NCBI GenBank assembly: GCA_021736525.1
Contig: JAIPFR010000001.1
Location: 891-64,890 of the forward strand
Origin: Spirochaetia bacterium
Lineage (GTDB): Bacteria; Spirochaetota; Spirochaetia; JABMQR01
Length of the DNA: 64,000 nucleotides
Reading direction: 5' to 3'
Below are positions 1 through 64,000 of this stretch, piece by piece; positions within the stretch are counted from its first letter, which is position 1; the number at the start of each line of letters is the position of its first letter. The translations under genes were made by a program, and so were the position numbers. Below the pieces are notes generated by a model. The model was not told the DNA's origin. It was given only the letters and a program-made list of their open reading frames with translations, and did not search any database.

Positions 1-1
1 T

Positions 2-1000
2 CCTCTGCATGGTTCCGGAAGTGTTCCAGTCCAGAAAATCTGCGGTGATCTGGGAATTAAATTGCACGTGGTTTCAGAGCAGGATAATGCGGACGGAAAT
101 TTCCCGACTGTTGAGCTGCCTAATCCAGAAGATCCAGGTGCGATGAAAATGGCTCTTGAGTTGGGGAAAAAGGTTGGAGCAGCTTTGATTATGGGAACGG
201 ATCCCGATGCTGACCGTTTGGGTATAGCCGTCCCTTCGAGCAGTAATAACGGCGGTTATTTACTCCTTACCGGAAACCAGACAGCTTCCCTGATATGTGA
301 TTATATGATTGAACGTCTTAACTTGCAGGAAGGAGATAACAGTTCTTTTTACTGTGTAAAAAGCCTTGTTACTACCGACTTGTTCAGAGATATAGCAGAA
401 AAGCATGGGGTGAAATCCATAGATACGCTTACAGGCTTTAAGTATATCGCTGAGCAGATTGCCAGAGGTGAGGCTGATGGAAAACAGTTTGTCTGCGGAG
501 CCGAAGAAAGCTTCGGCTTTCTGACAAACAGTTCGGTTCGTGATAAAGATGCAGTGTCAACTGCTGTTATAGTTATTGAAATGATGCTCTGGTATGCAAA
601 AAATGGTTATACTATCATTGAAAGACTTGAGGACCTCTGGCGCAAATATGGACGATACGACGAGTCCGTAGTCTCAAAAACACTCTCCGGGGCAAGCGGA
701 CTGAAGAAAATCGGATCGATCATGGAGAATCTTCGAAAAGAGCCCCCCACGGAATTTGGCGGAATGGCGGTGACTGAGTTTACCGATTTATCACAAGGAA
801 CATCTGGGCTTCCGAAATCAGATGTACTGATTATGCAGTTGGAAGGCGGCAGCAAACTGGTTGTACGTCCCAGCGGAACAGAGCCGAAAATTAAGTTTTA
901 TATTTTCTCCTACTGTGCCCCGGGAACGAAGCAAGCTGCTGAGATAAATCAGAAGAATACGCGGGCAATACTGGGTTCAATCGAGCAGCTGCTTTATTAA
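2..1000 (+). CDS. alpha-D-phosphohexomutase (phosphoglucomutase/phosphomannomutase) family protein, 5'-truncated by window edge
   Basis: Reading frame is open from nt 2 with no upstream stop. Translation contains GTDPDADR (PGM/PMM domain-III Mg-loop-like motif) and GAEESFG sugar-phosphate-binding loop. Stop at 998-1000. Confidence 0.75.
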
Positions 1001-1812
1001 ATCTGTCGCCGGCCTTTTTTATTCTCTCCCCAGCTTGTTTTGTGGAAAACGATAATAGATCCTTCATGCCTGATAACATCCATACGGATGCCATATAAGC
1101 CAAACAGTGTTTCACTAGTCATGATCTCTTCAGGGGGACCGGCGGCAAAAACACTGCCTTGATTAAGCATAATCGTATAATCTGAGACCCGGGCTGCTGC
1201 AGAAGGATCATGCGTTGAAAAAAGAACGGTTAACCCCCTCGATGCTAATTCTGAAAGAATATCCAGGACCTTTCCTGTATTGGCAGGATCCAGATTGCTT
1301 GTCGGTTCGTCCAGCAGAATGATTTCTGGTTCCTGAGCTAGAGAACGAGCAAGCAGCACAAGCTGCCGCTCACCGCTGCTCAGAGAAGTTACACTTCTCC
1401 GGCAGAAATCCTTTAAACCAACGGCTTGAAGCGATTCCATAGCAATTCTGGTATCAATCTCCCCGGGAATGCCAATCTGGGGCAGGTATGGTGCCCTGCC
1501 GAACATGACATAATCAAGAGTAGTAAAAGAGAATTGTACTGGTTCATTTTGGGGTACAAGACTTAACGTCCGGCTGCGATCCCGCTTATTCATCAAATGA
1601 ATGCTTTTCCCATTAAGCAAGACTGTACCTGTTTCAGGAACCCTCCATCCGAGAAAAAGATCGAGCAGGGTAGTTTTACCCGATCCGTTGGGTCCCAGCA
1701 AGGCTGAAACTTTCTTTCGTGGAATAGCTGCAGAAGCATCATCTAATGCTTTTTTTTTGGAATATGGGTAGGTATAGGATGTGTGAACAGCAGATACGGC
1801 TATATCGTTCAT
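997..1812 (-). CDS. ABC transporter ATP-binding protein (iron-siderophore/cobalamin FecE/BtuD-like)
   Basis: Walker [17 protein letters not shown] signature LSSGERQ, Walker [12 protein letters not shown]. First of three co-oriented uptake genes. Confidence 0.8.
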
Positions 1813-2828
1813 AATGATTCACCCAATCCTCTTGGAGAAGTGAGAATTACCACAAAAAGCATAGCTCCGGTAATGCTGGTTATTATGCCAAGCGGCAGTT
1901 CTCCAGAAAGGATAGTACGTCCTGCTGTATCGCTGAGAAGTAAATACAAAGCTCCGGTAAGCATGGTCAGGGGAAGTGCCTGTCTCGAATTGGCCCCGAT
2001 GACCCTTCGGGCAATATGCGGAACAATAAGTCCGATCCATCCAACCAGCCCGCTCACAGAAATTGCGGCAGCAGTCCCGGCTGTAGCCGTCAGAAGAATA
2101 AAACGCTTTTCCCATTTTGGGGATATTCCGGAAGAAAAAACCGTTCTGTCATCAAGAGAAAGAATGTTTATTCTCCACCTGAACAGGAACATGATAATCA
2201 AACTGGCGGAACAGACAGGCAGAATGCTGAAAAATGTTTGCCAGTCTGCATTCCACAACCCTCCCAGAAGCCAGAAGGTTATATCCTGAAGTTGGCTGAG
2301 CGGGTCGGCCATATACTTGATAAAGCCAAGCCCGGAAGAAAAAATGGCTGACACGGCTATTCCTGCAAGAACCAGGCGCAGAATCCATCCTCCAAAATGA
2401 AAATGTGAAGCCAAATAAAGGGAAAGAACAAGGCCGATTAAAGCAAAAAAGAAGGCACTTGCCTGAATAATCACAGGGGCATATCCGAAAAGGAGAATAG
2501 ACCCGGCAGCTCCAAACGCAGCACCCTGAGAAACACCAAGAAATCCCGGTTCAACAAGCGGGTTTGCAAACAGCATCTGAAAGACAAATCCGGAGGCTGC
2601 CAGAACTGCCCCTGTAAGCACCGCCGTCAGTATTCTAGGCATTCTTATCAAGGTTATAATATTAAGCAATAGCGTGTTTTCTACTTGGAACGCTGCAAAA
2701 GAAATTCCCGGGGTGGGATATCTTCCCGTGAAAAGAGCAAGAAAAATACTGAGAAGCAGAACTGCCGTTATAACCGCAAAAGTATGCGGAGCGGTATTAT
2801 ACTGCCGTGAGCGCTTATGATGGACCAT
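1809..2828 (-). CDS. ABC transporter permease, FecCD/BtuC family
   Basis: 339-aa polytopic hydrophobic protein, overlaps ATPase gene by 4 nt, typical FecCD organisation. Confidence 0.75.
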   Translation of the reverse strand: MVHHKRSRQYNTAPHTFAVITAVLLLSIFLALFTGRYPTPGISFAAFQVENTLLLNIITLIRMPRILTAVLTGAVLAASGFVFQMLFANPLVEPGFLGVSQGAAFGAAGSILLFGYAPVIIQASAFFFALIGLVLSLYLASHFHFGGWILRLVLAGIAVSAIFSSGLGFIKYMADPLSQLQDITFWLLGGLWNADWQTFFSILPVCSASLIIMFLFRWRINILSLDDRTVFSSGISPKWEKRFILLTATAGTAAAISVSGLVGWIGLIVPHIARRVIGANSRQALPLTMLTGALYLLLSDTAGRTILSGELPLGIITSITGAMLFVVILTSPRGLGESL

Positions 2829-2830
2829 AG

Positions 2831-4009
2831 TTACTCGATAGTTTTCAACGAACTGCTGAAACGGGAAAGCAGCTCTTCTATAACAGCAGGATCATCTATG
2901 TTATATAAATCTTTGTAAAATGATGATATTTGAGTCTCAATCTGCAAATCGGCAAACAATTCCGGGTGAAGCTCCTTGGCAAGCCACTGCAGCCCGAGTA
3001 TCCATCTCGTGTCAGGCTGAGCCCAATTATGGAAGTCAGCCGGAAACGTTGAAATAAAGCCATTTCTATAGGCAGAAAGGTTTTTCCACAATGCAGACTG
3101 TTCTATTTCCTCAAGGTATGCAGCAGCCGGGGTCTTGTAGCTGATTATATAGATGCGATCAGGATCCCAGGCCGATATTTGCTCAAAACTGACAAGCTGC
3201 CAATTATTGGAAGCTGCCGAATCTGCCCAGACCGGATTGCCGCCGGCTTCTCTGGTTATGAATGTCTGAATCCATGAAGCCGGAGGAATCTGGAACGATG
3301 TAATACCGTCTGAGGAGTTCGCATAGAGCAGCAGGACATCTTCTTTTACTTCAGGAGAAAGCGGCTCAGTACGACTTGAAACGGTTTCCAGCCATTTTTC
3401 ATAGAGGTCTGTTATGTTTCTGGCAGTTTCCTTTTCTGAAAAGAGATTGCCAAGCTCGATAATTTCTTCAATATAATCTTCAGGGCTTTCGAGATACATA
3501 GTGAACACCGGTATTCCGAGTTTTTCCAGCTGCTTGCCAATGGAGTTGTAGTTGCGATCTTTTATGATAACAAGATCCGGCGAAGTCCCTGCAATCTCCT
3601 CAGCGCTTACCGTGTGGGGTAATCGGTCTTTTACATCTGAGAGATACAATCTATAAAAATCTCCCAGCCCCTGATCTGTAATCCCCAATGCTTTAATACT
3701 TGTATTGTACGATTCGAAAAGAACTACAGCATCTGCAGGGATCAAGGTTGCTTTACCTGCGATAACAATTGATGCAGGCCGCTTATCCAGCGTTACCTGA
3801 TTTCCCAGAGAATCAATGCCTGAATAGATTCTATTATCACCTGAAGCCGATGGCGAAACAGGAGAGAGGGAAGAATCAGCCGTGCCGCCGGCAAAAACAG
3901 ACATAGACAGAAGTATTCCGAATATTACTGTCAAAATGGAGAGTCTTTTTATCCGCAGAATAACGATTGGAAAAAGTTCTGACATTTGTTTCATAAAGAA
4001 GCTCCTCAA
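2831..4009 (-). CDS. ABC transporter periplasmic substrate-binding protein (class III, siderophore/B12-type)
   Basis: N-terminal signal peptide, 392 aa, immediately upstream of permease and ATPase in same orientation. Confidence 0.6.
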   Translation of the reverse strand: MRSFFMKQMSELFPIVILRIKRLSILTVIFGILLSMSVFAGGTADSSLSPVSPSASGDNRIYSGIDSLGNQVTLDKRPASIVIAGKATLIPADAVVLFESYNTSIKALGITDQGLGDFYRLYLSDVKDRLPHTVSAEEIAGTSPDLVIIKDRNYNSIGKQLEKLGIPVFTMYLESPEDYIEEIIELGNLFSEKETARNITDLYEKWLETVSSRTEPLSPEVKEDVLLLYANSSDGITSFQIPPASWIQTFITREAGGNPVWADSAASNNWQLVSFEQISAWDPDRIYIISYKTPAAAYLEEIEQSALWKNLSAYRNGFISTFPADFHNWAQPDTRWILGLQWLAKELHPELFADLQIETQISSFYKDLYNIDDPAVIEELLSRFSSSLKTIE

Positions 4010-4218
4010 TTTAGAAAATGTGTATTGAAACAGTTGGTTGAATCTTGACTATACTATCATTATACATACAGAAACACAATGGGAAAAATATGATTAAATC
4101 CATGATTTCTCTTCAAGCTAACAGGTTTTCCTTGATTGCAAAAAAAAGTGATAACCTGTAATCTACATATACCATGTTTGGTATTTTGTGTAAGTAAAAA
4201 GATAAACGGAGCCCTGTC

Positions 4219-5547
4219 GTGATAAATACAGAACTTGCCGGCAATCTGGAGAAAGTTAAAGCAGCCCAGAAAATTCTGGCAGTAACAACCAGGGAAGATA
4301 GAGATGCTTATCTGTCTGACGTCGCTGAAATTCTCAGAAATAGAAGTACTGCAGTATTTGAAGCAAACAGAAAGGATATTGCACGGGCAGAAAAAGAACA
4401 TCTCGCGAAACCGCTGATTAAGCGCCTGTTATTTGATAAAGGCAAATTGGATTCGGTTCTGGCCGGAATTGACCAGGTTATCAGCTTGCCTGATCCAAAC
4501 AATAGAATTCTTGAAGCTCGAGAACTTGATGAAGGACTCATACTGAAACGCGTCAGCTGTCCAATAGGCGTTATCGGCATGATCTTTGAGTCCAGACCTG
4601 ATGCCCTCATACAGATAGCCTCTCTTTGCATTAAAAGCGGTAATGGAATTGTTCTCAAGGGAGGTTCTGAGGCTGCTGAAACAAACAGAATTCTGGCATC
4701 CATATTTCAGGAAGCTGCGGCAGCCCGGAAAGGTGGCAGGGTTCCTTCCGAATGGATATATCTTCTGGAAACACGGGACCAGGTTAAGGAAATGCTGAAG
4801 TTGGATGCATTCATAGATCTTCTCATCCCCCGCGGCTCTAATAGTTTTGTGAAATATATAATGGATAATACCAATATTCCTGTGCTTGGTCACGCAGAGG
4901 GCATCTGTCACAGCTATATCGATGCTGATGCGGACATTGCTAAGGCAGTACGCATAACGGTAGACGCAAAAAGCCAGTATCCGGCGGTATGCAATGCACT
5001 TGAGACTCTGCTGGTAAATCGTGAAATCGCTCAGGATTTTTTACCGCCGCTTGCTGAGGCGATGAAAAAAGTCGGCGTAGAGCTTCGAGGTGATGCTGCA
5101 GTATGCTCCATTATTGACTGCATACCCGCTGAAGAAGCTGATTGGCGAACCGAGTATCTCGACCTGATACTTTCGATAAAAATTGTCGACAGCTTTGATA
5201 ATGCTGTAAATCATATTCATACATATGGATCAGGTCATACCGATTCAATCATAACTGAATCACCGACTCAGGCTGAGCTGTTTATGCAGACTGTAGACTC
5301 TGCTGATGTTATGTGGAACTGCAGTACCCGTTTTTCCGATGGTTTCCGCTATGGCCTGGGGGCTGAAGTCGGTATCAGCACGTTAAAAATTCATGCACGG
5401 GGGCCGGTCGGTCTGGAGGGCCTCATGAGCTACAAGTGGAAGCTCTACGGCAGCGGGCAAATTGTCGCTGACTATACAGGTTCAAATCCGCGGAAGTTCA
5501 CCCATAAAAAAATTCTTCAGGAGCAGGTGAGTGGACCGCAAAATTGA
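4219..5547 (+). CDS. proA: gamma-glutamyl phosphate reductase
   Basis: Aldehyde-dehydrogenase fold with ProA catalytic Cys context GHAEGICHSYID; GTG start; followed by overlapping proB. Confidence 0.9.
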   Translation: MINTELAGNLEKVKAAQKILAVTTREDRDAYLSDVAEILRNRSTAVFEANRKDIARAEKEHLAKPLIKRLLFDKGKLDSVLAGIDQVISLPDPNNRILEARELDEGLILKRVSCPIGVIGMIFESRPDALIQIASLCIKSGNGIVLKGGSEAAETNRILASIFQEAAAARKGGRVPSEWIYLLETRDQVKEMLKLDAFIDLLIPRGSNSFVKYIMDNTNIPVLGHAEGICHSYIDADADIAKAVRITVDAKSQYPAVCNALETLLVNREIAQDFLPPLAEAMKKVGVELRGDAAVCSIIDCIPAEEADWRTEYLDLILSIKIVDSFDNAVNHIHTYGSGHTDSIITESPTQAELFMQTVDSADVMWNCSTRFSDGFRYGLGAEVGISTLKIHARGPVGLEGLMSYKWKLYGSGQIVADYTGSNPRKFTHKKILQEQVSGPQN

Positions 5548-6637
5548 GTACAGCAAACGGGTAACGATAAAGATCGGAACAAATCTCCTGAGCATGGGGT
5601 CCGGGATCAACCTTGATTTTCTGGAAGATATTGCCAGGCAGATAGCTCAGCTTCGCTCCCGGGGAGTGGAGGTGCTTCTTGTCAGTTCCGGAGCAATCGG
5701 CATGGGGGCAGGTGAACTGGGTATTACTGAAAAAGTAACATCCATTCCACTGCGACAGGCGTGCGCCTCAATCGGCCAACCCCTTCTCATGCACCACTAT
5801 AGGGAAATATTTCGCCGCAGGGATATTATTATTTCCCAGATTCTCCTTACAAGGGAAATCCTTGATAATCGCCAGAGCTATCTCAATTTGCAGAATTCTG
5901 TAGAAACCCTTCTGCAAATGGGGGTAATGCCGGTATTCAATGAAAACGACAGCGTTTCAACTGCAGAAATCGGATCAGCTTTCGGAGATAATGACACCCT
6001 CAGTGCGTTAATTGCCAGTAAGACTGATTCAGATCTTCTGATTATCCTTACCGATATTGATGGTTTATACAATAAGGACCCGACCAGGTATGATGATGCC
6101 GTAATCATTCCTTATGTAGAAGAAGTTACTGAAGAAGTAAAAAGCTGGGCCGGCACTGGAACAGGCGGCAGCACGTTCAGTACTGGCGGTATGCAGACAA
6201 AAATTCAAGCAGCCCGGATTGCTTCCGGAGCCGGATGCTCAAGCATTATCGCCCACGGGAGGGCAAGTGACATTCTTCTACGACTATTTGACGGGGAACT
6301 CCTGGGTACATATTTTGAAGCAAAAGATAAAATGCCTCAGCGCGTCCGTTGGATACTCCACACCCAGCCGTCAGGAACGATCTATATAGATGCAGGAGCT
6401 GAAGAAGCAATAAAAAAACGAAAAAGCCTTTTACCGGTGGGAGTAATTAAAGTTGACGGCGTTTTTTCAAAAGGAGCAGTTGTTCTGATTAATGACGTAG
6501 CAAAGGCTGTAACTTCCCTGACAAGTGAAGAAATTCGCAGCAGTATCGGTTACAGCAGCAGTGACATACGAATAAAAACTGGTTTGAAAGGTAAAGTACT
6601 CATAGCTAGACCGGAAGAAATTGTTTTTTTGCAATAG
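5531..6637 (+). CDS. proB: glutamate 5-kinase with C-terminal PUA domain
   Basis: Amino-acid kinase fold (VLLVSSGAIGMG), C-terminal PUA region; overlaps proA by 17 nt (operon). Confidence 0.9.
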   Translation: MDRKIEYSKRVTIKIGTNLLSMGSGINLDFLEDIARQIAQLRSRGVEVLLVSSGAIGMGAGELGITEKVTSIPLRQACASIGQPLLMHHYREIFRRRDIIISQILLTREILDNRQSYLNLQNSVETLLQMGVMPVFNENDSVSTAEIGSAFGDNDTLSALIASKTDSDLLIILTDIDGLYNKDPTRYDDAVIIPYVEEVTEEVKSWAGTGTGGSTFSTGGMQTKIQAARIASGAGCSSIIAHGRASDILLRLFDGELLGTYFEAKDKMPQRVRWILHTQPSGTIYIDAGAEEAIKKRKSLLPVGVIKVDGVFSKGAVVLINDVAKAVTSLTSEEIRSSIGYSSSDIRIKTGLKGKVLIARPEEIVFLQ

Positions 6638-6645
6638 GCAGTTAT

Positions 6646-7572
6646 ATGCAGAATACCAGTAAGCGATCAGCATATACCGTGAAAAGGATCCCGAATCAGC
6701 CGCCTCCTGCCATTCACGATATCGGGGTCGTGCTCCTCCACAGAAAAGGGGCTTTGACAATTTATCAGGCGGTTAAAAAGCTTGAACCGTATCAGCTCTT
6801 TGAATGTGCCGTACTTGTTCATGCTGATGATTTACCAGATCCGCTTGATGACCTTATGCGAACTTGCCCCTGGGTTACTTTTATTGTTTTTACCGGCAGC
6901 TCACTTCCAGGAACAAGAATCAACGCTGCTGCAAATGAGATATCATCAGATTACTTTTTTGTTTTCTGGGATGATATGACGGTTATTTCCGGACCAGATC
7001 CTCGTCTTGTTCAATGGATACGGGTAAATAAGCCGATTTGTGCAGCACCAATTCTGTCCTATGAAAATGAACTTCTTCCAGTAGTACATATGCCGATTCA
7101 ACATAACGGCAAATTTTCCGTCTGGTCTTTTCCGCCTTTTATGGACAAGACTCCAAATATGTTCCCTTTTGACTATTGCGGAGTCTACGATCGCACAGCT
7201 CTCCAGCGACTTGGAGGATTCTGTCCAGATTTCAATCTTCCCTACTGGCAGCTGGCTGATTCCGGTATCAGAAGCTGGCTGGGTGACTGGAGGATTCTCA
7301 CATGTAACGGCCTGATGTTGTCTTATGACAGAGATCGCCCCTGTATTGATACAACTGAAAATGAAGACTACCCTCTGTTTATGCGAAGAAATGCAGGGTT
7401 CAGCTTCAGGAACGGTAAAATTAAGGTTAATAAAACTATCAGCGGTTTGCGTATAAGTCGGTTAGAGCGGGAAGAGATTATGGAAATACAGCATTGGGCC
7501 AGGCAGGATCTGGAAACATTGCTGCGTGAATGGAAAGCCCCAGAGGAAGGAAGCAATGAAGCAATCGGTTAG
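6646..7572 (+). CDS. hypothetical protein, possible GT-A fold (glycosyltransferase family 2-like)
   Basis: 308 aa. Pattern HADD ... TGSSLPGTRINAAANEISSDYFFVFWDDM resembles the GT2 layout (DD..N.G.A.N.....DY..F.D.DD). Overlaps downstream amidase start by 17 nt. Confidence 0.4.
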   Translation: MQNTSKRSAYTVKRIPNQPPPAIHDIGVVLLHRKGALTIYQAVKKLEPYQLFECAVLVHADDLPDPLDDLMRTCPWVTFIVFTGSSLPGTRINAAANEISSDYFFVFWDDMTVISGPDPRLVQWIRVNKPICAAPILSYENELLPVVHMPIQHNGKFSVWSFPPFMDKTPNMFPFDYCGVYDRTALQRLGGFCPDFNLPYWQLADSGIRSWLGDWRILTCNGLMLSYDRDRPCIDTTENEDYPLFMRRNAGFSFRNGKIKVNKTISGLRISRLEREEIMEIQHWARQDLETLLREWKAPEEGSNEAIG

Positions 7573-8395
7573 GACAGTGCTGGCATCGGCAGTGTGGCTG
7601 ATACTGTTTCTTTTTTCTCTTTCTGCATCAACTCCTGTAGAGGATGGTGTGTTCCTGCAAAAAGTTGGCAGTATCATTCTTGATCCGGGACACGGCGGCA
7701 GCGATCCCGGAGCCGTTGGAACCTTGAGAACTTCAGAAGGCTCTCTGACAATTTTTGAAAAAGATGTAAATCTCTCAGTTGCCTTGCAGATTTCGGAGAT
7801 TCTTTCAGCATCTCGACCAGAAATGAATATAATCCTGACGAGAAAAGATGACTCATCAGTTTCCCTGCAGGAGCGTGCCCATACAGCAAATGCAGCATTA
7901 GCCGGAGAAGTTGGAAGTGGAGGTGGAGGTGGAGGTGGTGGTGGGAGTAAGATATTTGTTTCTATTCACGCTAATTCAATCGGTGGGGCAGGGGCTGATG
8001 CCGTTTACGGCTACGAGCTGTGGAAGCGGTTTCGCAGTCAGCGTTACGACTTTCTTTCTGCTGTCGTTCCTGAGACTGCTGTGGAGAAAAGAGTCATTTT
8101 GACAAATGATGATTTGAATGTTGAATTGGATCGGGCTGAGGAACTGCTTTCAGAAAGTCTCCTGATGGCCCTGGACGCATCACTCTCTCACGAAACAAAG
8201 AGCAGAGGTATAAAAGAAGCCGGTTTTTATGTCCTTATGCACAGTTATATGCCGTCAGTTTTGGTTGAAATGGGATTCATGTCTAATGAGTCGGAACTGA
8301 TCAAACTTACCGACCCTGGATATCAGAAACTGTTGGCTGAATCAATAGCCCGGGGACTGCTTTTTTACTGCAGTCTGTTTGAGGATAGTCAATAA
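7556..8395 (+). CDS. N-acetylmuramoyl-L-alanine amidase (Amidase_3 family) with signal peptide
   Basis: DPGHGGSDPGAVG and VSIHANS Zn-amidase motifs. Start placed at ATG 7556 (RBS GAGGAAGGA upstream, followed by MKQSVRTVLASAVWLILFLF signal peptide) rather than ORF-track 7526. Confidence 0.8.
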   Translation: MKQSVRTVLASAVWLILFLFSLSASTPVEDGVFLQKVGSIILDPGHGGSDPGAVGTLRTSEGSLTIFEKDVNLSVALQISEILSASRPEMNIILTRKDDSSVSLQERAHTANAALAGEVGSGGGGGGGGGSKIFVSIHANSIGGAGADAVYGYELWKRFRSQRYDFLSAVVPETAVEKRVILTNDDLNVELDRAEELLSESLLMALDASLSHETKSRGIKEAGFYVLMHSYMPSVLVEMGFMSNESELIKLTDPGYQKLLAESIARGLLFYCSLFEDSQ

Positions 8396-8437
8396 TGCCT
8401 CAGCAGCTGTTTATCCGCACTAAAATTTCAATATCTA

Positions 8438-9874
8438 TCAGTCGCCGCGAAAAGAGCTGATCAACTGCTGTTTAAGGTTTTTAAGCTCAGGTGTAAGGGA
8501 AACCTTAAAAACATGGGGGTTAATTAGCCGTTTGTAAGTTTTGTGAAGAGTTGCCAACTCTTTTTGAACTGTATTCTGCAAGGTGTGAACTCCGGGATCT
8601 TCAACTGCCCGTTTTCCTTGAGATATTTTTTTCACCAGCAGCGGCCTGATTTCGGTATACCTGCCCGATTTCATAAGAAAACGGTCTGTACTGTTATATG
8701 GATGGAGAAAAACATAGTCATTACCGACAGTAACATCTTCGTTATCCAGGGCAATCAGATCCGCTATAGCATTCTGCTGCGCATCGTAGAATCGGTATAC
8801 TTGCTTGATGCCCGGATCAGTTGTTTTAGTAAGGGTATTTGATACCTTCATTGTCGGTTCATAAATACCTGCGTTATTTTTTTTTGCGGACAGCTTATAT
8901 ACGCCGTTCATGGATGACTGTCTGCCTCCGGTAACCAGGTGAGTTCCAATTCCCCAGACATCTATGGGAGCCTGATCTGCCACCAGCAGGGTAATTATTT
9001 CTTCATTCAAGTCGTTTGAAACAACAATTTTTGCATCCTCAAGGCCGGCTTCATCAAGTCGATCGCGAACACTCCTGCTGAGATAACTGAGGTCACCACT
9101 GTCAATTCTTACTCCGATGCTCTTTCCCCGCTCCTGTAATTCACGTCCGACGATAATTGCGTTATCGATTCCCGAACCTAAGGTGTCATACGTATCAATA
9201 AGCAGAGTGCAGGTATCAGGATAAATGTCAGCAAATACTCTGAAGGATTCAAGTTCACTCGGAAAAGCCATTACCCAGGAATGGGCCATCGTTCCACTTA
9301 CCGGTATCCCAAATTTCTTTCCAGCTAAGGTATTGGAAGTTGCAGCTGCTCCCCCGATAAAAGCAGCCCGTGAAGCGGAAATTGCACCGTCAACACCCTG
9401 CGCTCTCCGAAGTCCGAATTCAAGTATTTTTCCATAATTTGAAGCATGAAATACATGCGACATCTTGGTTGCAATGAGAGTCTGGAAATTAATAGTATTG
9501 AGGAGTATGCTCTCGATGAGCTGGGATTCAATCAAATTGCCGTGAATTCGCATAAGCGGTTCCCCAGGGAAAGCTACAGTACCCTCATTCATGGCATACA
9601 TATCTCCCTTGAAGCGGAAGGTTGAAAGAAAATCAAGAAATGAGCGGTGAAACATACCGGTTGTTTCCAGATAGGCAATATCTTCCCGGGAAAAGTGAAA
9701 ATTCTCGATTATATCAATTAAATCATTCAGCCCGCAGAAAACAGAAAATCCTCCGTTAAAAGGCTGGGAACGAAAAAACATATCAAAGATAACCTGAGGG
9801 TTCTTTTGCTGCAGAAAAAAACCCTGAGCCATCGTGAGTTCGTAGAAATCCGTCAGAAGGGCTGAAGTTTTCAT
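8438..9874 (-). CDS. pncB: nicotinate phosphoribosyltransferase
   Basis: 478 aa; N-terminus MKTSALLTDFYELTMAQGFF is characteristic of NAPRTase. Confidence 0.85.
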   Translation of the reverse strand: MKTSALLTDFYELTMAQGFFLQQKNPQVIFDMFFRSQPFNGGFSVFCGLNDLIDIIENFHFSREDIAYLETTGMFHRSFLDFLSTFRFKGDMYAMNEGTVAFPGEPLMRIHGNLIESQLIESILLNTINFQTLIATKMSHVFHASNYGKILEFGLRRAQGVDGAISASRAAFIGGAAATSNTLAGKKFGIPVSGTMAHSWVMAFPSELESFRVFADIYPDTCTLLIDTYDTLGSGIDNAIIVGRELQERGKSIGVRIDSGDLSYLSRSVRDRLDEAGLEDAKIVVSNDLNEEIITLLVADQAPIDVWGIGTHLVTGGRQSSMNGVYKLSAKKNNAGIYEPTMKVSNTLTKTTDPGIKQVYRFYDAQQNAIADLIALDNEDVTVGNDYVFLHPYNSTDRFLMKSGRYTEIRPLLVKKISQGKRAVEDPGVHTLQNTVQKELATLHKTYKRLINPHVFKVSLTPELKNLKQQLISSFRGD

Positions 9875-9897
9875 TTTTACGTTACCCGCTCATTCAC

Positions 9898-11175
9898 TTA
9901 TGTTCGATCAATTACTGAGAAACCTGTATAGGGAATGAGTTTTTCTGGAATTCGTATAGTTCCATCTTTCTGCTGATGGTTTTCCATTACCGCAATGAGA
10001 GCCCGGGAAAGGGCGACTGCGGTACCATTAAGCATATGCACGTATTGAATTTTTCCTTCATCTGAACGATAGCGCACCCCCAGTCTGCGGGCTTGGTAAT
10101 CAGTGCAATTGGATGTGCTGGTTACTTCTCCCCACTCACCACTGTCGCCGCGGCCCGGCATCCAGGCTTCAATATCAAACTTGCGATAGGCAGGTGATCC
10201 AAGATCACCAGTGCAGGTATCCACTACTCTATAGGGTATTTCAAGTCCTTGGAAAATTTCTTCTTCTATGGCAAGCAGCTGGTCATGAATCTGCTCAGAA
10301 TCTTCTGGAAGAGCGTATATAAACATTTCCAATTTCGTAAACTGATGAACTCTATAGAGTCCCTTGGAATATTGCCCAGCTGCGCCAGCTTCCCGCCGGA
10401 AACAGTGGGACAAGCCTGCAAGTTTAATCGGAAGCCGTTCTCTGGCTATGATTTCTCCAGCATGATATCCTCCGAGGGTGATTTCTGCGGTTCCCACCAG
10501 ACAAGTATCTGTATGCTCTATAGTATAAATATTGCTTTCGGGACCGCGAGGGTTGAAGCCGATGCCTTCAACAATAGATTCTTTGGCAATGTCAGGTGTA
10601 ATAGTCAAGGTGAAATCATATTTCAGCAAAATATCAAGCGCATAGCGCTGCAGGGCAAGGTCCAACAATACTGCTTTATTCTTCAAGTAATAAAATTTAG
10701 CTCCGGAAACTCTGGCAGCTGTCTCAAAATCAATTAAATCCAGCTCTGTTCCCAGTTCAACATGATCTTTAACAGGAAAACCAAATGAAGCCGGTGTGCC
10801 GTATCGTTTTATTTCCAGATTATCCTTGTCCTCTTTTCCCACCGGAGCATCAGGATGGGCATAATTCGGGATTGCGGCTGCGGCAGAAAAATACTTTTTT
10901 TCAATGTCGGAAAGTTCTGCTTCCTTTTCAGCTATCGCATCTTTCAGTTCTTTTCCTTCGGCAATAAGTTTTGCTCGTTCTTCACTCGAAAGCCTGGATT
11001 TCATTTTTTTTGCATTCTCATTCCGGCGGTTTCTCAACTGATCATTTGCCGCGATCAGGGCAGCCCGCTGGTCTTGCAATATAATTACTTGTTCGATATC
11101 AACATGCATGCTTCGGTTAATAATGTTCTGAGCTATTTCTGCTTTTCGTGCTTTAAGTTCTTTTAAGTCAATCAT
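9898..11175 (-). CDS. serS: seryl-tRNA synthetase
   Basis: N-terminal coiled-coil arm MIDLKELKARKAEIAQNI, class-II core with FRREAGAAG (motif 2-like) and GSGxG. Start trimmed to ATG at 11175 (RBS GAGG 5 nt upstream); ORF-track N-extension is non-homologous. Confidence 0.9.
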   Translation of the reverse strand: MIDLKELKARKAEIAQNIINRSMHVDIEQVIILQDQRAALIAANDQLRNRRNENAKKMKSRLSSEERAKLIAEGKELKDAIAEKEAELSDIEKKYFSAAAAIPNYAHPDAPVGKEDKDNLEIKRYGTPASFGFPVKDHVELGTELDLIDFETAARVSGAKFYYLKNKAVLLDLALQRYALDILLKYDFTLTITPDIAKESIVEGIGFNPRGPESNIYTIEHTDTCLVGTAEITLGGYHAGEIIARERLPIKLAGLSHCFRREAGAAGQYSKGLYRVHQFTKLEMFIYALPEDSEQIHDQLLAIEEEIFQGLEIPYRVVDTCTGDLGSPAYRKFDIEAWMPGRGDSGEWGEVTSTSNCTDYQARRLGVRYRSDEGKIQYVHMLNGTAVALSRALIAVMENHQQKDGTIRIPEKLIPYTGFSVIDRT

Positions 11176-11191
11176 GGTATTCCTCAGTAAA

Positions 11192-11992
11192 TTATGCTTT
11201 TTTCTCTTCAAGGTATACAGCTTTCTGCGAAGCTGCACGGACAGCCTGCATAACAGCTGCATTAAATCCGCCGTTTTCAAGTGCCAGCAGCCCTTCAATA
11301 GTCGTTCCAGCGGCAGAAGAGACCGAAGTGATGAGCTCCAGGGGCTTGGTGCCGTTTTTTTTCATCAGGTCAAGAGCTCCGGAAAAGGTTTCAGAAGCAA
11401 TAGCAATTGATTGTGGATAGGGAATACCTTCCAAGGTTCCTCCCATGGCCACAGCATGAAGAAACTGATAGAAAAAAGCTATAGCCGACCCAGATATGCC
11501 AATAAAAGCCGGAAACAGGGATTCAGCAAGCGGATAGTACGTGCCGCAGGCTTCAGCTATTTTCTGAGCTTTATGTACAAACTCGATGCCTGATTCCGGG
11601 GATGCCGCAGCCGCGGTTACAGCGCTGGAGACCGAGGCTGCTATATTCGGCATAAAGCGGATAATTTTTTTTGTATTAAGACCGGAGCAAAGTGTTTCAA
11701 TGGTAACACCAGCAGCAATGGATATATATTGATGGTCTTTCTTTGCTGCAGCCAGAATTGGGTAAATGGAGGGGAGAATCTGTGGCTTGACTGCAAGAAT
11801 GGTGATGTCTGTCTGCATAACAATTTCGACAGCTGTATTCAAAGCTTTTCCTGACAATTCTGCTGCAAGTACCGAGCTTTTCTGATTGTCCGTGTCATAA
11901 AAGAAAAGTTCGACGGCATCGAATTTCACAGAGAGAGCCCGGGCAATAGCCGATCCCATATTTCCGCATCCAACAAAACCGATTCGATCCAT
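11192..11992 (-). CDS. proC: pyrroline-5-carboxylate reductase
   Basis: Rossmann N-terminus MDRIGFVGCGNMGSAI; start at ATG 11992 supported by GGAGG 8 nt upstream. Confidence 0.85.
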   Translation of the reverse strand: MDRIGFVGCGNMGSAIARALSVKFDAVELFFYDTDNQKSSVLAAELSGKALNTAVEIVMQTDITILAVKPQILPSIYPILAAAKKDHQYISIAAGVTIETLCSGLNTKKIIRFMPNIAASVSSAVTAAAASPESGIEFVHKAQKIAEACGTYYPLAESLFPAFIGISGSAIAFFYQFLHAVAMGGTLEGIPYPQSIAIASETFSGALDLMKKNGTKPLELITSVSSAAGTTIEGLLALENGGFNAAVMQAVRAASQKAVYLEEKKA

Positions 11993-12096
11993 ACAATACA
12001 CCTCCAGCAAACGACGCTATACCATACTAGTTATTTTATCGAACCTGTGCAACCATTTTTCGAGGCTGCTGTACAATGAGGTTAAGGTTTCTGGAT

Positions 12097-12633
12097 TCAT
12101 GAATTTGGTATACAGGATGATGGCCATGCCATGCGATGCAGTGTTCCACGCTTTTCCATTCCCCGGAATTGATGCTGGCGTAAATATTCATATGCTGCTA
12201 CAGCAGCGGCATTGGAAAGGTTAAGGGACCTGGCAGTGCTGATCATCGGAATTCTTACCGCTGATTGGGGATAGCGGATAAGTATCTCTTCGGGTATTCC
12301 ACGGGATTCCTTGCCGAACATGAGATAGGAGGTTTCCGGATAGGTGTATTCTGTATAGAGTTTCTCAGCTTTAGTAGTGAAAAGAGTCAGAGCACCGGAT
12401 TCGGAATTGACAGCTGCAGGATTGGCGGCAAAGAAATCATCAATATCTTCATATACCGTTATATTGAGCAGATTCCAGTAGTCAAGTCCGGCACGCTTCA
12501 AATACTTGTCCTCGATGGAAAATCCTAAGGGCTTGATTAAATGAAGATCTGCCTGAACGGCAGCACAGGTTCGGGCAATATTTCCCGTATTTTGTGGTAT
12601 TTCCGGTTCTAACAGAACAATATTCAGCGGCAT
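12097..12633 (-). CDS. trmL: tRNA (cytidine/uridine-2'-O)-methyltransferase, SpoU/TrmL family
   Basis: MPLNIVLLEPEIPQNTGNIARTCAA N-terminus typical of TrmL; 178 aa; RBS AAGGA upstream. Confidence 0.75.
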   Translation of the reverse strand: MPLNIVLLEPEIPQNTGNIARTCAAVQADLHLIKPLGFSIEDKYLKRAGLDYWNLLNITVYEDIDDFFAANPAAVNSESGALTLFTTKAEKLYTEYTYPETSYLMFGKESRGIPEEILIRYPQSAVRIPMISTARSLNLSNAAAVAAYEYLRQHQFRGMEKRGTLHRMAWPSSCIPNS

Positions 12634-12637
12634 ACTG

Positions 12638-13843
12638 CTACGGTTTCCTTTTTGATGAGTTTTTCCTGCCTAACAGGCTTGACGCCTTAACTAGATGTAT
12701 CCCAGAACTCTGCATAGTTTGGACGGCTTTTTCCAGCTTGTGTTTTCTTGCATAACCGGAATCAAAGAGTTCGTTCTGAACAGCATGTCCTGATTCCTCT
12801 ATCGAACCGATTCCGGCTCCAATCAACCGCACAGGGCGGCGATCCCATTTTTTATCAAAAAGCTCCCATGCTGAAAAAAAGAGTTCTTCAGCGGACAAAA
12901 AAGGAGAAGTATTGCTTTTCTGGGCGGAAACCGAAGAGAAATCTGTATACTTAATTTTTATAAAAGCAGTTTTTCCAGTTACAGAATCACTCAGGGTTCG
13001 GAAGAATACCTGATGGCTGAGGTCGAATATCAGTTGTCTCAGAGTTTCCCTGTCGGATACATCTTCTGAAAGGGTAAGCTCATTACTGACCGAACGACTT
13101 TTCGTCTCGCCGGTAAATATACCAGGATCAATCCCGCGAGATACCGCATAATAAAAAGAACCGGATGATTGACCGAAAAGTCTTTTAAGCGTTAACTCAT
13201 CGAAGCTTCTCAACTGCTTAACAGTGGTTATCCCCTTTGAGGCAAGGGCTGTCTCAGCCTTAGGGCCTATCCCCCAGATGTCTTTGATTCGGCAGCTGTC
13301 AATAAAATCTATCTCTCTGCCTGGAGGAACTCGAAAAAGGCCATCCGGTTTGCTTCTTGCAGATGCCATTTTTGCAACAAATTTCGAAGCTCCAATGCCA
13401 ATGGAAATTGTCAGCTGGGTTTGATTTCTGATTGACGACTTAATGGTTCCGGCAGAAGATTCGGGAGGTCCCATCAGCAATTCTGTTCCAGTCATGTCAA
13501 GAAAAGCCTCATCAATTGAAATCTGCTGAATAACAGGAGCGTGCTGTTTAAGGATATCCATAATAAAGCGGCTCATATCAAGATATCTGTTCATCCGAAC
13601 CGGCAGGTAGCATCCGTCAGGGCAAAGCTTACGAGCCTGGAAAATGGGCATAGCCGAGTGAATGCCAAATTTCCTGGCCTCATAAGAGCAGGCGGATACC
13701 ACGCCGCGACCTGAGGTTCCACCGACAATCACCGGTTTCCCTATAAGATCAGGATTGTCTGCCTGTTCAACAGAGGCATAAAAAGCATCCATGTCTACAT
13801 GAAAAAAGCAGGGATCAATCATCTTCTGAATTCCATCTTGCAT
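12638..13843 (-). CDS. dinB: DNA polymerase IV (Y-family)
   Basis: FHVDMDAFYASVEQ catalytic motif at N-terminus, 401 aa. Exact start (13843 vs 13822) uncertain. Confidence 0.85.
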   Translation of the reverse strand: MQDGIQKMIDPCFFHVDMDAFYASVEQADNPDLIGKPVIVGGTSGRGVVSACSYEARKFGIHSAMPIFQARKLCPDGCYLPVRMNRYLDMSRFIMDILKQHAPVIQQISIDEAFLDMTGTELLMGPPESSAGTIKSSIRNQTQLTISIGIGASKFVAKMASARSKPDGLFRVPPGREIDFIDSCRIKDIWGIGPKAETALASKGITTVKQLRSFDELTLKRLFGQSSGSFYYAVSRGIDPGIFTGETKSRSVSNELTLSEDVSDRETLRQLIFDLSHQVFFRTLSDSVTGKTAFIKIKYTDFSSVSAQKSNTSPFLSAEELFFSAWELFDKKWDRRPVRLIGAGIGSIEESGHAVQNELFDSGYARKHKLEKAVQTMQSSGIHLVKASSLLGRKNSSKRKP

Positions 13844-14924
13844 TGAGTTCTTTTTCGGCTGTCCTTATGAGTTCTTCCATCAGACTGTTCCAGTCAAAAC
13901 CGCCGGATTTGACAAGCTGCATATACATGCTTGTTTCTGTAAATCCCGGTATCGTGTTTATTTCATTTAAGTAGACAGCTCCGGAATCCCTGTCAAAGAA
14001 CATGTCTGCCCGAGCCATGCCGCAGCAGGAAAGAGCTCGATAACCAGCTGCAGCAAGTTTTCTGATTCTCTCTGTTACATCCTGGGGCAGCTCGGCGGGA
14101 ATTGTGATGCAGGCGGCATGCTTCTTTGACGAATACTTATACTCATAATTATAGAATTGGCCAGGGGCTGCGATCTCTCCTGGTTGTGAGACGAAAAGAT
14201 CGGTGCGAGTATCAAAAACGCTGCATTCAATTTCTCGACAATTAATTGCTTTCTCAATCAGAACACGTCTGGATATATCAGCTGCTTTTTCAAGTGCTGG
14301 ATAGAGTTCAGCCAGCGTTCCTGCTCGGGTAATACCAATTGACGAACCGGAACTTTCTGGCTTAATGTAAACAGGCAGTCCCAATGATTCAGAGATCTCA
14401 TGAACCAGCATGGCTGTTGAAGGTTCTGCTGCTGAAAAACCGTCATACATAAAACTGTCGACACAAATATAATCCACAACAGGCAGACCGGCTTTTTCCC
14501 AGTAGAGTTTTGCAGTATATTTGGAAAAACCAATAAAGGAGCTGCTGAAACTGCTGCCGATATAGGGAATCGGCAGAAAATCAAGCATACCCTGAAGCCG
14601 TCCATCCTCACCATAGGCACCATGGGTGAGGGGGAATAAAACACCGTCAGCAATAAGTCTGCTGCCGCAGGACAACCCCTTACCGGGAACTATCGTTACA
14701 GCCAGCTCCTCATTCCTCTCTATAAGAGCCCTGTAAGCCTCTACTGAATCATCCCATATAAGGGAAGGTTTCTGGAGATACAATCGACTGTTCCGGGTAA
14801 TGCCGATGCACATTACAGGATAGCCAATATTGGTAAGTGACTGATACACAGCTGCCGCAGATACGCAGGATACTGAATGTTCGGGTGAGTTGCCGCCGTA
14901 AAGAAGAATGATAGTTTTACGCAT
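13815..14924 (-). CDS. ddl: D-alanine--D-alanine ligase
   Basis: MRKTIILLYGGNSPEHSVSCVSA N-terminus, ATP-grasp core; 369 aa. Confidence 0.9.
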   Translation of the reverse strand: MRKTIILLYGGNSPEHSVSCVSAAAVYQSLTNIGYPVMCIGITRNSRLYLQKPSLIWDDSVEAYRALIERNEELAVTIVPGKGLSCGSRLIADGVLFPLTHGAYGEDGRLQGMLDFLPIPYIGSSFSSSFIGFSKYTAKLYWEKAGLPVVDYICVDSFMYDGFSAAEPSTAMLVHEISESLGLPVYIKPESSGSSIGITRAGTLAELYPALEKAADISRRVLIEKAINCREIECSVFDTRTDLFVSQPGEIAAPGQFYNYEYKYSSKKHAACITIPAELPQDVTERIRKLAAAGYRALSCCGMARADMFFDRDSGAVYLNEINTIPGFTETSMYMQLVKSGGFDWNSLMEELIRTAEKELNARWNSEDD

Positions 14925-16488
14925 ACGGTTTTCTCCTGACTGCGCTTAATGCTTCACGCACAACCGCCTCCTCATCCCAGGGAACAGAGTGATTCCTACG
15001 CTCGATTGTTTTTTCATGTCCTTTTCCAAGAAGCAGTATACATGATTCAGGGGTTGAGTTTCTCAAAGCTTTTACTATAGCGCTGCGACGGTCGGTATCA
15101 ATTAAAATGGTTCCCTTGTAGCTATCGGGGATTCCACTTTTGATTTCCTTAATAATACCCGTTGTATCCTCACTCCTGGAATCATCCTCTGTAAGAATAA
15201 CTATATCACAATATTCTGCGGCTATCCTGCCTAGATTGACACGCTTTGAAGCATCGCGTTCACCGGGACTTCCAAATACTGCAATGAAACGACTATCCGG
15301 ATACAGACGGCGCATATCAGAAAAAACGTTCAAAAATGCATGCTCGGTGTGAGCATAATCAAAAAGTATGGTGCCGTTTTCTCCCGCGGATAGTAATTTG
15401 AATCGTCCTTTGACAGCTTCCATTGTATTGAAGCTCAGTGTTTTTAAAGGGAATCTGCCAATACAGAACTCAAGGTAAGCAAGCAGGGCTGCAGCAAAAT
15501 TCTTCACCTGGGTGAAGAAAACAAAAGGCAGTTTGCCTGCCCAGCTGAATGTATCTGATAGTATTGATACCTCTATACCTGTAGAGCTGAAATTTTCAAT
15601 GACAATTGAAAGATTCGGTTTCAGGACTGACGCAATACCATGCTTGTCCGGCAGTTCAACCGACCAGGATCTGATTTTCTGATCATCTCCTATAACGGCT
15701 TCAAGGGCTGGCCGCCAATCAGCATGGACAGGAACCAAAGCTGAACCACCGGGAATCAGCTGACGGAAAATATTCATTTTTGCATCGATATATGCAGCTC
15801 TGGAACCATGGAAATCAAGGTGATCAGAAGTTATATCGGTACATACAGCCAGAGAAAAAGAAATATCCAGTAATCTCCCGGTTGCAGGAGAAAGTCCATG
15901 AGAACTGGCCTCAATAACTGCAGTCCTGCAGCCGTCAGCAATTGCTTCAGCAAGAAACTTATGAATTTCTATTGCATCGGGAGTGGTTAAATGTGTACTG
16001 TTTTCTCTAATCCCTTTTCCTGAGTCCTTCCAGACGGAACTGAATAGAGCCGGTTTGTATCCATTGTTCTGAAGAAGCTGATAGAGAAAAAAACAAGTGC
16101 TGCTTTTCCCGTCGGTGCCGGTAACTCCGATAACCGGAATTTTTCCTGAGGGGTTGTCATAAAATTCTGCGCTTAAGCGTGACATGGCACGCTTGACATC
16201 CTGAAGCTGAATATAGCAGACCCCTTCAGCAAAAATTGAAATACGCTCCGTATGAATAACAGTTGAGGCTCCATTAGCTATCGCCTTATCAATATAATCA
16301 TGCCCGTTTACATGACAACCTGATGCAGCAAAAAAAATATAACCAGGTTTGCAGGTTCTGGAATCATGAGACAATCCTGAAATTTTTTTTTCAGAAAATC
16401 CATGCATGACCATATAATCAATGGACCCCAGAAGCCGGGATAGTAAAAAGAATTGGTCATTTTTTACTGTCATGCTGCATCGTAGCAA
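14917..16488 (-). CDS. murE: UDP-N-acetylmuramoyl-tripeptide synthetase (MurE-type Mur ligase)
   Basis: Mur-ligase N-domain (DSR..KPGYIFFA..G..VNGHDYI), P-loop GVTGTDGKSST, C-terminal TEDDSRSED matching the MurE DNPR-type motif rather than MurF DSYNANP. Confidence 0.7.
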   Translation of the reverse strand: MLRCSMTVKNDQFFLLSRLLGSIDYMVMHGFSEKKISGLSHDSRTCKPGYIFFAASGCHVNGHDYIDKAIANGASTVIHTERISIFAEGVCYIQLQDVKRAMSRLSAEFYDNPSGKIPVIGVTGTDGKSSTCFFLYQLLQNNGYKPALFSSVWKDSGKGIRENSTHLTTPDAIEIHKFLAEAIADGCRTAVIEASSHGLSPATGRLLDISFSLAVCTDITSDHLDFHGSRAAYIDAKMNIFRQLIPGGSALVPVHADWRPALEAVIGDDQKIRSWSVELPDKHGIASVLKPNLSIVIENFSSTGIEVSILSDTFSWAGKLPFVFFTQVKNFAAALLAYLEFCIGRFPLKTLSFNTMEAVKGRFKLLSAGENGTILFDYAHTEHAFLNVFSDMRRLYPDSRFIAVFGSPGERDASKRVNLGRIAAEYCDIVILTEDDSRSEDTTGIIKEIKSGIPDSYKGTILIDTDRRSAIVKALRNSTPESCILLLGKGHEKTIERRNHSVPWDEEAVVREALSAVRRKPYA

Positions 16489-16509
16489 AAGTATTCTGAT
16501 TTTACCACA

Positions 16510-16545
16510 AGAAAAATAAAAAAAGCGGCAGGTTCAACTGCCGCT
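16510..16545 (-). terminator. Rho-independent terminator downstream of hflC
   Basis: 8-bp GC-rich stem AGCGGCAG/CTGCCGCT with 6-nt loop, followed on the minus strand by TTTTTTATTTTT. Confidence 0.6.
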
Positions 16546-16570
16546 TTTGCTTAATTATGAAAATTTCTTG

Positions 16571-17560
16571 CTATTTTGCACCTTCCACGTTGTACAGATA
16601 GTCAAAATAGTCAAGTTCGGTTGACAATACCTTATCAAGATTGGGTACTGTTTGTTTGTAGGATTCCAGCGTCAGCCAGAATTCGAAGAATTCAGGGTCA
16701 GCAGAATAGGAATCTGCATAGAGCTTTGTAGCCGTAGCGTCAGCCGCACCTTTAATCTCTTCAGATTTTGCATACGCTTCAGAAAGTATTTTCTTCTTGT
16801 CGTTTTCCTGCTTGCCCAGCCATTCAGCTTTTTTACCTTCCCCGAACGAGCGGTAAGCTTCAGCAATCTGATTTCTTTCTTTAATCATACGATCGTACAC
16901 ACTTGCAGTCAGGTCGTCAGAATAGCGAATCTGGCGAATCAGGATATCGATAAGTTCGATGCCGTATTCTTCTCTGGTAATAGGGGCGGCAAGGGCAAAC
17001 ATTTCAGCTGAAAGCGCTTCACGTCCTTTGCTTACAGGATCTGATCGAACTGACGTTTCAGTAAGATCGCGGAGGCTTTCAGCCTCTTCCTCGTCCTCTA
17101 GCGACTGAACCTGTTCAGTTATGACAATTTCAAGAATCCGGTTGGAATTCCTGACCGCTTCGTTGAGAAAGTTCTCGGCAATGATCGTTCGAACGGTGGA
17201 ATCTACTATATCGTCGAGGCGGGCATAGCCCTGTTCTACAGTATTAACTGCTTCATAAAACTTCAGCGGATCAACAATTTTCCAGCGGGCGGTCGTATCT
17301 ACCCAGATAAACTGGTTTTCTTTGGTAGGGATCCTTTGAGAATCACCATCCCAGGAGAGAACCCGCTTGGAATATTTAACGACATTGTCAACAAAAGGCA
17401 CCTTGAACTTCAGGCCGGCCTCTGTCTGCGTGTTCACTATAGCCCCGAAACGGGTAATGACGGCCTGTTCGCCTTCATACAAGATATAAAAAGGACCGAG
17501 AATGACAAGAATAATTACCAGCACTAAAATCACGGCCAGGGTAGTAATAAGCTTTTTCAT
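16571..17560 (-). CDS. hflC: protease modulator HflC (SPFH/band-7 domain)
   Basis: N-terminal TM helix then SPFH domain; immediately downstream of hflK with 1-nt overlap. Confidence 0.8.
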   Translation of the reverse strand: MKKLITTLAVILVLVIILVILGPFYILYEGEQAVITRFGAIVNTQTEAGLKFKVPFVDNVVKYSKRVLSWDGDSQRIPTKENQFIWVDTTARWKIVDPLKFYEAVNTVEQGYARLDDIVDSTVRTIIAENFLNEAVRNSNRILEIVITEQVQSLEDEEEAESLRDLTETSVRSDPVSKGREALSAEMFALAAPITREEYGIELIDILIRQIRYSDDLTASVYDRMIKERNQIAEAYRSFGEGKKAEWLGKQENDKKKILSEAYAKSEEIKGAADATATKLYADSYSADPEFFEFWLTLESYKQTVPNLDKVLSTELDYFDYLYNVEGAK

Positions 17561-18567
17561 CAGTTTGTTCCCCCTCCTGTTATGACTTCAACGCCTTGGG
17601 TCCCGATACTTTGAATGGGGAGAAAATTCTCAAGATGTTTGTCAATGATCGTTATTGAACCATTAGATCCCGGCTGCAGAATCTGTTCGATGGTTTCTAT
17701 ATAAAGCCGGGTTGCGGTAACCTCAGGATCTGCGGCATAGGCTTCTCTAACAGCGTTAAAACGGGCAACATCACCTATGGCTTCATTGGTCCTCTCAACT
17801 GCGTACCCCTCTGCTATCTGAATCAGCTGCAGCGCTTCACCTTGAGCCTTGGGAATTTCCTTATTGTAGGCCTGCTTCCCTTCGTTAATCAGCCGGTTCA
17901 TATCCTGTACCGATTTGTTAACATCCTCGAAGGCGTCCTGAACTTCTCCGACTGGCGGAATAATATTTCTCAGTTTTACGGTAACCACCTGAATGCCGAG
18001 TCCGTAGGAGTCCAGAACTTTCTGCATGCGCTGCTGGGCTTCGTATTCTATAGTTATTCTTTCTGACCCCATAACTGCAAGAATAGCGAGATCGCCAACC
18101 AGCTGATTTATAACCGACTGACTTATATCTCGAATAGTTTTTTCCCGATCAAGGACATTGAAAAGCCAGGCATACGGATCGTTAATACGATACTGCAGGG
18201 TCCATTCAATATCTACAATGTTAAGATCTCCGGTAAGCATGACTGATTCTTCAGGAAAATCAGCTCTGGCAAAAGTTGATGCAACCCCTGCCTGTTCCGT
18301 ACGGAAGCCGAAGCTCATCGTCTGAACTACTTCAGTCGGTACATTATAGTTTTTCTCGATACCAAAAGGAAGCTTCCACTGCAGTCCGGCTCCTACAATC
18401 CGTTCAAACTGTCCGAATCTGAGAACCACTCCCTTTTCCGTCTGGTCAACAACGAAGAAGCTGCTAAGTCCAAGAACAATCAGAATAATAACTGCAATAA
18501 TTACTATGATGATTTTTGGCTGAACTGTGAACTGCTTCGGAGTTGAATTGGCGTTACGTTCCAGCAT
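17560..18567 (-). CDS. hflK: protease modulator HflK (SPFH/band-7 domain)
   Basis: TM helix plus SPFH domain, 335 aa, RBS GAGGAGGAG upstream; canonical hflK-hflC order. Confidence 0.8.
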   Translation of the reverse strand: MLERNANSTPKQFTVQPKIIIVIIAVIILIVLGLSSFFVVDQTEKGVVLRFGQFERIVGAGLQWKLPFGIEKNYNVPTEVVQTMSFGFRTEQAGVASTFARADFPEESVMLTGDLNIVDIEWTLQYRINDPYAWLFNVLDREKTIRDISQSVINQLVGDLAILAVMGSERITIEYEAQQRMQKVLDSYGLGIQVVTVKLRNIIPPVGEVQDAFEDVNKSVQDMNRLINEGKQAYNKEIPKAQGEALQLIQIAEGYAVERTNEAIGDVARFNAVREAYAADPEVTATRLYIETIEQILQPGSNGSITIIDKHLENFLPIQSIGTQGVEVITGGGTN

Positions 18568-18703
18568 AACTCCTCCTCGAAATATACATTCATTCTTAAG
18601 TTAATCCGATACCATGCTATAGTCAAGGTATACCGGCTATTCTTATCAAATCTATTATCTGAACGGATTGAACAGACCTGTTCTAATCGCTATATTAGGG
18701 GAT

Positions 18704-20962
18704 ATGGAAAAACACAAACGACGTCTGATAACCTCAGCCTTACCCTATGTCAACAACATTCCTCACCTTGGAAACCTTATTCAGGTGCTTTCAGCAGATG
18801 TTTTTGCACGATTCTGCCGGATCCGCGGGTATGAAACCCTCTATGTCTGCGGAACTGATGAATATGGGACGGCAACCGAAACCCGCGCTCTGCAGGAGGG
18901 AATAACTCCGCAGGAATTATGTGACCACTACAATGAAATACATACGGAAATATATGACTGGTTCACCATCGCTTTCGACCGTTTCGGAAGGACTTCAACC
19001 CCGAAGCAGACAGAAATTGTCCAGGATATTTTCACCAAAGCTGATGCTGCAGGCTATATAGTCGAGCGTGAGATTGATCAGCTTTTCTGCCATTCCTGCG
19101 ATCGTTTCCTTGCTGATCGTTTTGTCCACGGCATCTGTCCACATTGCGGGTATGAAGATGCCAGAGGTGATCAGTGTGAGCATTGCGGCAAATTGCTTGA
19201 CCCTACCGAGCTGTCTCACCCTGAGTGCGGCGTTTGCGGAAGCGAGCCTGAGCTGCGCTCGACAAAACACCTCTACCTGGATCTTCCCAGGGTACTTCCC
19301 TTGCTGGAAAATTGGATTGATAAAGCTTCAGTAGAAGGATTCTGGGCTAGAAATGCCGTTCAGATGACTAAAAGCTGGATCAGGGACGGTTTGAAGGAAC
19401 GCTGCATAACCCGTGATTTGAAATGGGGAATTCCGGTTCCAAAGGAAGGATACGAAGGGAAAGTTTTTTATGTCTGGTTTGATGCTCCTATAGGTTACAT
19501 ATCTATTTCAGCCAATCATACAGACGACTGGGAATCGTGGTGGAAAAATCCTGAAGAGGTGGAACTCTTTCAATTTATCGGAAAGGATAATATTCCGTTC
19601 CATACCGTAATTTTCCCCAGCTCACTGCTTGCAAGCGGTGACAACTGGACGCTGCTGCACCATATGTCATCAACAGAATATTTAAACTATGAAAACGGCA
19701 AATTCTCAAAAAGCAAGGGGATAGGCGTGTTCGGTACCGATGCCCGGGATACCGGAATTCCTGCTGACGTCTGGCGTTTCTATATCTACTATAATCGTCC
19801 TGAAAAAGCAGATGCTCAATTTACCTGGGCTGATTTTCAAGAAAAGGTTAACGGCGAACTTATCGGTAATCTTGGTAATCTGGTAAACCGGACGATTTCC
19901 TTTATCAATCGATTTTATGACAGCATTGTCCCTGAGGGTGTTGTAGACCCGGATTTTCTAAGAGAAATACAAAAACGTGAAGCTGAAGTAACGCAGCACC
20001 TTGAGCGGGCTGAGCTCAGGGACGGTCTCAGGAAAATTTTTGCTCTTTCGTCTTTCGGCAACAGGACTTTTCAGGCCGGGGAGCCTTGGAAAAGCCGCAA
20101 GGAACAGCCGGAAGCAGCAGCCGGGCTGATCAGAAGCCTGGCCTATCTGATCAGGGATCTTGGAATCATGATAGAGCCCTATCTTCCGGGAACATCCAGA
20201 CGCATTCTCGGATTTTTCGGGGTTGAAGAGATTGCCTGGGATCAGTTAGGAGAGTTTACCGGCCTGGGTTCTGTGGGTAAGGCCGAAATTCTTTTTGATA
20301 AACTTGAAGACGAAGCAATAGCCCTGCTTCGTGATAAGTTTTCGGGTACTCAGGATGATCGCAAGCTTGAAGCCTCAAAGGATTCAAAGGATTCAAAGGA
20401 GAAAAAGATGGAGATGAATAAGGAACAATCTGTCAGCGAGCAGCCTCAGGAAGTACCTGCCGAAGTTCGGTTCAATGAGACTGCGGATTTGCGGGCAGCC
20501 AGAATAACTGCCGTGGAACGGCATCCTGAAGCTGATAAGCTCTACATAGAAACCCTTGATGTCGGTGAGAGCGAATCGCGCACGATAGTTTCCGGACTGG
20601 TTCCTTTTTATTCCGAAGATGAGCTGCTGGGAAGGACAATCATTCTCGTATATAATTTAAAGCCCGCAAAGCTTAGAGGGGTGAAAAGTAACGGGATGCT
20701 GCTGGCGGCAAGCTGTAACAGCGCTGAAGGCGTAAAAGAAGAGGTGGAAGTCCTCTTTGCCGACTGGGCTGAGCCAGGGCAGAGGATTTCTGTCGGGGAT
20801 CTCCAAATTCCAGCTGAAGACAGGAAGAGAATAACCGTTGATGCATTTTTCTCCATCCCGATTTCTGTTACCGATCACGAGGTAAAAGTCGGCAGCCTGC
20901 CCCTTTCAGCAGCGGGAAAAATTATTCGAACTGACAGAATCTCTCATGGAGATGTTGGTTAA
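18704..20962 (+). CDS. metG: methionyl-tRNA synthetase with C-terminal tRNA-binding (EMAP/Trbp111-like) domain
   Basis: HIGH-type motif (PYVNNIPHLGN), Zn knuckle CPHCG...CEHCG, KMSKS (KFSKSKG), low-complexity linker, C-terminal OB-fold tRNA-binding domain. Start chosen at ATG 18704 (MEKHKRRLITSALPYVNN); ORF-track start 18668 also possible. Confidence 0.9.
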   Translation: MEKHKRRLITSALPYVNNIPHLGNLIQVLSADVFARFCRIRGYETLYVCGTDEYGTATETRALQEGITPQELCDHYNEIHTEIYDWFTIAFDRFGRTSTPKQTEIVQDIFTKADAAGYIVEREIDQLFCHSCDRFLADRFVHGICPHCGYEDARGDQCEHCGKLLDPTELSHPECGVCGSEPELRSTKHLYLDLPRVLPLLENWIDKASVEGFWARNAVQMTKSWIRDGLKERCITRDLKWGIPVPKEGYEGKVFYVWFDAPIGYISISANHTDDWESWWKNPEEVELFQFIGKDNIPFHTVIFPSSLLASGDNWTLLHHMSSTEYLNYENGKFSKSKGIGVFGTDARDTGIPADVWRFYIYYNRPEKADAQFTWADFQEKVNGELIGNLGNLVNRTISFINRFYDSIVPEGVVDPDFLREIQKREAEVTQHLERAELRDGLRKIFALSSFGNRTFQAGEPWKSRKEQPEAAAGLIRSLAYLIRDLGIMIEPYLPGTSRRILGFFGVEEIAWDQLGEFTGLGSVGKAEILFDKLEDEAIALLRDKFSGTQDDRKLEASKDSKDSKEKKMEMNKEQSVSEQPQEVPAEVRFNETADLRAARITAVERHPEADKLYIETLDVGESESRTIVSGLVPFYSEDELLGRTIILVYNLKPAKLRGVKSNGMLLAASCNSAEGVKEEVEVLFADWAEPGQRISVGDLQIPAEDRKRITVDAFFSIPISVTDHEVKVGSLPLSAAGKIIRTDRISHGDVG

Positions 20963-22031
20963 GCCTGCCTCTCTGCAGGCGCTTGAGAATGCAGACAATC
21001 CCTTCCAGTCCAGATTCTGGGCAGAAGTAAAAAAAACTAACGGATGGGATCCGCACGCATTTACTCTCTTCTCTGCAGATGCCGGATCTGGAGGACTCTC
21101 AGATTCCATTGGCGGCAGAGTTTTGCTTGTCCTGACAAAAAGAATTTTCCCGGGAGCTGTCATTGCCTATATCCCTTTCGGACCTGACTTGCCGCAAGGG
21201 CATATGGATACTTTAGAAATGAGGCAATTGACTGCTCACCTGCAAAGATCAATAATTCAAAAACTTTTCCTTGTACGATTCGACTTCCCCTGGAATTCAG
21301 TTATTACACGTAAGGACGGCAGCAGAACACCAGGCAGAGATCGATCCAGGCTGTCTCCCCGGCCTCTATCCTATGCCATTCAGCCTGAAGCGACATTGCT
21401 GCTTGATTTAACTCCTTCCCTGGATACTATATATGCCAATTTCAGGAAACGGGCTAAACGGCATATCGCAAAGGGGCTTCAGTCGTTTAGAACGGAAGTA
21501 TATACCGATCCTGTTCCTGAAGAGGTGTTTTCCGACTGGTATGATATTTACAGAACTACTGCCCGCCGGGACGGCTTTAATCCACGTTCAGCTGAATATC
21601 TTCAAAAAATGCTGAGCACGGCAAACGATGACAGCAAATCCTCGGGATGTATGCTTATCGCAGCACGACAACATAACCGCATGGTTGCCGCCAGCATAAC
21701 GCTCATATCCAAAAGCATTGCTGTATACTTGTTTGGTGCTTCTTTACGTTCAGATGACCAACAATGCAGCCCTTCATATCTTGTGCAGTGGCAGGCTATT
21801 CAGGAAGCAAAGCGTCGGGGCTGCAGGGTGTATGATTTTTTTGGTATATCTCCTGCTGATGCCTCTGTTTCCGGAAAACCTCATCATCTTCAGAGTCTCT
21901 CCCAATTCAAGCAGTCCTTCGGCGGTCTGTATGCTGAAAGGCCGGGCACCTGGGATGTTCCGCTGCGTCCGTTGACCTATAAGCTGTTTTCTATGGCAGA
22001 AAAGTACCGCATACGTGCTGCACGTTCATAA
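20946..22031 (+). CDS. FemAB-family peptidoglycan branch aminoacyltransferase-like protein
   Basis: 361 aa with GNAT-like FemABX architecture (central KRAKRHIAKG-type motif, two acyltransferase halves). Overlaps metG stop by 17 nt. Confidence 0.5.
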   Translation: MEMLVKPASLQALENADNPFQSRFWAEVKKTNGWDPHAFTLFSADAGSGGLSDSIGGRVLLVLTKRIFPGAVIAYIPFGPDLPQGHMDTLEMRQLTAHLQRSIIQKLFLVRFDFPWNSVITRKDGSRTPGRDRSRLSPRPLSYAIQPEATLLLDLTPSLDTIYANFRKRAKRHIAKGLQSFRTEVYTDPVPEEVFSDWYDIYRTTARRDGFNPRSAEYLQKMLSTANDDSKSSGCMLIAARQHNRMVAASITLISKSIAVYLFGASLRSDDQQCSPSYLVQWQAIQEAKRRGCRVYDFFGISPADASVSGKPHHLQSLSQFKQSFGGLYAERPGTWDVPLRPLTYKLFSMAEKYRIRAARS

Positions 22032-22056
22032 AACATCTTTGTTGCGGAATCTTTTT

Positions 22057-23421
22057 TCATCCGATACTGCCGGTATTCAATGGTGACCGCTTATTGCACA
22101 ATAAACGGAAACGATCTCCTCTGTCGAATTCATGGAGAAACAGTTCAAACGAAGAGGCACCAGGGGAGAGCAAGACACAGCTTGGTGTATCCATGTCATC
22201 ATCATTGAAAGCTATTTCACTCGCAGCATTAAAGGCTTTCTCCATAGAAGAGTGAGGACCGGTAAATTGTATATTTTCAGCAATCAGAAGGGGGATGAGT
22301 TTTCGCGTCAGTGATCCATCTAGAAGATGAACCGTTGCTGATCGCCTGCATGCCTCAACCAGATTATCCAGTTCGAGGTTTTTGTCAGTTCCACCGGCAA
22401 TAAGGTGTACTTTCTGGCTGCTGAACCTGGAAACCGCAAAAAGGGCTGCTTCCGGTACAGTTGCAGCGCTGTCATTAATGAAGGAAATTTTTCTTTTCCC
22501 GCGGAATTGTACAGCCGCTGTCTCTTGTCGATGAGGGATGCCGGGAAAATTTTCCAGTCTTTTGACAATCTGATCGTTTGAAACACCCCAGACTGAGCAG
22601 GCCGATGCTGCCGGGATCAATTCATATGAAATATCAGCCAGTGGTTGAGTTGAGTCCAAGTGAATATTTGCTGAACGATTTGTCTGGAAAAAGAGTATCT
22701 CAGGGGCATCGGCTGCATGGTAGTTTATAATATGTCTGACTTCAGCCGGCGCAACTGCTTTACCGTGGGGTTTTAACAAACTGAATATTTTACATTTATC
22801 TGAAAAATAGTCGTTTAATGAGGCATAAGCATTGAGATGATCAGAAAACAATGATGTGAGAACAGCAAGAGATAAGTATTTACCTTTATTTGAATTATAT
22901 CGGGCAGCATCACGAAGCTGCCATGAGGACATTTCTGCTATAAGTACGGTTTTTTTTCTTTCTTCTGCAGTCATAGCCTCAACTTGCTCGAGTGCGGTAA
23001 AAGGTGATATTCCCATATTGCCCATCAGGATTGGATTTGCATCAGAATTTTCAAGTATGTAGGCTATGGCCGATGCAGTGGTCGATTTACCTTTTGTTCC
23101 GGTAATGCCTATGACAGGCAGTTGAAACAGGGGCAGGGTATAGGAAAAATCACTTTGTACATTTCGGCAGCCGGAAAGAATGGAAAGATCAGGGGCAGCT
23201 GCAGGGCTTTTTATTATCAAATCGGCAGAATGTACCACGTGCTCAGGATGACTTTCTAAATAGTAGGTTATAGGGTAATCTTTCAGCTGTTTAATAGAAT
23301 TCGCTAATCGGGATTTATCTGCCAGATCGGTAACGACGACTGAATGTCCTGCTTTTGCAAAATATGCTGCTGCTCCAGTTCCGCCTCCATGCTGGCCTAA
23401 TCCGAATATCAAAACATTCAT
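22057..23421 (-). CDS. murD: UDP-N-acetylmuramoylalanine--D-glutamate ligase (MurD-type Mur ligase)
   Basis: N-terminal Rossmann-like FGLGQHGGGTGAAAYFAKAGHSVVVTD, Mur ligase P-loop IGITGTKGKSTT; 454 aa; RBS AGGAG upstream. Confidence 0.75.
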   Translation of the reverse strand: MNVLIFGLGQHGGGTGAAAYFAKAGHSVVVTDLADKSRLANSIKQLKDYPITYYLESHPEHVVHSADLIIKSPAAAPDLSILSGCRNVQSDFSYTLPLFQLPVIGITGTKGKSTTASAIAYILENSDANPILMGNMGISPFTALEQVEAMTAEERKKTVLIAEMSSWQLRDAARYNSNKGKYLSLAVLTSLFSDHLNAYASLNDYFSDKCKIFSLLKPHGKAVAPAEVRHIINYHAADAPEILFFQTNRSANIHLDSTQPLADISYELIPAASACSVWGVSNDQIVKRLENFPGIPHRQETAAVQFRGKRKISFINDSAATVPEAALFAVSRFSSQKVHLIAGGTDKNLELDNLVEACRRSATVHLLDGSLTRKLIPLLIAENIQFTGPHSSMEKAFNAASEIAFNDDDMDTPSCVLLSPGASSFELFLHEFDRGDRFRLLCNKRSPLNTGSIG

Positions 23422-23595
23422 GCTGCTCCTGGCTGCTCCTGCGTGCAGAAATTAATTGCTTCCCAGATTTCCCTTACATTATAGTTGGCAGCACCGATAA
23501 TTACAATAATTACTGGTGCTTCACCTGAACCCCTTGACCTCAATAAGCTTAATAGGCATAATGTGCGAGACTTTGAATAAGTAAGGAGCTTAACT

Positions 23596-23685
23596 GTGCC
23601 CTGTGGAAAAAAAAGAAAAAGACATAAGATTGCAACTCACAAAAGAAAGAAAAAATTAAGAAAGAATAGGCATAAGAAAAAATAA
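23596..23685 (+). CDS. 29-aa ultra-basic small protein, candidate bS22-type ribosomal protein (AURKAIP1/mS38-like C-terminal motif)
   Basis: GTG start 8 nt after a perfect AAGGAG RBS. Translation MPCGKKRKRHKIATHKRKKKLRKNRHKKK*. Not in the supplied ORF track (below 60 aa). Confidence 0.5.
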   Translation: MPCGKKRKRHKIATHKRKKKLRKNRHKKK

Positions 23686-23693
23686 AAAGATAA

Positions 23694-23721
23694 TTCCAGA
23701 AGATATACTGATTTTCTGGAA
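23694..23721. terminator. hairpin, possible terminator between small ORF and UDPGP gene
   Basis: TTCCAGAA-12 nt loop-TTCTGGAA. T-rich run on the minus side (TTATCTTTTTATTTTTT), none on plus. Confidence 0.35.
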
Positions 23722-23892
23722 TTGTCAGGATTAGCAGCAGAATGATCCTGCAGCTGTAATGACTCTTTGCTGAGAAGCTGTTCCCGATAGAATACTGAAA
23801 AGTACAGGGAACGGCTTTTTTCTGTCCTTGCTGCAATCAAGTCTAGACAGTATATTTTTGTTACCAGCGTTTATTCTGCTGTATATTCCCGG

Positions 23893-25437
23893 TTAAAGTT
23901 CCAGCGGTTCAGGAACCCATTTTCCTTCTGACAGTCTCATTCCATATGTATGCTCAAGTAAATAGTGAAGACCTCGCTGCATGGCTAAACTGAGATTGCA
24001 GAAGTCTTTGTAGGATCTGTCATGAGACAGCAGCTGCGGTGCAATTTCATCAGCCCGAGATGTCAGAAGCATCTCTGAAAGCATTTTTGCCGCAAGAAAG
24101 CGTTTCGGTTTTTCTACTGCCAGAATCAGAGGATGAGGTATCATCTCAAGAACTTCCCAAGTAATCTGTTCGGCTTGAGCATATTTGCCGGCATCCTTGT
24201 CCTGTTCACTTATTCGTACGGGAAGGTTTTCTATTATAGCATCCAGACTTTTCGTCAGATACCGCAGATCAAAAATACCGGATGCGCAATTGAAAAGTAT
24301 TTCTTTACCAAGCTTTTCTGCTTCGTTAACTGAAGATACCGGGATGGCGGCTCCGATGTCAGCACAGACGAATCGTCCTGATGCAGCGTGCTCTACAAGA
24401 ATCCCACCCTTAACATCTACGGGGGTTTTGCGGGAGAATTCAAATGAAGCCTGGGATCCGTTGAGCACTGTAAGAGCAAGGTGAACCGGGTCAGGAACAT
24501 TGCCAAGATTGTCAATATTAACCAGAGTACTCAAATAGTAACCGTTGGAAAAAAGTTTTTCGTAGACAGGCCGCAGAACTGAAAAATTCTGGCCATGTCC
24601 CCCGGGAAGCGGCAGAAGTGCGTCACGCTTTCCGTAGGCTTCAGTAAATACTTTGCGGGGAAAGCCGACTTCTTTATGGGTCAAGGCGGCAAGAAGCGGT
24701 TGTGTTTCACTTTGAACATTTGTAATGTCAAAACCAATGCGTTCAATGAGATCTATAAGCAGCGGAGAACTGCTGAAGGATTTATATGCTGATTCAAGGG
24801 AATTTGCTGTAGAGGGATTTCTCATTTCAAAAATAGGGATTCGGATTTTTTTGCCGGTATGTTTTTCAGCTTCAAGCATTAACAAGAGCAGCGCCCGCAT
24901 TTTGAGCTCAATAAAAGAAAAACCGGGAGAGCCGTCTGGATTGACATAAGCCGGCACAAGTGCTTTTGGCTTATCTATGCAGTACCCGGCATTCTCCTGA
25001 TAAGATTTTCCAAGAATAGAAAAAAGGGGTGGGAGATAGGAACTGTTACGCTTATCATCTATATAGCTTGTTGCCGACCCGCCGTTAAGAATTCCGTAAG
25101 CTGTTACTCCAAGCAGGTTCAGTCCTAATTTACGTAAATTATTATAATCAAAAGTGACATCATATTTTCCATCAGGTCTGCAGTAATGATCTATAGCAAG
25201 GTCAGGGAGCAGGGAAATAACTCGTTCTACAGCTTTCTTTCTGGACAGAGTCAAGGAGAGGCTGTCAGAGGGATATGCTATGGAAGGAGAACGGGTGTCT
25301 GGTATAAAATACTGGTTATGAATATCCTGTTCCGGGGAAGACTCCGCATTAGCTTTCCGTAGAATATCAAGGGTTGCCTGTTTGTCGATACTATAGTTGA
25401 TGTAGGGTAAGTCGATGATCTCATTTTTTTTTTGCAT
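23893..25437 (-). CDS. UTP--monosaccharide-1-phosphate uridylyltransferase, eukaryotic-type UDPGP family
   Basis: 514 aa. ILNGGSATSY (LNGGLGTSMG-like), NIDNLGN (UGPase NIDNLGA), VDVKGGIL (catalytic KGG) in the UGP2-like order. Confidence 0.6.
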   Translation of the reverse strand: MQKKNEIIDLPYINYSIDKQATLDILRKANAESSPEQDIHNQYFIPDTRSPSIAYPSDSLSLTLSRKKAVERVISLLPDLAIDHYCRPDGKYDVTFDYNNLRKLGLNLLGVTAYGILNGGSATSYIDDKRNSSYLPPLFSILGKSYQENAGYCIDKPKALVPAYVNPDGSPGFSFIELKMRALLLLMLEAEKHTGKKIRIPIFEMRNPSTANSLESAYKSFSSSPLLIDLIERIGFDITNVQSETQPLLAALTHKEVGFPRKVFTEAYGKRDALLPLPGGHGQNFSVLRPVYEKLFSNGYYLSTLVNIDNLGNVPDPVHLALTVLNGSQASFEFSRKTPVDVKGGILVEHAASGRFVCADIGAAIPVSSVNEAEKLGKEILFNCASGIFDLRYLTKSLDAIIENLPVRISEQDKDAGKYAQAEQITWEVLEMIPHPLILAVEKPKRFLAAKMLSEMLLTSRADEIAPQLLSHDRSYKDFCNLSLAMQRGLHYLLEHTYGMRLSEGKWVPEPLEL

Positions 25438-25527
25438 AAGTAATAATACTCTGCTGACAGGTTAAAAATCAAGATTTCTTTTCAATTTGCCAGATGGTTT
25501 ATTTACAGGAGAAGCAAAGCCTGGTTG

Positions 25528-25556
25528 TTGACAATTGCATAACTCTATGGTAGTTT
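25528..25556 (+). promoter_or_regulatory. candidate sigma70-type promoter of the rpsF operon
   Basis: TTGACA (25528-25533), 17-nt spacer, TAGTTT (25551-25556), about 55 nt upstream of rpsF start. Confidence 0.35.
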
Positions 25557-25611
25557 GCTTTGACCTCTTTATCCGCAGTCAGCGGATCATTATAGTCCAC
25601 AAGGAGGGAGT

Positions 25612-25893
25612 ATGAGAACCTACGAATTTACTGTTATTCTTCGAGCAGAAGAAGATGCAGCCGCTAAAGGAAAAGAACTTGTCAAGAAGGAACTGGCCAA
25701 TGCAAACGCGGCTATCCTTAAGGAAGAAGATCTTGGCATACGTGTTCTCGCATACCCAATCAAGAAGGAAGAAAAGGGACGTTATCTCTACATGGAACTT
25801 CAGGCGGATCCTGCCGTTATTTCTGTAATAGAGAAAAACTGTCTTTTGATGAATCCCGTGCTGAAATTCTTGTTTGTAAAAAAAGAATCATAG
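25612..25893 (+). CDS. rpsF: 30S ribosomal protein S6
   Basis: MRTYEFTVILRAEE... canonical bS6 N-terminus; RBS GGAGGGAG upstream. Confidence 0.9.
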   Translation: MRTYEFTVILRAEEDAAAKGKELVKKELANANAAILKEEDLGIRVLAYPIKKEEKGRYLYMELQADPAVISVIEKNCLLMNPVLKFLFVKKES

Positions 25894-25911
25894 ATATCGG
25901 AGAGCGTTTTT

Positions 25912-26388
25912 ATGGCAAACGATATAAACATGGTCGTTTTGGTAGGACGGCTCACGCGTGATGCTGAGCTCAGGTATACCAATTCCGGTACCGCTGTCTG
26001 CAAATTTTCTCTTGCCGTTAACCGAAAAAAGAGGTCGGGCGACACATGGGAAGATGAAGTAAGTTTTTTCGATATTGTTGTATGGGGAAAACAGGGAGAG
26101 GCGGTGAGTCGGTACCTGGAGAAGGGAAAGCAAGTTTCCGTAGCAGGAGAGCTGCGCCAAAATCGATGGGAACAGGATGGGCAGCCGCGCAGTAAAGTGG
26201 AAGTCGTCGTGACTAATCTGCAGCTGCTTGGCGGAGGCGGTCCAACCGGGACAGGTCAGGGTACTCCGCAAGGTAGAGCTTCAGCGGGACCAAGTATGCA
26301 AAAACCTGAACCTGCCAGATCTGCAGGATCCGGAAATGATTATTCCTATTCTGGTCCTGAACAATTTGATGATGACATACCTTTTTAA
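25912..26388 (+). CDS. ssb: single-stranded DNA-binding protein
   Basis: OB fold N-terminus MVVLVGRLTRDAELRYT, Gly/Pro/Gln-rich linker, acidic C-terminal tip DDDIPF. Confidence 0.9.
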   Translation: MANDINMVVLVGRLTRDAELRYTNSGTAVCKFSLAVNRKKRSGDTWEDEVSFFDIVVWGKQGEAVSRYLEKGKQVSVAGELRQNRWEQDGQPRSKVEVVVTNLQLLGGGGPTGTGQGTPQGRASAGPSMQKPEPARSAGSGNDYSYSGPEQFDDDIPF

Positions 26389-26412
26389 GAGGATTGAGGA
26401 GAAATTGCAAAA

Positions 26413-26802
26413 ATGAGTGAAGAAGCAAAAGCACCTGCTGCAGGCAGCACCAACACTAGACCAGCTCCGCAGCGGCAGAATGATAACAGAAGCTACGGCG
26501 GCGGAGATAACCGTGATCGTGACGGACGGGACAGTCGGGACAGTCGTGACAGAAGACGAGGTCCAGGCGGTCCCAGGCGTCCTGGCGGCAGCGGCATGTT
26601 CAGAAAGAAAGTATGCCGATTCTGCACACAGAACCTTAAGGCTGATTATAAGGATTTTGACGGCCTTAGAAGATTTATTACTGAAAGAGGCAAAATATTG
26701 CCGAGAAGAATAACCGGAACCTGTGCTAAGCACCAGAGAACACTTTCAACAGAAATCAAGAAAGCTCGGGTACTTGCATATTTACCGTTTGAAAAGAAGT
26801 AG
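26413..26802 (+). CDS. rpsR: 30S ribosomal protein S18 with ~60-aa Arg/Asp/Gly-rich N-terminal extension
   Basis: C-terminal 65 aa ([12 protein letters not shown]...[27 protein letters not shown]) is canonical bS18; N-terminus is low-complexity RD/RG repeats. Confidence 0.85.
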
Positions 26803-26820
26803 AAGCAGATATCTTATCTA

Positions 26821-27804
26821 ATGGACAATATACGTAGCCATACATATTATCATTTGGTTGTTTACAGCATTGCAGTAATTATACTGTCAAGGTTTGGTCT
26901 TTTGTTTTATTTTTGTATGGTTCCGCTGCATTTACTGTACAGGAATTACCCTGCAAAAGTGTTTTTCAAGACTGCAGGGATATTGACCGCAGGAATTGTT
27001 CTATGGGATATACTGAAGTATACCGGCATTGGTCTTTCGGGATCAGCCTATTTGCTTGCTGCTATTGGAATGTTTTATCCTGCGATGCTCCTGATGAGCA
27101 CCATGGTCTATTACCTTCCTGCTGTCAGCAGGCGACAGATCAGAATGGGAATTGCCTCCTTAGTTCCCGCTGCAGCTGGAACAATAATAATTGTTCTGCT
27201 TAACGGGGACAATCCGGCGGCCGGAGATGTTATTGATTTCTATTCCCGGATTTTTTCGGAAATCCTTGCATCTGCAATGCCGGGGGCACAGGAACTTGGA
27301 TCAGCAGACTTTCTTTTCCTGCTGGCATTGGAAATAATGAAGGCAACATTTTTGCCTTTCTGGTTTATTATATTCGGGGCAGGAATTTTACTGAGTGAGA
27401 TAGCTGTTCAGAGAAAATCAAGTGCAGCAGGACCGGTAAAAACCTTTCTTGATTATTTTTCGGTATCCGATAAACTTCTTTGGCCGTTTATTGGAAGCTG
27501 GATGTTAGTTTTGCTGGATATAGTATTCGGATTGGGAGCATTTGGCGACTTGATCTGGAATGCCGCTCTTGTTTTCCTTCTTTTTTACGGTACGGCAGGA
27601 ATATCTATTCTATCGTATTGGGGCAGGAAAAAACATTTAAGAATGCACCCGCTTTCGTGGGTTATACTGGCAATTTTTTTGCTGTTTATACCGGGTATAA
27701 ATGTTATTTTGATTATAACGGTTCCTGTACTGGGATTATCAGAACACTGGATCCACTACAGGTTAGCGTCGAAGGAGAAGATAGATGAAAATAATACTGA
27801 ATGA
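26821..27804 (+). CDS. polytopic membrane protein, YybS-like (DUF2232) by position
   Basis: 327 aa, about 8 predicted TM helices. Sits between rpsR and rplI like B. subtilis yybS in rpsF-ssb-rpsR...yybS-(gdpP)-rplI-dnaC. Confidence 0.45.
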   Translation: MDNIRSHTYYHLVVYSIAVIILSRFGLLFYFCMVPLHLLYRNYPAKVFFKTAGILTAGIVLWDILKYTGIGLSGSAYLLAAIGMFYPAMLLMSTMVYYLPAVSRRQIRMGIASLVPAAAGTIIIVLLNGDNPAAGDVIDFYSRIFSEILASAMPGAQELGSADFLFLLALEIMKATFLPFWFIIFGAGILLSEIAVQRKSSAAGPVKTFLDYFSVSDKLLWPFIGSWMLVLLDIVFGLGAFGDLIWNAALVFLLFYGTAGISILSYWGRKKHLRMHPLSWVILAIFLLFIPGINVILIITVPVLGLSEHWIHYRLASKEKIDENNTE

Positions 27805-28411
27805 AGATGTGTACAATCTGGGAGAAGAGGGTGATGTCTGCACTGTTGCCGACGGTTATGCGAGAAACTTTCTGCTTCCGAAGAAGTTAGCTGTTCTCTT
27901 TAACAATACTAACGTTGCCTTTTTCAAGAGCCGTGAAGCCTCTATAAAAAAGAAAAAAGAAGAGAAGCGAAAAAAGGCACTATCCTTTAAAGAATCTATT
28001 GAGGAAATGTCTTTGGAACTCCGCGTTTCAGCTGGTGAATCAGGCAAGCTTTTTGGAGCAGTAACGTCAGCTTCCATAGCAGAAGCTCTGGCAAGGGAAG
28101 GAGTACATATTGAAAAGAAAAAAATCGATGTACCCTCTCATTCCATAAAAATGGTTGGCACCTACATTATTAAAGTACGGCTCTACGAGAGTGAAACAGC
28201 TGATCTGAAAATTGAGATTGTTAATGAACGATCAGCTGAATTACGTGATAAAGCAGCAGCTGCTGCTGCAAAGGCTGCTGCCAAAGCAGCTGCAGGATCG
28301 GCTCCTGAGACAGCAAAGGAAGAAGTTGTCCAAAAAGAACCAGTTGATGAAATTATCGGTTATGGTGATACGGAATTTGCCGATGAGGAAGATGACGACG
28401 AGGATCTATAA
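27785..28411 (+). CDS. rplI: 50S ribosomal protein L9 with Ala/Lys-rich and acidic C-terminal extension
   Basis: [37 protein letters not shown] is canonical bL9; RBS AGGAG 7 nt upstream; 208 aa vs ~150 typical. Confidence 0.85.
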   Translation: [208 protein letters not shown]

Positions 28412-28416
28412 TTAAG

Positions 28417-29769
28417 ATGATGCCGGCCGGAAATTTGGGGAGAGTACCTCCACATAGTGAGGATGTTGAAAAAGCTGTTCTCGGGGCTGTACTTCTTTCA
28501 AGTGAAGCCCTTGAGAAAGCTTTGGAAATTCTCCGGCCTGAAGATTTTTATAAAACATCCCACAAGCTTATTTTTGAATCGATTCAGCATTTATCGAACA
28601 GCCAGAATGCAGCAGATTTGATCAGTCTCACAGATATGCTGCGACAGAGAGATCATCTAGATAAAGCCGGCGGTCCTTCGTATATAGCAGCTCTGACCTC
28701 TGATGTTCCAACAACAGCCAATGTAGATTACTACGCAAAAATAATTCGCAATAACAGTTTTCGACGTAAACTTATAACTATCTCAAGTGAACTTACCTCA
28801 AGAGCTTACGATGAATCGGAAGATACCCAGGAACTTATAGCAGAAGCTGAAAAAAAAATATTTGAGATTCTGGATAATTCCAGTATGTCAAATCAATACC
28901 AGGATGCCGGAACAATCGTAACTGAAACGGTAAATGTAATAGAGAAACTCTACCACGCAGGAGGGGACTATACAGGTGTTCCATCTGGATTCCCCGAGCT
29001 TGATCAGTTTACCAGCGGCTTCCAGAATTCTGAATATATCGTAATTGGAGCCCGCCCGTCAGTTGGAAAAACAGCGTTAGCTCTAACCATGGCCTCTTAT
29101 ATGGCAGTTCAGAAGAAAATTCCCATTGGCTTTTTTACTCTTGAGATGTCAGGCAAGTCATTAATGCAAAGACTGCTTTCTGCTGAAGCCAAAATAGATT
29201 CAAGCAGAATCCGAAACGGCATGCTCAAGCATTCAGATTTCAGTAAACTGACAGAGGCTGCCGGCAGATTGTACGAATCACCTCTCTATATAGAGGATAC
29301 CCCGAACATCAAGCTGCTGGAACTTAGAGCCCAGGCCAGAAGGATGAAAAAGAATGAGAAAATTCGCGCTTTGTTTATTGATTATATTGGATTAATAGAA
29401 GCGGAGAGTAAAAATAATATTCCCCGCCATGAACAGGTTGCAGAAATTTCACGCTCGCTTAAATCATTGGCAAGGGAACTTGATATTCCTGTTATTGCCC
29501 TGTCTCAGGTTGGAAGACAGTCGGAGGGCAAAGAACCAACACTTGCAGATCTCCGTGAATCAGGTTCGATAGAACAGGATGCTGATGTTGTTATGTTTAT
29601 TCATAAGCAGCGTGAAACTGACAAAGAACTTGATCACAATGCAAAAACTACGATTGAAACCGATTTAATTCTTGCAAAACAGAGAAATGGACCTGTTGGT
29701 ACGTGTAAACTGGTATTCATTCCTCGCTTTACCAGATTTGAGTCTCTTGCCAAAGGCAGCAAACCCTGA
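28417..29769 (+). CDS. dnaB: replicative DNA helicase
   Basis: DnaB N-domain (EKAVLGAVLL), Walker A GARPSVGKTALAL, RecA-like core; 450 aa. Confidence 0.9.
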   Translation: MMPAGNLGRVPPHSEDVEKAVLGAVLLSSEALEKALEILRPEDFYKTSHKLIFESIQHLSNSQNAADLISLTDMLRQRDHLDKAGGPSYIAALTSDVPTTANVDYYAKIIRNNSFRRKLITISSELTSRAYDESEDTQELIAEAEKKIFEILDNSSMSNQYQDAGTIVTETVNVIEKLYHAGGDYTGVPSGFPELDQFTSGFQNSEYIVIGARPSVGKTALALTMASYMAVQKKIPIGFFTLEMSGKSLMQRLLSAEAKIDSSRIRNGMLKHSDFSKLTEAAGRLYESPLYIEDTPNIKLLELRAQARRMKKNEKIRALFIDYIGLIEAESKNNIPRHEQVAEISRSLKSLARELDIPVIALSQVGRQSEGKEPTLADLRESGSIEQDADVVMFIHKQRETDKELDHNAKTTIETDLILAKQRNGPVGTCKLVFIPRFTRFESLAKGSKP

Positions 29770-29786
29770 GACAGAGAGAGCTGCTC

Positions 29787-31163
29787 TTACCCCAGAAAAT
29801 ATCTCAGATCATTGAATACGGTAAAGAAAAGCAAGGTGAAAAGGATACCAAAACCGACAATCTGTAAAATGTAGTATTTACGTGGAGAAATTTGTCGTCT
29901 TGTAAGTCCCTCAGCAGCCGCAAGAACCATTTGACCGCCATCCAATGCGGGTATCGGCAGTAAATTTGCGAACCCTAAAGCTACACTCACAAAGCCCAGC
30001 AGCTGCAGCAATGTACGAATTCCTGTAATAAAACTTTGCCGGAAGCCCGCAGCAGCGGCCTCACCTACAAGGTAAGTGATCTTTATAGGGCCAGCCATGG
30101 CTTCTTCCAGATCTAACCCTTTAAAAAGCATTCCAATACTTTTAAATGTGAGAGAGAATGTAGAAGCCATTTCCTTAATTCCTTTGCCAAGGGCATCAAT
30201 GAGTGATTCTGCTTTATTAGTAATCGTCAGTGATGGGAATCCAAATTGAATCGTAACATTACCGTCATCACTTTTCGCCGGTATATAGGTTAGAACAGTC
30301 TCACGATTTTCTCGTTCAACAGTAACTTCAAATCTATTGCTGATACTCTGGGATATACTATTGTAAAAACCCAGGGCATGGGTAACCGGTTCATTCCCGA
30401 CGCTCTTTAACAAGTCGCCAACTTGAAAACCGGCAGCTTCTTCCGGGGACCCGGGAGGAAAGGATGTAATGATCGGCTCTATCCAGGCATATATGCCTAT
30501 TATACCGGAACCTGTTTTCCGATCTATTTCCGGTATTATTATCGTTGAGTATTCGGTTCCTTCACGCTGGTAGACAAGAGGAAGTTCTTTTTCAGCATTT
30601 GTGATAAGAGCATCCTGGATATCGGAAAAATTAGAGATAGGATTATTACCAATTTTGATAATGTAATCTCCAGACTGAAGACCAGCTTTTACTGCCGGAC
30701 TCTCCTGCGATCCGTCATTTCCGGATAATATCGGGAATTCAGAAACAAGAATTATCCGGTTAGAGTAGGTCGGGTATTCATAGCCAATTGCCCAGACGCT
30801 GGAAAAAAGGATAACAGCAAAGATCAAATTGAAAACAGGACCAGCAGCATACGTAAGAAAACGTCTTATGGGTGTTACAGAAAATAGTGATCCAGGCTCC
30901 TTGGGAAAGGTTGAATACTTGTTGTCGAGAGCTTTGCGAAAAGCCTCTTCACCCTTAAGTTTGCAATAACCTCCAACAGGAAACAGATTAAGCTTGTATT
31001 GGGTGTTTTTATGAGTGAATTGCTTCAGAGTTTTCCCCCAACCCACAGCGAATGCTTCAACTTCAATCCCTGAGAGTCTGGCTGCCAGCAAATGTCCATA
31101 CTCATGGACAATAATGACTATGCCCAACCCGAATAACCCCAGAAGGATTGTAATTATAATCAT
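29787..31163 (-). CDS. rseP: RIP zinc metalloprotease RseP (site-2 protease) with PDZ domains
   Basis: HEYGHLLAAR HExxH motif in first TM region, central PDZ repeats, C-terminal LDGG motif; overlaps dxr stop. Confidence 0.85.
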   Translation of the reverse strand: MIIITILLGLFGLGIVIIVHEYGHLLAARLSGIEVEAFAVGWGKTLKQFTHKNTQYKLNLFPVGGYCKLKGEEAFRKALDNKYSTFPKEPGSLFSVTPIRRFLTYAAGPVFNLIFAVILFSSVWAIGYEYPTYSNRIILVSEFPILSGNDGSQESPAVKAGLQSGDYIIKIGNNPISNFSDIQDALITNAEKELPLVYQREGTEYSTIIIPEIDRKTGSGIIGIYAWIEPIITSFPPGSPEEAAGFQVGDLLKSVGNEPVTHALGFYNSISQSISNRFEVTVERENRETVLTYIPAKSDDGNVTIQFGFPSLTITNKAESLIDALGKGIKEMASTFSLTFKSIGMLFKGLDLEEAMAGPIKITYLVGEAAAAGFRQSFITGIRTLLQLLGFVSVALGFANLLPIPALDGGQMVLAAAEGLTRRQISPRKYYILQIVGFGILFTLLFFTVFNDLRYFLG

Positions 31164-32320
31164 AATACTTTAACAAACTCCTTGCTTTTTCGACGAATAG
31201 CTTCATCTATGGCGAAAACATCATCAAAGTCTGCAGGGTTTTGTGACCAGTCAAGCTGCAGAACTCTGTCAGTCAGTTCAGCAATCTGCAAAAAGGAGAT
31301 GACACCTTTGGAGAATTCATCAACGGCTATCTCATTGACAGCATTATAGGCAATGGTATATGCGCCTTTTGCAGCCAATGCCTGATAGGCAAATTTCAGC
31401 ATTGGGAATTTCTGAGTATCCGGATTCTCAAAGGTAAGCGTGTGACCGACAATATCAAAAGGAACTATAGTCCTGTCAGAGATTTCAGGATAGCAAAGTG
31501 CATTTATTATAGGGATTTTCATGTCAGCAGAGCTTAGTTGGGCATACAGGCAGCCGTCAGTTGTAGATATCAAAGAATGAACTATACTTTGAGGATGCAC
31601 TACAACTTTTATTTTGTCAGAGGGGGTGCCGAAAAACATCTGAGTCTCTATTACCTCAAGACCTTTATTTGCGAGAGTTGCAGAATCAATAGATATTTTG
31701 TTTCCCATATTCCATGTCGGATGCTTAAGTGCATCCTGGATCGTAATCGAAGAAAAGGTCTCAACAGGTCTGGTGCGAAAAGGTCCGCCTGAAGCAGTGA
31801 GAATAATTGAATCAATGAATTTCTCCGGCCTGAACCGAGTCAGCTGAAAAATAGCCGAATGTTCAGAATCTACAGGAATTATCCTGCAGTTATGCTTTTC
31901 TGCCAAAGGAAAGATCAGGGGACCAGCCATTACAACTGTTTCTTTATTTGCCAGAACAAGATCTTTCCCAGATTCCAAAGCTGCAATTGATGGACCGAGA
32001 CCGGCTGCGCCTGCAATCGCATTCACTACAATATCAGCATCTGATGAGCTGATCATTTCAAGAAGACCTTCTTTTCCGTAATAGGTGAACTTTCCAGCAG
32101 TATTAACTGATGGTTCAGAGATCGTGGTATCTGCAGAGTTTCCTGAATAAGCAGTTACTACTGAATTTCCGAACCGCTTCTGCAGTTCCAGCAGCTTTAC
32201 CCCGTTTGTGTGACTCGATAATCCTGTAATTTCAAATTTATCAGTAAAAGCTGCTGCAGCATCCAGAGTACTGCTTCCTATTGAACCAGTGCTTCCGAGT
32301 AGTAATATTTTTTTCTTCAT
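31160..32320 (-). CDS. dxr: 1-deoxy-D-xylulose 5-phosphate reductoisomerase
   Basis: N-terminal LLGSTGSIGSSTLD NADPH-binding motif, 386 aa. Confidence 0.9.
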   Translation of the reverse strand: MKKKILLLGSTGSIGSSTLDAAAAFTDKFEITGLSSHTNGVKLLELQKRFGNSVVTAYSGNSADTTISEPSVNTAGKFTYYGKEGLLEMISSSDADIVVNAIAGAAGLGPSIAALESGKDLVLANKETVVMAGPLIFPLAEKHNCRIIPVDSEHSAIFQLTRFRPEKFIDSIILTASGGPFRTRPVETFSSITIQDALKHPTWNMGNKISIDSATLANKGLEVIETQMFFGTPSDKIKVVVHPQSIVHSLISTTDGCLYAQLSSADMKIPIINALCYPEISDRTIVPFDIVGHTLTFENPDTQKFPMLKFAYQALAAKGAYTIAYNAVNEIAVDEFSKGVISFLQIAELTDRVLQLDWSQNPADFDDVFAIDEAIRRKSKEFVKVL

Positions 32321-32323
32321 GGA

Positions 32324-33178
32324 TTACCCCGTTTGAATTACTGTAACAAAAATATAGAAAAAAGGGGCGGAAAAGACAATGGAATCAATAGAGTCAAGAA
32401 TTCCACCACGACCCGGCATAAGCACTCCAGAATCTTTTGATTTTGCCGAACGTTTTAAAACAGACTCAAAAAGATCGCCGATATTTGAGGTTACTGAAAT
32501 CAGAAGAAAAAGAAGTGCTTCCAGCAACCATGTTGTTCGTGCCGGAAAAATTGTGGGGATGAGGGCCAGATACACAAACCCGATTACGACAGTCATAACA
32601 GTACCGCCGACAAATCCAGCGGTACTTTTCCCCGGGCTGACCTTGAATATATTACGAGATGATTTCCCTAAACTCATCCCGAAAAGATAGGCAAATACGT
32701 CATTTGAGAATATAAGGAGAAAAAGCATAACAAGAAGCCAGCCCGCATGTTCCAGACTTGTCAGTTTAATGAGAAAAATTACAAAAAGGGCAGGGTAGAA
32801 AGCAATTATGAGATTTGAGCCTATTCTTGCTGCCGACCCGGAAAAATTATCAATATGGCCAGTAAGAATTTCATCTCCGCAAATAATCAGGACAATGAAA
32901 AGAAAAACCAACTCAAGAATCGGAAATCCCGGAAAATAAAAAATGCCCAGATGAGATGCGACAGGTATGAGAATGGTAATCCAGGGAGAAAACCGAAGCC
33001 TGAGCCCAGTATTTGCATGCATCATCAACGCATGAGTCTCTTTGGAGCCCAGAAAGGTGAAAACAATGATGACAGCCAGAAAAGCAGCATAGTTTAGATA
33101 GTAAAGAAAAAAAATAACACTTAATATCAGGGGAATTCCAATAACAGTAATAAGAATTCTCTTAAGGACTGTTTTCAA
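32324..33178 (-). CDS. cdsA: phosphatidate cytidylyltransferase
   Basis: Polytopic membrane protein with C-terminal CdsA signature GRGGILDSIDSIVFSAP. Confidence 0.8.
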   Translation of the reverse strand: MKTVLKRILITVIGIPLILSVIFFLYYLNYAAFLAVIIVFTFLGSKETHALMMHANTGLRLRFSPWITILIPVASHLGIFYFPGFPILELVFLFIVLIICGDEILTGHIDNFSGSAARIGSNLIIAFYPALFVIFLIKLTSLEHAGWLLVMLFLLIFSNDVFAYLFGMSLGKSSRNIFKVSPGKSTAGFVGGTVMTVVIGFVYLALIPTIFPARTTWLLEALLFLLISVTSNIGDLFESVLKRSAKSKDSGVLMPGRGGILDSIDSIVFSAPFFYIFVTVIQTG

Positions 33179-33924
33179 TTATCAATTCCCCCGTAATTAC
33201 GTTTTCTGTTTCGGAAGTCGACTAAGGCATTGTCCAGATCACCAGCTTTCCAATCCGGCCAGAGTTTATCACTAAAAAAGAGTTCTGAATAGGCACTCTG
33301 CCAAAGCAGAAAGTTACTTAAACGTCTCTCTCCAGCTGTGCGGATGATCAGGTCAGGATCGGGAATTTCAGGATTATCTAAAAATTTCCGAAAAGAAATC
33401 TCAAGAGCATGTCGGTCAGAACCAGCAGAAGAATCAGCAATAGCGTGGAGTTTGAATGCCTTTTCCATGCCCCTGACTATTTCATTCCTTCCGCCGTAAT
33501 TAATTGCAAGACAAACTGTCAGTCCAGTATGAGCGGCAGTATATGCAGCAGCTTCGTCAATAACAGCTGCAACATTTACAGGAAGGCCGCTGCGGTCTCC
33601 AGTATGCAGTATTCTAATGTTCTGTTCTCGATAGAATGGGTATTCTTTTCTTATATATTTTGATATGAGGCCCATAAGAAATGAAACTTCCTGCTCTGAA
33701 CGTTTCCAGTTTTCCGTAGAAAACGCGTAAAGCGTTAAAAAAGAAATATGTCTTACAACAGCAGCCCGTATTATTCTTTTTGCCGCTTTAAGTCCTTCAA
33801 GGTGCCCGGAAGTTCTAGGCATCTTACGGAAATGTGCCCAGCGACCATTACCATCCATGATGATGCCAATATGCTGCGGTATGGACGGATCAGGGTCAGG
33901 GGATTTGTTGTTCCGGGCTTCCAT
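33175..33924 (-). CDS. uppS: isoprenyl transferase / undecaprenyl diphosphate synthase
   Basis: HIGIIMDGNGRWA cis-prenyltransferase motif; 249 aa. Confidence 0.9.
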   Translation of the reverse strand: MEARNNKSPDPDPSIPQHIGIIMDGNGRWAHFRKMPRTSGHLEGLKAAKRIIRAAVVRHISFLTLYAFSTENWKRSEQEVSFLMGLISKYIRKEYPFYREQNIRILHTGDRSGLPVNVAAVIDEAAAYTAAHTGLTVCLAINYGGRNEIVRGMEKAFKLHAIADSSAGSDRHALEISFRKFLDNPEIPDPDLIIRTAGERRLSNFLLWQSAYSELFFSDKLWPDWKAGDLDNALVDFRNRKRNYGGIDN

Positions 33925-34478
33925 TAAACTTCCATAATTTCCTGTTCTTTTTTATCGAGCAGAATATTGATTTCTGAAACAAAGGTGTCTGTAATTTTTT
34001 GAATTGAATCTTGACCCTGCTTAAGATCATCTTCGGTTATAGTTTTTTGCTTCTCAAGCTTTTTCAGTTCATCTATAGCATCACGTCTGATATTTCTCAC
34101 AGCTACACGGCTGTTTTCAGCGATATTCTTTGCAAGTTTTACAAGTTCTTTACGCCTTTCCTCGGTAAGCGGAGGTATATTAATTCTTATAAGTTTTCCG
34201 TCATTGTTCGGGTTCAAAGAAAGCTCCGATTTGAGCAGTGCCCGTTCAATTGGTGCAAGGAGAGATTTATCCCAGGGCTGAATGACAACGAGCCTTGCTT
34301 CAGGCACTGAAATACTGGCTACCTGACTTAGCGGAGTCTCCTGACCATAGTAATCGACTTTAATTTTGTCAAATAGTGCAGTTGAAGCCCTGCCGGACCT
34401 TAGTGTGTTATACTCATTTTCAAGGGCTGTGATGCTTTTCTGCATTCGCTCTTCCATGCTGCTGATAACAGATTTCAT
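33924..34478 (-). CDS. frr: ribosome recycling factor
   Basis: 184 aa, canonical RRF sequence (EERMQKSITALENEYNTLRSGRA...). Confidence 0.9.
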   Translation of the reverse strand: MKSVISSMEERMQKSITALENEYNTLRSGRASTALFDKIKVDYYGQETPLSQVASISVPEARLVVIQPWDKSLLAPIERALLKSELSLNPNNDGKLIRINIPPLTEERRKELVKLAKNIAENSRVAVRNIRRDAIDELKKLEKQKTITEDDLKQGQDSIQKITDTFVSEINILLDKKEQEIMEV

Positions 34479-34560
34479 AATAACTCTCCATCATTTTAGA
34501 ATTAGCATAACCCGAACCTCTGATATTATTGAAAATCGGGGTAAATGCGTTGACATTGCA

Positions 34561-34600
34561 CAAAAAACAACAGGCTATAAGCCGAAAACCTTATAGCCTG
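34561..34600 (-). terminator. Rho-independent terminator between tsf and frr
   Basis: Perfect 11-bp stem CAGGCTATAAG/CTTATAGCCTG with 8-nt loop, followed on the minus strand by TTGTTTTTTG. Confidence 0.65.
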
Positions 34601-34614
34601 CCATATTTGAACAG

Positions 34615-35457
34615 TTATGCTTCTTCACCAACCTTAAAGTATCTGTAGTCTGTAATTTCAAGCTTTGTACCAACTTCTTTCGATAAAGCTGCGAGTACCT
34701 GAGACACACTGGATTTATCATCTTTAACAAAGGGCTGTTGAAGAAAACATATTTCAGAAAAATGTTTATTAATTTTTCCTTTCACGATATTCTCAACAAC
34801 ATTTGCCGGCTTATCCATTGCGGCAACCTGTTTAGTGAAAATGTCTTTCTGTTCCTCGAGATACTCGGCGTCAACAAGCTCCTTGGAAAGATATAATGGA
34901 CTGAATGCTGCAATATGCAGGGCACAATTAAAGAGAAATTCCTTAACAGCTTCATTTGCAAGGACTGCAGTATTATCCGCTTTCATTTTAACAAGGACAC
35001 CTAAAGCCCCTTCGCCATGGATATAGTCAGCTGCTATTTCATTCTCAGCAAGGGGGAGGACTGAAAATCTCTTGAGCGTCATGTTTTCCTTGATGGTGCT
35101 TATCAGATCTTTAACCATGTTTTCTAATTCTTCATCTATTTCCGTTTTGTTTTTCTCGAAAACAGTAGAAAGGAGGGCATCACCTAAGGCAATAAAATCT
35201 TTATTTCTGGCTACAAAATCAGTTTCACATGCGATCTCAAGAATCCCTGCCCGATCTGAAGTGATTTTAGTTGAGATACGTCCATTATTTGTAGCCCGAC
35301 CGCTTCTTTTTGCAGCCGCAGCAAGTCCAAGTTCTTTAAGCTTTTTTTCTGCCTGCTGGAAATTGCCATCGGTTTCAACCAAGGCTTTTTTACAGTCTAG
35401 CATACCTGCACCTGTTTTTTCACGCAGTTTTTTTACGTCTGATGCTTTTATTGTCAC
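34615..35457 (-). CDS. tsf: elongation factor Ts
   Basis: N-terminal UBA-like KLREKTGAGMLDCKKAL, 280 aa. Confidence 0.9.
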   Translation of the reverse strand: MTIKASDVKKLREKTGAGMLDCKKALVETDGNFQQAEKKLKELGLAAAAKRSGRATNNGRISTKITSDRAGILEIACETDFVARNKDFIALGDALLSTVFEKNKTEIDEELENMVKDLISTIKENMTLKRFSVLPLAENEIAADYIHGEGALGVLVKMKADNTAVLANEAVKEFLFNCALHIAAFSPLYLSKELVDAEYLEEQKDIFTKQVAAMDKPANVVENIVKGKINKHFSEICFLQQPFVKDDKSSVSQVLAALSKEVGTKLEITDYRYFKVGEEA

Positions 35458-35529
35458 TCTGTTCTCCTTACACTCATTTTTTATGATATCGAAGAAGTTA
35501 CTTGTCTTTACGAGACAAGTAACAATTTA

Positions 35530-36438
35530 CTACTCTTCGTACAGCGTTTCCTCATCGACAAGTTTGGCTGCCTCTTCATCAACAACGCCCTCAAGTACCG
35601 GGTTTTTTACAGGAGCGTCAACCTTTTCTTCAGCAGGATTGAAATCAGCATAGTCATCTTCTGAATACTCGGTTTCTTCATTAACCAGCACATCCTCACC
35701 TTCGTCAAATGAAGAATCCTCGTTCTCCTCAGAACCGTCAAGCATTTCAAAGCCTATTTCATTATCGGCGTCTACTACCGCATTAGCAATAATTTCTGTA
35801 AATAATGAAATTGCACGAATTGCATCGTCATTGCCCGGAATTGGAAAATCAATATCTGTTGGATCGCAATTTGTATCGACAACGGCTACGATAGGTATGC
35901 CAAGTCGCTTAGCTTCCGCTACCGCTATTGTCTCTTTACGCGTGTCTATGATGAAAATTGCTCCGGGAAGATCCTTCATTTCCTTGATTCCGCCAAGGTT
36001 CTTCTCAAGCTTGGCCCGTTCCCGATTAAGCTTGGCAATTTCTTTTTTAGTCAGACTTTCAAAAGTCCCGTCAACTTCCATCTTCTCTATTTTCTTGAGA
36101 CGATGAATTGATTTTTTTATTGTTGAAAAGTTTGTGAGCATGCCGCCAAGCCAACGGTTGTTCACATAAGGCATACCGCAGCGCTTTGCCTCATCTTCAA
36201 TCGCCTGTTGAGCCTGTTTCTTTGTTCCTATAAAAAGAATTGATTTTCCGTTTTTAACCTGCTCCCTGATTAAGTCATATGCTTCTTTAATGCATACTGT
36301 CGTTTTCTGCAGGTCAATGATGTGAATACCATTTCGTTCGGAAAAGATGAATTTCTTCATCTTTGGATTCCATCGTTTGGTCTGATGACCAAAGTGCACA
36401 CCTGACTCGAGCAGGCTTTTCATACTAACTACTGCCAA
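35530..36438 (-). CDS. rpsB: 30S ribosomal protein S2 with ~80-aa acidic C-terminal tail
   Basis: Start reassigned to TTG at 36436-36438 (GGAGG 6 nt upstream) giving [27 protein letters not shown], the canonical uS2 N-terminus. C-terminus is D/E-rich. Confidence 0.85.
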
Positions 36439-36544
36439 AATATTCCTCCATAACACGTGGTACGCAACTATTAATTATAGCTGTTCAGCGCACCTGCCTT
36501 CTCTGATTCTCACCTGACGGTGGAGATTTTGAGTATCTACATAC

Positions 36545-37168
36545 TCAATTTATTTGTGGGAAAATAAAACCCCGCTTCCGTAATATGCCAAATATTTCAT
36601 GTATTGGCAAGCCTGCGACCGTAAAATAACTTCCTTTAATCGAAGAAATTAAGCGCATCCCCATTCCCTGTATTCTATAAGCGCCGGCAGCCCGGTCCCA
36701 TTCCCCGCTTAGCAGGTAGTCTTCTATCTCTTTCTTTGTTAAGGAAAAAAAGGTAATATCCGCTCGATCCCAACCTGAAAACGTAATTTGTTCGCCCGGA
36801 AAATATACTGCATATCCGGAATATACAGAATGAGCTTTCCCGGATAAAGCTGAAAGCATACTATAAGCTTTCTGCCAGCTGTCAGGTTTGCCGAAGATTT
36901 CATCATTATAAACTACCATTGTATCAGCTGTTATAACAGGATCCGCAATGTTCTCGGTAATTGCTTTGCTTTTAAGCAAAACAGAAAGTTTATGCTTTGC
37001 AAGATGCTCAACTGAATCGCCGGGGAAAGCATGGACAATTTCTTCATCGGCAAAAGTCGGCAAAACGGTTACGCGAAATCCTGCCTGCTCAAGAATGCTT
37101 TTTCTGGCAGGTGAAGCTGAGGCAAGAATGATCCTATTATTAAACGAGTTTACAGGGTCAGGATTCAT
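36545..37168 (-). CDS. maf: Maf-like nucleoside triphosphate pyrophosphatase (septum formation protein)
   Basis: IILASASPARKSIL N-terminal Maf motif; start at ATG 37168 with GAGGAG 7 nt upstream. Confidence 0.8.
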   Translation of the reverse strand: MNPDPVNSFNNRIILASASPARKSILEQAGFRVTVLPTFADEEIVHAFPGDSVEHLAKHKLSVLLKSKAITENIADPVITADTMVVYNDEIFGKPDSWQKAYSMLSALSGKAHSVYSGYAVYFPGEQITFSGWDRADITFFSLTKKEIEDYLLSGEWDRAAGAYRIQGMGMRLISSIKGSYFTVAGLPIHEIFGILRKRGFIFPQIN

Positions 37169-39221
37169 GTTCAAGCTCCTCAAGTTCCTGGTGGGTTTCT
37201 TCCCATATACAGAATGCTTTTTCTAACTCTCTTTCCAGATCTGTTCTCTCTGATGATAGTTTTTTCATCATGTCACCGTTCTGGTAATTTTCAGGGTCAG
37301 CCATCTGCATGTTCACCGCTTCTATGCGTTTCTCAATGTTCTCAATCTCCTCCATGCTGACTTCAGCCTGCTTGCGAAGCGATTTTATTCTATTCCTTAC
37401 CGCATTCTGGTTTTTATAGGCGATACTGTTTTTATCGAGTCCCGAAGCAGGGCCAATACCGCTTTTTGATTTATCTGACCGCTTGATATCCTTACTCTGC
37501 ATTGGTTGTTCATTTGCTTGAGAGCCGGTTTCAATATATTGGTTTCTTTTCTCGAGCACCCAGGCAAAATATTCGTATTCTCCTTCGAAAATCTCCATTC
37601 CGGATTCCGACATGTAAAATATCCGATTAGCAAGATTTCTGATGAAATAACTGTCATGAGAAACAAAAATAAGGGTGCCGGTAAAAGACTTCAGGGCTTC
37701 AAGCAGTACATCCTTGGCCGATAAATCAAGATGATTGGTAGGCTCATCAAGTACCAGGACGTTGTATGGTTTCAGCAGCAGCTTCAGAAGGGCCAGTCGG
37801 CTTTTTTCTCCTCCGCTCAGGATGGAAACCGATTTGAAAATATCATCACCTCTGAATAAAAAAGAGCCGAGGTAAGATCTGAGCTTTGGGATAAGCCCGG
37901 TTGGCGCCTCTTTTTCAAGCTCCTCGTATACGGTCAAGTCTCCCGTAAGACTTTTATCAGAATCCTGAGCAAAATATCCTATGGACACCCCTGATCCTTC
38001 ACGCAGTTCACCATCAAATGTTTTATCTGCTCCGGCAAGGATTCTCAGCAGCGTCGATTTTCCTGCGCCGTTCTTCCCTGAAACAGCAATACGATCACCT
38101 TTAGCTATTGAAAAATTCAAGTTTGATAATACGGGTTCTGCACCATAGGATTTGCTTAAAGATTCAGCTATGAATATTTGATTTCCGGAATGTTTTCCAG
38201 GCGGAAACGAAAAACGTATTTTTTTCAAGTTTTCAGGAAGCTCTATCCTCTCGATTTTTTCCAGCATAGAAACTCTGCTCTGAACCTGACGGGCTTTAGA
38301 TTCCTTGTACCTGAACCGCTCGATAAACTGTTCTATGCGTTGAATCTCATTCTGCTGCTGTTCATAGAGCTTAATAAGCTGCTCATTACGCTGTTCCCGC
38401 TGCTTTTCAAATGAAGAATAATTTCCTGCATAACGGGTCAGGGCTCCTTGAAATATCTCTTCGACTGAATTTACGGTATCGTCCAGAAAGTCACGATCAT
38501 GTGATACAACGAGTATCCCTCCCTTGTAGCGTGATATATAGTTTTTCAGCCATATGCGTGCTTCAACATCGAGATAATTCGTAGGTTCATCCAGCAGGAG
38601 GAAATCCGCCTGCTCCAGAAGTACTTTAGCGAGAGCAATCCGCATTTGCCAGCCGCCGGAAAATTCTCTGCATGAGCGCTTGACATCAGCTGCAGAAAAA
38701 CCTAAACCTTGAAGAACATGATAAATACGCGCTTCGCGCTGAAAATACCCCGAGTTAAGAAGTTGTTCATTAAGGTGGTGATGTTCATGCAGAAGCGGTT
38801 CAAGCGATACGGAATCTCCCGATGCAGAATGATCGGCTGCCTGCTGCGAAATGTTGTTTTCAAGACTGCGGACAGCAGCCTGTATATCATGATAAAAGGA
38901 AAAAGCCTCATCAGCAGCTGCATATACACTGGTATCAGGCAGGATATAATCTGATTGCGGAAGATAGGTTATCCTGGCTCCCCGCGAAACATGGATGGAA
39001 CCCGAATCCGGTTTAATCATACCGCTGATTATTTTCATCAGGGTTGATTTTCCGCTGCCGTTAGCTCCGGCAAGGGCAGTACGGCTAGTCTCAGAAAGAT
39101 GTATCGATGCCGAGCTGAGAATATCCCTGTCTCCAAACGCTAATGATACTGATTCCAGCTGTAATGTCGGCACAAGCAATCTCCTGAATTTCCTGCAGTC
39201 TTCATGCATAGTACCTATCAT
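37158..39221 (-). CDS. ABC-F family ATPase (Uup/EttA/YheS-like)
   Basis: Two Walker A sites (GANGSGKST, GKNGAGKST), two signature motifs (LSGGWQ, LSGGEK), inter-domain linker, C-terminal coiled coil. No membrane domain. Confidence 0.8.
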   Translation of the reverse strand: MIGTMHEDCRKFRRLLVPTLQLESVSLAFGDRDILSSASIHLSETSRTALAGANGSGKSTLMKIISGMIKPDSGSIHVSRGARITYLPQSDYILPDTSVYAAADEAFSFYHDIQAAVRSLENNISQQAADHSASGDSVSLEPLLHEHHHLNEQLLNSGYFQREARIYHVLQGLGFSAADVKRSCREFSGGWQMRIALAKVLLEQADFLLLDEPTNYLDVEARIWLKNYISRYKGGILVVSHDRDFLDDTVNSVEEIFQGALTRYAGNYSSFEKQREQRNEQLIKLYEQQQNEIQRIEQFIERFRYKESKARQVQSRVSMLEKIERIELPENLKKIRFSFPPGKHSGNQIFIAESLSKSYGAEPVLSNLNFSIAKGDRIAVSGKNGAGKSTLLRILAGADKTFDGELREGSGVSIGYFAQDSDKSLTGDLTVYEELEKEAPTGLIPKLRSYLGSFLFRGDDIFKSVSILSGGEKSRLALLKLLLKPYNVLVLDEPTNHLDLSAKDVLLEALKSFTGTLIFVSHDSYFIRNLANRIFYMSESGMEIFEGEYEYFAWVLEKRNQYIETGSQANEQPMQSKDIKRSDKSKSGIGPASGLDKNSIAYKNQNAVRNRIKSLRKQAEVSMEEIENIEKRIEAVNMQMADPENYQNGDMMKKLSSERTDLERELEKAFCIWEETHQELEELEHES

Positions 39222-39297
39222 AAACCGATTCGATTTTCAATAGAGTGACTATTCCGGAATCATTCTCAGCGCTTCTAACTAATATAGGTCAATGCTT

Positions 39298-39323
39298 CTG
39301 TAAACAATATTGATTGTTTACAG
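39298..39323. promoter_or_regulatory. candidate operator: 11-bp inverted repeat in the divergent ABC-F / aroDE intergenic region
   Basis: CTGTAAACAAT-ATTG-ATTGTTTACAG, perfect 11-bp arms, 95 nt upstream of aroDE start. Confidence 0.4.
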
Positions 39324-39417
39324 TCGATTAAATAGAATAAGGGAAATACTCAGATCTGTACCATGGAAGCGTTTTATCTGGAAGTCTGATTGACGACTGT
39401 GCACCTGGAGAAAAATT

Positions 39418-40875
39418 ATGCTCTGTCTTACTTTAACAGAAACCAGTCTGGAAAAAGATCTTCTGCAGTTTCAAAAAAACAGAGATCTTATCGATATGGC
39501 AGAGCTGAGGATAGATTTACTGGGATCGGAAATCTCAGTTGATGCTCTCCGGAGATTCCCCTCCCTGTGCGATAAACCGGTAATCCTGACTTGCCGTCGA
39601 AAAAAAGATGGCGGATTGTTTTCTCAAAGTGAAAGGGTGAGGGTCAATCTGTTAAAAAGACTCGCTTCTGGAAATTTTGCATACTGCGACTTGGAAGATG
39701 AACTGCCCAGAGGGGAAATAGACCTGACCTTCAGGGAAAAGGGCACCAGAATAATCCGCTCATTTCATGACATGACGGCAGTTCCGGGGAATTTGTTTAC
39801 ACGAATGCAGAAAATCGCAGAGCAGGGGGAGATTCCAAAAGCTGCTGTTATGCCGAATTCATTTGCAGATACGGCACGTATCTTTGAAGCGAAGAATGAA
39901 CTGCAGAAAATTGAACGAAAAATCATTATTGGAATGGGAAATTATGGAGTTCCTACCAGAATATTATATAAAAAAACAGGTTCATTTCTCACCTTCTGCT
40001 CAGCACCTGGAAGCAGTCCGGGAGCTCCCGGTCACTTAAATACAGAAAGTCTCCGAAAGCTTTACCGTTCTGATCAAATTACTGATGATACATCAATCTA
40101 TGGTATCATCGGTAATCCGGTAATGCATTCAGCTTCTCCCGCTATTCACAATCCAGGATACCATCGTCTTGGCATTGATGCCGTATATGTTCCTTTCATG
40201 GTTGACTCAGTACGGACGTTTTTCCCATTTGCAGAGTGGTTTGGAATTAAAGGTTTTTCCGTGACCGTTCCGCACAAGCAGAATGTACTTCCGTATCTTG
40301 GAAATATATCTCGAGAAGTTAAGCAGATTGGCAGCTGCAATACGGTTGTAAGAACAAAAAAGCTTTGGAAGGGCATCAATACTGATTACTATGGGTTTCT
40401 GCATCCGATTCATGAAGATTTGGAGATGGGCCACCTGAAACGTGCTTTAGTTATTGGAGCCGGGGGGGCTGCGCGTTCAGTAGTCTGGGCATTGAGGAAT
40501 TTCGGCTGCAGTGTTTATATAACAAATAGAACATTTGATAAAGCAGAAAGGCTTGCAGCTGAAACAGGTTCATCTGCGATTACACTCCAGGAAGCTAGCC
40601 GGCTCTGTGCCGACGAAGCGGAAAAATATCCTGACTTAATCATTCAAACAACCAGTGCCGGTATGGATCCGGATATTGAAAGCGACCCACTGCCGGAATA
40701 TAAGTTTACCGGTGAAGAAATAGTTTATGAGCTTGTTTACAAACCGCGAATAACCCGCTTTCTTAATCGAGCGATTCAGTCAGGCTGCAGAATTGTGTAC
40801 GGTTATGAAATGCTGTATGCCCAGGGTATACAGCAGTTTAAATCTTTCACAGGATTTGACTATCCGCAAAATTAA
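39418..40875 (+). CDS. aroDE: bifunctional 3-dehydroquinate dehydratase (type I) / shikimate 5-dehydrogenase
   Basis: N-terminal type-I DHQase region (LCLTLTETSLEKDL...AELRIDLL), C-terminal AroE region (IIGNPVMHSASPAIHN, GAGGAARSV Rossmann). Confidence 0.8.
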   Translation: MLCLTLTETSLEKDLLQFQKNRDLIDMAELRIDLLGSEISVDALRRFPSLCDKPVILTCRRKKDGGLFSQSERVRVNLLKRLASGNFAYCDLEDELPRGEIDLTFREKGTRIIRSFHDMTAVPGNLFTRMQKIAEQGEIPKAAVMPNSFADTARIFEAKNELQKIERKIIIGMGNYGVPTRILYKKTGSFLTFCSAPGSSPGAPGHLNTESLRKLYRSDQITDDTSIYGIIGNPVMHSASPAIHNPGYHRLGIDAVYVPFMVDSVRTFFPFAEWFGIKGFSVTVPHKQNVLPYLGNISREVKQIGSCNTVVRTKKLWKGINTDYYGFLHPIHEDLEMGHLKRALVIGAGGAARSVVWALRNFGCSVYITNRTFDKAERLAAETGSSAITLQEASRLCADEAEKYPDLIIQTTSAGMDPDIESDPLPEYKFTGEEIVYELVYKPRITRFLNRAIQSGCRIVYGYEMLYAQGIQQFKSFTGFDYPQN

Positions 40876-43064
40876 GGGGTGAACAAAGATGCATGAAGTT
40901 TTCTCAGTAAAAACACCTTTCTCACAGTATAGGATCTTTCAATACCCTCAGGCAGGGTTTTTCCTGTAATAACCGCATCTTGCCGGGCAGGGTACTGGAG
41001 AGATGTCGGCTGAAGAAGTGTGACGATTTCCCTACGGGATGCGTCACGCTCATGAATTTCAAGAAGCTCATTTTTTTTACTGAGAGCATCCTTACAGAGG
41101 TTTATTTTCCCCTGATAATCAAGACCCCGTGCCTCGCTGATTGTGGCATGGATTCGCGATCCCTTTATCTGCTCATCTGAAAGTATAAGCTTTTTATCAA
41201 TTCTAGCCCTGAAATCTTCGGTATCTTTTTCCGAGAGCTTTTTGAGATTAAGAGAGTTCAGCAGATCCTCTACGAATCCAGGAACGTTCTTTTCTGTATC
41301 TTCAGGAATGGCATACGCAGAATCTGCCTTCATTATCACTGAAAGGTTGATGTTTGATAAGTAATTATTTACTGTCTCAAGACTATCATCGATAAAGCTC
41401 ATTACCGACGGCTGCTGCATAGGCTCTTCGCTGCTTGAAGGTTTTTCAACATTTGAATATTTTGTCTTTGGAAGGTACTCAATGCCGAAAGAGGATAAAC
41501 AGCTTCTCCACACTTTTTCAGATTTACGGTCCATGAGAAACAAGCCTTCAGCCAGTGTTTCCAGAATGTATTGTTTAAAATCAGGATGAGAAGTTATGAT
41601 ACGGCTCATTGCTGCGTCTGCTTTCAGTACAATACCGGAAAGCAGCGATACTCGATTGTAACTGTCCCTCCATGTCTGCAAGGTCCGGAGTATGAGCGGG
41701 GGAACTTGAAATCCTGAGGCTTTCTCACAGGCAGATTGAAAATCTGTTATACTTCGGCCCATGTCGCAAGCTCTCAGGAAGCTCTTTTTAGTCAGGTCGA
41801 ATGAATACAGGATATCAATTTTTCTCAATTCAAGAAAAACCAGCAAATCAAAAGCATTCTCTGTATTAATTGAGGGGTCTGCGCGAATAGTAAAGTCTGA
41901 ATCCAAGGATGCAAAAGGTTTGGAAAGCATCTTCTGCGAAAGAGCAGGTGAGGAATTATCGGATTCTGCAAAAATCGGGTGTCTCGGGAACAGCTTACTG
42001 AAAAAGACTGTTATTCCAGGGTTTACGGCGTAATACCCTTCATATTGAGTGGGATAAAGAATCTGCTGTGACACCAGGACTTCCATTAATGGATTAAGAA
42101 GGATTTCTTGAAATTCCATGGAGTTTTTCTCGCTGCTGATTATTCGTGAAATTATGATCAGTCTTTGCAGGGCTTTCTCCCCGATCACGTTAAGGTTTCC
42201 TGCTGTCAGGAAAATCAGGAAAAACAACAATTGACTCATAATTTCCCGGGTAGGTGAGAGCCCCAGCAAAGCAGCTAAACCCGGCAGAAGCAGTCGCTGC
42301 GAGAGGGGTGACCCAGATATATCAGCAACAGATCGAATATCAAGATCGGACGCTATACAGGGAATATTCTTTTTTATTTCAACAATACCCAGTGTATTAA
42401 ATGCGCTGATTGCCAGATTCCATGCAGAAGAAAGTATTTCAGCAGTTTCAGGATTGCCGGAAATACTGGTGAATTTTTCTGACATCAGCTTTGGGGGCTG
42501 TCCGTCCGTTTGTTCTGCAGTGTTTCGCTGAAGAAGATGAACCAGTACTGTTGGAATGAAGAAACCATTGCTCAGACAGTCGGCAGGCAGCGGCTTAGCA
42601 GCAGCGGGCAATAAAACATTTTCAACTATTACTTGATTATTGCCGCAGCCAATCAGCAATGAAAAATCGATGAGTTTTTTTTCTGCCAGATCGTGGAAAA
42701 GAGGATTGATCTGAAGTCCGGTTCCGTCAGTCGAGGTAAGAAGGAGGAGACGTTCTTCAAGGTTAAGAACAGCATAATGCAGCTGAAAAAATTCAAGCTC
42801 ATCCTTGAAGATTTCATAAATATCCTGAATTGAAGGCTCTTCAAGCATGGATACTGCTGTCAGTATCTTCCTGTCCACGGTATCTGCTATTTCTGCTATT
42901 CGCTGCAGCACCTCGGTCCTGGTAAGAAAAGAGATAAGCTTTTTAATGAGGGTAGGTTTATGGAACGGTGTCTGAAGCGGACCCAGATAGTTTCGCATGA
43001 TATAGAAAAATGTATCATCGGGCATTGAGAGCAGAAGACTTGTGAACACATCCTGTTTATCCAT
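40872..43064 (-). CDS. large uncharacterised protein co-transcribed with XPB-like helicase (possible Bax1-like partner)
   Basis: 730 aa from ATG 43064 (TTG at 43079 alternative), 5 nt after helicase stop. No recognisable catalytic motif. Internal segments resemble the helicase N-terminal damage-recognition-like region. Confidence 0.5.
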   Translation of the reverse strand: MDKQDVFTSLLLSMPDDTFFYIMRNYLGPLQTPFHKPTLIKKLISFLTRTEVLQRIAEIADTVDRKILTAVSMLEEPSIQDIYEIFKDELEFFQLHYAVLNLEERLLLLTSTDGTGLQINPLFHDLAEKKLIDFSLLIGCGNNQVIVENVLLPAAAKPLPADCLSNGFFIPTVLVHLLQRNTAEQTDGQPPKLMSEKFTSISGNPETAEILSSAWNLAISAFNTLGIVEIKKNIPCIASDLDIRSVADISGSPLSQRLLLPGLAALLGLSPTREIMSQLLFFLIFLTAGNLNVIGEKALQRLIIISRIISSEKNSMEFQEILLNPLMEVLVSQQILYPTQYEGYYAVNPGITVFFSKLFPRHPIFAESDNSSPALSQKMLSKPFASLDSDFTIRADPSINTENAFDLLVFLELRKIDILYSFDLTKKSFLRACDMGRSITDFQSACEKASGFQVPPLILRTLQTWRDSYNRVSLLSGIVLKADAAMSRIITSHPDFKQYILETLAEGLFLMDRKSEKVWRSCLSSFGIEYLPKTKYSNVEKPSSSEEPMQQPSVMSFIDDSLETVNNYLSNINLSVIMKADSAYAIPEDTEKNVPGFVEDLLNSLNLKKLSEKDTEDFRARIDKKLILSDEQIKGSRIHATISEARGLDYQGKINLCKDALSKKNELLEIHERDASRREIVTLLQPTSLQYPARQDAVITGKTLPEGIERSYTVRKVFLLRKLHASLFTP

Positions 43065-43069
43065 GATAA

Positions 43070-44797
43070 TTAATCCCAATTCTCAATATGATACTTATAG
43101 CCTTGTTCAATAAGAAATTTCTGTCTGTTAGCAGAAAATTCTTCCTCGGTAGTAAAACGGGTGACAATGGAATAGAAACTTGACCCGTGCTCTTTAGGTC
43201 GAAGAATGCGTCCCAACCTTTGGGCTTCCTCCTGTCTGGAGCCGAAGGTGCCCGAAACTTGTATCGCTACGGATGCATCAGGCAGATCAATTGCGAAATT
43301 AGCAACTTTGGAAACAATTAAAATCCGCTGCTCACCCCTGCGGAAAGCACCATAGAGTTCTTCACGTCTGGCATTCTGAGTTAAGCCGGTAATGATCGGC
43401 TGCTTAAGTTCTTCCGCTAATTCTTTCAGTTGGGAAATGTATTGACCGATAACAAGAATGTAATCATCAGGATGGTTTTCAATAAGCTGTTTGACAACAT
43501 CTATTTTAAGAGGGTTTTCTGCTGCAATGCGATGCTTCTCCCGTCTGGTCCCGACGGCATAAGATAACTCCAGCTCCTGTTTGAGCGGAATGCGAATTTC
43601 ATAGCAGTTGGCTTCGGCAATCCAACCCTTCTGTTCCAGTTCCTTCCAGGGAACGTCATAACGTTTGGGCCCAACGAGAGAGAACACTTCATCCTCACGA
43701 TTATCTTCACGAACTAACGTTGCGGTGAGCCCCAGTCGGCTGATAGCCTGTATCTCTGCAGTAACTTTGAAGACTGGCGCGGGGAGAACATGTACTTCAT
43801 CATAGATAATCAGTCCCCAATTACGTTTGCTGAAAATACTGAAATGGGGAAAATCGCTCAGCTTGTCCTTTCTCCACGTCAGAATCTGGTATGTGCAGAC
43901 AGTAATTGGACAGATTTCCTTCTTGAATCCGGTATATTCACCGATCTGATCACGTTCTAGCGTTGTTTTATCAAGAAGTTCAAACATCCATTGATGCACT
44001 GCCGCCGTGTTGGTGGTGAGAATCAGGGTGTTAGTCTGAAGCGCTTCAATTACAGCAATACCGATAATTGTTTTTCCCGAACCGCAGGGAAGCACCAGAG
44101 TGCCGAAACCGGAGCAGCCATTGCCGGAAGCAGTAAAAGAATCCCTTGCTTCAAATTGGTAGTTCCTTATATCAAAAGGATATCCCGATAGAGTTTGACT
44201 TCGCAGGCTGACCGGCAGCGGATCTCCTTCCCTCAGGGGGCATTGATCATCAACCGGATACCCTGCTTTGATCAACTGAAGTTTCAGCTCTCCGCGATTA
44301 TACAGATGAACCAGAAACCCCAGCTGAATATCTTTCTGGTTCTCAATGTTTCTGCCGGTCAGATCAGGGTCAACGTTTTCCGGCAGGGGGGCAAGCAAAG
44401 ATGCTATATTTTTGCGCGACAGGAGTTCGTGATGAAGATTAGCTTCTGGTACATATAGATAAAGAAACTGATCGTTTTGGTTAATTCTGTGCAGTGAGAG
44501 AAGTCCATATCTGTTTATGGTTTCCTTTATAAAATAGAGGACATTTTCCGGGATGGGAAATCTGGACCAGAAAGAGAGTTCTTCGATAATCCTTTCGGCT
44601 GTGAACCCGGCTGAAGCGGCGTTCCAGATTGACAGAGAGGATAGCAGGTACGTATGGAAATGTTCGGGAGATTTTATCAGTTCAGCGAATGCTGCAAGTG
44701 AGTTGCGGGCATTCTGGAACTCTGGTGAGTGAACTTCGAGTAAAATAGTTCTGTCGCTTTGTATAATTACCGGACGCTCATGATCAGATTCAGTCAT
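43070..44797 (-). CDS. XPB/Ssl2 (ERCC3/RAD25)-type superfamily-2 DNA helicase
   Basis: N-terminal XPB-style domain, Walker A LPCGSGKT, DEVH box (IIYDEVHVL), XPB-specific RED motif (TATLVREDNRED), helicase C-domain motifs; 575 aa. Confidence 0.75.
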   Translation of the reverse strand: MTESDHERPVIIQSDRTILLEVHSPEFQNARNSLAAFAELIKSPEHFHTYLLSSLSIWNAASAGFTAERIIEELSFWSRFPIPENVLYFIKETINRYGLLSLHRINQNDQFLYLYVPEANLHHELLSRKNIASLLAPLPENVDPDLTGRNIENQKDIQLGFLVHLYNRGELKLQLIKAGYPVDDQCPLREGDPLPVSLRSQTLSGYPFDIRNYQFEARDSFTASGNGCSGFGTLVLPCGSGKTIIGIAVIEALQTNTLILTTNTAAVHQWMFELLDKTTLERDQIGEYTGFKKEICPITVCTYQILTWRKDKLSDFPHFSIFSKRNWGLIIYDEVHVLPAPVFKVTAEIQAISRLGLTATLVREDNREDEVFSLVGPKRYDVPWKELEQKGWIAEANCYEIRIPLKQELELSYAVGTRREKHRIAAENPLKIDVVKQLIENHPDDYILVIGQYISQLKELAEELKQPIITGLTQNARREELYGAFRRGEQRILIVSKVANFAIDLPDASVAIQVSGTFGSRQEEAQRLGRILRPKEHGSSFYSIVTRFTTEEEFSANRQKFLIEQGYKYHIENWD

Positions 44798-44838
44798 TAT
44801 TTTGTACCCTGCTTACTTGTTTTTCAATTTTATCGAAA

Positions 44839-45630
44839 TTATAGATGATATAAGTCCTCCCTCCGGTCAGAAAAAATATGGTTGCGTCTGGTTATATTCT
44901 TATCACGGGCAAGATCAGGATCAATATCTATGATAGCAATTTCCTCCTTGTCAGGAGAGGACGATGCAAGGATAGATCCGTCAGGTCCGGTTATCTGACT
45001 GCCTCCGGTGTAGGTGCATGATACAGGACCTGATTGTTCACTGCCAATTCTATTAGCCAGTATCCAGAATACCCGATTTTCTATCGACCGGGATCTTGTG
45101 GTTATTTGTGCGGCCCCTTCAATAACAAGGTTTGAGGGGTGACAGATTATCTGAGCCCCCAAAAGAGCGAGAGTTCTTGCAGCCTCAGGAAAAAGATGGT
45201 CAAAGCAAATCAGCATGCCGACAGTTGTACCGTTAACGTCAAAAGTAAAGAAATCCTCATTCCCCGGCTTAAAGTGGAGTTTTTCCCTGTTGAACAAGTG
45301 CGCCTTGCGATAGACTTTCATTACTCCTTCAGGGCTTATATAAACGGAACTGTTAAAAAAACTGCCGTCCAGAGCATCCTCTACACAACCGTATACATAG
45401 GAAGTATGGTTTTTAACTGCCATGCTGCTGAAAAAATCTGAAGTAGGACCGGGCAAAGTCTCGGCACAAAGCGCCAGTTCATCCTGGCTGCTGAATAGAT
45501 ATCCGGAGAGAGCGAGTTCAGGCAGTACCAAAAGATCCGTACAATTACCTGAAACAGCTGCAGAAATCTTGTTTCGTGTTTCTTCAAGGTTGTGAAAAAT
45601 TGGTGAATATTGGTAGTAACCTATTTTCAT
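44839..45630 (-). CDS. carbon-nitrogen hydrolase (nitrilase superfamily)
   Basis: Catalytic triad context: Glu in VLPELALSGY, Lys in VYRKAHLF, Cys in MLICFDHLFPE; 263 aa. Confidence 0.8.
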   Translation of the reverse strand: MKIGYYQYSPIFHNLEETRNKISAAVSGNCTDLLVLPELALSGYLFSSQDELALCAETLPGPTSDFFSSMAVKNHTSYVYGCVEDALDGSFFNSSVYISPEGVMKVYRKAHLFNREKLHFKPGNEDFFTFDVNGTTVGMLICFDHLFPEAARTLALLGAQIICHPSNLVIEGAAQITTRSRSIENRVFWILANRIGSEQSGPVSCTYTGGSQITGPDGSILASSSPDKEEIAIIDIDPDLARDKNITRRNHIFSDRREDLYHL

Positions 45631-45631
45631 T

Positions 45632-46225
45632 TTATTCTCCTGCCTCTAAATGCATCAAAAAGTTATTAATCATGCCTGCAGATTGTTCAATAGGCTGGTC
45701 GCCCGATATATCTATTATATAATCGGAGATCCCCCTATATTTTTCATCACGCTCCCTGAAAAGATTATGAAAACTGACTTCCGGTGCATTCTGATCAAGA
45801 AATGGAGGTATTCCGTTCTTCATAATCCGTGTCAGAAGAATCTTTTCATCCTGTTGAATGTAGAAAACTGTTCCGCCTGATATTTTAATGTGCTGAATAA
45901 GCCTGTTGTTATCACAAGCTCCGCCGCCAAGAGCAACAAGGAGCCTGGATTCTTTAGCATCAGCTGATTGTGCTAAATAGTTTCGCAGGGATGCAAATTC
46001 AATTTCTGCAAAGGCTTCTCTGCCGAATATACGGTAATACTCTCTTACTGAGACGCTGCGTTCGTATTGATTCTGCAGTGAATCAAGAATAAGATCATCA
46101 GCATCGGAAAATAGAAGATGGTGCTTCTCAGCGATGAGACGTCCGAGAGTGCTTTTCCCACAATGCTTCAATCCGCAAAAGAATAACGGCAGCGGTATTT
46201 TTTTCAGTAGTTGATTATGTTTCAC
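45632..46225 (-). CDS. P-loop kinase, shikimate kinase (AroK)-like
   Basis: Walker A FFCGLKHCGKSTLGRLIAE followed by FSDADDLI, as in AroK (GxxGxGKST.GR.LA....F.D.D..I). Start assigned to GTG at 46225, 1 nt after upstream stop (TAGcGTG). Confidence 0.5.
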   Translation of the reverse strand: MKHNQLLKKIPLPLFFCGLKHCGKSTLGRLIAEKHHLLFSDADDLILDSLQNQYERSVSVREYYRIFGREAFAEIEFASLRNYLAQSADAKESRLLVALGGGACDNNRLIQHIKISGGTVFYIQQDEKILLTRIMKNGIPPFLDQNAPEVSFHNLFRERDEKYRGISDYIIDISGDQPIEQSAGMINNFLMHLEAGE

Positions 46226-46226
46226 G

Positions 46227-46616
46227 CTAATTCCTGATACGGTCGGATTCCGATTCCGGATCGTCACTATAGGCCCTGAAATTTTCCGGTGATGCATCTC
46301 TATCCAGCAGTATTTTTCGGGAAGCTCTTTCAAACCGCAGAGTAAACAAATTCCTGTAGAGGATTATGAGACTTACCAGCCAGACCAATGCTCCCAGAGC
46401 CGGAAAAGAGGCTCTCAGCAGATCCAGGCCTTCAAGGATAATTATCTCTGCTGCGCTCGCAAACACATCATACAGAACGTCAATGAAAAACATGAATGAA
46501 GCGAAACTGGGGAGAATCCAATAGTAGCCCCACTGCTTGAAAACAGAGAACAGCGAGAAAATAAAAGCTGTCAAATGCAGCACTGCGGCTATCAGCTCGA
46601 TATGAAACAGTTCCAT
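46227..46616 (-). CDS. small integral membrane protein (3-4 TM helices), first gene of the operon
   Basis: 129 aa from ATG 46616 (MELFHIELIAAVLHLTAF...). Hydrophobic helices, charged C-terminal tail. Stop abuts the kinase GTG. Confidence 0.45.
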   Translation of the reverse strand: MELFHIELIAAVLHLTAFIFSLFSVFKQWGYYWILPSFASFMFFIDVLYDVFASAAEIIILEGLDLLRASFPALGALVWLVSLIILYRNLFTLRFERASRKILLDRDASPENFRAYSDDPESESDRIRN

Positions 46617-46752
46617 GGTTGTGAAGTATTCACGCTCCCTCAAAAAAAATGATTGAATATGCAAGATTGTCGATTACAGACACAGCATAGTATACTATCA
46701 ATAAGCAATTTTGATAAGCGACTGAGAACAAATATTACTTTGAGGTAATTAC

Positions 46753-47874
46753 ATGAATAATGTTATAGATTCATCCATCTTGAAGCAGCGGGTACATCCC
46801 AAAAAGGAAGATGCCAGGGGTGCCTATTTTCGGGATACAACGGCAATAATTCACTCGTATCCATTCAGGCGGCTGAAGCACAAAACCCAGGTGTTTTTTG
46901 CCCCGAGCAACGATCACATATGCACCAGAATTGAACATGTTATGCATGTAGCATCAATTGCAGCTTCAATAAGCAAGGGTTTGGGACTCGATGATGAACT
47001 AGCCTGGGCAATAGGAATGGGTCATGACCTTGGGCATACTCCGTTTGGTCATGTGGGGGAAACTATCCTGAACACACTCAACAGACAGAATGGCGGATTC
47101 ATTCACGAAGTATACTCCTTGAGAGTTGTAGATTATCTGGCAGAATACGGAAAAGGGTTAAACTTGACCTATGCCGTTCGCGACGGTATTATCAGCCATT
47201 GCGGAGAAAAATTTGAACAGTATATTCTTCCAGATCAGCGACCTAAAAATCTGGAAGCTGTCTCTGGACGTGATTCAACCCCGTCGACCTGGGAAGGCGC
47301 TGTTGTCCGGATTGCTGATAAGATAGCATATCTTGGGCGGGATTATGAAGATGCCGTAAAATTACGGGTTATAACGAACGATTCCCTTCCGGAGTCAATT
47401 AAGAGAGTTCTTGGATCTACCAATGGGGAGATAATTAACAATCTGGTGCATGATGTGATTGTCAGTTCAGGTGAATCCCGTGGAATCGGTTTTTCTGATG
47501 ATATATTCGAAGGCGTCTGCAAAATGAAAGAGCATAACTACGAAAGAATTTATAAATCACCGCTGCTTTCAGAATACCATACCTATTTCGAGCGAATCAT
47601 GCGTATTATATATGAGTATCTTGAAATGATCTTCTCCCGTAACGGCTTCAACATCATTGCCTACAAAAAGGAAAAAAACCTGCTTGCTGTACGTTTTGGT
47701 GATTATGTGATTAAAATGAGAGATTTTTACGAAAGAATAGACGGCAATTTCAGGCAGATTGTAAGTGATTATGTTGCAGGAATGAGCGATAACTATGCAC
47801 TGGACAGTATAAACGAGATTCTGCAGCCGCGATATATGGAAAATCAGTTTAACCGTTTCGAGATGGAGCGCTGA
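46753..47874 (+). CDS. dGTP triphosphohydrolase-like HD-domain protein (Dgt family)
   Basis: HD motif H...GHDLGHTPFGH, Dgt-like N-terminus HSYPFRRLKHKTQVF; RBS GAGG 7 nt upstream. Confidence 0.8.
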   Translation: MNNVIDSSILKQRVHPKKEDARGAYFRDTTAIIHSYPFRRLKHKTQVFFAPSNDHICTRIEHVMHVASIAASISKGLGLDDELAWAIGMGHDLGHTPFGHVGETILNTLNRQNGGFIHEVYSLRVVDYLAEYGKGLNLTYAVRDGIISHCGEKFEQYILPDQRPKNLEAVSGRDSTPSTWEGAVVRIADKIAYLGRDYEDAVKLRVITNDSLPESIKRVLGSTNGEIINNLVHDVIVSSGESRGIGFSDDIFEGVCKMKEHNYERIYKSPLLSEYHTYFERIMRIIYEYLEMIFSRNGFNIIAYKKEKNLLAVRFGDYVIKMRDFYERIDGNFRQIVSDYVAGMSDNYALDSINEILQPRYMENQFNRFEMER

Positions 47875-47949
47875 TAATTTTCCTATTCACGTCGTGCAGG
47901 TACTTTCTGCCGTGTTGGCCGGCCCCTCCGCCGGGATAGACCAGCAAGG

Positions 47950-48414
47950 CTATTTTCTGGGAAGTGAAAGTTTTCCGATCTCTTGAATGAACTGGCTGAC
48001 ATTGTCGAACATCCGGTAGACTGAAGCAAACCGCACATAGGCCACCGGATCCACCACGTACAATTTCTTAAGAACCAGTTCCCCGATCGCCTGTGATGAA
48101 ATTTCCCGTTTGCTCCCGGCTTGAATCATGGATTCATCTTCAACCTCATGAATGAGGTTCTCAACGGCATTCTGACTTATGTCACGTTTTTCGAGGGATG
48201 TCTGGATACCCCTTTCCAGCTTCTGCACATCAAAGGGTTCGCGTCTTCCGTCTCTTTTAATTACCATCAATGGTTTTTCTTCAATCCGTTCATAGGAAGT
48301 GTAGCGGTAATGACAGCTGAGACATTCACGTCTTCTTCTAATGGTTGTTCCGCTGGAATTCTGTCGTGACTCAAGAACTTTATCATCCATATTTCCGCAA
48401 TGGGGACAATGCAT
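47950..48414 (-). CDS. nrdR: transcriptional repressor NrdR (Zn-ribbon + ATP-cone)
   Basis: Start at ATG 48414 (GGAG upstream) gives MHCPHCGN...C..C Zn ribbon then ATP-cone; 154 aa. ORF-track N-extension is non-homologous. Confidence 0.85.
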   Translation of the reverse strand: MHCPHCGNMDDKVLESRQNSSGTTIRRRRECLSCHYRYTSYERIEEKPLMVIKRDGRREPFDVQKLERGIQTSLEKRDISQNAVENLIHEVEDESMIQAGSKREISSQAIGELVLKKLYVVDPVAYVRFASVYRMFDNVSQFIQEIGKLSLPRK

Positions 48415-48626
48415 ACATGCAACTCCAATTACAGGCAGAGTGTTTCTCATCTGCGTTCTGCTAAGCTTTTTGCTTCCGGTATCAGCAAGGCTGTATAATA
48501 ATCTTTCATATAATAGCATATTTTTTCCGACGGGTAAAAAACAATATATATGCATTTTTTAGAGTTGCAATTTTCCTTGAAATGAAACTATAATAACAAA
48601 AAGTTTTTATAATAACAGGATTGTGT

Positions 48627-49274
48627 ATGGAATCTATCAGCAGCATTGTAAAGAAGCTTATTGACGTTAAACCCTTTATCCATGAGTCTATTATCCGCGG
48701 AATAGTAAGTTATGCCAATCTTGCTGATATTCTTATTCCCGACATAACCAAACTTTATGGAGCTGAAGTTAAGCAGTCTGCTGTGGTAATGGCCCTCAGG
48801 CGACATGCTGATGAGCTCAGGAAAAATGAAAGCAGCATTGCTGAAAAAAGCATCGAGTATGAACTGACAATAAAAACAAATATTCTCGATGTGAATATTG
48901 AAAAGCGGGAGTCAGCTTTCAGCAAGCTGATGCGTCTTCATCAGATTGTATCGATGGAAAAAGGTGATTTTCTTAATATAACCATTGGCTCAAATGAAAT
49001 CGGGATAGCAGTAAGTCAGAAATATCAGGCAGAACTGGACTTGATTCTTGCAGGAGAGATAGTGCTGCACCAGAAAACAGACCTGGTTGCGGTATCAGTT
49101 CTGTTTACCGGTGATTTTCTTGATACACCGGGGGTAATTTATGAAGCGGTGAGAAAACTCGCATGGGAGCACATAAACGTTCTTGAGATTGTGACAACCA
49201 TGAACGAATTGACCTTTGTAATTAATCGTGAAGATTCTTCACAGGCTTATGAGGCTCTCCAGAGATTTCTATAA
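48627..49274 (+). CDS. stand-alone ACT-domain protein (aspartokinase regulatory-domain-like)
   Basis: C-terminal half (DLVAVSVLFTGDFLDTPGVIYEAVRKLAWEHINVLEIVTTMNELTFVI) fits the ACT beta-alpha-beta-beta-alpha-beta pattern. ATG 48627 has AGGA upstream. Confidence 0.45.
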   Translation: MESISSIVKKLIDVKPFIHESIIRGIVSYANLADILIPDITKLYGAEVKQSAVVMALRRHADELRKNESSIAEKSIEYELTIKTNILDVNIEKRESAFSKLMRLHQIVSMEKGDFLNITIGSNEIGIAVSQKYQAELDLILAGEIVLHQKTDLVAVSVLFTGDFLDTPGVIYEAVRKLAWEHINVLEIVTTMNELTFVINREDSSQAYEALQRFL

Positions 49275-49319
49275 TTCGAAAACTGCGCGATTTTTATATA
49301 ACGAATATCTGCTCATTGA

Positions 49320-49505
49320 TCAGGAAAGAGGTGATATGGTAACTTTTATGGAAGCTGCTTCCAGACCGTCCTCGGTTTTTTTTAATGTCTTAAGCAGGGC
49401 TAAAGTTATTTCAGAGAAAACATCCTGGACATATGGATTCAAAGGGATTTTTTTTTCATCCACCTCAACGATAACTGTTCGTTTTTGTTCTCTTTTTGAC
49501 GACAT
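49320..49505 (-). CDS. hypothetical 61-aa protein
   Basis: ATG at 49505 preceded by GGAGG with 5-nt spacer. Translation MSSKREQKRTVIVEVDEKKIPLNPYVQDVFSEITLALLKTLKKTEDGLEAASIKVTISPLS, balanced composition. Confidence 0.4.
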   Translation of the reverse strand: MSSKREQKRTVIVEVDEKKIPLNPYVQDVFSEITLALLKTLKKTEDGLEAASIKVTISPLS

Positions 49506-49620
49506 GATAACCTCCGGATGCATTTTTGTTAAAAAAACCGTTTCAGAATCAGCTTGAACCGAAACTTTCTCTATGGATTTCAGCGTATACAGCATAAAAC
49601 ATTTTCAGCAGGATTGCAGT

Positions 49621-50175
49621 ATGAATTGTAAAAATATTTACATTATCAGCGGAGACAGAGGCAGTGGAAAAACAACTCTTACAGAGAAATTCATTTCCAT
49701 TCTCCAACATAACGGCATAAAAGTCGGCGGTATTATCACACGATCGGCACCAACTGAAAGGTATGTGATGAAGGATTCTTATGATGCCGTCGATATACTG
49801 ACCGGTGAGCAGCATCCGCTTCTTACTGCTGCAGCAGGAGCTGAGCGAATTAAGTCGTTTGGACGCTTTATTCTGCATGAGGATACTTTTTCCTGGGCTG
49901 CTTCACGGATAGAAGAAGCTATTGACACCTGCGGAGCGATCATCATAGATGAACTTGGTCCCCTGGAAATTAAAAGGGAAGGGTATTACCATATTGCAAA
50001 AAAGGTAGTCAGCAGGTATAAAGGTCTCATTCTGTTCGTAGTCCGCTCCGGTCTGGTGGATCAAATCACAAAGATTTCTGAATGTGATCCGCAGAAAATC
50101 GTTCAGTTAAATGCAGGAACTGATGAAGCGGATATTTTACAAAGATTTGCATACGAGGTTTTCGAAAATGAATGA
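49621..50175 (+). CDS. THEP1-like nucleoside-triphosphatase (NTPase_1 / P-loop)
   Basis: ATG 49621 with AGGA upstream. IYIISGDRGSGKTTLTEKF Walker A and GGIITRS...R motif as in Aquifex THEP1-family NTPases. Stop overlaps yhhQ start (ATGAATGA). Confidence 0.6.
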   Translation: MNCKNIYIISGDRGSGKTTLTEKFISILQHNGIKVGGIITRSAPTERYVMKDSYDAVDILTGEQHPLLTAAAGAERIKSFGRFILHEDTFSWAASRIEEAIDTCGAIIIDELGPLEIKREGYYHIAKKVVSRYKGLILFVVRSGLVDQITKISECDPQKIVQLNAGTDEADILQRFAYEVFENE

Positions 50176-50851
50176 GCTTCTCTGGGTGGTAATGCTCCTG
50201 ATAAATTTTGCTGCAATTATGATCAGCTATCGCTTTTGGGGGAAAATCGGTCTTTTTCTCTGGATACCGATATCAGTTATCATTGCCAACATACAGGTAA
50301 CAAAAACCATAGAATTATTCGGAATCGAGGCAACACTTGGGAACATCGTGTATGCAACAAGCTTTCTGGCAACAGATATTCTCAATGAGAACTATTCCAG
50401 ACGTGATGCTGCACGTGCTGTCGGCATGGGTTTTTTTGCATTGCTGTTTATGACAGCAGCTATGAATCTTGCCGTCTGGTTCATTCCTGCTGAATCCGAC
50501 TTTGTTCATGACAGCATGAAAAACTTATTCAGTTTGATGCCGAGAATAGCCGTCGGAAGCCTTGCCGCTTACGGTATTTCCCAGATGCACGATATCTGGG
50601 CTTACAGCTTCTGGAAAAAACGAAAACCGGAAAAAAAGTTCATTTGGATAAGGAATAATGCCAGCACGATGATCAGCCAGCTTATTGACACGATCATATT
50701 TACTTCAATTGCCTTCATCGGGGTATTCCCGCTCAATGTCCTGGTACAGATTGCCGCGTCAACCTATCTGCTCAAATGGCTGGTAGCTGCGGCCGATACC
50801 CCCTTTATCTATCTGGCTAAACGGATGAAGGATAAGGGGATTGTTCCGTAG
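50168..50851 (+). CDS. yhhQ: queuosine-precursor transporter YhhQ (DUF165/VUT family)
   Basis: 6-TM protein; motifs YRFWGKIG, ATSFLATDILNENY, ISQLIDTIIFTSIAFIG characteristic of YhhQ/QPTR. Confidence 0.7.
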   Translation: MNELLWVVMLLINFAAIMISYRFWGKIGLFLWIPISVIIANIQVTKTIELFGIEATLGNIVYATSFLATDILNENYSRRDAARAVGMGFFALLFMTAAMNLAVWFIPAESDFVHDSMKNLFSLMPRIAVGSLAAYGISQMHDIWAYSFWKKRKPEKKFIWIRNNASTMISQLIDTIIFTSIAFIGVFPLNVLVQIAASTYLLKWLVAAADTPFIYLAKRMKDKGIVP

Positions 50852-51674
50852 CTGGTACTGTTGCGGGCGAAAACGTTTCTCTCACAGCCTTGCAATTGGC
50901 TGAACTGCCAGCTATGAGAATATCCGCAGTTTCCGTACCGTTCAGCAGAGCGGTACTGCAGGAAAAAGGGACTCCCTCAAAATCAGACAACTCCATTCCG
51001 GCAAAAGACAAAATACTGTGGGCGGCTGCAATATCCCAGATGAATCCGCCGGTACAAATTGAGGCGTCAATGTCTTCGTGGATAACCGGGGAGAGCAAAT
51101 GCAGTATGCTGCTTCCAAAATTCCGGCACTTCCCGGAAAACCTTCTAAGATCCAAAGCTTTGTGGATTTTTGAGCTTATAACTATCTGACGCAGAGGAGA
51201 TTTTGAAAAATCTTTGCGGGGTTCAAACTGAATTCCGTTAACTGTCATAATTTGAGGATGCCCGGGATCAAGTCTGACAAATAATCCGGTACGTACATCA
51301 GGTCCCCAGCGTGGTGCATAGACCATTGCTCCAACCGGGTTACCGGTCTTATCGAGAATTCCCAGGGCAACGCACCAGGCCGGCATTCCCTGACTGTAGA
51401 CATCGGTACCGTCAACAGGATCGAGAATAAAATACAATTCCGGGGTTGAAGCGGAGTCGCATTCCGGCATCCTCAACCCTGACTCCTCCGACAAAACAGC
51501 AGCTTCAGGAAACAGGCGACTGATTTCCCTCACAAGCAAACGATCAATATATAAGTCGGTTTCAGTGAGCACCGACCCGTCCTTCTTGTAGTTCCGGCAG
51601 ATTCCTGACTGCCTGTCAGCAGCATAATCTCCGCATTTTCGGATCATGCGGCTCAATTCTTCATATCGAATCAT
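50817..51674 (-). CDS. inositol monophosphatase family protein (IMPase/CysQ-like)
   Basis: FILDPVDGTDVY metal-binding motif and WDIAAAHSIL motif of the FIG/IMPase superfamily. Confidence 0.75.
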   Translation of the reverse strand: MIRYEELSRMIRKCGDYAADRQSGICRNYKKDGSVLTETDLYIDRLLVREISRLFPEAAVLSEESGLRMPECDSASTPELYFILDPVDGTDVYSQGMPAWCVALGILDKTGNPVGAMVYAPRWGPDVRTGLFVRLDPGHPQIMTVNGIQFEPRKDFSKSPLRQIVISSKIHKALDLRRFSGKCRNFGSSILHLLSPVIHEDIDASICTGGFIWDIAAAHSILSFAGMELSDFEGVPFSCSTALLNGTETADILIAGSSANCKAVRETFSPATVPATEQSPYPSSV

Positions 51675-51714
51675 ATTGATTACTGACTTCCTCTATGATA
51701 GGTTTACGGTGAAT

Positions 51715-54700
51715 ATGATAACAGCATTGGAAAATAAATTATATAGATACATACGACACAGTGATTTTTATAAAGCCTTTCTCGCACGGGGTATGAAAAC
51801 CGTCCACGCAGAAGGCATTGAGGGATTTCTGTTTGCTTTTTTTGTTAAAATGGCTTCAGCCTCAGTAAAAAAAAAGACCTGGGTGATACTTCCTACAGAA
51901 GAGGATGTTCTGAACCTTCTCAAAAACCTTGATGTGCTTGACTGCAGAACTGTACGTATAGAATCTACTGGTCTCAGTCTTTATGCCGAAGAATCCTTCA
52001 GCGAAGCTTTTTTCAAGCGTATTCAGACCTTTGCCCAAATAGCAGCGGGAAAAGAGGGAGTCAGAGTTGCTTCTCTTCGGGCTTTTTCGACCGCCGTCCC
52101 ATCCCCTGAAATGCTGAAAGAAGCCAGGAAAACTCTGGTCGTGGGACAAAATATCGATACGACACTACTATCGGAAACATTAGCTGACAGCGGATTTCTA
52201 CGGGTCCCCGGTACAACGATGCCGGGAGAATTTTCAATTCGCGGAGAAGTAGTCGATATTTTCCCCTATGAAGCAGAGTTTCCTTTCAGATTATATATAG
52301 CATGGGAAATAATAGAAAAAATCAGCAATTATGATCCTCTTGGACAGGAAACCTTCAACACCATACCGGAATTCACCTTTTCTCTTGCTAAGTCCGGTGA
52401 GAAAAAAATGGGCTTTATTGATTCCTATATAGACTCAGAAGATGTAATTATCCTGTTCGGAGAACAGAGACTGGCTGCAACCTATGAGTCCTTCAGAATG
52501 GAAGCGCAGAAGCTTTTCCGTGAAGCTTACAATGCAGACAAAAACTGCAAGAGACCCGACGAAATGCTTTTCCCTTATGATTATTATGAGAGTAATCATA
52601 AAAACTGCATCATAATAGATGATATCAGGGGTCAGCATAGCGATGCAGTTACATTGAGTACAGTCGGGCCACGTTCCTATTTCGGCAACTTGACCTATTT
52701 TCAGAACGAAATCGCCGCCCTCAAGGAAGAGAACTATCGGATTATACTATTTGCCGGTACCGTCAGTCAGAAACAGCGGCTGGAAATGATACTCAGGGAT
52801 GATGAAATCGAAATCATCCCCCGTGAAATATCTGAAGGATTTTCCATACCTGAAGAACGCCTGATCGCAGTTTGTGACCATGAGATTTTCGGAAGGCGCA
52901 GAAAGTCACTTAAAGCGCTGCATCATACAAAAACATCTCCGCTCGACACCTTCGTCGATCTTGAGCCTGGCGATTTTGTGGTTCATATCAATTATGGAAT
53001 TGGTATTTTCCGGAAAATCGATCGGATAAAAGCTTTGGGAAAAGAGCGGGACTACATTCAAATAGAATATGCAGAGCATGAAAATGTATTTATTCCCATT
53101 GAACAGGCAAATCTTGTCCAGCGATTTATCGGGAAAGACGGGACTGCTCCTAAACTAGATAAAATCGGCGGCACCTCCTGGGAAACGAAAAAGCGACGGG
53201 CACGGAAAAATGCTGAAGATCTGGCAGATAGACTGATAAAGCTGTATGCCCGGAGAAAGCAGGCTTTTGGAACAGCTGTACCCAAAGACAGCGACTGGCA
53301 GCTGCAGTTCGAGGCGATGTTCCCCTTTGAAGAGACAGAAGATCAGATAACCTGTATGCAGGACATAAAAGAAGATATGGAAAAGCCGATTGTCATGGAT
53401 CGTCTCATCTGCGGTGACGTGGGCTATGGGAAAACGGAATTGGCAATTCGGGCGGCATTTAAAGCTGTTATGTCCGGTAAACAAGTAGCATTTCTTGCTC
53501 CAACCACCATCCTTGCCGAACAGCATTATGATACGGTTGTACAGAGGGTGGAACCATTCCCTCTTCGCATTAAAATGCTTTCCAGATTGGTCAGCCCGAA
53601 AGAACAGCGGAAATCACTGAAAATGCTGGCTCAGGGGGAGATAGATATACTGATAGGTACTCACCGGATAATCCAGAAAGATGTCATATATAAGGATCTC
53701 GGGCTGCTTATTGTAGATGAGGAACAGCGTTTCGGGGTTAAAGATAAAGAAAAAATAAAGGAATTAAAGGCTTCAGTTGATAGTTTAGCCCTCTCAGCTA
53801 CCCCCATCCCCCGAACACTGTATATGTCCCTGCTGAAAATAAGAGACATGTCCCTGCTTACCACACCCCCGATTCAAAGGCGTGCTATTCAGACAATAAT
53901 CCGTGAATATGATGAGCCTCTTGTTCGAACTGCAATCCTTCAGGAAGCGGAAAGAGGAGGACAGGTTTTTTATCTGCATAATCGGATTGAAACCCTGGAT
54001 AAAGTAGTTTCATCGTTAAAAAACCTCGTCCCGGAAGTCAGTATAGATTTTGCTCACGGACAGATGGATCCTGAGCAGCTTGAAGATAAAATGCGGCTTT
54101 TTGTACACAATGGTTTCCAGGTATTAGTGGCTACAACCATTATCGAAAATGGAATCGATATACCCAACGTAAATACCATTATTATCGATCGAGCAGATCG
54201 CTACGGAGTCAGTCAGCTGTATCAGCTGCGCGGAAGGGTAGGACGCTCAGATCGGGATGCATACGCATACCTCCTCTATCCCAACAGAAAGGCTCTTTCT
54301 GAAATTGCCATGAAAAGACTCAAAATTTTATCTGAACACACGGAATTGGGTTCCGGCTTCAAAATTGCCATGAAGGATATGGAAATGCGCGGAACCGGAA
54401 ATCTGCTGGGCCGTGAACAGAGCGGACAAATGCAGGCTGTCGGGCTGGATATGTATTTGCGAATACTTGATGAAGAAATCAGCAAATTGTCAAAAACTGA
54501 TGAGCTTTCACGAAAAGATGTTTTTCTGGATCTGGACTATTCCGGTTATATCCCCGATTTTTATATTGAAGATGCAAGTACGAAATTTGAGATTTACCGG
54601 AAAATTGCCGGTATAACAAAAGACATACAAATACAGCAGCTTACCTCAGAGCTTGAGGACAGGTTTGGTCCAGTTCCATCTGATGTGCAGAGTCTGCTCT

Positions 54701-54954
54701 ATATTGCCGAGCTGAAAGTATTGTGCCGTAAGCTTGATATTTACCATTTGCAGGAATTACGGGGAACCGTACGGGTTGAGTTTTCAAAAATAACCAGCAT
54801 TTCTGTAGATCGGTTAGTCGATATGATCAGGGAAAGCACCGGAGCGGTATCCATTGACCAGAAAAAACCCAATGTTGTTATCATGAAAACCGAAGCTGTA
54901 TCCCTGAAAGACAAAAGTCTTTTTATGCTTGAAAAGCTTCAGCGACTATTGTAA
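51715..54954 (+). CDS. mfd: transcription-repair coupling factor
   Basis: UvrB-homology N-region, RNAP-interacting domain, SF2 translocase with GDVGYGKTELAIRAA Walker A and DEEQRFGV, TRG motif region, C-terminal D7. Start (51715 vs 51646) uncertain. Confidence 0.9.
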   Translation: MITALENKLYRYIRHSDFYKAFLARGMKTVHAEGIEGFLFAFFVKMASASVKKKTWVILPTEEDVLNLLKNLDVLDCRTVRIESTGLSLYAEESFSEAFFKRIQTFAQIAAGKEGVRVASLRAFSTAVPSPEMLKEARKTLVVGQNIDTTLLSETLADSGFLRVPGTTMPGEFSIRGEVVDIFPYEAEFPFRLYIAWEIIEKISNYDPLGQETFNTIPEFTFSLAKSGEKKMGFIDSYIDSEDVIILFGEQRLAATYESFRMEAQKLFREAYNADKNCKRPDEMLFPYDYYESNHKNCIIIDDIRGQHSDAVTLSTVGPRSYFGNLTYFQNEIAALKEENYRIILFAGTVSQKQRLEMILRDDEIEIIPREISEGFSIPEERLIAVCDHEIFGRRRKSLKALHHTKTSPLDTFVDLEPGDFVVHINYGIGIFRKIDRIKALGKERDYIQIEYAEHENVFIPIEQANLVQRFIGKDGTAPKLDKIGGTSWETKKRRARKNAEDLADRLIKLYARRKQAFGTAVPKDSDWQLQFEAMFPFEETEDQITCMQDIKEDMEKPIVMDRLICGDVGYGKTELAIRAAFKAVMSGKQVAFLAPTTILAEQHYDTVVQRVEPFPLRIKMLSRLVSPKEQRKSLKMLAQGEIDILIGTHRIIQKDVIYKDLGLLIVDEEQRFGVKDKEKIKELKASVDSLALSATPIPRTLYMSLLKIRDMSLLTTPPIQRRAIQTIIREYDEPLVRTAILQEAERGGQVFYLHNRIETLDKVVSSLKNLVPEVSIDFAHGQMDPEQLEDKMRLFVHNGFQVLVATTIIENGIDIPNVNTIIIDRADRYGVSQLYQLRGRVGRSDRDAYAYLLYPNRKALSEIAMKRLKILSEHTELGSGFKIAMKDMEMRGTGNLLGREQSGQMQAVGLDMYLRILDEEISKLSKTDELSRKDVFLDLDYSGYIPDFYIEDASTKFEIYRKIAGITKDIQIQQLTSELEDRFGPVPSDVQSLLYIAELKVLCRKLDIYHLQELRGTVRVEFSKITSISVDRLVDMIRESTGAVSIDQKKPNVVIMKTEAVSLKDKSLFMLEKLQRLL

Positions 54955-54996
54955 ATTGCGAATAATTAAAAAAATACGACAGGGGATGTACAATAC

Positions 54997-55719
54997 GTGA
55001 AGGACCTTGATAAGCGGGTGATTCTCGAGGAAAAGGACGGCAAGTCAATCAGAAGTTTTGTCCTGCGCGGCGGGCGCCTGACTAATTTGCAGGAACGGGC
55101 CCTGCAGAACTATTATGACGATTATGTCATAGAATTCAGCCGGAATATCTTGGACTTTGAAAAAATTTTCGAAAATAAGAATCCAGTAATAATAGAAATC
55201 GGTTTTGGAATGGGAGAATCAACAGCAGAGATTGCGGCGAAATTTCCGGATAATAACTACCTGGGCATTGAGGTTTTTCTTGCCGGTGTGGGAAGACTGC
55301 TTCATGACATTCACGATCGAGGTCTGAAGAATCTGCGGATTATCCGCTTCAATGCGGTTGATGTATTGCAGGAGATGATCTCCGGTCAGTCTGTCGCTGG
55401 ATTTCATATTTTCTTCCCTGATCCCTGGCCGAAAAAGAAGCATCATAAAAGAAGACTGCTCCAGGCGGAGTTCTTCAAGCTTTTGAGCCGGAAGCTGAAG
55501 CCGGAAGGATATATCTATTGTGTGACCGACTGGACCCCTTATGCAGAATGGATAATTGATGAAGCCCGAAAAGTTTCAGAATTAGTCAACAGTTCAGAAA
55601 ACGGGTATTGCAAACCGGTATCCTGGCGTCCTATAACAAAATTTGAATCGAAAGGAATAACAAAGAAACATTCAATTCACGAAATATGGCTCGAAATATC
55701 AGGTATTCCTCGGCCATGA
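54997..55719 (+). CDS. trmB: tRNA (guanine46-N7)-methyltransferase
   Basis: SAM-MTase motifs EIGFGMGE and LGIEV; 240 aa; GTG start. Confidence 0.75.
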   Translation: MKDLDKRVILEEKDGKSIRSFVLRGGRLTNLQERALQNYYDDYVIEFSRNILDFEKIFENKNPVIIEIGFGMGESTAEIAAKFPDNNYLGIEVFLAGVGRLLHDIHDRGLKNLRIIRFNAVDVLQEMISGQSVAGFHIFFPDPWPKKKHHKRRLLQAEFFKLLSRKLKPEGYIYCVTDWTPYAEWIIDEARKVSELVNSSENGYCKPVSWRPITKFESKGITKKHSIHEIWLEISGIPRP

Positions 55720-55720
55720 A

Positions 55721-55752
55721 AAAAGCCCCGGAGTGTTCCCCCCGGGGCTTGA
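55721..55752. terminator. bidirectional GC-rich hairpin between trmB and the EF-G paralog
   Basis: GCCCCGG-10 nt loop-CCGGGGC. Flanked by AAAAA on plus (T-run on minus), so strongest as minus-strand terminator for the EF-G paralog. Confidence 0.55.
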
Positions 55753-55802
55753 AACTGTAAATTTGATCGAATTATCAACTCCTGCTTCCTGCAATGGCAG
55801 CT

Positions 55803-57863
55803 TCAGTTTTCCTGGTTTTCTTTTGACTGTTTTATTACGTCCTCAACCACTTTTCCCGTAGCAATTTCATAATGGTGAAACTCAAGTTCAAAAGAGCCTG
55901 TTCCAGAAGTCAGTGATTTCAAGTCTATGGCATATCGAAGCATTTCACTCTGAGGCACCTCTGCCTGCACCAGGGTAAGTCCGCCGCCGATATCTTCCTG
56001 CCCGAGAACCCGGCCTCTCTTGCCGCTCAAGTCAGAGAGTATATCACCAAGATAGTTATCTTCAATAAAAACGCTCAGCTTCATGATAGGTTCAAGAAGT
56101 ACAACATTTGCTTTGACAATTGCAGTCTTTAAAGCCCCTTTTGCAGCAAGCTTGAAAGCCATTTCAGAACTGTCGACCGGGTGCTCTTTACCGTCAACTA
56201 TCGACACCCCGATATCAACTAGCGGGTAACCGGCAAGGTAGCCTTCTTCCATTGCTTCCAGAAGGCCCTTCTCTATACCCGGCATGTATCCTTTAGAAAC
56301 TGATCCGCCCTTAATGACATTCTCAAAAGAAAAGAACTCCCCTCTCTCAAGAGGCTTGATTTCTATAATAACCCGACCGTACTGACCATGGCCTCCAGAC
56401 TGTTTTTTATGTGTATACTCTGCCCCAGATGGTTTTGTAATAGTTTCACGATATGCAATTCTGGGAGTCCTGGTATTGATTGAAATTTTCTGTTTTTCCA
56501 TAATTCGATTAAGAATCATGTTTATATGGAGTTCTCCCATACCGGAAACAACATTTTCTTTTGTCTCTTTATTAAAGCCCACCTGAAAAGTAAGGTCCTC
56601 TTCCATAACCCGGTGCAGCGCTTCATTCATCTTGTCTTCGGATTTTTTATCGGCTGCTGATATTGAAAGGGTGTGAATAGGATGCGGAAGAGCCAGGGAC
56701 TTGAATGTGTAGGACAACTCAGGGGATGACAAGGTATTGTTAGTGCCAAGATGAGCAGATTTTGCTATAATTCCAATATCGCCTGCGGCAAGCTCCCTTA
56801 CCTCTATCAGTTTTTTCCCGACCATGCGATACAGCTTACTTGGTTTTTCTTTTTTTCCGACTGCGGGATTATGAAGTTCGCAGTCAGTGTTCAGTCGGCC
56901 GGTTACAACTTTTATGAAGGAAAGTTTTCCGGAAAACTGGTCAATAGTTGTCTTGAAGGAAAAAAGTGAAACTCCGCCAACCGGGTTTACAGGGATTTCA
57001 ATTTCTTCGTCTTTTTTGAGGGCATGCTCAATCTTGACATCGGGAGAGGGTGCGGCTATGGCAAGGAAGTTCAGGAGAGAAACAATTCCTGTATCAGTTT
57101 CTGCACTGCCGCAAAGTACCGGAACAATTTTATTATCTTTCAGCCCGATAATAAGTCCCTGACGTATTTCATCAGGAGTCAAGGTTCCTTCTTCAAAATA
57201 TTTCTCCATCAGGCTGTCGTCACCTTCTGCAGCTGATTCAATGAGAGTCAGTCGGTATTCCTCTACAGTCTCCAGCATATCGGCTGGAATATCAGTTGAT
57301 CCGGTCTCACCTATCAAGTATGCGGAATTTTCAATCAGATTGATAATTCCTTTATAGGAACTTCCCGATCCTATCGGGATAGAAACTGGCACACAGGTTT
57401 TGCTGAACCGTTCACTGATGTCAGAAAATGCAGCGTGGAAATCTGCCCGGTCAATATCCATCTTGTTTATAAAAACAATTCGTGACATGTTCCTGTTATT
57501 CAGACGTCTCCAAAGCTTTATAGTTTCTATCTGGACGCCGGCACGGGCATCAATGACCATCAATGCAGATTCTGTTGCTCTGAAAGCTGAAACAACCTCT
57601 CCCACAAAGTCAGCAGTTCCGGGAGTGTCAATAAAATTCATCGTTTTATTGGCCCACTCGAGACTGGCTAATGAAGCATGAATTGATAAGCCCTTTTCTA
57701 TCTCTTCATCGGTGTAGTCACTTACGGTTTTTCCGGAATTAACAGATTCCGCCCGGGAAATCACACCACTGTTGGAAAGTATATGTTCCAACAGGGAGGT
57801 TTTCCCAGTGCCGTTGTGTCCTACAATTGCCACATTTCTGATATCAGCGCTGGTTAAACTCAT
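55803..57863 (-). CDS. EF-G family translational GTPase, divergent paralog (EF-G2-like)
   Basis: Five-domain EF-G architecture, 686 aa. G1 motif is GHNGTGKTS rather than AHIDAGKTT; NKMD G4 present; GGAGG RBS 4 nt upstream. Confidence 0.75.
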   Translation of the reverse strand: MSLTSADIRNVAIVGHNGTGKTSLLEHILSNSGVISRAESVNSGKTVSDYTDEEIEKGLSIHASLASLEWANKTMNFIDTPGTADFVGEVVSAFRATESALMVIDARAGVQIETIKLWRRLNNRNMSRIVFINKMDIDRADFHAAFSDISERFSKTCVPVSIPIGSGSSYKGIINLIENSAYLIGETGSTDIPADMLETVEEYRLTLIESAAEGDDSLMEKYFEEGTLTPDEIRQGLIIGLKDNKIVPVLCGSAETDTGIVSLLNFLAIAAPSPDVKIEHALKKDEEIEIPVNPVGGVSLFSFKTTIDQFSGKLSFIKVVTGRLNTDCELHNPAVGKKEKPSKLYRMVGKKLIEVRELAAGDIGIIAKSAHLGTNNTLSSPELSYTFKSLALPHPIHTLSISAADKKSEDKMNEALHRVMEEDLTFQVGFNKETKENVVSGMGELHINMILNRIMEKQKISINTRTPRIAYRETITKPSGAEYTHKKQSGGHGQYGRVIIEIKPLERGEFFSFENVIKGGSVSKGYMPGIEKGLLEAMEEGYLAGYPLVDIGVSIVDGKEHPVDSSEMAFKLAAKGALKTAIVKANVVLLEPIMKLSVFIEDNYLGDILSDLSGKRGRVLGQEDIGGGLTLVQAEVPQSEMLRYAIDLKSLTSGTGSFELEFHHYEIATGKVVEDVIKQSKENQEN

Positions 57864-58099
57864 AGGTCCTCCGTGTACTTTATGGGATTATGTTTAATAG
57901 GAATGACTATTATGCATATCCCAATTTCCTAGTTATTTATTTTCTGCATCTTAACAGTCAGGAAAGAGACGGCGCAAATGCATTAAAACACTGTAAAACG
58001 GGTTGAGGGATCTGTCAACAATATAATCCATATCAGAGATTATCAGCAAATAATAAAGGGGAGACATCAGATAACGGTATAAATGGATATATTTTACAG

Positions 58100-60136
58100 C
58101 TACAGAGAACCCTCCTTCCGGGAAAAATGCGAAAACTCCATGGCAAAAGTACCCCGCCCCTGAGTCATACTGCGCAAAGCTGTCGTATACCCGAACATAT
58201 TAACCAAAGGAATTTTTGCGGTTATATGATCAAGTACTGCTTTACTTTCCATGCTTTCTACAACTCCGCCTTTCATCGACAGATGACTCATCACTTCGCC
58301 GATATTTGGTTTGGGACACATAATATCGACTTTCATTATTGGTTCCAGGAGTATGGGGTCAGCTTTTCTGCAGGCATTATCGAAGCCGATAGCAGCTGCC
58401 GCCTCATAGGCAAAAGTTGTTGCAGTCAGCTCGCTGTAATCGGCCTCGACAAGCTCCACTTTAATGTCATATGCAGGATATCCATAGCGAATACCTGTCT
58501 GGAATGCGTTGTGAACTCCTCTTTCAACGGCTTCCTGAAATTCGACAGGCAGTAATTTATGAGAAACGTGCGAGATATAGATGTTTCCGCTGCCAGTCGG
58601 GAGAGGAGAAACTCTCAAGGTAATCTCTGCCCGATTTTCTTTGCCTGCGAGAAGCTTTGAAAATTTTTCAGTTAATACCACTTCCCGGCTTATTGACTCA
58701 CGATAGGTTACCTGCGGATTTCCTATCCGGGCTTCTACTTTCATCTCCTTTGTAATGCGGGTTACCAGCACATCAATATGCAGCTCTCCCATACCGGATA
58801 TTATCAGCTGCCCGGTGTCGGGATTTTCCTTGTAAATAAAAGTAGGGTCCTCACGGGTGAGAATTTCCAGGGCTTTTTTCAGTTTGTCCTGGTCTGAGAT
58901 AGTTTTAGGCTCAATAGCAACTGATATAACCGGTTCAGGAAAAACCATACTCTCGAGAAGCACCTGATATCCTTCCGAACCGATAGTGTCTCCTGTCTGT
59001 GCATATTTCATCCCCACAGCAACACCTATATCGCCGGATTCCAGAAAGTCGACAATTTCCGGTTTATTGGCATGCATGCGGAACAACCTGTTTATCCGCT
59101 CCCTTTTTCTTTTGGAAATGTTAAAAACAGCAGTACCCTTCTTTATTACCCCGGAATAAACACGGAAAAAGCAAAGCGGACCAGATTCCCTGTCGTTCTG
59201 AATCTTAAAAACAAGGGCCAGGGGAGGGCCGGCAGCATTATGGGTAATCTTCACCGGTTCTTCGCTTTTTACTGAAATTCCGGTAATTGCCGGGATCTCC
59301 TCAGGTGAAGGCAGATAGTCGATTATGCCGTCGAGCAGACATTGTACTCCGACATTTTTCAAGGAGGCTCCGACAAAAACCGGAATGCACTGCTGATTAA
59401 TAGTTGCTTTTCTGATGGTCTTCTTAATCAGAGCCAACGGTATTTCTTCTCCATTCAAGTAATGTTCCATTATTTCATCAGAAAAGTTAGAAAGGAGATC
59501 AAGGGCATGAGTATGCCATTCCCGGGTTTTTTCCTTCATTCTGTCAGGAATCGGAAGGAAGTTCATTTCGCTGCCGAAGTTTGTTGCTTCAAATTCAATT
59601 TTATGCATCGATAGAATATCAATTATCCCGGAAAATTCCGATTCAGCCCCATCAGGGATGAAAAGAGGAAGCGGTTTTGCGCCCAACTTCTTTTCCATCT
59701 CCTCGATTACGCTATAGAAGTCGGCACCCAGCCTGTCCATTTTATTGATGAAGGCGATGCGCGGGATGTGATAGGTATCGGCCTGGTGCCAGACTGTTTC
59801 AGACTGCGGTTCAACACCACCTACGGCACAGAAAACGGCAACTGCACCGTCAAGAACCCTGAGTGAGCGTTCTACTTCAGCGGTGAAGTCGACATGCCCG
59901 GGGGTGTCGATAATGTTTATTTGCACATCTTTCCAGAAACAGGTTGTTGCTGCAGAAGTTATGGTAATTCCGCGGTTCTGTTCCTGTTCCATCCAGTCCA
60001 TGGTGGCTTCTCCGTTATCCACCTCGCCGATTCGATGGCTTTTACCGGAGTAAAAGAGTATTCGTTCAGTAGTAGTTGTTTTTCCGGCATCTATGTGTGC
60101 CATAATTCCGATATTTCTTGTATGATGCTTTGGCAT
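58100..60136 (-). CDS. fusA: elongation factor G
   Basis: Canonical [33 protein letters not shown] and full domains II-V. Start at ATG 60136 (AAGGA 6 nt upstream, [11 protein letters not shown]); in-frame alternatives at 60172 and 60196. Confidence 0.88.
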
Positions 60137-60254
60137 ATACCATCCTTTTGTCTCTTTGAGATCTGCTTCCATCAGAATGCTGTTACGCAGATACATTCGG
60201 CGCTGATAATAACATAATTCAATACCTTTTTAAAGTGAGATTTGCAGGAAGTTA

Positions 60255-60284
60255 TTGACAAAAAGATAAGCATTGTGCTATGTT
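60255..60284 (+). promoter_or_regulatory. candidate sigma70 promoter upstream of tRNA-Val
   Basis: TTGACA (60255-60260), 18-nt spacer, TATGTT (60279-60284), about 70 nt upstream of the tRNA 5' end. Confidence 0.3.
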
Positions 60285-60356
60285 CTCACTCGTTGATCGG
60301 CAGATGCTTCCTGATTTTATCTTTGTGGATAATTGCTGTATCATTCTGAAAAACAC

Positions 60357-60429
<73 letters not shown>

Positions 60430-60450
60430 AATCTATTTTAAAGGAAAAAA

Positions 60451-60478
60451 CCGGAACATTTGCTTCCGGTTTTTTTTA
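60451..60478 (+). terminator. Rho-independent terminator after tRNA-Val
   Basis: CCGGAA-CATTTGC-TTCCGG stem-loop followed by TTTTTTTT. Confidence 0.7.
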
Positions 60479-60497
60479 TGCCGGGTTTGCAGCAGCT

Positions 60498-60527
60498 TTG
60501 CAGTTATCCAACATTCTATGGTATAAT
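60498..60527 (+). promoter_or_regulatory. candidate sigma70 promoter (extended -10) of yggS
   Basis: TTGCAG (60498-60503), 18-nt spacer, TGgTATAAT (60519-60527), 16 nt before RBS GAGGAG and ATG 60544. Confidence 0.5.
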
Positions 60528-60543
60528 TTTCGAGGAGACTAAC

Positions 60544-61236
60544 ATGAGTATTCAAGATAACATTATCAGAATCCGACATGAAATAGAGCTTATTTCGCGG
60601 GCTTCAAAAAGAATCCCCTCGGAAGTTACACTCATGGCGGTAACAAAAAAGCAGAGCATCGAAGCCGTAGCTGAAGCATTGGCAGCCGGTATATCCTGTT
60701 TTGGAGAGAACAGGATTCAGGAAGCTGCCGAGAAGTATGCCGGCCATCCAGCACGTACCATGCTTCATATAGTCGGTCATGTTCAAAGTAACAAAGCTGC
60801 CAAAGCTGTTGAACTTGCTGACTGGATTGATTCGGTTGATTCCTTGAAACTGCTGAAAAAGATTGACGGAGCTGCCGGTAAACTGGGAAAGACCGTACAG
60901 GTATTATTCGAATACAATATTTCAGGAGAATCATCAAAATCCGGCTTTGAAAATGAGGCTGATCTCTTCGAAACGTTGGAGTTTGCTGGAAAGTGCAAAA
61001 ATATCAGCCCTCGCGGCTTGATGACCATCGGGCCTCTTTCCGACAATCCCGAAAATATAAGAAACTCGTTTATCCGAATGCGCAGCATTTTTGAAAAGGC
61101 AGTTCAGCGCTATCCTCAATATCAGTTAGATCAACTCTCAATGGGAATGAGCAACGACTGGAAGATAGCTGTTGAGGAAGGTTCAACTTTGATTCGGGTA
61201 GGAACAGCTATTTTCGGGGCAAGGACGCAAGAATGA
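60544..61236 (+). CDS. yggS: YggS-family pyridoxal-phosphate homeostasis protein (PLPBP)
   Basis: Start at ATG 60544 (GAGGAG 7 nt upstream). AVTKKQSIEAVAEALAAGISCFGENRIQE with PLP-Lys, 230 aa; ORF-track extension overlaps the terminator. Confidence 0.85.
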   Translation: MSIQDNIIRIRHEIELISRASKRIPSEVTLMAVTKKQSIEAVAEALAAGISCFGENRIQEAAEKYAGHPARTMLHIVGHVQSNKAAKAVELADWIDSVDSLKLLKKIDGAAGKLGKTVQVLFEYNISGESSKSGFENEADLFETLEFAGKCKNISPRGLMTIGPLSDNPENIRNSFIRMRSIFEKAVQRYPQYQLDQLSMGMSNDWKIAVEEGSTLIRVGTAIFGARTQE

Positions 61237-61604
61237 AGTGTAAAATGCTGGTGACGATGATGATCCTCGCTGTCCTGAGCTTTCCCGTGGTCACAGAAAG
61301 AGGAAACGGCGGCTCTTTATTTGCGGAAGTATCGGGGGGGCAGGTAAACCTTTCCTATTCTCCTTATCAAGCCGAAGAGTTTTCTCCCTGGATGCACGAT
61401 TTACGAAGGGCAGAATCATTGTTTTTCGGATCGCTTCCCCTGACATACGGAATAGTCTCTCTCTCATTTTCCCTTTTTTCTGAATCCGACAGTTTGATGA
61501 CTACGCAGGATTACATCAACAGAGTAGGTGCGGCAGCCCTGTTGTCAGCAGCTATTGCTGTGACTGACTATATTATTGGAATAATTGAGAATGAATCAAA
61601 ATAA
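61233..61604 (+). CDS. small hypothetical protein with N-terminal signal peptide
   Basis: ATGA start/stop overlap with yggS; MKCKMLVTMMILAVLSFPVV signal-like N-terminus; 123 aa. Confidence 0.4.
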   Translation: MKCKMLVTMMILAVLSFPVVTERGNGGSLFAEVSGGQVNLSYSPYQAEEFSPWMHDLRRAESLFFGSLPLTYGIVSLSFSLFSESDSLMTTQDYINRVGAAALLSAAIAVTDYIIGIIENESK

Positions 61605-62616
61605 GCCCTTGAATCAGCCGGTAAAAAAGGAATCTTTCACCGTTGAACTGGGAGATCCATCTTACAGCCCAACAGGAACTCGAATTGATGCCTATATAGC
61701 AGCGGTGCTGCCTGGATTTACCCGGAGTATGATTGATTCGGGCAATTCGGAGATCGTAGTTAACGGAAAAAAAGTTAAGAAAAGCCGTTTGGTAAAAAAT
61801 GGGGATATCGTGGAATTCCAATACACCATGCCGCCGTCTGAACACCTGGTGCCTCAGGATATTCCTCTTCAAATCGTCTATGAAGATTCAAAAGTAGTGG
61901 TGGTCAACAAAAAACAGGGAATGGTTGTCCATCCGGCTGCCGGGAATCACGATGGAACTCTTGCTAACGCTCTTCTGCATCACACTCTAGGGCACACACA
62001 AAGAACTGATGAGTCCGGTGAGTCCTATCGACCGGGAATTGTTCACCGGCTGGATAAAGATACTTCCGGCATAATGATTACTGCAAAAGATACGCAGACC
62101 CATGAATTTCTTTCCAGCCAGTTCAAGAATAGGAAAACAAAAAAAATCTACATAGCCTTGATTAAAGGAATCCCTGCACAGCGAACAGGAACCGTATCAG
62201 CAAGAATCGTCCGGGACCCCCGCCATAGAAAAAAATTTACCGTAACGGAAGATCCTTCAAAAGGGAGAGATGCTGTTACCGATTATCTGGTACTGCGCGC
62301 CTTTTATCCCGGTGACGGTACGGTTTATTCTCTTGTCAGACTTTCACCGCGTACTGGACGCACCCATCAGCTTAGAGTTCACATGAAAAGCATAGGATGT
62401 CCAGTATTGGGGGATCCGCTCTACAGCAGAAAAGATGCAATGTTTCCTGCGGCAAGTCTCATGCTGCACGCACTGTCTCTTACCATTTCCCTGCCGGACA
62501 GCAGTCAGGAGAAAAAGTTTTATGCACCTATGCCGGGTCGGTTCAAGAAAATTCTGGATTGTTTCCTGTCAAAACGTGTTTTGATCCGTGGCGATGAGGC
62601 ATCAGATCGGTATTGA
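61585..62616 (+). CDS. rluD: RluA/RluD-family 23S rRNA pseudouridine synthase with S4 domain
   Basis: S4-like N-region, catalytic HRLDKDTSG motif, GRTHQLRVH motif; 343 aa. Confidence 0.85.
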   Translation: MRMNQNKPLNQPVKKESFTVELGDPSYSPTGTRIDAYIAAVLPGFTRSMIDSGNSEIVVNGKKVKKSRLVKNGDIVEFQYTMPPSEHLVPQDIPLQIVYEDSKVVVVNKKQGMVVHPAAGNHDGTLANALLHHTLGHTQRTDESGESYRPGIVHRLDKDTSGIMITAKDTQTHEFLSSQFKNRKTKKIYIALIKGIPAQRTGTVSARIVRDPRHRKKFTVTEDPSKGRDAVTDYLVLRAFYPGDGTVYSLVRLSPRTGRTHQLRVHMKSIGCPVLGDPLYSRKDAMFPAASLMLHALSLTISLPDSSQEKKFYAPMPGRFKKILDCFLSKRVLIRGDEASDRY

Positions 62617-63190
62617 TAATTTTCTCTATTCCCAAAGTCGTGGGAGTTCCATGTCCCGGAAAAATTATCGTGTTTTCGTCAAAAGGAAGAATTTTCTCGC
62701 GAATTGAGCGAAGCAGAAGAGAGCGTGAAAGAGACGTAGAGGTAGAACCGATTCGACCTGCCATGAGAACATCACCGGTAAAGAGCGCGTCACTGATTTT
62801 ATAGACCATTGAGTCTGAGGAGTGACCGGGAATTAAAAATGCGGAGATATCAAACCCCGCTAAATTCATATGAGAATCATCAGATACAATACGAACCGGA
62901 AAATCATGTATATGAGGACTGTTCGCAAAAATTTCTACATCATAAATCTTTGAAAGAGTTTTGAGTCCCTTGGTGTGAGAAGCATGCCGATGGGTCAGAA
63001 GTACATATTTTATATAATAATTATTGTCTTCAATTAACTTCAGCAATTCCAGATCCATATGTCCCGGATCAACAAGTATCGCCGCTCCTCCGTCGTTATT
63101 GCCGATGAGGTAGGTATTGGAAAAACCGATAACTGAAAAATGGAAAAACAACTTCATTTCAATTCTCCCTGAAAAATAGTGCTTCTTCAA
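62543..63190 (-). CDS. MBL-fold metallo-hydrolase
   Basis: LLTHRHASHTKG variant of the HxHxDH motif, later His/Asp ligands (PGHSSD, GHG); 215 aa. Confidence 0.65.
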   Translation of the reverse strand: MKKHYFSGRIEMKLFFHFSVIGFSNTYLIGNNDGGAAILVDPGHMDLELLKLIEDNNYYIKYVLLTHRHASHTKGLKTLSKIYDVEIFANSPHIHDFPVRIVSDDSHMNLAGFDISAFLIPGHSSDSMVYKISDALFTGDVLMAGRIGSTSTSLSRSLLLRSIREKILPFDENTIIFPGHGTPTTLGIEKIINTDLMPHRHGSKHVLTGNNPEFS

Positions 63191-63767
63191 AGTTAGAGTA
63201 CTTGAAACTGACTTCCTGTCGTTCGGAGAGGTAAAAATCAGCTTTTTTCAAGTTACAGTCTTTAAAAGAAACATGAGAGAGTTTTGAGGATGAAAAATTT
63301 GTATAGTAGAGGTCGGAATCGTCAAAAACCGTATGGGAAGCAGTTATGCCGCTGAAATTGGAGTGCAGAATATCGGACCCTGTAAAAGAACACTCTCTGA
63401 ACTCAGAACCGGCAAAAACTGAATATTTGCTGGTAACTTCATGAAATGTGCAGTTGATAAACGTCGAAAACTCAAAAAAGCACAACTGAATATAGGAATC
63501 ACTGAAATCTATATCCTGGAAAGTTCCGTGAGAAAATTTACATGCATAGAGACTGCTTTTAGACAGGTCGAGATTTGAGAACTCCCCATGCGTGAGGCAG
63601 TAGGATCCTACAATCCCTTTTTCCAAAAGCTTTGCTGCCGCTTCTTGCTGAAGGGATTCCGGGTTTTCAGCATGCTGAAAACAGGTAGTATATTTTGTAA
63701 CTGCAAACTCATTGCATCCAGGATGGCTGCATCGTATAAAATCAAACATACTTAGAAAGGTAATCAA
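63159..63767 (-). CDS. pentapeptide-repeat protein with N-terminal Cys/His cluster
   Basis: Tandem A(D/N)LxF-type pentapeptide repeats across the C-terminal ~150 aa; N-terminus CSHPGC...C..H. Confidence 0.65.
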   Translation of the reverse strand: MITFLSMFDFIRCSHPGCNEFAVTKYTTCFQHAENPESLQQEAAAKLLEKGIVGSYCLTHGEFSNLDLSKSSLYACKFSHGTFQDIDFSDSYIQLCFFEFSTFINCTFHEVTSKYSVFAGSEFRECSFTGSDILHSNFSGITASHTVFDDSDLYYTNFSSSKLSHVSFKDCNLKKADFYLSERQEVSFKYSNFEEALFFREN

Positions 63768-63813
63768 AAAGTTATAGTTGTCAATACCCCTGATTGCATG
63801 TACATTACTCAGG

Positions 63814-64000
63814 TATGAATGATCTTATCGGGATAATTGAAAAAGGTATTAACAACATATATACAGTTCACTCTGAAGGGGGAAACTATCTGTGTCGAAT
63901 CAAGGGAAAAAAGCTTCCCGGCTCTGAAGCAGTCTACAATCCTTTGGCTCCCGGAGATCGGGTAATATTTACCCCGGCAGCACACAGTACGGGGATGATC
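63814..64000 (+). CDS. rsgA: ribosome small-subunit biogenesis GTPase RsgA, N-terminal OB domain, 3'-truncated by window edge
   Basis: MNDLIGIIEKGINNIYTVHSEGGNYLCRIKGKKL...PLAPGDRVIF matches the RsgA N-terminal pattern; frame open to window end. Confidence 0.55.

Follow-up and report, generated by a model that had tools for sequence, protein, structure and literature searches.

An uncalled 29-codon gene in a Sphaerochaetaceae-like spirochaete is a strong candidate for ribosomal protein bS22

The stretch of spirochaete DNA analysed here (64,000 nt, hereafter the window; G+C content 43.8%) carries on its forward strand a very short open reading frame of 29 codons and a TAA stop, preceded by a Shine-Dalgarno motif and flanked on either side by genes on the opposite strand (Table 1). 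The ORF was present just as the original prediction had described it, and the neighbours named there, murD and a UDP-sugar pyrophosphorylase gene, correspond to a MurD-like Mur ligase and a UDPGP-family gene. Because an in-frame TAA lies 5' of the GTG, at positions 23578-23580, the GTG is the sole possible start codon. It had been placed 8 nt after AAGGAG; the G of the GTG is indeed the eighth base past the motif, and the spacer itself is 7 nt. On recounting, 17 of the 29 residues of the peptide are lysine or arginine (12 K and 5 R) and not 19 as first reported, while the count of three histidines agreed. Even so, the ORF stands apart in its composition: among the 1453 six-frame stop-to-stop segments of the window that reach 25 aa, no other contains as many as 15 K/R in any stretch of 29 residues.

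Table 1. Features of the candidate bS22 locus in window coordinates, and the PDB chains matched by its predicted product.
Feature	Position	Strand	Details
MurD-like Mur ligase gene	22057-23421	-	UDP-N-acetylmuramoylalanine--D-glutamate ligase in sources
Predicted sigma-70-type promoter	23534-23562	+	-35 TTGACC 23534-23539, 17-nt spacer, -10 CATAAT 23557-23562; 10/12 consensus matches
Shine-Dalgarno AAGGAG	23583-23588	+	read directly; 7-nt spacer to GTG
Candidate bS22 CDS	23596-23685	+	GTG start, 29 codons, TAA stop at 23683-23685; product MPCGKKRKRHKIATHKRKKKLRKNRHKKK
Hairpin 1	23689-23726	+	perfect 16-bp stem, 6-nt loop, 3 nt past stop; -20.5 kcal/mol, z = -6.4; without U-tract
Predicted intrinsic terminator of the bS22 transcript	23772-23821	+	-21.6 kcal/mol, z = -3.9; G+C-rich core 23777-23815, U6 23816-23821
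Terminator stem	23777-23785 with 23807-23815	+	GCUGUUCCC pairs with GGGAACGGC; inner 4-bp stem
UDPGP-family gene	23893-25437	-	
7JIL chain 5	peptide residues 1-29		Flavobacterium johnsoniae bS22 (Fjoh_1533); E 3e-9; 24/29 identical; MPSGKKRKRHKVATHKRKKRARANRHKKK
9I5V chain 10			entry name 'AURKAIP1/COX24 domain-containing protein'; aligned over peptide residues 1-29; E 5e-9; 25/29 identical; MPNGKKRKRHKMATHKRKKRLKKNRHKKK
8FMW chain V	peptide residues 1-28		Borrelia burgdorferi bS22 (bb0822); E 6.6e-8; 23/28 identical; MPCGRKRKLKKISTHKRKKKRRKNRHKK

The ORF appears to be equipped with transcription signals of its own. From the promoter predicted upstream, transcription would start near position 23569, giving a leader of about 27 nt. 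The two downstream hairpins that had been proposed at 23694-23721 and 23780-23820 both proved real by folding (23689-23726 and 23772-23820). The first, which is unique in the window, may act as a 3' stabilising stem, and the second is the predicted intrinsic terminator. A simple terminator scan of the region returned no terminator, the loop being longer than 8 nt, and the structure was shown by folding. These features point to a putative monocistronic mRNA of about 250 nt that would be bounded by its own promoter and terminator. A search against Rfam found no known RNA family in the region; the sole match in the window was a tRNA at 60357-60429, with no 16S rRNA in the window.

When the 29-residue peptide was searched against all PDB chains with phmmer, exactly three sequences were matched, all of them bS22 proteins of cryo-EM structures and all of them end to end, at identities of 82-86%. 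For one of the three we infer the organism: 9I5V is probably the Porphyromonas gingivalis ribosome of PMC12123416. Since low-complexity peptides can match one another through composition, we permuted the window 29-mer 100,000 times with its composition kept. Identities to the three chains in the shuffled set averaged about 9 and reached at most 16, far below the observed 24, 25 and 23, so it is the order of the residues that matches and not composition alone. The peptide carries every invariant column of a 24-sequence family alignment (M1, P2, G4, K6, R7, K8, K11, T14, H15, K16, R17, K18, K19, R25, H26 and K27) and shares the traits of the bS22 type, namely a length of about 28-31 aa, a very basic composition and the core elements M-P-x-G, K-R-K, T-H-K-R-K-K and R-H-K. 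A profile built from this alignment matched only the 7JIL, 9I5V and 8FMW chains in the PDB, which is circular since all three were built into it, and the independent evidence is therefore the single-sequence phmmer search. In a public protein collection the exact 29-mer occurs, nameless, on three ENA contigs, and its 90%-identity cluster has 151 members, which include Bacteroidota proteins called 'hypothetical protein' or 'AURKAIP1/COX24 domain-containing protein' as well as Chitinophagaceae proteins given the latter name by NCBI. The proposal of a candidate bS22-like ribosomal protein thus gained full-length matches to the bS22 chains of F. johnsoniae, 9I5V and B. burgdorferi, and we regard the ORF as almost certainly a genuine bS22 gene, as judged from its sequence.

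A search with a bS22 profile of the DUF1713/AURKAIP1 kind had been suggested as a check on this assignment. Neither Pfam PF08213 (COX24_C, the former DUF1713) nor NCBIfam NF047430 (ribo_bS22) matched the window peptide at E <= 10. As a positive control, mycobacterial bS22 scored 46.2 bits on PF08213 and 62.6 bits on NF047430. The structurally proven bS22 proteins of F. johnsoniae and Borrelia, in contrast, scored nothing in Pfam or NCBIfam, and the 9I5V protein reached 11.8 bits in Pfam, where the cut-off is 23, and nothing in NCBIfam. Because proven Bacteroidota and Borrelia bS22 proteins are missed equally, the null results with these profiles carry no weight against membership of the family; PF08213 and NF047430 do not cover the Bacteroidota/Spirochaetota bS22 sequence type.

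The peptide had also been likened to the bS22 proteins of both Actinobacteria and Bacteroidetes and to mitochondrial mS38/AURKAIP1. The Bacteroidota part of this comparison held, as described above, but a sequence link to the actinobacterial/mS38 type was undetectable: BLASTP of the window peptide against mycobacterial bS22 produced no alignment, hhalign of the Bacteroidota/Spirochaetota type against mycobacterial bS22 gave a probability of 3.3%, and the 24-sequence family profile did not reach the mycobacterial bS22, mS38 or eL41 chains of the PDB at E <= 10. The equivalence of the two types is drawn from published structural superpositions, which put them in the same h44/h45 pocket (PMC7797042, PMC10618245, PMC12123416). 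The likeness to actinobacterial bS22, mS38 and eL41 is structural and functional, and family membership is not demonstrable by sequence.

Related loci were gathered through the adjacent murD gene, blind to the ORF, which yielded one genome match (L001, from the MAG 'Spirochaetales bacterium M55B182', MurD 77% identical) and nine contigs with MurD homologues 35-88% identical to that of the window. One contig, L002 (MurD 88% identical), was left out, as it has only 97 nt upstream of murD. The nine loci used have MurD proteins 35-77% identical and come from Sphaerochaeta, Parasphaerochaeta, Pleomorphochaeta and MAGs; among them are Parasphaerochaeta coccoides DSM 17374 (CP002659; L005), a Pleomorphochaeta MAG (L008) and an uncultured Sphaerochaeta (L009). 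The named relatives found in this way place the window in a Sphaerochaetaceae-like spirochaete lineage. All nine loci contain a 29-codon GTG-start ORF on the strand opposite murD and divergent from it, with (A/T)AAGGAG exactly 7 nt before the GTG. The sequence AAGGAG-N7-GTGCCNTGYGG is common to all of them, and the GTG is invariant in the ten synteny-defined sequences (the window and its nine relatives). In none of the nine is the ORF among the called genes.

The predicted transcription signals are retained as well. The promoter sequence TTGACC-N17-CATAAT is kept in L001, L003, L004, L006 and L007 despite diverged intergenic surroundings, and in nine of the ten sequences the stop codon is followed, at a distance of 20-130 nt, by a hairpin with a U-rich tract behind it, the stem in L008 having only a 2-U tail. 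The window and L001 hardly differ from the -35 element through to the stop codon, the four differences in the ORF all being synonymous, while the flanks carry indels and many substitutions; the terminator stem and U-tract are invariant too, and the L001 sequence folds alike. Hairpin 1 is partly conserved in L001, as a shorter stem followed by U6, and none was seen in the more distant relatives.

The surroundings of the ORF on its downstream side differ among these genomes. In P. coccoides, Pleomorphochaeta and Sphaerochaeta (L005, L008 and L009), the genes that come next on its strand are rpsF-ssb-rpsR-(membrane protein)-rplI. The rpsF gene of the window begins at 25612, 1.9 kb downstream of the ORF, with one opposite-strand gene between them. 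This UDPGP gene occupies the rpsF side of the ORF in L001, L004, L006 and L007 also, accompanied in the same interval of L004 and L006 by an amino-acid permease/PTS-EIIA fusion, and in the window and L001 rpsF-ssb-rpsR lie beyond its far side. Such proximity to translation genes lends support to the bS22 assignment, although it is not a defining trait. The arrangement in the three named genera, where the ORF ends up about 160-210 nt upstream of rpsF with a terminator-like hairpin between, would also suit a leader peptide or uORF that attenuates rpsF-ssb-rpsR-rplI together with the downstream hairpins and whose product has no function. We consider this very improbable. The peptide stays the same in genomes where the ORF adjoins rpsF and in those where it does not, which argues against a leader, and where a leader peptide would be free to vary in sequence, this one is almost invariant; residue-for-residue conservation across phyla, extending to peptides seen bound to ribosomes, is not expected of leaders.

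The rpsF-rplI operon itself shows some variation. The window rpsR gene (26413-26802, + strand) encodes a bS18 of 129 aa and that of L001 (2574-2951, - strand) one of 125 aa; the bS18 proteins of Sphaerochaeta, Parasphaerochaeta and Pleomorphochaeta have 92-95 aa. In the window protein the Pfam S18 domain (residues 74-124) is preceded by some 70 additional N-terminal residues, among which R, G and D abound, the upstream ATG start being putative. Following rpsR in the window is a gene for a 327-aa multi-pass membrane protein (26821-27804, + strand) without a Pfam match at E <= 1e-5, and the next gene is probably rplI. A membrane-protein gene inside the rpsF-rplI operon is conserved across all relatives, and the L009 gene at this position matches DUF2232.

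It is similarly improbable that the peptide is translated but, despite its similarity to bS22, has its main role away from the ribosome, for example as a polycation that binds nucleic acids or kills microbes. It is extremely cationic, and with a promoter and terminator of its own the gene could be regulated independently. Binding of bS22 can moreover be labile: isolated 30S subunits of F. johnsoniae have lost the protein, but 70S initiation complexes contain it, and a contact with IF3 has been proposed (PMC13000457). Against such a role stand the near-identity of the peptide to ribosome-bound homologues in two phyla, one of them represented by a spirochaete, and the linkage of the gene to the rpsF operon in relatives; no pointer to export or to another role was found.

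Conservation of the reading frame, the lack of which in relatives had been set as a possible refutation of the original prediction, is accompanied by strongly protein-like substitutions. Variable columns in the alignment of the ORFs number 7, 5 and 27 at codon positions 1, 2 and 3, respectively. All internal codons but one show synonymous alternatives, and leucine 21 uses all six leucine codons. Summed over all pairs, the in-frame pS was 0.80 and pN 0.038 (pN/pS 0.048), compared to pN/pS values of 3.0 and 1.15 when the same calculation was made in the other two frames. The peptide is the same as that of the window in L001, L003, L004 and L006 and differs by one to four changes in the remaining usable relatives; in L003, L004 and L006 it has not changed at a single residue, despite MurD identities of only 44-48% and pS values of 0.6-0.9. 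We conclude that the bS22 peptide is under very strong purifying selection.

The same data leave next to no chance that the ORF is an accident of an A-rich spacer that reads as K/R codons behind a fortuitous AAGGAG and makes no protein. Such an origin would be in keeping with the very short length and low complexity of the ORF, with the ease with which A-rich DNA yields AAA, AAG and AGA, and with the lack of a match in the profile libraries. It is refuted by the codon-position pattern: synonymous change is saturated while frame, length, start and Shine-Dalgarno motif are kept in every usable relative, the residue order matches proven bS22 far beyond composition, and no second segment so rich in K/R occurs in the window. 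Recent horizontal copies are excluded by the synonymous divergence of the relatives. Hardly credible, finally, is a real gene on the antisense strand with the forward ORF as its by-product, since the longer reverse-strand ORFs that span the region (95 aa at 23549-23836 and 67 aa at 23637-23840) stay open because reversed lysine codons (TTT/CTT) contain no stops, lie in different frames and range between 13 and 102 aa from one relative to the next, are broken in L001, L008 and L009, and show no conserved frame with low pN/pS among the relatives, the variation being concentrated at third positions of the forward frame, which are non-synonymous for any antisense frame, and this in spite of a 90-aa gene called over the site in the P. 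coccoides record.

That 90-aa call (L005 2620-2892, - strand) has no Pfam match and overlaps the bS22 ORF (L005 2831-2742), with which it shares the strand but not the frame; the call is probably spurious and masks the real 29-codon gene. A separate irregularity was seen in L007, where the ORF (2171-2260, - strand) has H26P (CAC to CCC), replacing a histidine that is invariant in the other copies, and where the sequence turns into a run of N 2 nt past the stop codon. The change may not be a true variant but an artefact of assembly.

To gauge breadth, metagenomes were scanned with a pattern that constrained only the Shine-Dalgarno motif, the GTG and the first eight codons (PCG[KR]KRK), which gave at least 120 loci with an SD, a GTG and an MPCG-type bS22 ORF. 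Among the matches listed, 109 of the 111 complete ORFs encode 28-32 aa, and in these complete ORFs residues 9-29, which were unconstrained, follow K[IM]ATHKRKK.LR.NRHK. At least 19 metagenomic loci have murD divergent upstream, and in at least 11 rpsF follows 249-301 nt downstream. Among the matches listed (L011-L130), neither murD nor rpsF is near in about 94 of the 120 loci; these are probably from other spirochaete families or other phyla. Peptide variants among the same matches include MPCGKKRKRQKMATHKRKKMLRRNRHKSK at 12 loci and the Borrelia-like MPCGRKRKLKKIATHKRKKKKRRNRHKTRA at seven, and two ORFs are cut short, at 15 and 21 aa. As a lesser reading, the Bacteroidota/Spirochaetota bS22 type may extend across Spirochaetota and further phyla and be systematically missing from annotations.

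If the ORF is a bS22 gene, as we believe, it would form a stand-alone transcription unit in which a sigma-70 promoter and a short leader bearing a strong Shine-Dalgarno motif precede the GUG start, the 29 codons and an intrinsic terminator. By homology to solved ribosomes, its product, of about 3.6 kDa, would fold as one bent and very basic alpha-helix. This helix would sit next to the decoding centre, on the subunit interface, in a pocket of 16S rRNA that h44 and h45 form together with h2 and h27, and its C-terminal lysines would reach H68/H70 of 23S rRNA and add an intersubunit contact. The ribosomal location, the stabilisation of h44 and the intersubunit bridge are thus proposed for the window protein by analogy with the literature. 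The B. burgdorferi protein, which was unannotated and starts with GUG, binds h2/h27/h44/h45 and H68, and its gene, bb0822, is among the Borrelia genes without transposon insertion (PMC10618245). In the same study, bS22 alone of the Borrelia ribosomal proteins escaped detection by tryptic bottom-up mass spectrometry (PMC10618245). In F. johnsoniae and P. gingivalis, bS22 lies between h44 and h45 and contacts H70 (PMC7797042, PMC12123416, PMC13000457). Mycobacterium smegmatis without bS22 shows increased kanamycin susceptibility, and Lys-16 contacts the h44 backbone (PMC10081302).

The GUG start is invariant in the ten sequences and in Borrelia despite saturated synonymous sites, and the gene appears to have its own promoter-to-terminator unit. 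These two observations are the reason to entertain, as an unlikely reading, that bS22 synthesis is set apart from that of other ribosomal proteins, the peptide being regulated and possibly sub-stoichiometric, and not a constitutive structural peptide. It would then tune aminoglycoside susceptibility or else the joining of subunits or initiation, the IF3 contact that has been proposed being one possible route.

Earlier publications have described the bS22 family, established where in the ribosome it sits and found it in a spirochaete (Borrelia, 2023; PMC10618245) as well as in mycobacteria and Bacteroidota, so the window gene is an annotation catch and not new biology. The Borrelia study (Sharma et al. 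2023) had predicted that further cases of bS22 would be found, hidden by short length and non-AUG starts (PMC10618245). What is added here is the conservation of the gene across Sphaerochaeta-like spirochaetes, the invariant GUG and Shine-Dalgarno spacing, the purifying selection, the uncalled gene and the blind spot of the profiles. On the evidence of the genomes compared, bS22 probably belongs to the core ribosome of Sphaerochaeta-like spirochaetes. A dedicated profile made from the 24-sequence alignment would close a systematic gap in ribosomal-protein inventories, and as bS22 would sit beside the aminoglycoside site on h44, its presence may bear on the antibiotic susceptibility of spirochaetes.

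Compared with known systems, the window peptide resembles actinobacterial bS22, mS38/AURKAIP1 and eukaryotic eL41 in that all are tiny, very basic helical peptides, placed by published superposition in the same h44/h45 pocket; unlike the Bacteroidota and Borrelia proteins, those of M. smegmatis and M. tuberculosis, mS38 and eL41 have no detectable sequence relationship to it. In the solved Bacteroidota examples (F. johnsoniae and 9I5V) the third residue is usually S or N, whereas that of the window peptide is C. Bacteroidia largely do without SD-led initiation, whereas the window gene has a conserved strong Shine-Dalgarno motif and a GUG start. The B. burgdorferi protein differs from that of the window by five substitutions (K5R, R9L, H10K, A13S and L21R), and it belongs to Borreliaceae and has been seen in the ribosome, whereas the window protein is predicted from the sequence of an uncultured, free-living Sphaerochaetaceae-like spirochaete. 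The two are alike in belonging to Spirochaetota, in their GUG starts, in being missing from annotation and in length (28 vs. 29 aa), and they have in common the MPCG N-terminus, THKRKKK and KNRHKK.

What the first reader, a model, noticed from the sequence alone, without database searches (positions are those of the whole stretch)
40872..46616. Compact five-gene operon: membrane protein, P-loop kinase, CN-hydrolase, XPB-type helicase, 735-aa unknown
Five minus-strand genes are packed with coupling-type junctions, so they are almost certainly co-transcribed and co-translated. The junctions are: membrane-protein stop TAG then 1 nt then kinase GTG; kinase stop TAA then 1 nt then CN-hydrolase ATG; a 41-nt gap before the helicase; helicase stop TAA then 5 nt then partner ATG. 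A nitrilase-superfamily amidase, a shikimate-kinase-like P-loop protein and a small TM protein fused into one transcript with an XPB/Ssl2 repair-type helicase and its partner is not a pathway I can name. The helicase plus large accessory protein plus small-molecule enzymes architecture resembles nucleic-acid surveillance, modification or defence modules. It is flanked by housekeeping aroDE (convergent) and a divergent dGTPase-like gene.
Basis: partly seen in the sequence, partly recalled or inferred. Interest (0 to 1): 0.72.

Follow-up and report, generated by a model that had tools for sequence, protein, structure and literature searches.

The report
Mixed operon hiding bacterial XPB–p52 pair
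The five tightly packed genes are real but are not one pathway: three are ordinary metabolic genes, including the shikimate kinase, and the last two are a DNA helicase (XPB) and a conserved partner that proves to be a bacterial relative of p52, the XPB-binding subunit of the eukaryotic factor TFIIH.

Summary
Observation confirmed.

The interpretation as one surveillance or defence module is not supported.
- The kinase is a shikimate-kinase family protein. In seven related genomes it is coupled to chorismate synthase (aroC).
- In those genomes kinase-aroC-CN hydrolase is separated from the helicase pair by two opposite-strand genes. In at least twelve other loci it is absent from the neighbourhood.
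- There are no PADLOC defence hits, no phage relatives and no compositional anomaly. The flanks are housekeeping genes.

The conserved unit is the last two genes.
- The helicase is bacterial XPB (NCBIfam equivalog, 816 bits).
- The 730-aa "unknown" belongs to the spirochaete TP_0021 family. It follows XPB directly in 31 of 41 informative genomes.
- Its predicted structure matches TFIIH p52/Tfb2 (Foldseek E 5e-8; the top 22 hits are TFIIH-complex chains).
- Profile comparison with p52 gives 96.6% probability across the XPB-binding "clutch" domain.
- Its C-terminus is a WYL-like beta-barrel instead of p52's p8-binding domain.
- Related partners sit beside or near XPB in Actinomycetota, Deinococcota, Bacillota and Cyanobacteriota.

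I found no paper describing this. Physical and functional coupling is inferred, not shown.

The parts
46227..46616 (-). Small hydrophobic protein (129 aa; alternative TTG start at 46664). First gene of the run, function unknown.
   Evidence: ORF. No Pfam, NCBIfam, PADLOC or PHROG match. Orthologues at 38-78% identity occur only in the nearest clade. Three hydrophobic stretches were read by eye.
45632..46225 (-). Shikimate-kinase family P-loop kinase (197 aa, GTG start), most likely aroK.
   Evidence: Pfam SKI 73 bits. The best NCBIfam hits are all shikimate kinases but fall below the equivalog cut-offs. Orthologues overlap the start of aroC in seven genomes. The canonical Arg58 and Arg117 (M. 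tuberculosis kinase numbering) are replaced.
44839..45630 (-). Nitrilase-superfamily CN hydrolase (263 aa) with an intact Glu-Lys-Cys triad. Substrate unknown.
   Evidence: Pfam CN_hydrolase 150 bits. NCBIfam archaeal-type nitrilase 218 bits, below the 500 cut-off. Best solved relative is PH0642, E 9e-53, with the triad motifs aligned. It follows the kinase, or kinase-aroC, in both clades.
44798..44838 (-). 41-nt gap between the metabolic genes and the helicase pair. This is the seam between the two units.
   Evidence: Sequence. Only a weak 9/12 promoter-like match. In the Sediminispirochaeta clade this position holds two opposite-strand genes.
43070..44797 (-). Bacterial XPB helicase/translocase (575 aa).
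   Evidence: NCBIfam NF045503 'DNA repair helicase XPB' 815.7 bits against a 610 cut-off. Pfam Helicase_C_3, ResIII, ERCC3_RAD25_C and Helicase_C. GSGKT, DEVH and RED motifs read.
44393..44770 (-). XPB N-terminal domain (residues 10-135, Pfam Helicase_C_3). Proposed docking surface for the partner.
   Evidence: Pfam 103 bits. The partner-family HMM cross-hits this domain in the adjacent XPB of 22 fetched loci and of the window, at E about 7e-6 to 6e-9.
40872..43064 (-). TP_0021-family protein (730 aa): a p52/Tfb2-like partner of XPB.
42660..43064 (-). N-terminal TP_0021_N region (about residues 1-135). The most conserved part of the family; helical, winged-helix-like.
41625..41918 (-). Clutch-like domain (residues 383-480), homologous to the p52 clutch and to the XPB N-terminal domain.
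   Evidence: Pfam Helicase_C_3, 27 bits, residues 388-504. hhalign against human p52 305-408 gives 91.6%, E 8e-7. The p52 clutch is residues 306-399 (PMC6422496).
40890..41147 (-). C-terminal WYL-like (Sm/SH3-type) beta-barrel (about residues 640-725).
39418..40875 (+). aroD/aroE fusion, convergent, stop codons overlapping by 4 nt. Context only, not part of the transcript.
   Evidence: Pfam DHquinase_I plus shikimate dehydrogenase domains. Convergent next to the partner gene in 35 of 40 informative loci.
46689..46717 (-). Promoter-like match (TTATCA-17-TATACT) upstream of the first gene.
   Evidence: A consensus match only; the number of such sites is not above shuffled expectation.

Best explanation
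The run is a composite operon made of two unrelated units that lie side by side in one spirochaete lineage.

Unit 1 is the small membrane protein, the shikimate-kinase family enzyme and the CN hydrolase. This is metabolic housekeeping. The kinase is most likely the shikimate-pathway aroK, next to aroDE. The hydrolase has an intact catalytic triad but an unknown substrate.

Unit 2 is XPB plus the 730-aa TP_0021-family protein. This is a two-protein DNA-transaction module, the bacterial counterpart of the XPB-p52 sub-module of TFIIH.

Inferred mechanism for unit 2:
- The partner's clutch-like domain pairs with the homologous N-terminal domain of XPB. In TFIIH these two domains form a pseudo-symmetric heterodimer.
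- This holds the partner against the XPB motor and tunes its ATPase/translocase activity.
- The partner's winged-helix domains and its C-terminal WYL-like barrel supply nucleic-acid or protein contacts. The barrel replaces p52's p8-binding domain and may recognise single-stranded DNA.
- These contacts would direct XPB to damaged or unwound DNA.

Shown here: gene order, domain content, homology and conservation. Inferred: co-transcription, complex formation, ATPase regulation, ligand binding and a role in repair.
For: Anatomy.

Unit 1
- Pfam SKI and CN_hydrolase.
- In seven Sediminispirochaeta-clade genomes the kinase overlaps aroC (Chorismate_synt, 446 bits). The hydrolase follows, then two opposite-strand genes, then XPB-partner.
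- The Glu-Lys-Cys triad is aligned to PH0642.

Unit 2
- XPB equivalog, 815.7 bits against a 610 cut-off.
- XPB lies directly upstream of the partner in 31 of 41 informative genome loci. This holds down to 21% partner identity and in loci that have lost the aroDE neighbour.
- Gaps between the two genes are 3-5 nt in the window, L001, L053 and L054, and 45 nt in L002.
- The partner profile against PDB sequences gives Tfb2/p52 as its top three hits, then the XPB N-terminal domain.
- Foldseek top 22 hits are TFIIH-complex chains of p52 length, with alignments of 337-565 columns.
- hhalign: 91.6% against a human p52 fragment and 96.6% (E 4.8e-10, 218 columns) against a p52 alignment.
- The partner HMM hits the N-terminal domain of the neighbouring XPB.
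- In TFIIH the p52 clutch and the XPB N-terminal domain form the recruiting dimer (PMC6422496).
- XPB at 46-50% identity in Actinomyces, Deinococcus, Paenibacillus, Acaryochloris and Tsukamurella lies beside or near a 620-850 aa protein. Four of these partners were scanned; all carry Helicase_C_3 and are recognised by the partner HMM (E 1e-22 to 2e-5).
- T. pallidum has an ERCC3-like helicase, TP0380. The Pfam family name implies that it also has TP_0021.
Against: - There is no direct evidence of a transcript, a complex or an activity.
- Nine of 41 informative loci carry the partner gene without XPB next door, so adjacency is not obligatory. Whether those genomes hold XPB elsewhere could not be checked.
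- The partner scores nothing against Pfam Tfb2 and lacks the Tfb2_C domain.
- Global TM-scores to p52 are low (0.15-0.33) because the multi-domain models do not superpose as rigid bodies.
- The kinase lacks two arginines conserved in characterised shikimate kinases, and its scores fall below every NCBIfam equivalog cut-off.
- Kinase and hydrolase stay within 7 kb of XPB in two clades (12 genomes). A loose functional tie is therefore not excluded.
Confidence: 0.7

Rival explanations
1. One reading: all five genes form one functional module, a helicase-centred nucleic-acid surveillance, modification or defence system. The kinase, the amidase and the membrane protein would make or sense a small molecule for it.
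For: Tight junctions and no internal terminator. The contiguous five-gene arrangement is kept at 36-39% partner identity in the nearest clade. Kinase and hydrolase remain within 7 kb of XPB in a second clade. The kinase lacks two canonical shikimate-kinase arginines. Weak PADLOC hits exist: PbeA for the helicase, VakA for the kinase.
Against: In the second clade the kinase is coupled to aroC, and two opposite-strand genes separate it from XPB. Twelve XPB-partner loci have no kinase or hydrolase within 6-10 kb upstream. In the nearest clade the whole 20-kb housekeeping block is syntenic, so conservation there is not specific to these genes. The PADLOC hits are generic helicase and P-loop matches, far below the XPB equivalog score. 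There are no phage or plasmid relatives of the partner and no GC anomaly.
Confidence: 0.07
2. The 730-aa protein is chiefly a WYL-type, damage-sensing transcription regulator of the PafBC/DriD/CapW kind: winged-helix domains plus a ligand-binding barrel. It would act independently of XPB or only regulate it.
Against: The central domain is specifically p52-clutch/XPB-N-terminal-like, which known WYL regulators lack (my knowledge of those families, not tested). The domain order is collinear with p52 over more than 500 alignment columns. XPB adjacency holds across five phyla. No WYL or WCX sequence family matches.
Confidence: 0.12
3. The partner gene is functionally tied to aromatic amino-acid synthesis, because its most constant neighbour is aroDE, not XPB.
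For: aroDE is convergent, with touching or overlapping 3' ends, in 35 of 40 informative loci. That includes all nine loci that lack XPB.
Against: Convergent genes share no transcript. The fold and domains are those of a DNA-factor subunit. The most divergent loci (L048, L050, L052) keep XPB but not aroDE. Partners in other phyla have no aro neighbours. T. pallidum, which gave the family its name, lacks the shikimate pathway (my knowledge, not tested here).
Confidence: 0.04
4. The partner is a nuclease that works with XPB, as Bax1 does in archaea.
For: By analogy only. Archaeal XPB is paired with the nuclease Bax1 (PMC7672443, PMC13024598).
Against: No nuclease family matches in Pfam or NCBIfam. 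No nuclease fold appears among the structural hits. The best matches are p52/Tfb2, which is not an enzyme.
Confidence: 0.03

Closest known systems
XPB-p52 (Ssl2-Tfb2) sub-module of eukaryotic TFIIH
   Same: An XPB helicase carrying the N-terminal Helicase_C_3 domain, plus a partner whose central domain is homologous to that domain (the clutch). Upstream winged-helix domains lie in the same order. Support: hhalign 96.6% over 218 columns; Foldseek E 5e-8 with alignments covering nearly all of p52 (PMC6422496).
   Different: The partner is about 270 aa longer. It does not reach the Pfam Tfb2 threshold. It lacks the p8-binding Tfb2_C domain and carries a linker plus a WYL-like barrel instead. It has its own conserved N-terminal domain (PF27388). 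The window encodes no other recognisable TFIIH subunit next to it. Binding and ATPase stimulation are untested.
Bacterial XPB with its 'helicase-associated domain-containing protein' neighbour (Actinomycetota, Deinococcota, Bacillota, Cyanobacteriota)
   Same: The same two-gene pairing. The partner is 620-850 aa with a Helicase_C_3 domain in the C-terminal half. The spirochaete partner HMM recognises the four scanned partners at E 1e-22 to 2e-5.
   Different: The spirochaete branch is divergent. Helicase_C_3 scores below the Pfam threshold (27 bits against 34.2). PGAP leaves the protein as 'hypothetical', and it has its own Pfam N-terminal family. It has no tblastn match in the plasmid collection. 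Gene order varies: the partner lies upstream in Acaryochloris, divergent in Actinomyces and 3.5 kb away in Tsukamurella.
Archaeal XPB-Bax1 helicase-nuclease pair
   Same: XPB is encoded beside a dedicated partner that modulates it (PMC13024598).
   Different: Bax1 is a nuclease that binds the XPB thumb-like motif (ThM) and second helicase domain (HD2). The partner here is p52-like, has no nuclease signature, and is predicted to bind the N-terminal domain.
WYL-domain sensors (PafBC, DriD, CapW, BrxR)
   Different: There is no sequence-level WYL match. The rest of the protein is p52-like, not HTH-WYL-WCX. Ligand binding is untested.
aroK-aroC and aroDE shikimate gene clusters
   Same: The kinase has the SKI fold, Walker A, DxD and GGG motifs. 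It is coupled to aroC in relatives and lies 5 kb from aroDE.
   Different: It lacks Arg58 and the lid-loop Arg117 of characterised shikimate kinases, and it scores below all NCBIfam equivalog cut-offs.

Membership tests
Bacterial XPB helicase (NCBIfam NF045503) | Score above the curated equivalog cut-off | tested here: met
   815.7 bits against a 610 cut-off, full length 9-572.
Bacterial XPB helicase (NCBIfam NF045503) | SF2 motifs (Walker A GSGKT, DEVH box), RED motif and an N-terminal Helicase_C_3 domain | tested here: met
   PCGSGKT, YDEVH and LVREDN read in the translation. Helicase_C_3 103 bits at residues 10-135.
Bacterial XPB helicase (NCBIfam NF045503) | DNA-dependent ATPase and 3'-5' helicase/translocase activity | not testable with these tools
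   Needs biochemistry. Shown for M. tuberculosis XPB (PMC3353954).
TFIIH p52/Tfb2 | Clutch domain homologous to the XPB N-terminal domain | tested here: met
   hhalign: partner 383-479 against human p52 305-408, 91.6%. 96.6%, E 4.8e-10, against a p52 alignment. The partner HMM hits the neighbouring XPB N-terminal domain.
TFIIH p52/Tfb2 | Overall architecture: winged-helix domains followed by the clutch, collinear with p52 | tested here: met
TFIIH p52/Tfb2 | Match to Pfam Tfb2 (PF03849) at the gathering threshold | tested here: not met
   No Tfb2 hit at E <= 0.01. The sequence-only PDB profile search gives E 0.01-0.05.
TFIIH p52/Tfb2 | C-terminal p8/Tfb5-binding domain (Pfam Tfb2_C, PF18307) | tested here: not met
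   No hit. The C-terminal domain model matches WYL-type barrels instead.
TFIIH p52/Tfb2 | Binds XPB and stimulates its ATPase | not testable with these tools
   Inferred from homology and gene adjacency.
WYL domain | Sm/SH3-like barrel closest to known WYL domains | tested here: met
WYL domain | Sequence match to Pfam WYL | tested here: not met
   None among 13 family members at E <= 10.
Shikimate kinase (AroK) | SKI fold with Walker A, DxD and GGG motifs | tested here: met
   Pfam SKI 73 bits. Motifs aligned.
Shikimate kinase (AroK) | NCBIfam equivalog cut-off | tested here: not met
   Best score 68 bits against a 142 cut-off.
Shikimate kinase (AroK) | Substrate and catalytic arginines (M. 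tuberculosis kinase Arg58, Arg117, Arg136) | tested here: not met
   Arg58 becomes A/Q/M and Arg117 becomes I/L (G[IL]PPFL) in the window and all 13 orthologues. Arg136 is kept.
Shikimate kinase (AroK) | Genomic linkage to other shikimate-pathway genes | tested here: met
   Overlaps the aroC start in seven genomes. aroDE lies 5 kb away in the window.
Nitrilase superfamily | CN_hydrolase domain with the Glu-Lys-Cys triad | tested here: met
   150 bits. PELALSGY, YRKAHLF and ICFDH align with PH0642. No specific equivalog is reached.
Known anti-phage defence system | Protein matches to a PADLOC system model set | tested here: not met
   Only generic helicase (PbeA) and P-loop (VakA) matches. Nothing for the partner, the hydrolase or the membrane protein.
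XPB-Bax1 pair | Adjacent Bax1-type nuclease | tested here: not met
   The partner has no nuclease family match and no nuclease fold among its structural hits.
Operon (single transcript) | Same strand, short gaps, no internal terminator | tested here: met
   Gaps of 1, 1, 41 and 5 nt. No minus-strand terminator-like site.
Operon (single transcript) | One mRNA spanning all five genes | not testable with these tools
   Needs RNA-seq or RT-PCR across the 41-nt gap.

The most novel reading that the evidence does not exclude
Bacteria possess an XPB-p52 core that is the same module as the XPB-p52 arm of TFIIH, but with a WYL-like single-stranded-DNA sensor in place of the p8-binding domain. Bacterial XPB carries the N-terminal domain that pairs with p52. 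At least A. fulgidus XPB appears to lack it (PMC3353954), and archaeal XPB uses the nuclease Bax1 as its partner. The eukaryotic XPB-p52 pair could therefore descend from a bacterial two-gene module rather than from the archaeal XPB-Bax1 system. The bacterial module might act at stalled or opening transcription complexes as well as in repair.
Probability: 0.15. Interest if true: 0.85.

Novelty: new variant of a known kind. Interest (0 to 1): 0.55.

Why it matters
The role of XPB in bacteria is still described as elusive (2026 review PMC13024598). [quoted passage not shown]

A conserved p52-like partner encoded next to XPB, in spirochaetes (including the family named after a syphilis-agent gene) and in at least four other phyla, yields a concrete and testable hypothesis. 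Bacterial XPB would work as a two-subunit machine built like the XPB-p52 arm of TFIIH, with an added WYL-like domain that may sense single-stranded DNA.

This bears on how the TFIIH core arose. It also bears on DNA repair and mutation rate in Treponema, where a TP0380 (XPB) variant has been linked to faster SNP accumulation (PMC8735616).

For the scan itself, the lesson is that tight gene junctions do not make a pathway. Three of the five genes are ordinary neighbours.

Tried and rejected
The scan was repeated with A1.
The proposed interface is therefore untested.
- PADLOC, PHROGs, the viral-contig scan and the plasmid tblastn gave nothing for the partner.
- Rfam at E <= 1 gave only one chance-level hit inside the partner gene. 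The repeat search gave only short, chance-level matches. There is no leader RNA, riboswitch or repeat array.
- The 99-aa ORFs beside the partner genes of Deinococcus and Actinomyces were checked as a possible p8-like third subunit. They share no similarity.
- Two haloarchaeal plasmid XPB-like helicases were inspected for a p52-like neighbour. Neither has an annotated one.
- Six literature searches found no paper on TP_0021, on Rv0862c-type partners as p52 homologues, or on a bacterial p52.
- Pfam WYL was sought in 13 C-terminal fragments and not found.
- Rejected ideas: a defence island, a Bax1-like nuclease, and a functional tie to aroDE. Reasons are given under the rival explanations.
- Not resolved: whether the kinase is the only aroK of this genome (only one 64-kb window was available), and whether genomes whose partner gene lacks an adjacent XPB carry XPB elsewhere.

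Full report
**1. The observation**

The ORF list and the sequence show five consecutive minus-strand ORFs between 46616 and 40872. They are a 129-aa hydrophobic protein, a 197-aa kinase (GTG start), a 263-aa CN hydrolase, a 575-aa helicase and a 730-aa protein.

AGGA and GGAG lie 6 nt before the kinase and hydrolase starts. No terminator-like site lies on the minus strand. Promoter-like matches are at chance frequency; one lies upstream of the first gene and a weak one lies in the 41-nt gap. GC content matches the flanks. No Rfam family reaches significance, with only one chance-level hit at E 0.66, and there is no repeat structure. Co-transcription is plausible but not shown.

**2. What the proteins are**

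- Pfam and NCBIfam give SKI (shikimate kinase family, 73 bits) and CN_hydrolase (150 bits).
- The helicase matches the NCBIfam equivalog "DNA repair helicase XPB" at 815.7 bits against a 610 cut-off. It has an N-terminal Helicase_C_3 domain.
- The membrane protein matches nothing.
- The 730-aa protein shows only a sub-threshold Helicase_C_3 match at residues 388-504. The protein database lists it under a newer Pfam family, PF27388 "TP_0021_N", named after a Treponema pallidum gene.
- The exact protein comes from a Spirochaetia MAG.
- PADLOC and PHROGs give nothing that points to a defence system or a phage.

**3. Is the five-gene set conserved?**

I fetched neighbourhoods through exact-protein look-ups. 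I also ran a scan of one genome per species with the partner alignment, which returned 45 loci. All but one are labelled as spirochaetes; L037 is labelled Lentisphaeria. I mapped all window proteins onto these loci by tblastn and by an HMM. There are four results.

- The contiguous membrane-kinase-hydrolase-XPB-partner run occurs only in the nearest clade (L008-L011, L024 and metagenome locus L002; partner identity 36-78%). There the whole 20-kb housekeeping block is syntenic: nrdR, dGTPase, aroDE, an ABC-F protein, maf and rpsB-tsf-frr-uppS-cdsA-dxr. Conservation there is therefore not specific to the five genes.
- In seven Sediminispirochaeta-clade genomes the kinase overlaps the start of chorismate synthase (Pfam 446 bits). 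The CN hydrolase follows. Then come two opposite-strand genes, a glycosyltransferase and a PRPP-synthetase-like protein, and only then XPB-partner.
- Twelve further loci have XPB-partner with no kinase or hydrolase within 6-10 kb upstream (L023, L032, L039, L041-L043, L045, L046, L048, L050, L053, L054).
- XPB lies directly upstream of the partner in 31 of 41 informative loci, 1.9 kb away in one, and is absent in nine. The most divergent loci (L048, L050, L052; 21-36% identity) keep the pair.

The five genes therefore fall into two units.

**4. The metabolic unit**

Coupling to aroC, together with the aroDE neighbour, makes the kinase the probable aroK. One oddity remains. In the window and all 13 orthologues, the arginines equivalent to M. 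tuberculosis shikimate kinase Arg58 and lid-loop Arg117 are replaced (FA/FQ/FM and G[IL]PPFL). Walker A, DxD, GGG and Arg136 are kept.

The hydrolase has the Glu-Lys-Cys triad and is closest to Pyrococcus PH0642-type enzymes. Its substrate is unknown. Its constant position after aroK, or after aroK-aroC, is unexplained.

**5. The partner is p52-like**

- Family size: a profile of 13 family members finds 720 cluster representatives at E < 1e-30, all 640-780 aa except one 290-aa fragment.
- Sequence against PDB: the three best hits are Tfb2 and human p52 (E 0.01-0.05), followed by XPB N-terminal domains.
- Foldseek: an AlphaFold model (pLDDT 73.5) gives 22 top hits that are all chains of TFIIH-containing entries, about 290-460 residues long. 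E-values run from 4.8e-8 to 7e-4, with alignments of 337-565 columns. Chains 8ebt_D and 6trs_A/B are identified as p52/Tfb2. I take the remaining chains to be p52/Tfb2 from my knowledge of those entries.
- hhalign: the family alignment against a human p52 fragment gives 91.6%. Partner residues 383-479 align with p52 305-408. That is the clutch domain, residues 306-399, which recruits XPB in TFIIH through a pseudo-symmetric dimer with the XPB N-terminal domain (PMC6422496). Against an alignment of 18 eukaryotic p52 proteins the result is 96.6%, E 4.8e-10, over 218 columns (partner residues 218-480).
- Cross-hit: the partner HMM hits the N-terminal domain of the adjacent XPB in 22 fetched loci and in the window (E about 7e-6 to 6e-9).
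- Pfam: precomputed annotations of eukaryotic p52 include Helicase_C_3. The domain link is therefore implicit in Pfam.

**6. Where it differs from p52**

**7. Beyond spirochaetes**

A tblastn search of the plasmid collection with XPB found homologues at 46-50% identity in Actinomyces, Deinococcus, Paenibacillus, Acaryochloris, Tsukamurella and others. In all five loci inspected, XPB lies beside or near a 620-850 aa protein. PGAP names four of these "helicase-associated domain-containing protein". The four that I scanned carry Helicase_C_3 and are recognised by the spirochaete partner HMM (E 1e-22, 5e-18, 2e-7, 2e-5).

The pairing is therefore widespread in bacteria, and the spirochaete family is a divergent branch of it. 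Two haloarchaeal XPB-like genes had no such neighbour.

**8. Literature**

- A 2026 review calls bacterial XPB function elusive and names only Bax1 as a prokaryotic partner (PMC13024598).
- T. pallidum TP0380 is an ERCC3-like helicase, and a variant of it is associated with a faster-evolving subclade (PMC8735616).
- Six searches found no description of the partner family or of its relation to p52. The library is incomplete, so prior recognition cannot be excluded.

**9. Mechanism and confidence**

Best explanation (0.7): a composite operon. XPB and its p52-like partner form a complex through the N-terminal-domain/clutch pair. The partner regulates the motor and targets it through its winged-helix and WYL-like domains. 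The kinase, the hydrolase and the membrane protein are metabolic neighbours.

Shown: anatomy, homology and conservation. Inferred: the transcript, the complex, the regulation, the ligand and the repair role.

Rival explanations: a five-gene functional module (0.07), a stand-alone WYL-type regulator (0.12), a tie to aroDE (0.04) and a Bax1-like nuclease (0.03).

**10. Verdict**

The finding as written over-reads tight junctions. What it contains is a little-noticed bacterial counterpart of the TFIIH XPB-p52 pair with a different C-terminal module. I rate it a new variant of a known kind, with moderate interest (0.55).

Noticed in passing
window 45632-46225; orthologues in L001, L002, L009-L014, L021, L024, L026, L036, L040: This shikimate-kinase subfamily replaces two arginines conserved in characterised enzymes (M. 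tuberculosis kinase Arg58 becomes A/Q/M; lid-loop Arg117 becomes I/L in a conserved G[IL]PPFL motif). It is nevertheless coupled to aroC in seven genomes. A conserved Arg in an upstream 'VRE.Y' motif may compensate, or the substrate may differ.
   Followed up: partly
window 40872-40875; L004 11992-12013; L006 4120-4163; L053 13659-13708; L054 11664-11704: The partner gene and aroDE are convergent, with touching or overlapping 3' ends (4-50 nt), in 35 of 40 informative spirochaete genomes. This is more constant than the XPB adjacency and includes all nine loci without XPB. No explanation was found.
   Followed up: partly
window 44839-45630; L012 4753-5544: The CN hydrolase always follows aroK, or aroK-aroC, in both clades that have it. 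A link between this PH0642-type amidase and chorismate or aromatic metabolism is possible but unexplained.
   Followed up: no
window 46753-47874 (+): The divergent HD-domain dGTPase-like gene matches the PADLOC dGTPase model (193 bits) and the NCBIfam anti-phage dGTPase model (139 bits, below the 400 cut-off). Its best match is a housekeeping dGTPase equivalog (293 bits, below the 393 cut-off). It sits in conserved synteny beside nrdR, so a housekeeping role is more likely than defence.
   Followed up: partly
window 51646-54954 (+), by synteny with L001 1-1299: The transcription-repair coupling factor Mfd lies about 7 kb from XPB in the same syntenic block. This was identified from Pfam domains on the L001 orthologue; the window ORF itself was not scanned. 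It is probably coincidental.
   Followed up: no
L037 (JAWOEV010000217.1): This contig is labelled Lentisphaeria but carries the Sediminispirochaeta-type PRPP-synthetase-like gene (92% identity), XPB and a partner gene. It is probably a mis-binned spirochaete contig.
   Followed up: no
L026 8297-12069; L041 9764-11955: The partner gene (and in L026 also XPB) is split into two ORFs. These are frameshifts, pseudogenes or assembly errors.
   Followed up: no
L057 6753-7052; L055 4199-4498: In Deinococcus and Actinomyces a 99-aa ORF sits immediately before the partner gene. The two share no detectable similarity, so there is no evidence for a conserved p8-like third subunit.
   Followed up: yes
P0281-P0400 (eukaryotic GTF2H4/Tfb2 proteins): Precomputed Pfam annotations of many eukaryotic p52 proteins include PF13625 Helicase_C_3. 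The model named 'Helicase conserved C-terminal domain' in fact covers the XPB N-terminal domain, the p52 clutch and the bacterial partner domain. The name is misleading.
   Followed up: partly

Follow-up and report, generated by a model that had tools for sequence, protein, structure and literature searches.

The window analyzed here, 64,000 nucleotides from a Spirochaetia bacterium, contains a pair of adjacent genes on the minus strand, located where the preliminary description had placed them. The upstream gene (43070..44797, minus strand) codes for an XPB/Ssl2-type SF2 helicase of 575 aa, while the downstream gene (40872..43064, minus strand) codes for a large protein of 730 aa, referred to below as the partner, which is labeled as a hypothetical protein in the database and which we describe as a p52/Tfb2-like member of the Pfam TP_0021_N plus Helicase_C_3 family. 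The neighbors of the pair in the window are housekeeping genes, i.e., shikimate kinase, CN hydrolase, aroDE, ABC-F, and rpsB, and a separate gene for p8 is not present in the window.

The helicase matched the NCBIfam model NF045503 (“DNA repair helicase XPB”) with a score of 815.7 bits (the equivalog cutoff is 610) over the complete model (positions 1 to 548 of 548), and its Pfam domains were Helicase_C_3, ResIII, and ERCC3_RAD25_C. The translation contains a Walker A motif (GSGKT, aa 239 to 243; 44069..44083, minus strand), a DEVH box (aa 333 to 336; 43790..43801, minus strand), and the RED motif region TATLVREDNRED (aa 358 to 369; 43691..43726, minus strand), in which REDNRED occupies aa 363 to 369. 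The XPB N-terminal domain was recognized at aa 10 to 135 (44393..44770, minus strand; Pfam Helicase_C_3, E value of 1.3e-29). This is an orthodox XPB with its N-terminal domain retained, and equivalog score, domains, and motifs all uphold the identity first proposed for it.

The two genes are tightly packed. The TAA stop codon of XPB and the ATG of the partner (at 43064) are separated by the 5-nt spacer TTATC (43065..43069, minus strand), with the junction reading ...TGG GAT TAA ttatc ATG GAT AAA, so that the spacing noticed at the outset can be read directly from the sequence. Given that there is no strong Shine-Dalgarno sequence at this short spacer, translational coupling of both genes is likely, and they are presumably cotranscribed. 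No terminator-like site was found at the spacer on the minus strand, and the promoter and terminator scans gave numbers of sites not above those expected by chance. In the four closest loci, the gap between the two genes, as judged from the alignment ends, was 4 to 8 nt. Starting at the ATG, the partner has 730 aa, in agreement with the database protein and with the homologues; the version of 735 aa starting at a TTG is only the mechanical start of the ORF and was discarded.

Pfam TP_0021_N (PF27388.1) is precomputed for the database protein identical to the partner as well as for 12 of 12 homologues, and PF13625 is also precomputed for the former. This family, which includes its namesake TP_0021 of T. 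pallidum and whose members are annotated as “helicase-associated domain-containing protein,” was represented by a profile of 60 sequences, 57 of which carried Helicase_C_3. Both designations (“helicase-associated domain” and TP_0021_N plus Helicase_C_3) are annotation labels to which no function is assigned. When the homologue search was repeated with the 60-sequence profile, the same 13 proteins were recovered.

Along the partner, we distinguished several regions. The N-terminal conserved region (aa 1 to 112; 42729..43064, minus strand), defined by invariant columns in both family alignments, includes the motifs FFYIMRNYLGPLQTPFHKP and NLEERLLLL, is helical in the structural model, and probably corresponds to Pfam TP_0021_N. 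It is followed by a region collinear with p52 by HHalign and Foldseek (aa 113 to 515; 41520..42728, minus strand), made up of a helical/winged-helix middle part, a clutch, and a p8-like C-terminal module. The clutch domain, with homology to p52 MD2 and the XPB N-terminal domain, extends over aa 388 to 504 by Pfam (41553..41903, minus strand) or aa 379 to 477 by HHalign. The module next to it (aa 477 to 525; 41490..41636, minus strand) has a beta-alpha-beta-beta-alpha secondary structure in the model (strand 477 to 481, helix 484 to 497, strands 500 to 505 and 508 to 512, and helix 516 to 525) and occupies the place that in p52 belongs to the C-terminal domain with its p8/Tfb5-like dimerization fold. 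Finally, the C terminus forms a five-stranded beta-barrel (aa 641 to 730; 40875..41144, minus strand) in a fragment model (pLDDT of about 90) and by Foldseek, with the near-invariant motif EARGLDYQGK.

The preliminary description had pointed out that segments of the partner echo the N-terminal domain of the helicase. Aligned by HHalign with an XPB N-terminal-domain alignment, the partner family gave a probability of 97.3% (E value of 2.4e-11), with partner aa 379 to 477 corresponding to XPB aa 4 to 105. Therefore, the echo is real and in the register proposed, and the echoing segment is the “clutch” domain of p52. At the sequence level, this likeness is detectable only with profiles, as BLASTP between the two proteins of the window gave an E value of 0.17, not significant and in the wrong register, and Pfam Helicase_C_3 matched partner aa 388 to 504 with an E value of 4.9e-6, under the gathering score. 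In human TFIIH, p52 recruits XPB through a pseudosymmetric dimer of its clutch and the XPB N-terminal domain (PMC6422496), and by analogy, the partner's clutch is predicted to dock onto the N-terminal domain of the helicase.

How far the similarity to p52 extends was evaluated using human GTF2H4/p52 and yeast Tfb2 as the TFIIH comparison proteins. When the AlphaFold model of the partner was compared with the PDB by Foldseek, all 22 matches with an E value of ≤1e-3 were p52/Tfb2 chains (4.8e-8 to 7e-4), aligned over 518 to 565 columns in the full-length chains and 337 to 405 columns in shorter constructs, and these were the only strong fold matches of the partner. XPB chains ranked behind them, with E values of about 1e-2 over about 160 columns. 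Since the p52 NTD, MD1, and MD2 domains have been described as lacking significant structural homologues (PMC7708078), the exclusivity of these matches is meaningful. TM-scores to p52 were low (0.2 to 0.3) because the relative positions of the domains differ. As a single sequence, the partner had no match among PDB sequences. The 60-sequence profile found human p52 (1.2e-5) and yeast Tfb2 (3.7e-5), with the XPB N-terminal domain behind both (0.1). Along similar lines, HHalign against a p52 alignment, which consisted of vertebrate sequences only (Neff of about 1.4 to 1.7), gave a probability of 96.2% and an E value of 2.5e-9 over 325 collinear columns, with partner aa 113 to 515 corresponding to human p52 aa 103 to 448. 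Pfam Tfb2 (PF03849) was matched by 9 of the 60 family members (best E value, 6e-6) and had no match in the partner of the window at an E value of ≤1, while Tfb2_C (PF18307) had no match among the families listed for the 60 members.

What the partner appears to have in common with p52 is the order of its domains (a helical front, the clutch, and the p8-like beta-alpha-beta-beta-alpha module), and what the pair has in common with the XPB-p52(-p8) assembly of eukaryotic TFIIH (PDB 6NMI, 6TRS, and 8EBT) is an XPB with a clutch-bearing partner. The differences are the bacterial host, the encoding of both proteins as a two-gene operon, and the size of the partner, which exceeds p52 by about 270 aa and has a disordered linker and the WYL-like C-terminal barrel (about aa 640 to 730), absent from p52. 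Taken together, we consider it likely that XPB and the partner represent in bacteria what the XPB-p52 module is in eukaryotic TFIIH. The alternative of a novel accessory factor, offered earlier as a fallback, therefore pointed in the right direction, with TFIIH p52/Tfb2 as the closest known protein.

A simpler explanation would be that the partner carries one duplicated XPB N-terminal domain and pairs with XPB without being a true p52 homologue, the remaining p52 likeness being convergence or a generic helical/winged-helix fold. In line with this, the p52 signal at the sequence level is carried by the clutch; once it was removed, significant similarity was lost (partner aa 1 to 378 against p52 aa 1 to 300 gave an E value of 0.029 and a probability of 1.7%), and the p8-like module by itself was not significant against p52 by HHalign. 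Upstream of the clutch, the likeness to p52 comes from the predicted fold. The lack of a Pfam Tfb2 match in the window partner, the low TM-scores, and a database annotation limited to an XPB N-terminal-type domain also fit a mere duplication. However, the family profile clearly favors p52 over the XPB N-terminal domains (1e-5 versus 0.1), and Foldseek places p52 chains some 5 orders of magnitude above XPB chains, with alignments three times as long. The HHalign alignment is collinear over its 325 columns, even the weak alignment ahead of the clutch keeps the same register when taken alone, and the nine family members matched Pfam Tfb2 directly. We therefore regard the duplication of a single domain as improbable, although it is the alternative that fared best.

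The preliminary description had left open whether the linkage to XPB is conserved, and this proved to be the case. Of 45 spirochaete loci, 32 had XPB directly upstream of the partner and in the same orientation, and aroDE synteny was kept in 35, which indicates vertical inheritance. In nine loci, the partner had no XPB within the upstream sequence examined (1.7 to 5 kb per locus), so there it may use an XPB encoded at a distance or have an XPB-independent role. Beyond the spirochaetes, XPB was found beside or near a clutch-bearing protein of 620 to 850 aa in six genomes that represent four additional phyla (Deinococcus, Paenibacillus, Actinomyces, Tsukamurella, Acaryochloris, and Gloeocapsopsis); the relatives in Deinococcus, Paenibacillus, and the actinomycetes belong to the same TP_0021_N plus Helicase_C_3 family. 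The large mycobacterial neighbor of XPB mentioned in the preliminary description was checked in a relative, Tsukamurella (Mycobacteriales), where a 725-aa protein annotated as “helicase-associated domain-containing protein” lies at a distance of 3.5 kb from XPB. The p52 profile aligned by HHalign with the single partners of Paenibacillus, Tsukamurella, and Acaryochloris over short stretches of the clutch, in register and without significance. The Acaryochloris pair is carried by a conjugative plasmid, beside transposases. The 99-aa ORFs beside the Deinococcus and Actinomyces partners were discarded, as the two have no relationship with one another and that of Actinomyces looks membrane-like. 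Haloarchaeal plasmids code for XPB-like helicases that had no p52-like or Bax1-annotated neighbor and were thus uninformative.

The barrel at the C terminus has other fold matches. Its Foldseek matches were dominated by WYL proteins, i.e., PafBC, BrxR, CapW, and the DriD C-domain (E values of 9e-4 to 0.1), and include DriD and CapW structures solved with single-stranded DNA (ssDNA). The RMSD was 2.4 to 3.1 Å over 71 to 80 columns for BrxR and Pseudomonas aeruginosa CapW and 3.7 to 5.3 Å over about 80 columns for Rhizobium leguminosarum CapW, the DriD C-domain, and PafBC. Of the 28 Pfam families matched by the 60 members at an E value of ≤1, 25 were listed, and WYL was not one of these; it was also absent from the window partner. 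In the model, the barrel thus resembles ssDNA-binding WYL domains with modest significance. The part that was matched to the WYL ssDNA sensors (PafBC, DriD, CapW, and BrxR) consists of the five-stranded barrel and the preceding helix; the partner lacks both the WCX domain and the classical N-terminal HTH-WYL arrangement.

These matches, together with the winged-helix-like elements in the front part of the partner and the nine loci in which it keeps its syntenic place beside aroDE with no adjacent XPB, could mean that the partner acts chiefly in transcription, as a DNA damage-responsive regulator similar to the HTH-WYL proteins PafBC, DriD, CapW, or BrxR. Its barrel would then sense ssDNA, and XPB, not an obligate subunit, would be a target of this regulation or simply an occasional neighbor. 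Nevertheless, neither WYL nor HTH appeared among the 25 most frequent Pfam families of the 60 members, the sole HTH-type match being in one member with an E value of 0.019, and the best full-length fold matches were p52 and not HTH-WYL regulators. Furthermore, a clutch similar to the XPB N-terminal domain plays no part in known WYL regulators, and in the partners from other phyla, the clutch is kept, whereas nothing in them matched the barrel significantly. A role primarily as a regulator is thus quite unlikely.

The hypothesis put forward in the preliminary description, a distant Bax1-like nuclease forming with XPB a helicase-nuclease machine of the archaeal type, is very improbable. It was based on an analogy, since archaeal XPB genes adjoin bax1 (XPB-Bax1 structures exist in the PDB [PMC7672443]) and here a dedicated, large partner gene also adjoins that of an XPB family helicase. 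However, neither sequence nor fold likeness to Bax1/DUF790 was found in the partner. The profile searches suggested at the time found no DUF790/Bax1 match in the window partner (Pfam, E value of ≤1), none in the 60 members across the 25 families listed, and no Bax1 chain among the PDB profile matches at an E value of ≤10, recovering instead the relationship with Helicase_C_3. The suggested fold search on an AlphaFold model yielded p52/Tfb2 rather than a nuclease, with no Bax1 chain among the best 50 matches listed for either the full model or the C-terminal model. No PD-(D/E)xK or other nuclease signature was recognized among the conserved residues. In addition, the N-terminal domain present in bacterial and eukaryotic XPB is apparently absent from the XPB of Archaeoglobus fulgidus (PMC3353954), and this is the domain to which p52 binds, which also counts against Bax1. 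Bax1/DUF790 identity was therefore discarded, a correction that remains even if the p52 reading is wrong. An anti-phage defense module, hinted at by the match of the XPB helicase core to PADLOC PbeA models (E value of 2e-18) and by the plasmid location of the Acaryochloris pair, is the least credible explanation, given that the PbeA matches reflect only the generic SF2 core (64 bits, compared with 816 for the XPB equivalog), that the partner has no PADLOC match, and that the housekeeping surroundings in the window and the aroDE synteny speak against it.

By analogy with TFIIH, the partner would be an accessory and regulatory subunit of XPB and not a nuclease. Its clutch would pair sheet to sheet with the XPB N-terminal domain, and clutch and p8-like module together would cradle XPB RecA2, contacts that may stabilize XPB and tune the weak ATPase/translocase of this helicase. 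Contacts with DNA, and possibly with ssDNA, could come from the winged-helix array together with the WYL-like barrel and would direct the XPB motor to damaged or unwound DNA. In eukaryotes, the ATPase of XPB is stimulated by p52 plus p8 (PMC7708078), and the finding that isolated Mycobacterium tuberculosis XPB was active only at a large molar excess (PMC3353954) is compatible with the lack of an activator.

In the same 2012 study of M. tuberculosis XPB, neither a p52 homologue in bacteria nor an XPB complex was found (PMC3353954). A 2025 review considers p62, p52, p44, p34, and p8 to be “exclusively present in eukaryotes” (PMC11855273), and a 2026 review describes the function of bacterial XPB as “more elusive” (PMC13024598). 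Our literature searches returned nothing relevant on a bacterial p52 homologue, Rv0862c, TP0021, or an XPB-linked “helicase-associated domain” and no discussion of TP_0021_N plus Helicase_C_3 proteins. The broader proposal, to which we give even chances, is a bacterial two-subunit proto-TFIIH made up of XPB and a p52 orthologue and shared by five or more phyla; in some cases a small, separate p8-like protein would be added, and the spirochaete version would carry a WYL-like ssDNA sensor. If this is true, the clutch interaction between XPB and p52 would be older than, or imported into, the core of eukaryotic TFIIH, so that p52 would not be a eukaryotic invention, and the poor enzymatic performance of isolated bacterial XPB would be explained. 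A conserved XPB-p52-like operon, if confirmed, would provide a simple two-protein system, free of the TFIIH core, for the control of the XPB motor by a clutch, would suggest that the activating subunit was missing from earlier bacterial XPB biochemistry, and would be relevant to how the lower lobe of TFIIH arose in evolution.

Two ORFs on the minus strand occupy the interval under study. The upstream one (575 aa, 43070-44797) is an XPB helicase: the NCBIfam equivalog “DNA repair helicase XPB” matched it end to end with 815.7 bits (cut-off, 610), and Pfam assigned to it Helicase_C_3 (the XPB N-terminal domain, aa 10-135), ResIII, and ERCC3_RAD25_C. The helicase motifs listed in the preliminary description, GSGKT (aa 239-243), DEVH (aa 333-336), and TATLVREDNRED (aa 358-369), were all found in its translation. 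The second ORF encodes the 730-aa partner (40872-43064), with an ATG at 43064 that agrees with the starts of an identical database protein and of the homologues. Only 5 nt separate the two genes, as had been claimed (TAA-TTATC-ATG), and they may be co-translated. ORF coordinates, NCBIfam and Pfam assignments, this junction, and the profile-detected similarity of the partner to XPB thus confirm the initial observation of an XPB gene closely followed by a large partner. The helicase core also matched four “PbeA” models of PADLOC over partial regions (E values of 2e-18 to 4.5e-7), most likely through generic SF2 similarity; the matches do show, though, that a defense-system helicase is kin to XPB.

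The partner had been said to echo the N-terminal domain of the helicase. A plain BLASTP comparison of XPB aa 1-140 with the partner was not significant, and the Pfam Helicase_C_3 match at partner aa 388-504 (E value, 4.9e-6) fell under the gathering score; the same model matched 57 of the 60 partner-family members. We then compared by HHalign the partner family with an alignment of XPB N-terminal domains (29 spirochaete loci, the window protein, and six proteins from other phyla), and partner residues 379 to 477 aligned with XPB residues 4 to 105 (97.3%; E value, 2.4e-11). The echo is real and in the register proposed. At the level of sequence profiles, we consider this similarity to be correct and well beyond chance, and the homology of the partner to the clutch (the MD2 domain of p52) to be solid.

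The best overall description of the partner is that of a bacterial XPB accessory subunit resembling p52/Tfb2, the XPB-anchoring subunit of TFIIH in human and yeast, with an added WYL-like domain. An AlphaFold2 model (mean pLDDT, 73.5; pTM, 0.63) was searched against the PDB with Foldseek, and all 22 matches at E values of ≤1e-3 were p52/Tfb2 chains from human, yeast, and Chaetomium (4.8e-8 to 7e-4), with full-length chains aligned over 518 to 565 columns, which covers nearly all of p52. Chains of XPB ranked next (E value of about 1e-2, ca. 160 columns). Given that, in the paper on the p52 crystal structure, the NTD, MD1, and MD2 were reported to have no significant structural homologues (PMC7708078), fold matches restricted to p52 are meaningful. 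TM-scores against p52 were low (0.2 to 0.3), as expected when flexible multidomain chains are superposed rigidly. A Bax1-like nuclease (DUF790, encoded beside XPB in archaea), the comparison initially favored for the partner, was rejected, since the best fold matches were to p52/Tfb2 and no Bax1 chain was among the top 50 PDB matches listed.

Searching PDB sequences with the 60-sequence family profile placed human p52 (1.2e-5), yeast Tfb2 (3.7e-5), and Chaetomium p52 (3e-4) at the top, with XPB N-terminal domains behind them (E value of about 0.1). The Pfam Tfb2 model matched nine of the 60 family members directly (best E value, 6e-6) and gave no match in the window partner. With HHalign, the partner family aligned with a vertebrate-only and very shallow p52 alignment (Neff of about 1.4 to 1.7) over 325 collinear columns (96.2%; E value, 2.5e-9), partner 113-515 corresponding to human p52 103-448. 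Once the clutch was removed, the pre-clutch region matched p52 aa 1-300 in an unchanged register at an E value of 0.029 (1.7% probability), and the p8-like module alone matched nothing in p52. For the apparent likeness to p52 across the whole partner, the predicted fold and collinearity are the main evidence. We regard it as probable that the partner is truly homologous to p52 and docks on XPB, while the broader evolutionary reading, a bacterial two-subunit XPB with a p52 orthologue, is evenly balanced.

Along the partner, the N terminus (aa 1-112) is helical and strongly conserved, with the motifs FFYIMRNYLGPLQTPFHKP and NLEERLLLL, and is followed by a helical region with short hairpins (aa 113-378), collinear with the later part of the p52 NTD and with MD1, and by the clutch (aa 379-477). 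In the model, a beta-alpha-beta-beta-alpha unit (aa 477-525) sits where p52 has its C-terminal domain, a domain of the p8 fold (PMC7708078). A low-confidence linker with helices (aa 526-640) leads to a near-invariant EARGLDYQGK and a five-stranded barrel (aa 641-730). When the last 200 residues were modeled separately, the barrel reached a pLDDT of about 90, and its PDB matches (E values of 9e-4 to 0.1) were dominated by WYL-domain proteins (PafBC, BrxR, CapW, and DriD, including the DriD C-domain with ssDNA), with the Pelota N-domain and TrmB also among them. The RMSD was 2.4 to 3.1 Å over 71 to 80 columns for BrxR and Pseudomonas aeruginosa CapW, and 3.7 to 5.3 Å for Rhizobium leguminosarum CapW, the DriD C-domain, and PafBC. 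Because Pfam WYL was absent for the window protein and was not among the 25 families listed (of 28 matched at E values of ≤1) for the 60 family members, the predicted WYL likeness is counted as one of fold only.

In TFIIH, p52 recruits XPB through a pseudosymmetric dimer of its clutch with the XPB N-terminal domain, and RecA2 is cradled by the clutch and the p52-CTD/p8 pair (PMC6422496); the XPB ATPase is stimulated sequentially by p52 and p8 (PMC7708078). The N-terminal domain is retained in bacterial XPB (PMC3353954), including, by Pfam, that of the window. Bacterial XPB alone is a weak enzyme and has to be supplied at a large molar excess (PMC3353954). Read most economically, the window pair would form a heterodimeric XPB/p52-like motor, in which the partner may stabilize XPB and tune its ATPase through a direct interface, and targeting to DNA or ssDNA may come from the helical/winged-helix array and the WYL-like barrel of the partner.

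A 2025 review describes p52 and p8 as exclusively eukaryotic (PMC11855273), the 2012 paper on Mycobacterium tuberculosis XPB knew of no bacterial p52 or p44 homologue or XPB complex (PMC3353954), and a 2026 review calls bacterial XPB function “more elusive” (PMC13024598). In the full-text literature covered, which leaves out most subscription journals, we found no bacterial p52 homologue, no function for Rv0862c, no TP0021, and no description of “helicase-associated domain” proteins with XPB; an earlier description in print may exist. The shared domain is already annotated at the database level.

When 1.84 billion representative proteins were searched with a profile of the partner family, 720 clusters matched at an E value of ≤1e-30, and the best 150 listed were almost all 620 to 780 aa long. 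Database names were “hypothetical protein” or “Helicase XPB/Ssl2 N-terminal domain-containing protein”, and the precomputed Pfam content was Helicase_C_3 plus PF27388 (TP_0021_N, a name taken from a Treponema pallidum ORF). T. pallidum has both TP_0021 and a separate ERCC3-like gene.

A scan limited to a single genome for each species gave 45 loci; apart from one labeled Lentisphaeria and one unclassified “uncultured bacterium”, all were Spirochaetota. XPB lay immediately upstream on the same strand in 32 of them, and among the closest relatives the gaps measured a few nucleotides; nine had no XPB in their 1.7 to 5 kb of upstream sequence, and in four the upstream sequence was too short to judge. 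Partner genes with no XPB in 1.7 to 6 kb of upstream sequence (L008, L010, L012, L018, L020, L026, L027, L031, L042, and L053) kept the same position, next to a convergent fused dehydroquinase/shikimate dehydrogenase gene (aroDE) in most, wherever aroDE was detected. Since aroDE follows the partner in 35 of the 45 loci, even where XPB is missing, the locus is an old chromosomal position and not a mobile island.

In the window, which derives from a Spirochaetia metagenome-assembled genome, the genes around the pair are housekeeping, with rpsB, maf, and an ABC-F gene more distant. The stop codon of aroDE (39418-40875, plus strand) overlaps that of the partner by 4 nt (40872-40875), therefore leaving no intergenic space for a terminator, and a scan of the partner strand at the overlap found no terminator-like site. 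On the XPB strand, a CN-hydrolase gene (44839-45630) directly precedes XPB at a distance of 41 nt and is itself preceded, 1 nt away, by a shikimate-kinase gene (45632-46333); these spacings suggest one operon of kinase, CN hydrolase, and XPB. A CN-hydrolase match was found in 12 of the 45 loci; only in the five closest does it adjoin XPB on the upstream side, along with the kinase, and in the other seven it lies ca. 2.8 kb upstream. A hydrophobic 145-aa ORF without a Pfam match (46227-46664, minus strand) overlaps the 5′ end of the kinase ORF by 107 nt; one of the two start codons was probably misassigned by the mechanical ORF call.

Outside the spirochaetes, an XPB search of plasmid and chromid records provided six examples. 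Paenibacillus has a 657-aa protein of the “helicase-associated domain-containing protein” type overlapped by XPB, Actinomyces a divergent 847-aa protein with XPB, and Tsukamurella a 725-aa protein 3.5 kb from XPB, while in Deinococcus XPB is followed by a 99-aa ORF and an 811-aa “helicase-associated domain-containing protein”. In the cyanobacteria Acaryochloris and Gloeocapsopsis, a gene for a protein of ca. 622 aa directly precedes XPB. Helicase_C_3 is present in all six partners, and the spirochaete family HMM matched four (E values of 2e-20 to 6e-3, with the database size nominally set to one million), reaching upstream of the clutch in Deinococcus and Tsukamurella.

In the cyanobacterial plasmid pairs (L046:2114-5656 and L052:2110-5674), the gene order is reversed relative to spirochaetes, and the partner has a C-terminal clutch without the barrel extension. 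The Acaryochloris pair is on a conjugative plasmid, beside IS630 and Rpn transposase genes, and another plasmid in this strain carries a near-identical match, which hints at horizontal spread of the pair.

The 99-aa ORF between XPB and partner on the Deinococcus sp. QL22 plasmid (L047:5753-6052) had no Pfam match. By eye, its last ca. 60 residues (LSVLEVQD...DLDALLLDARFAG...QVVSRLGPTFALLTPGSEKAVLEALRKAG) look like the beta-alpha-beta-beta-alpha module found in the C-terminal domain of p52 and in p8, and these residues gave weak BLAST matches (E values of 2 to 7) to the post-clutch regions of the Deinococcus and Paenibacillus partners; the ORF might encode a p8-like subunit of its own.
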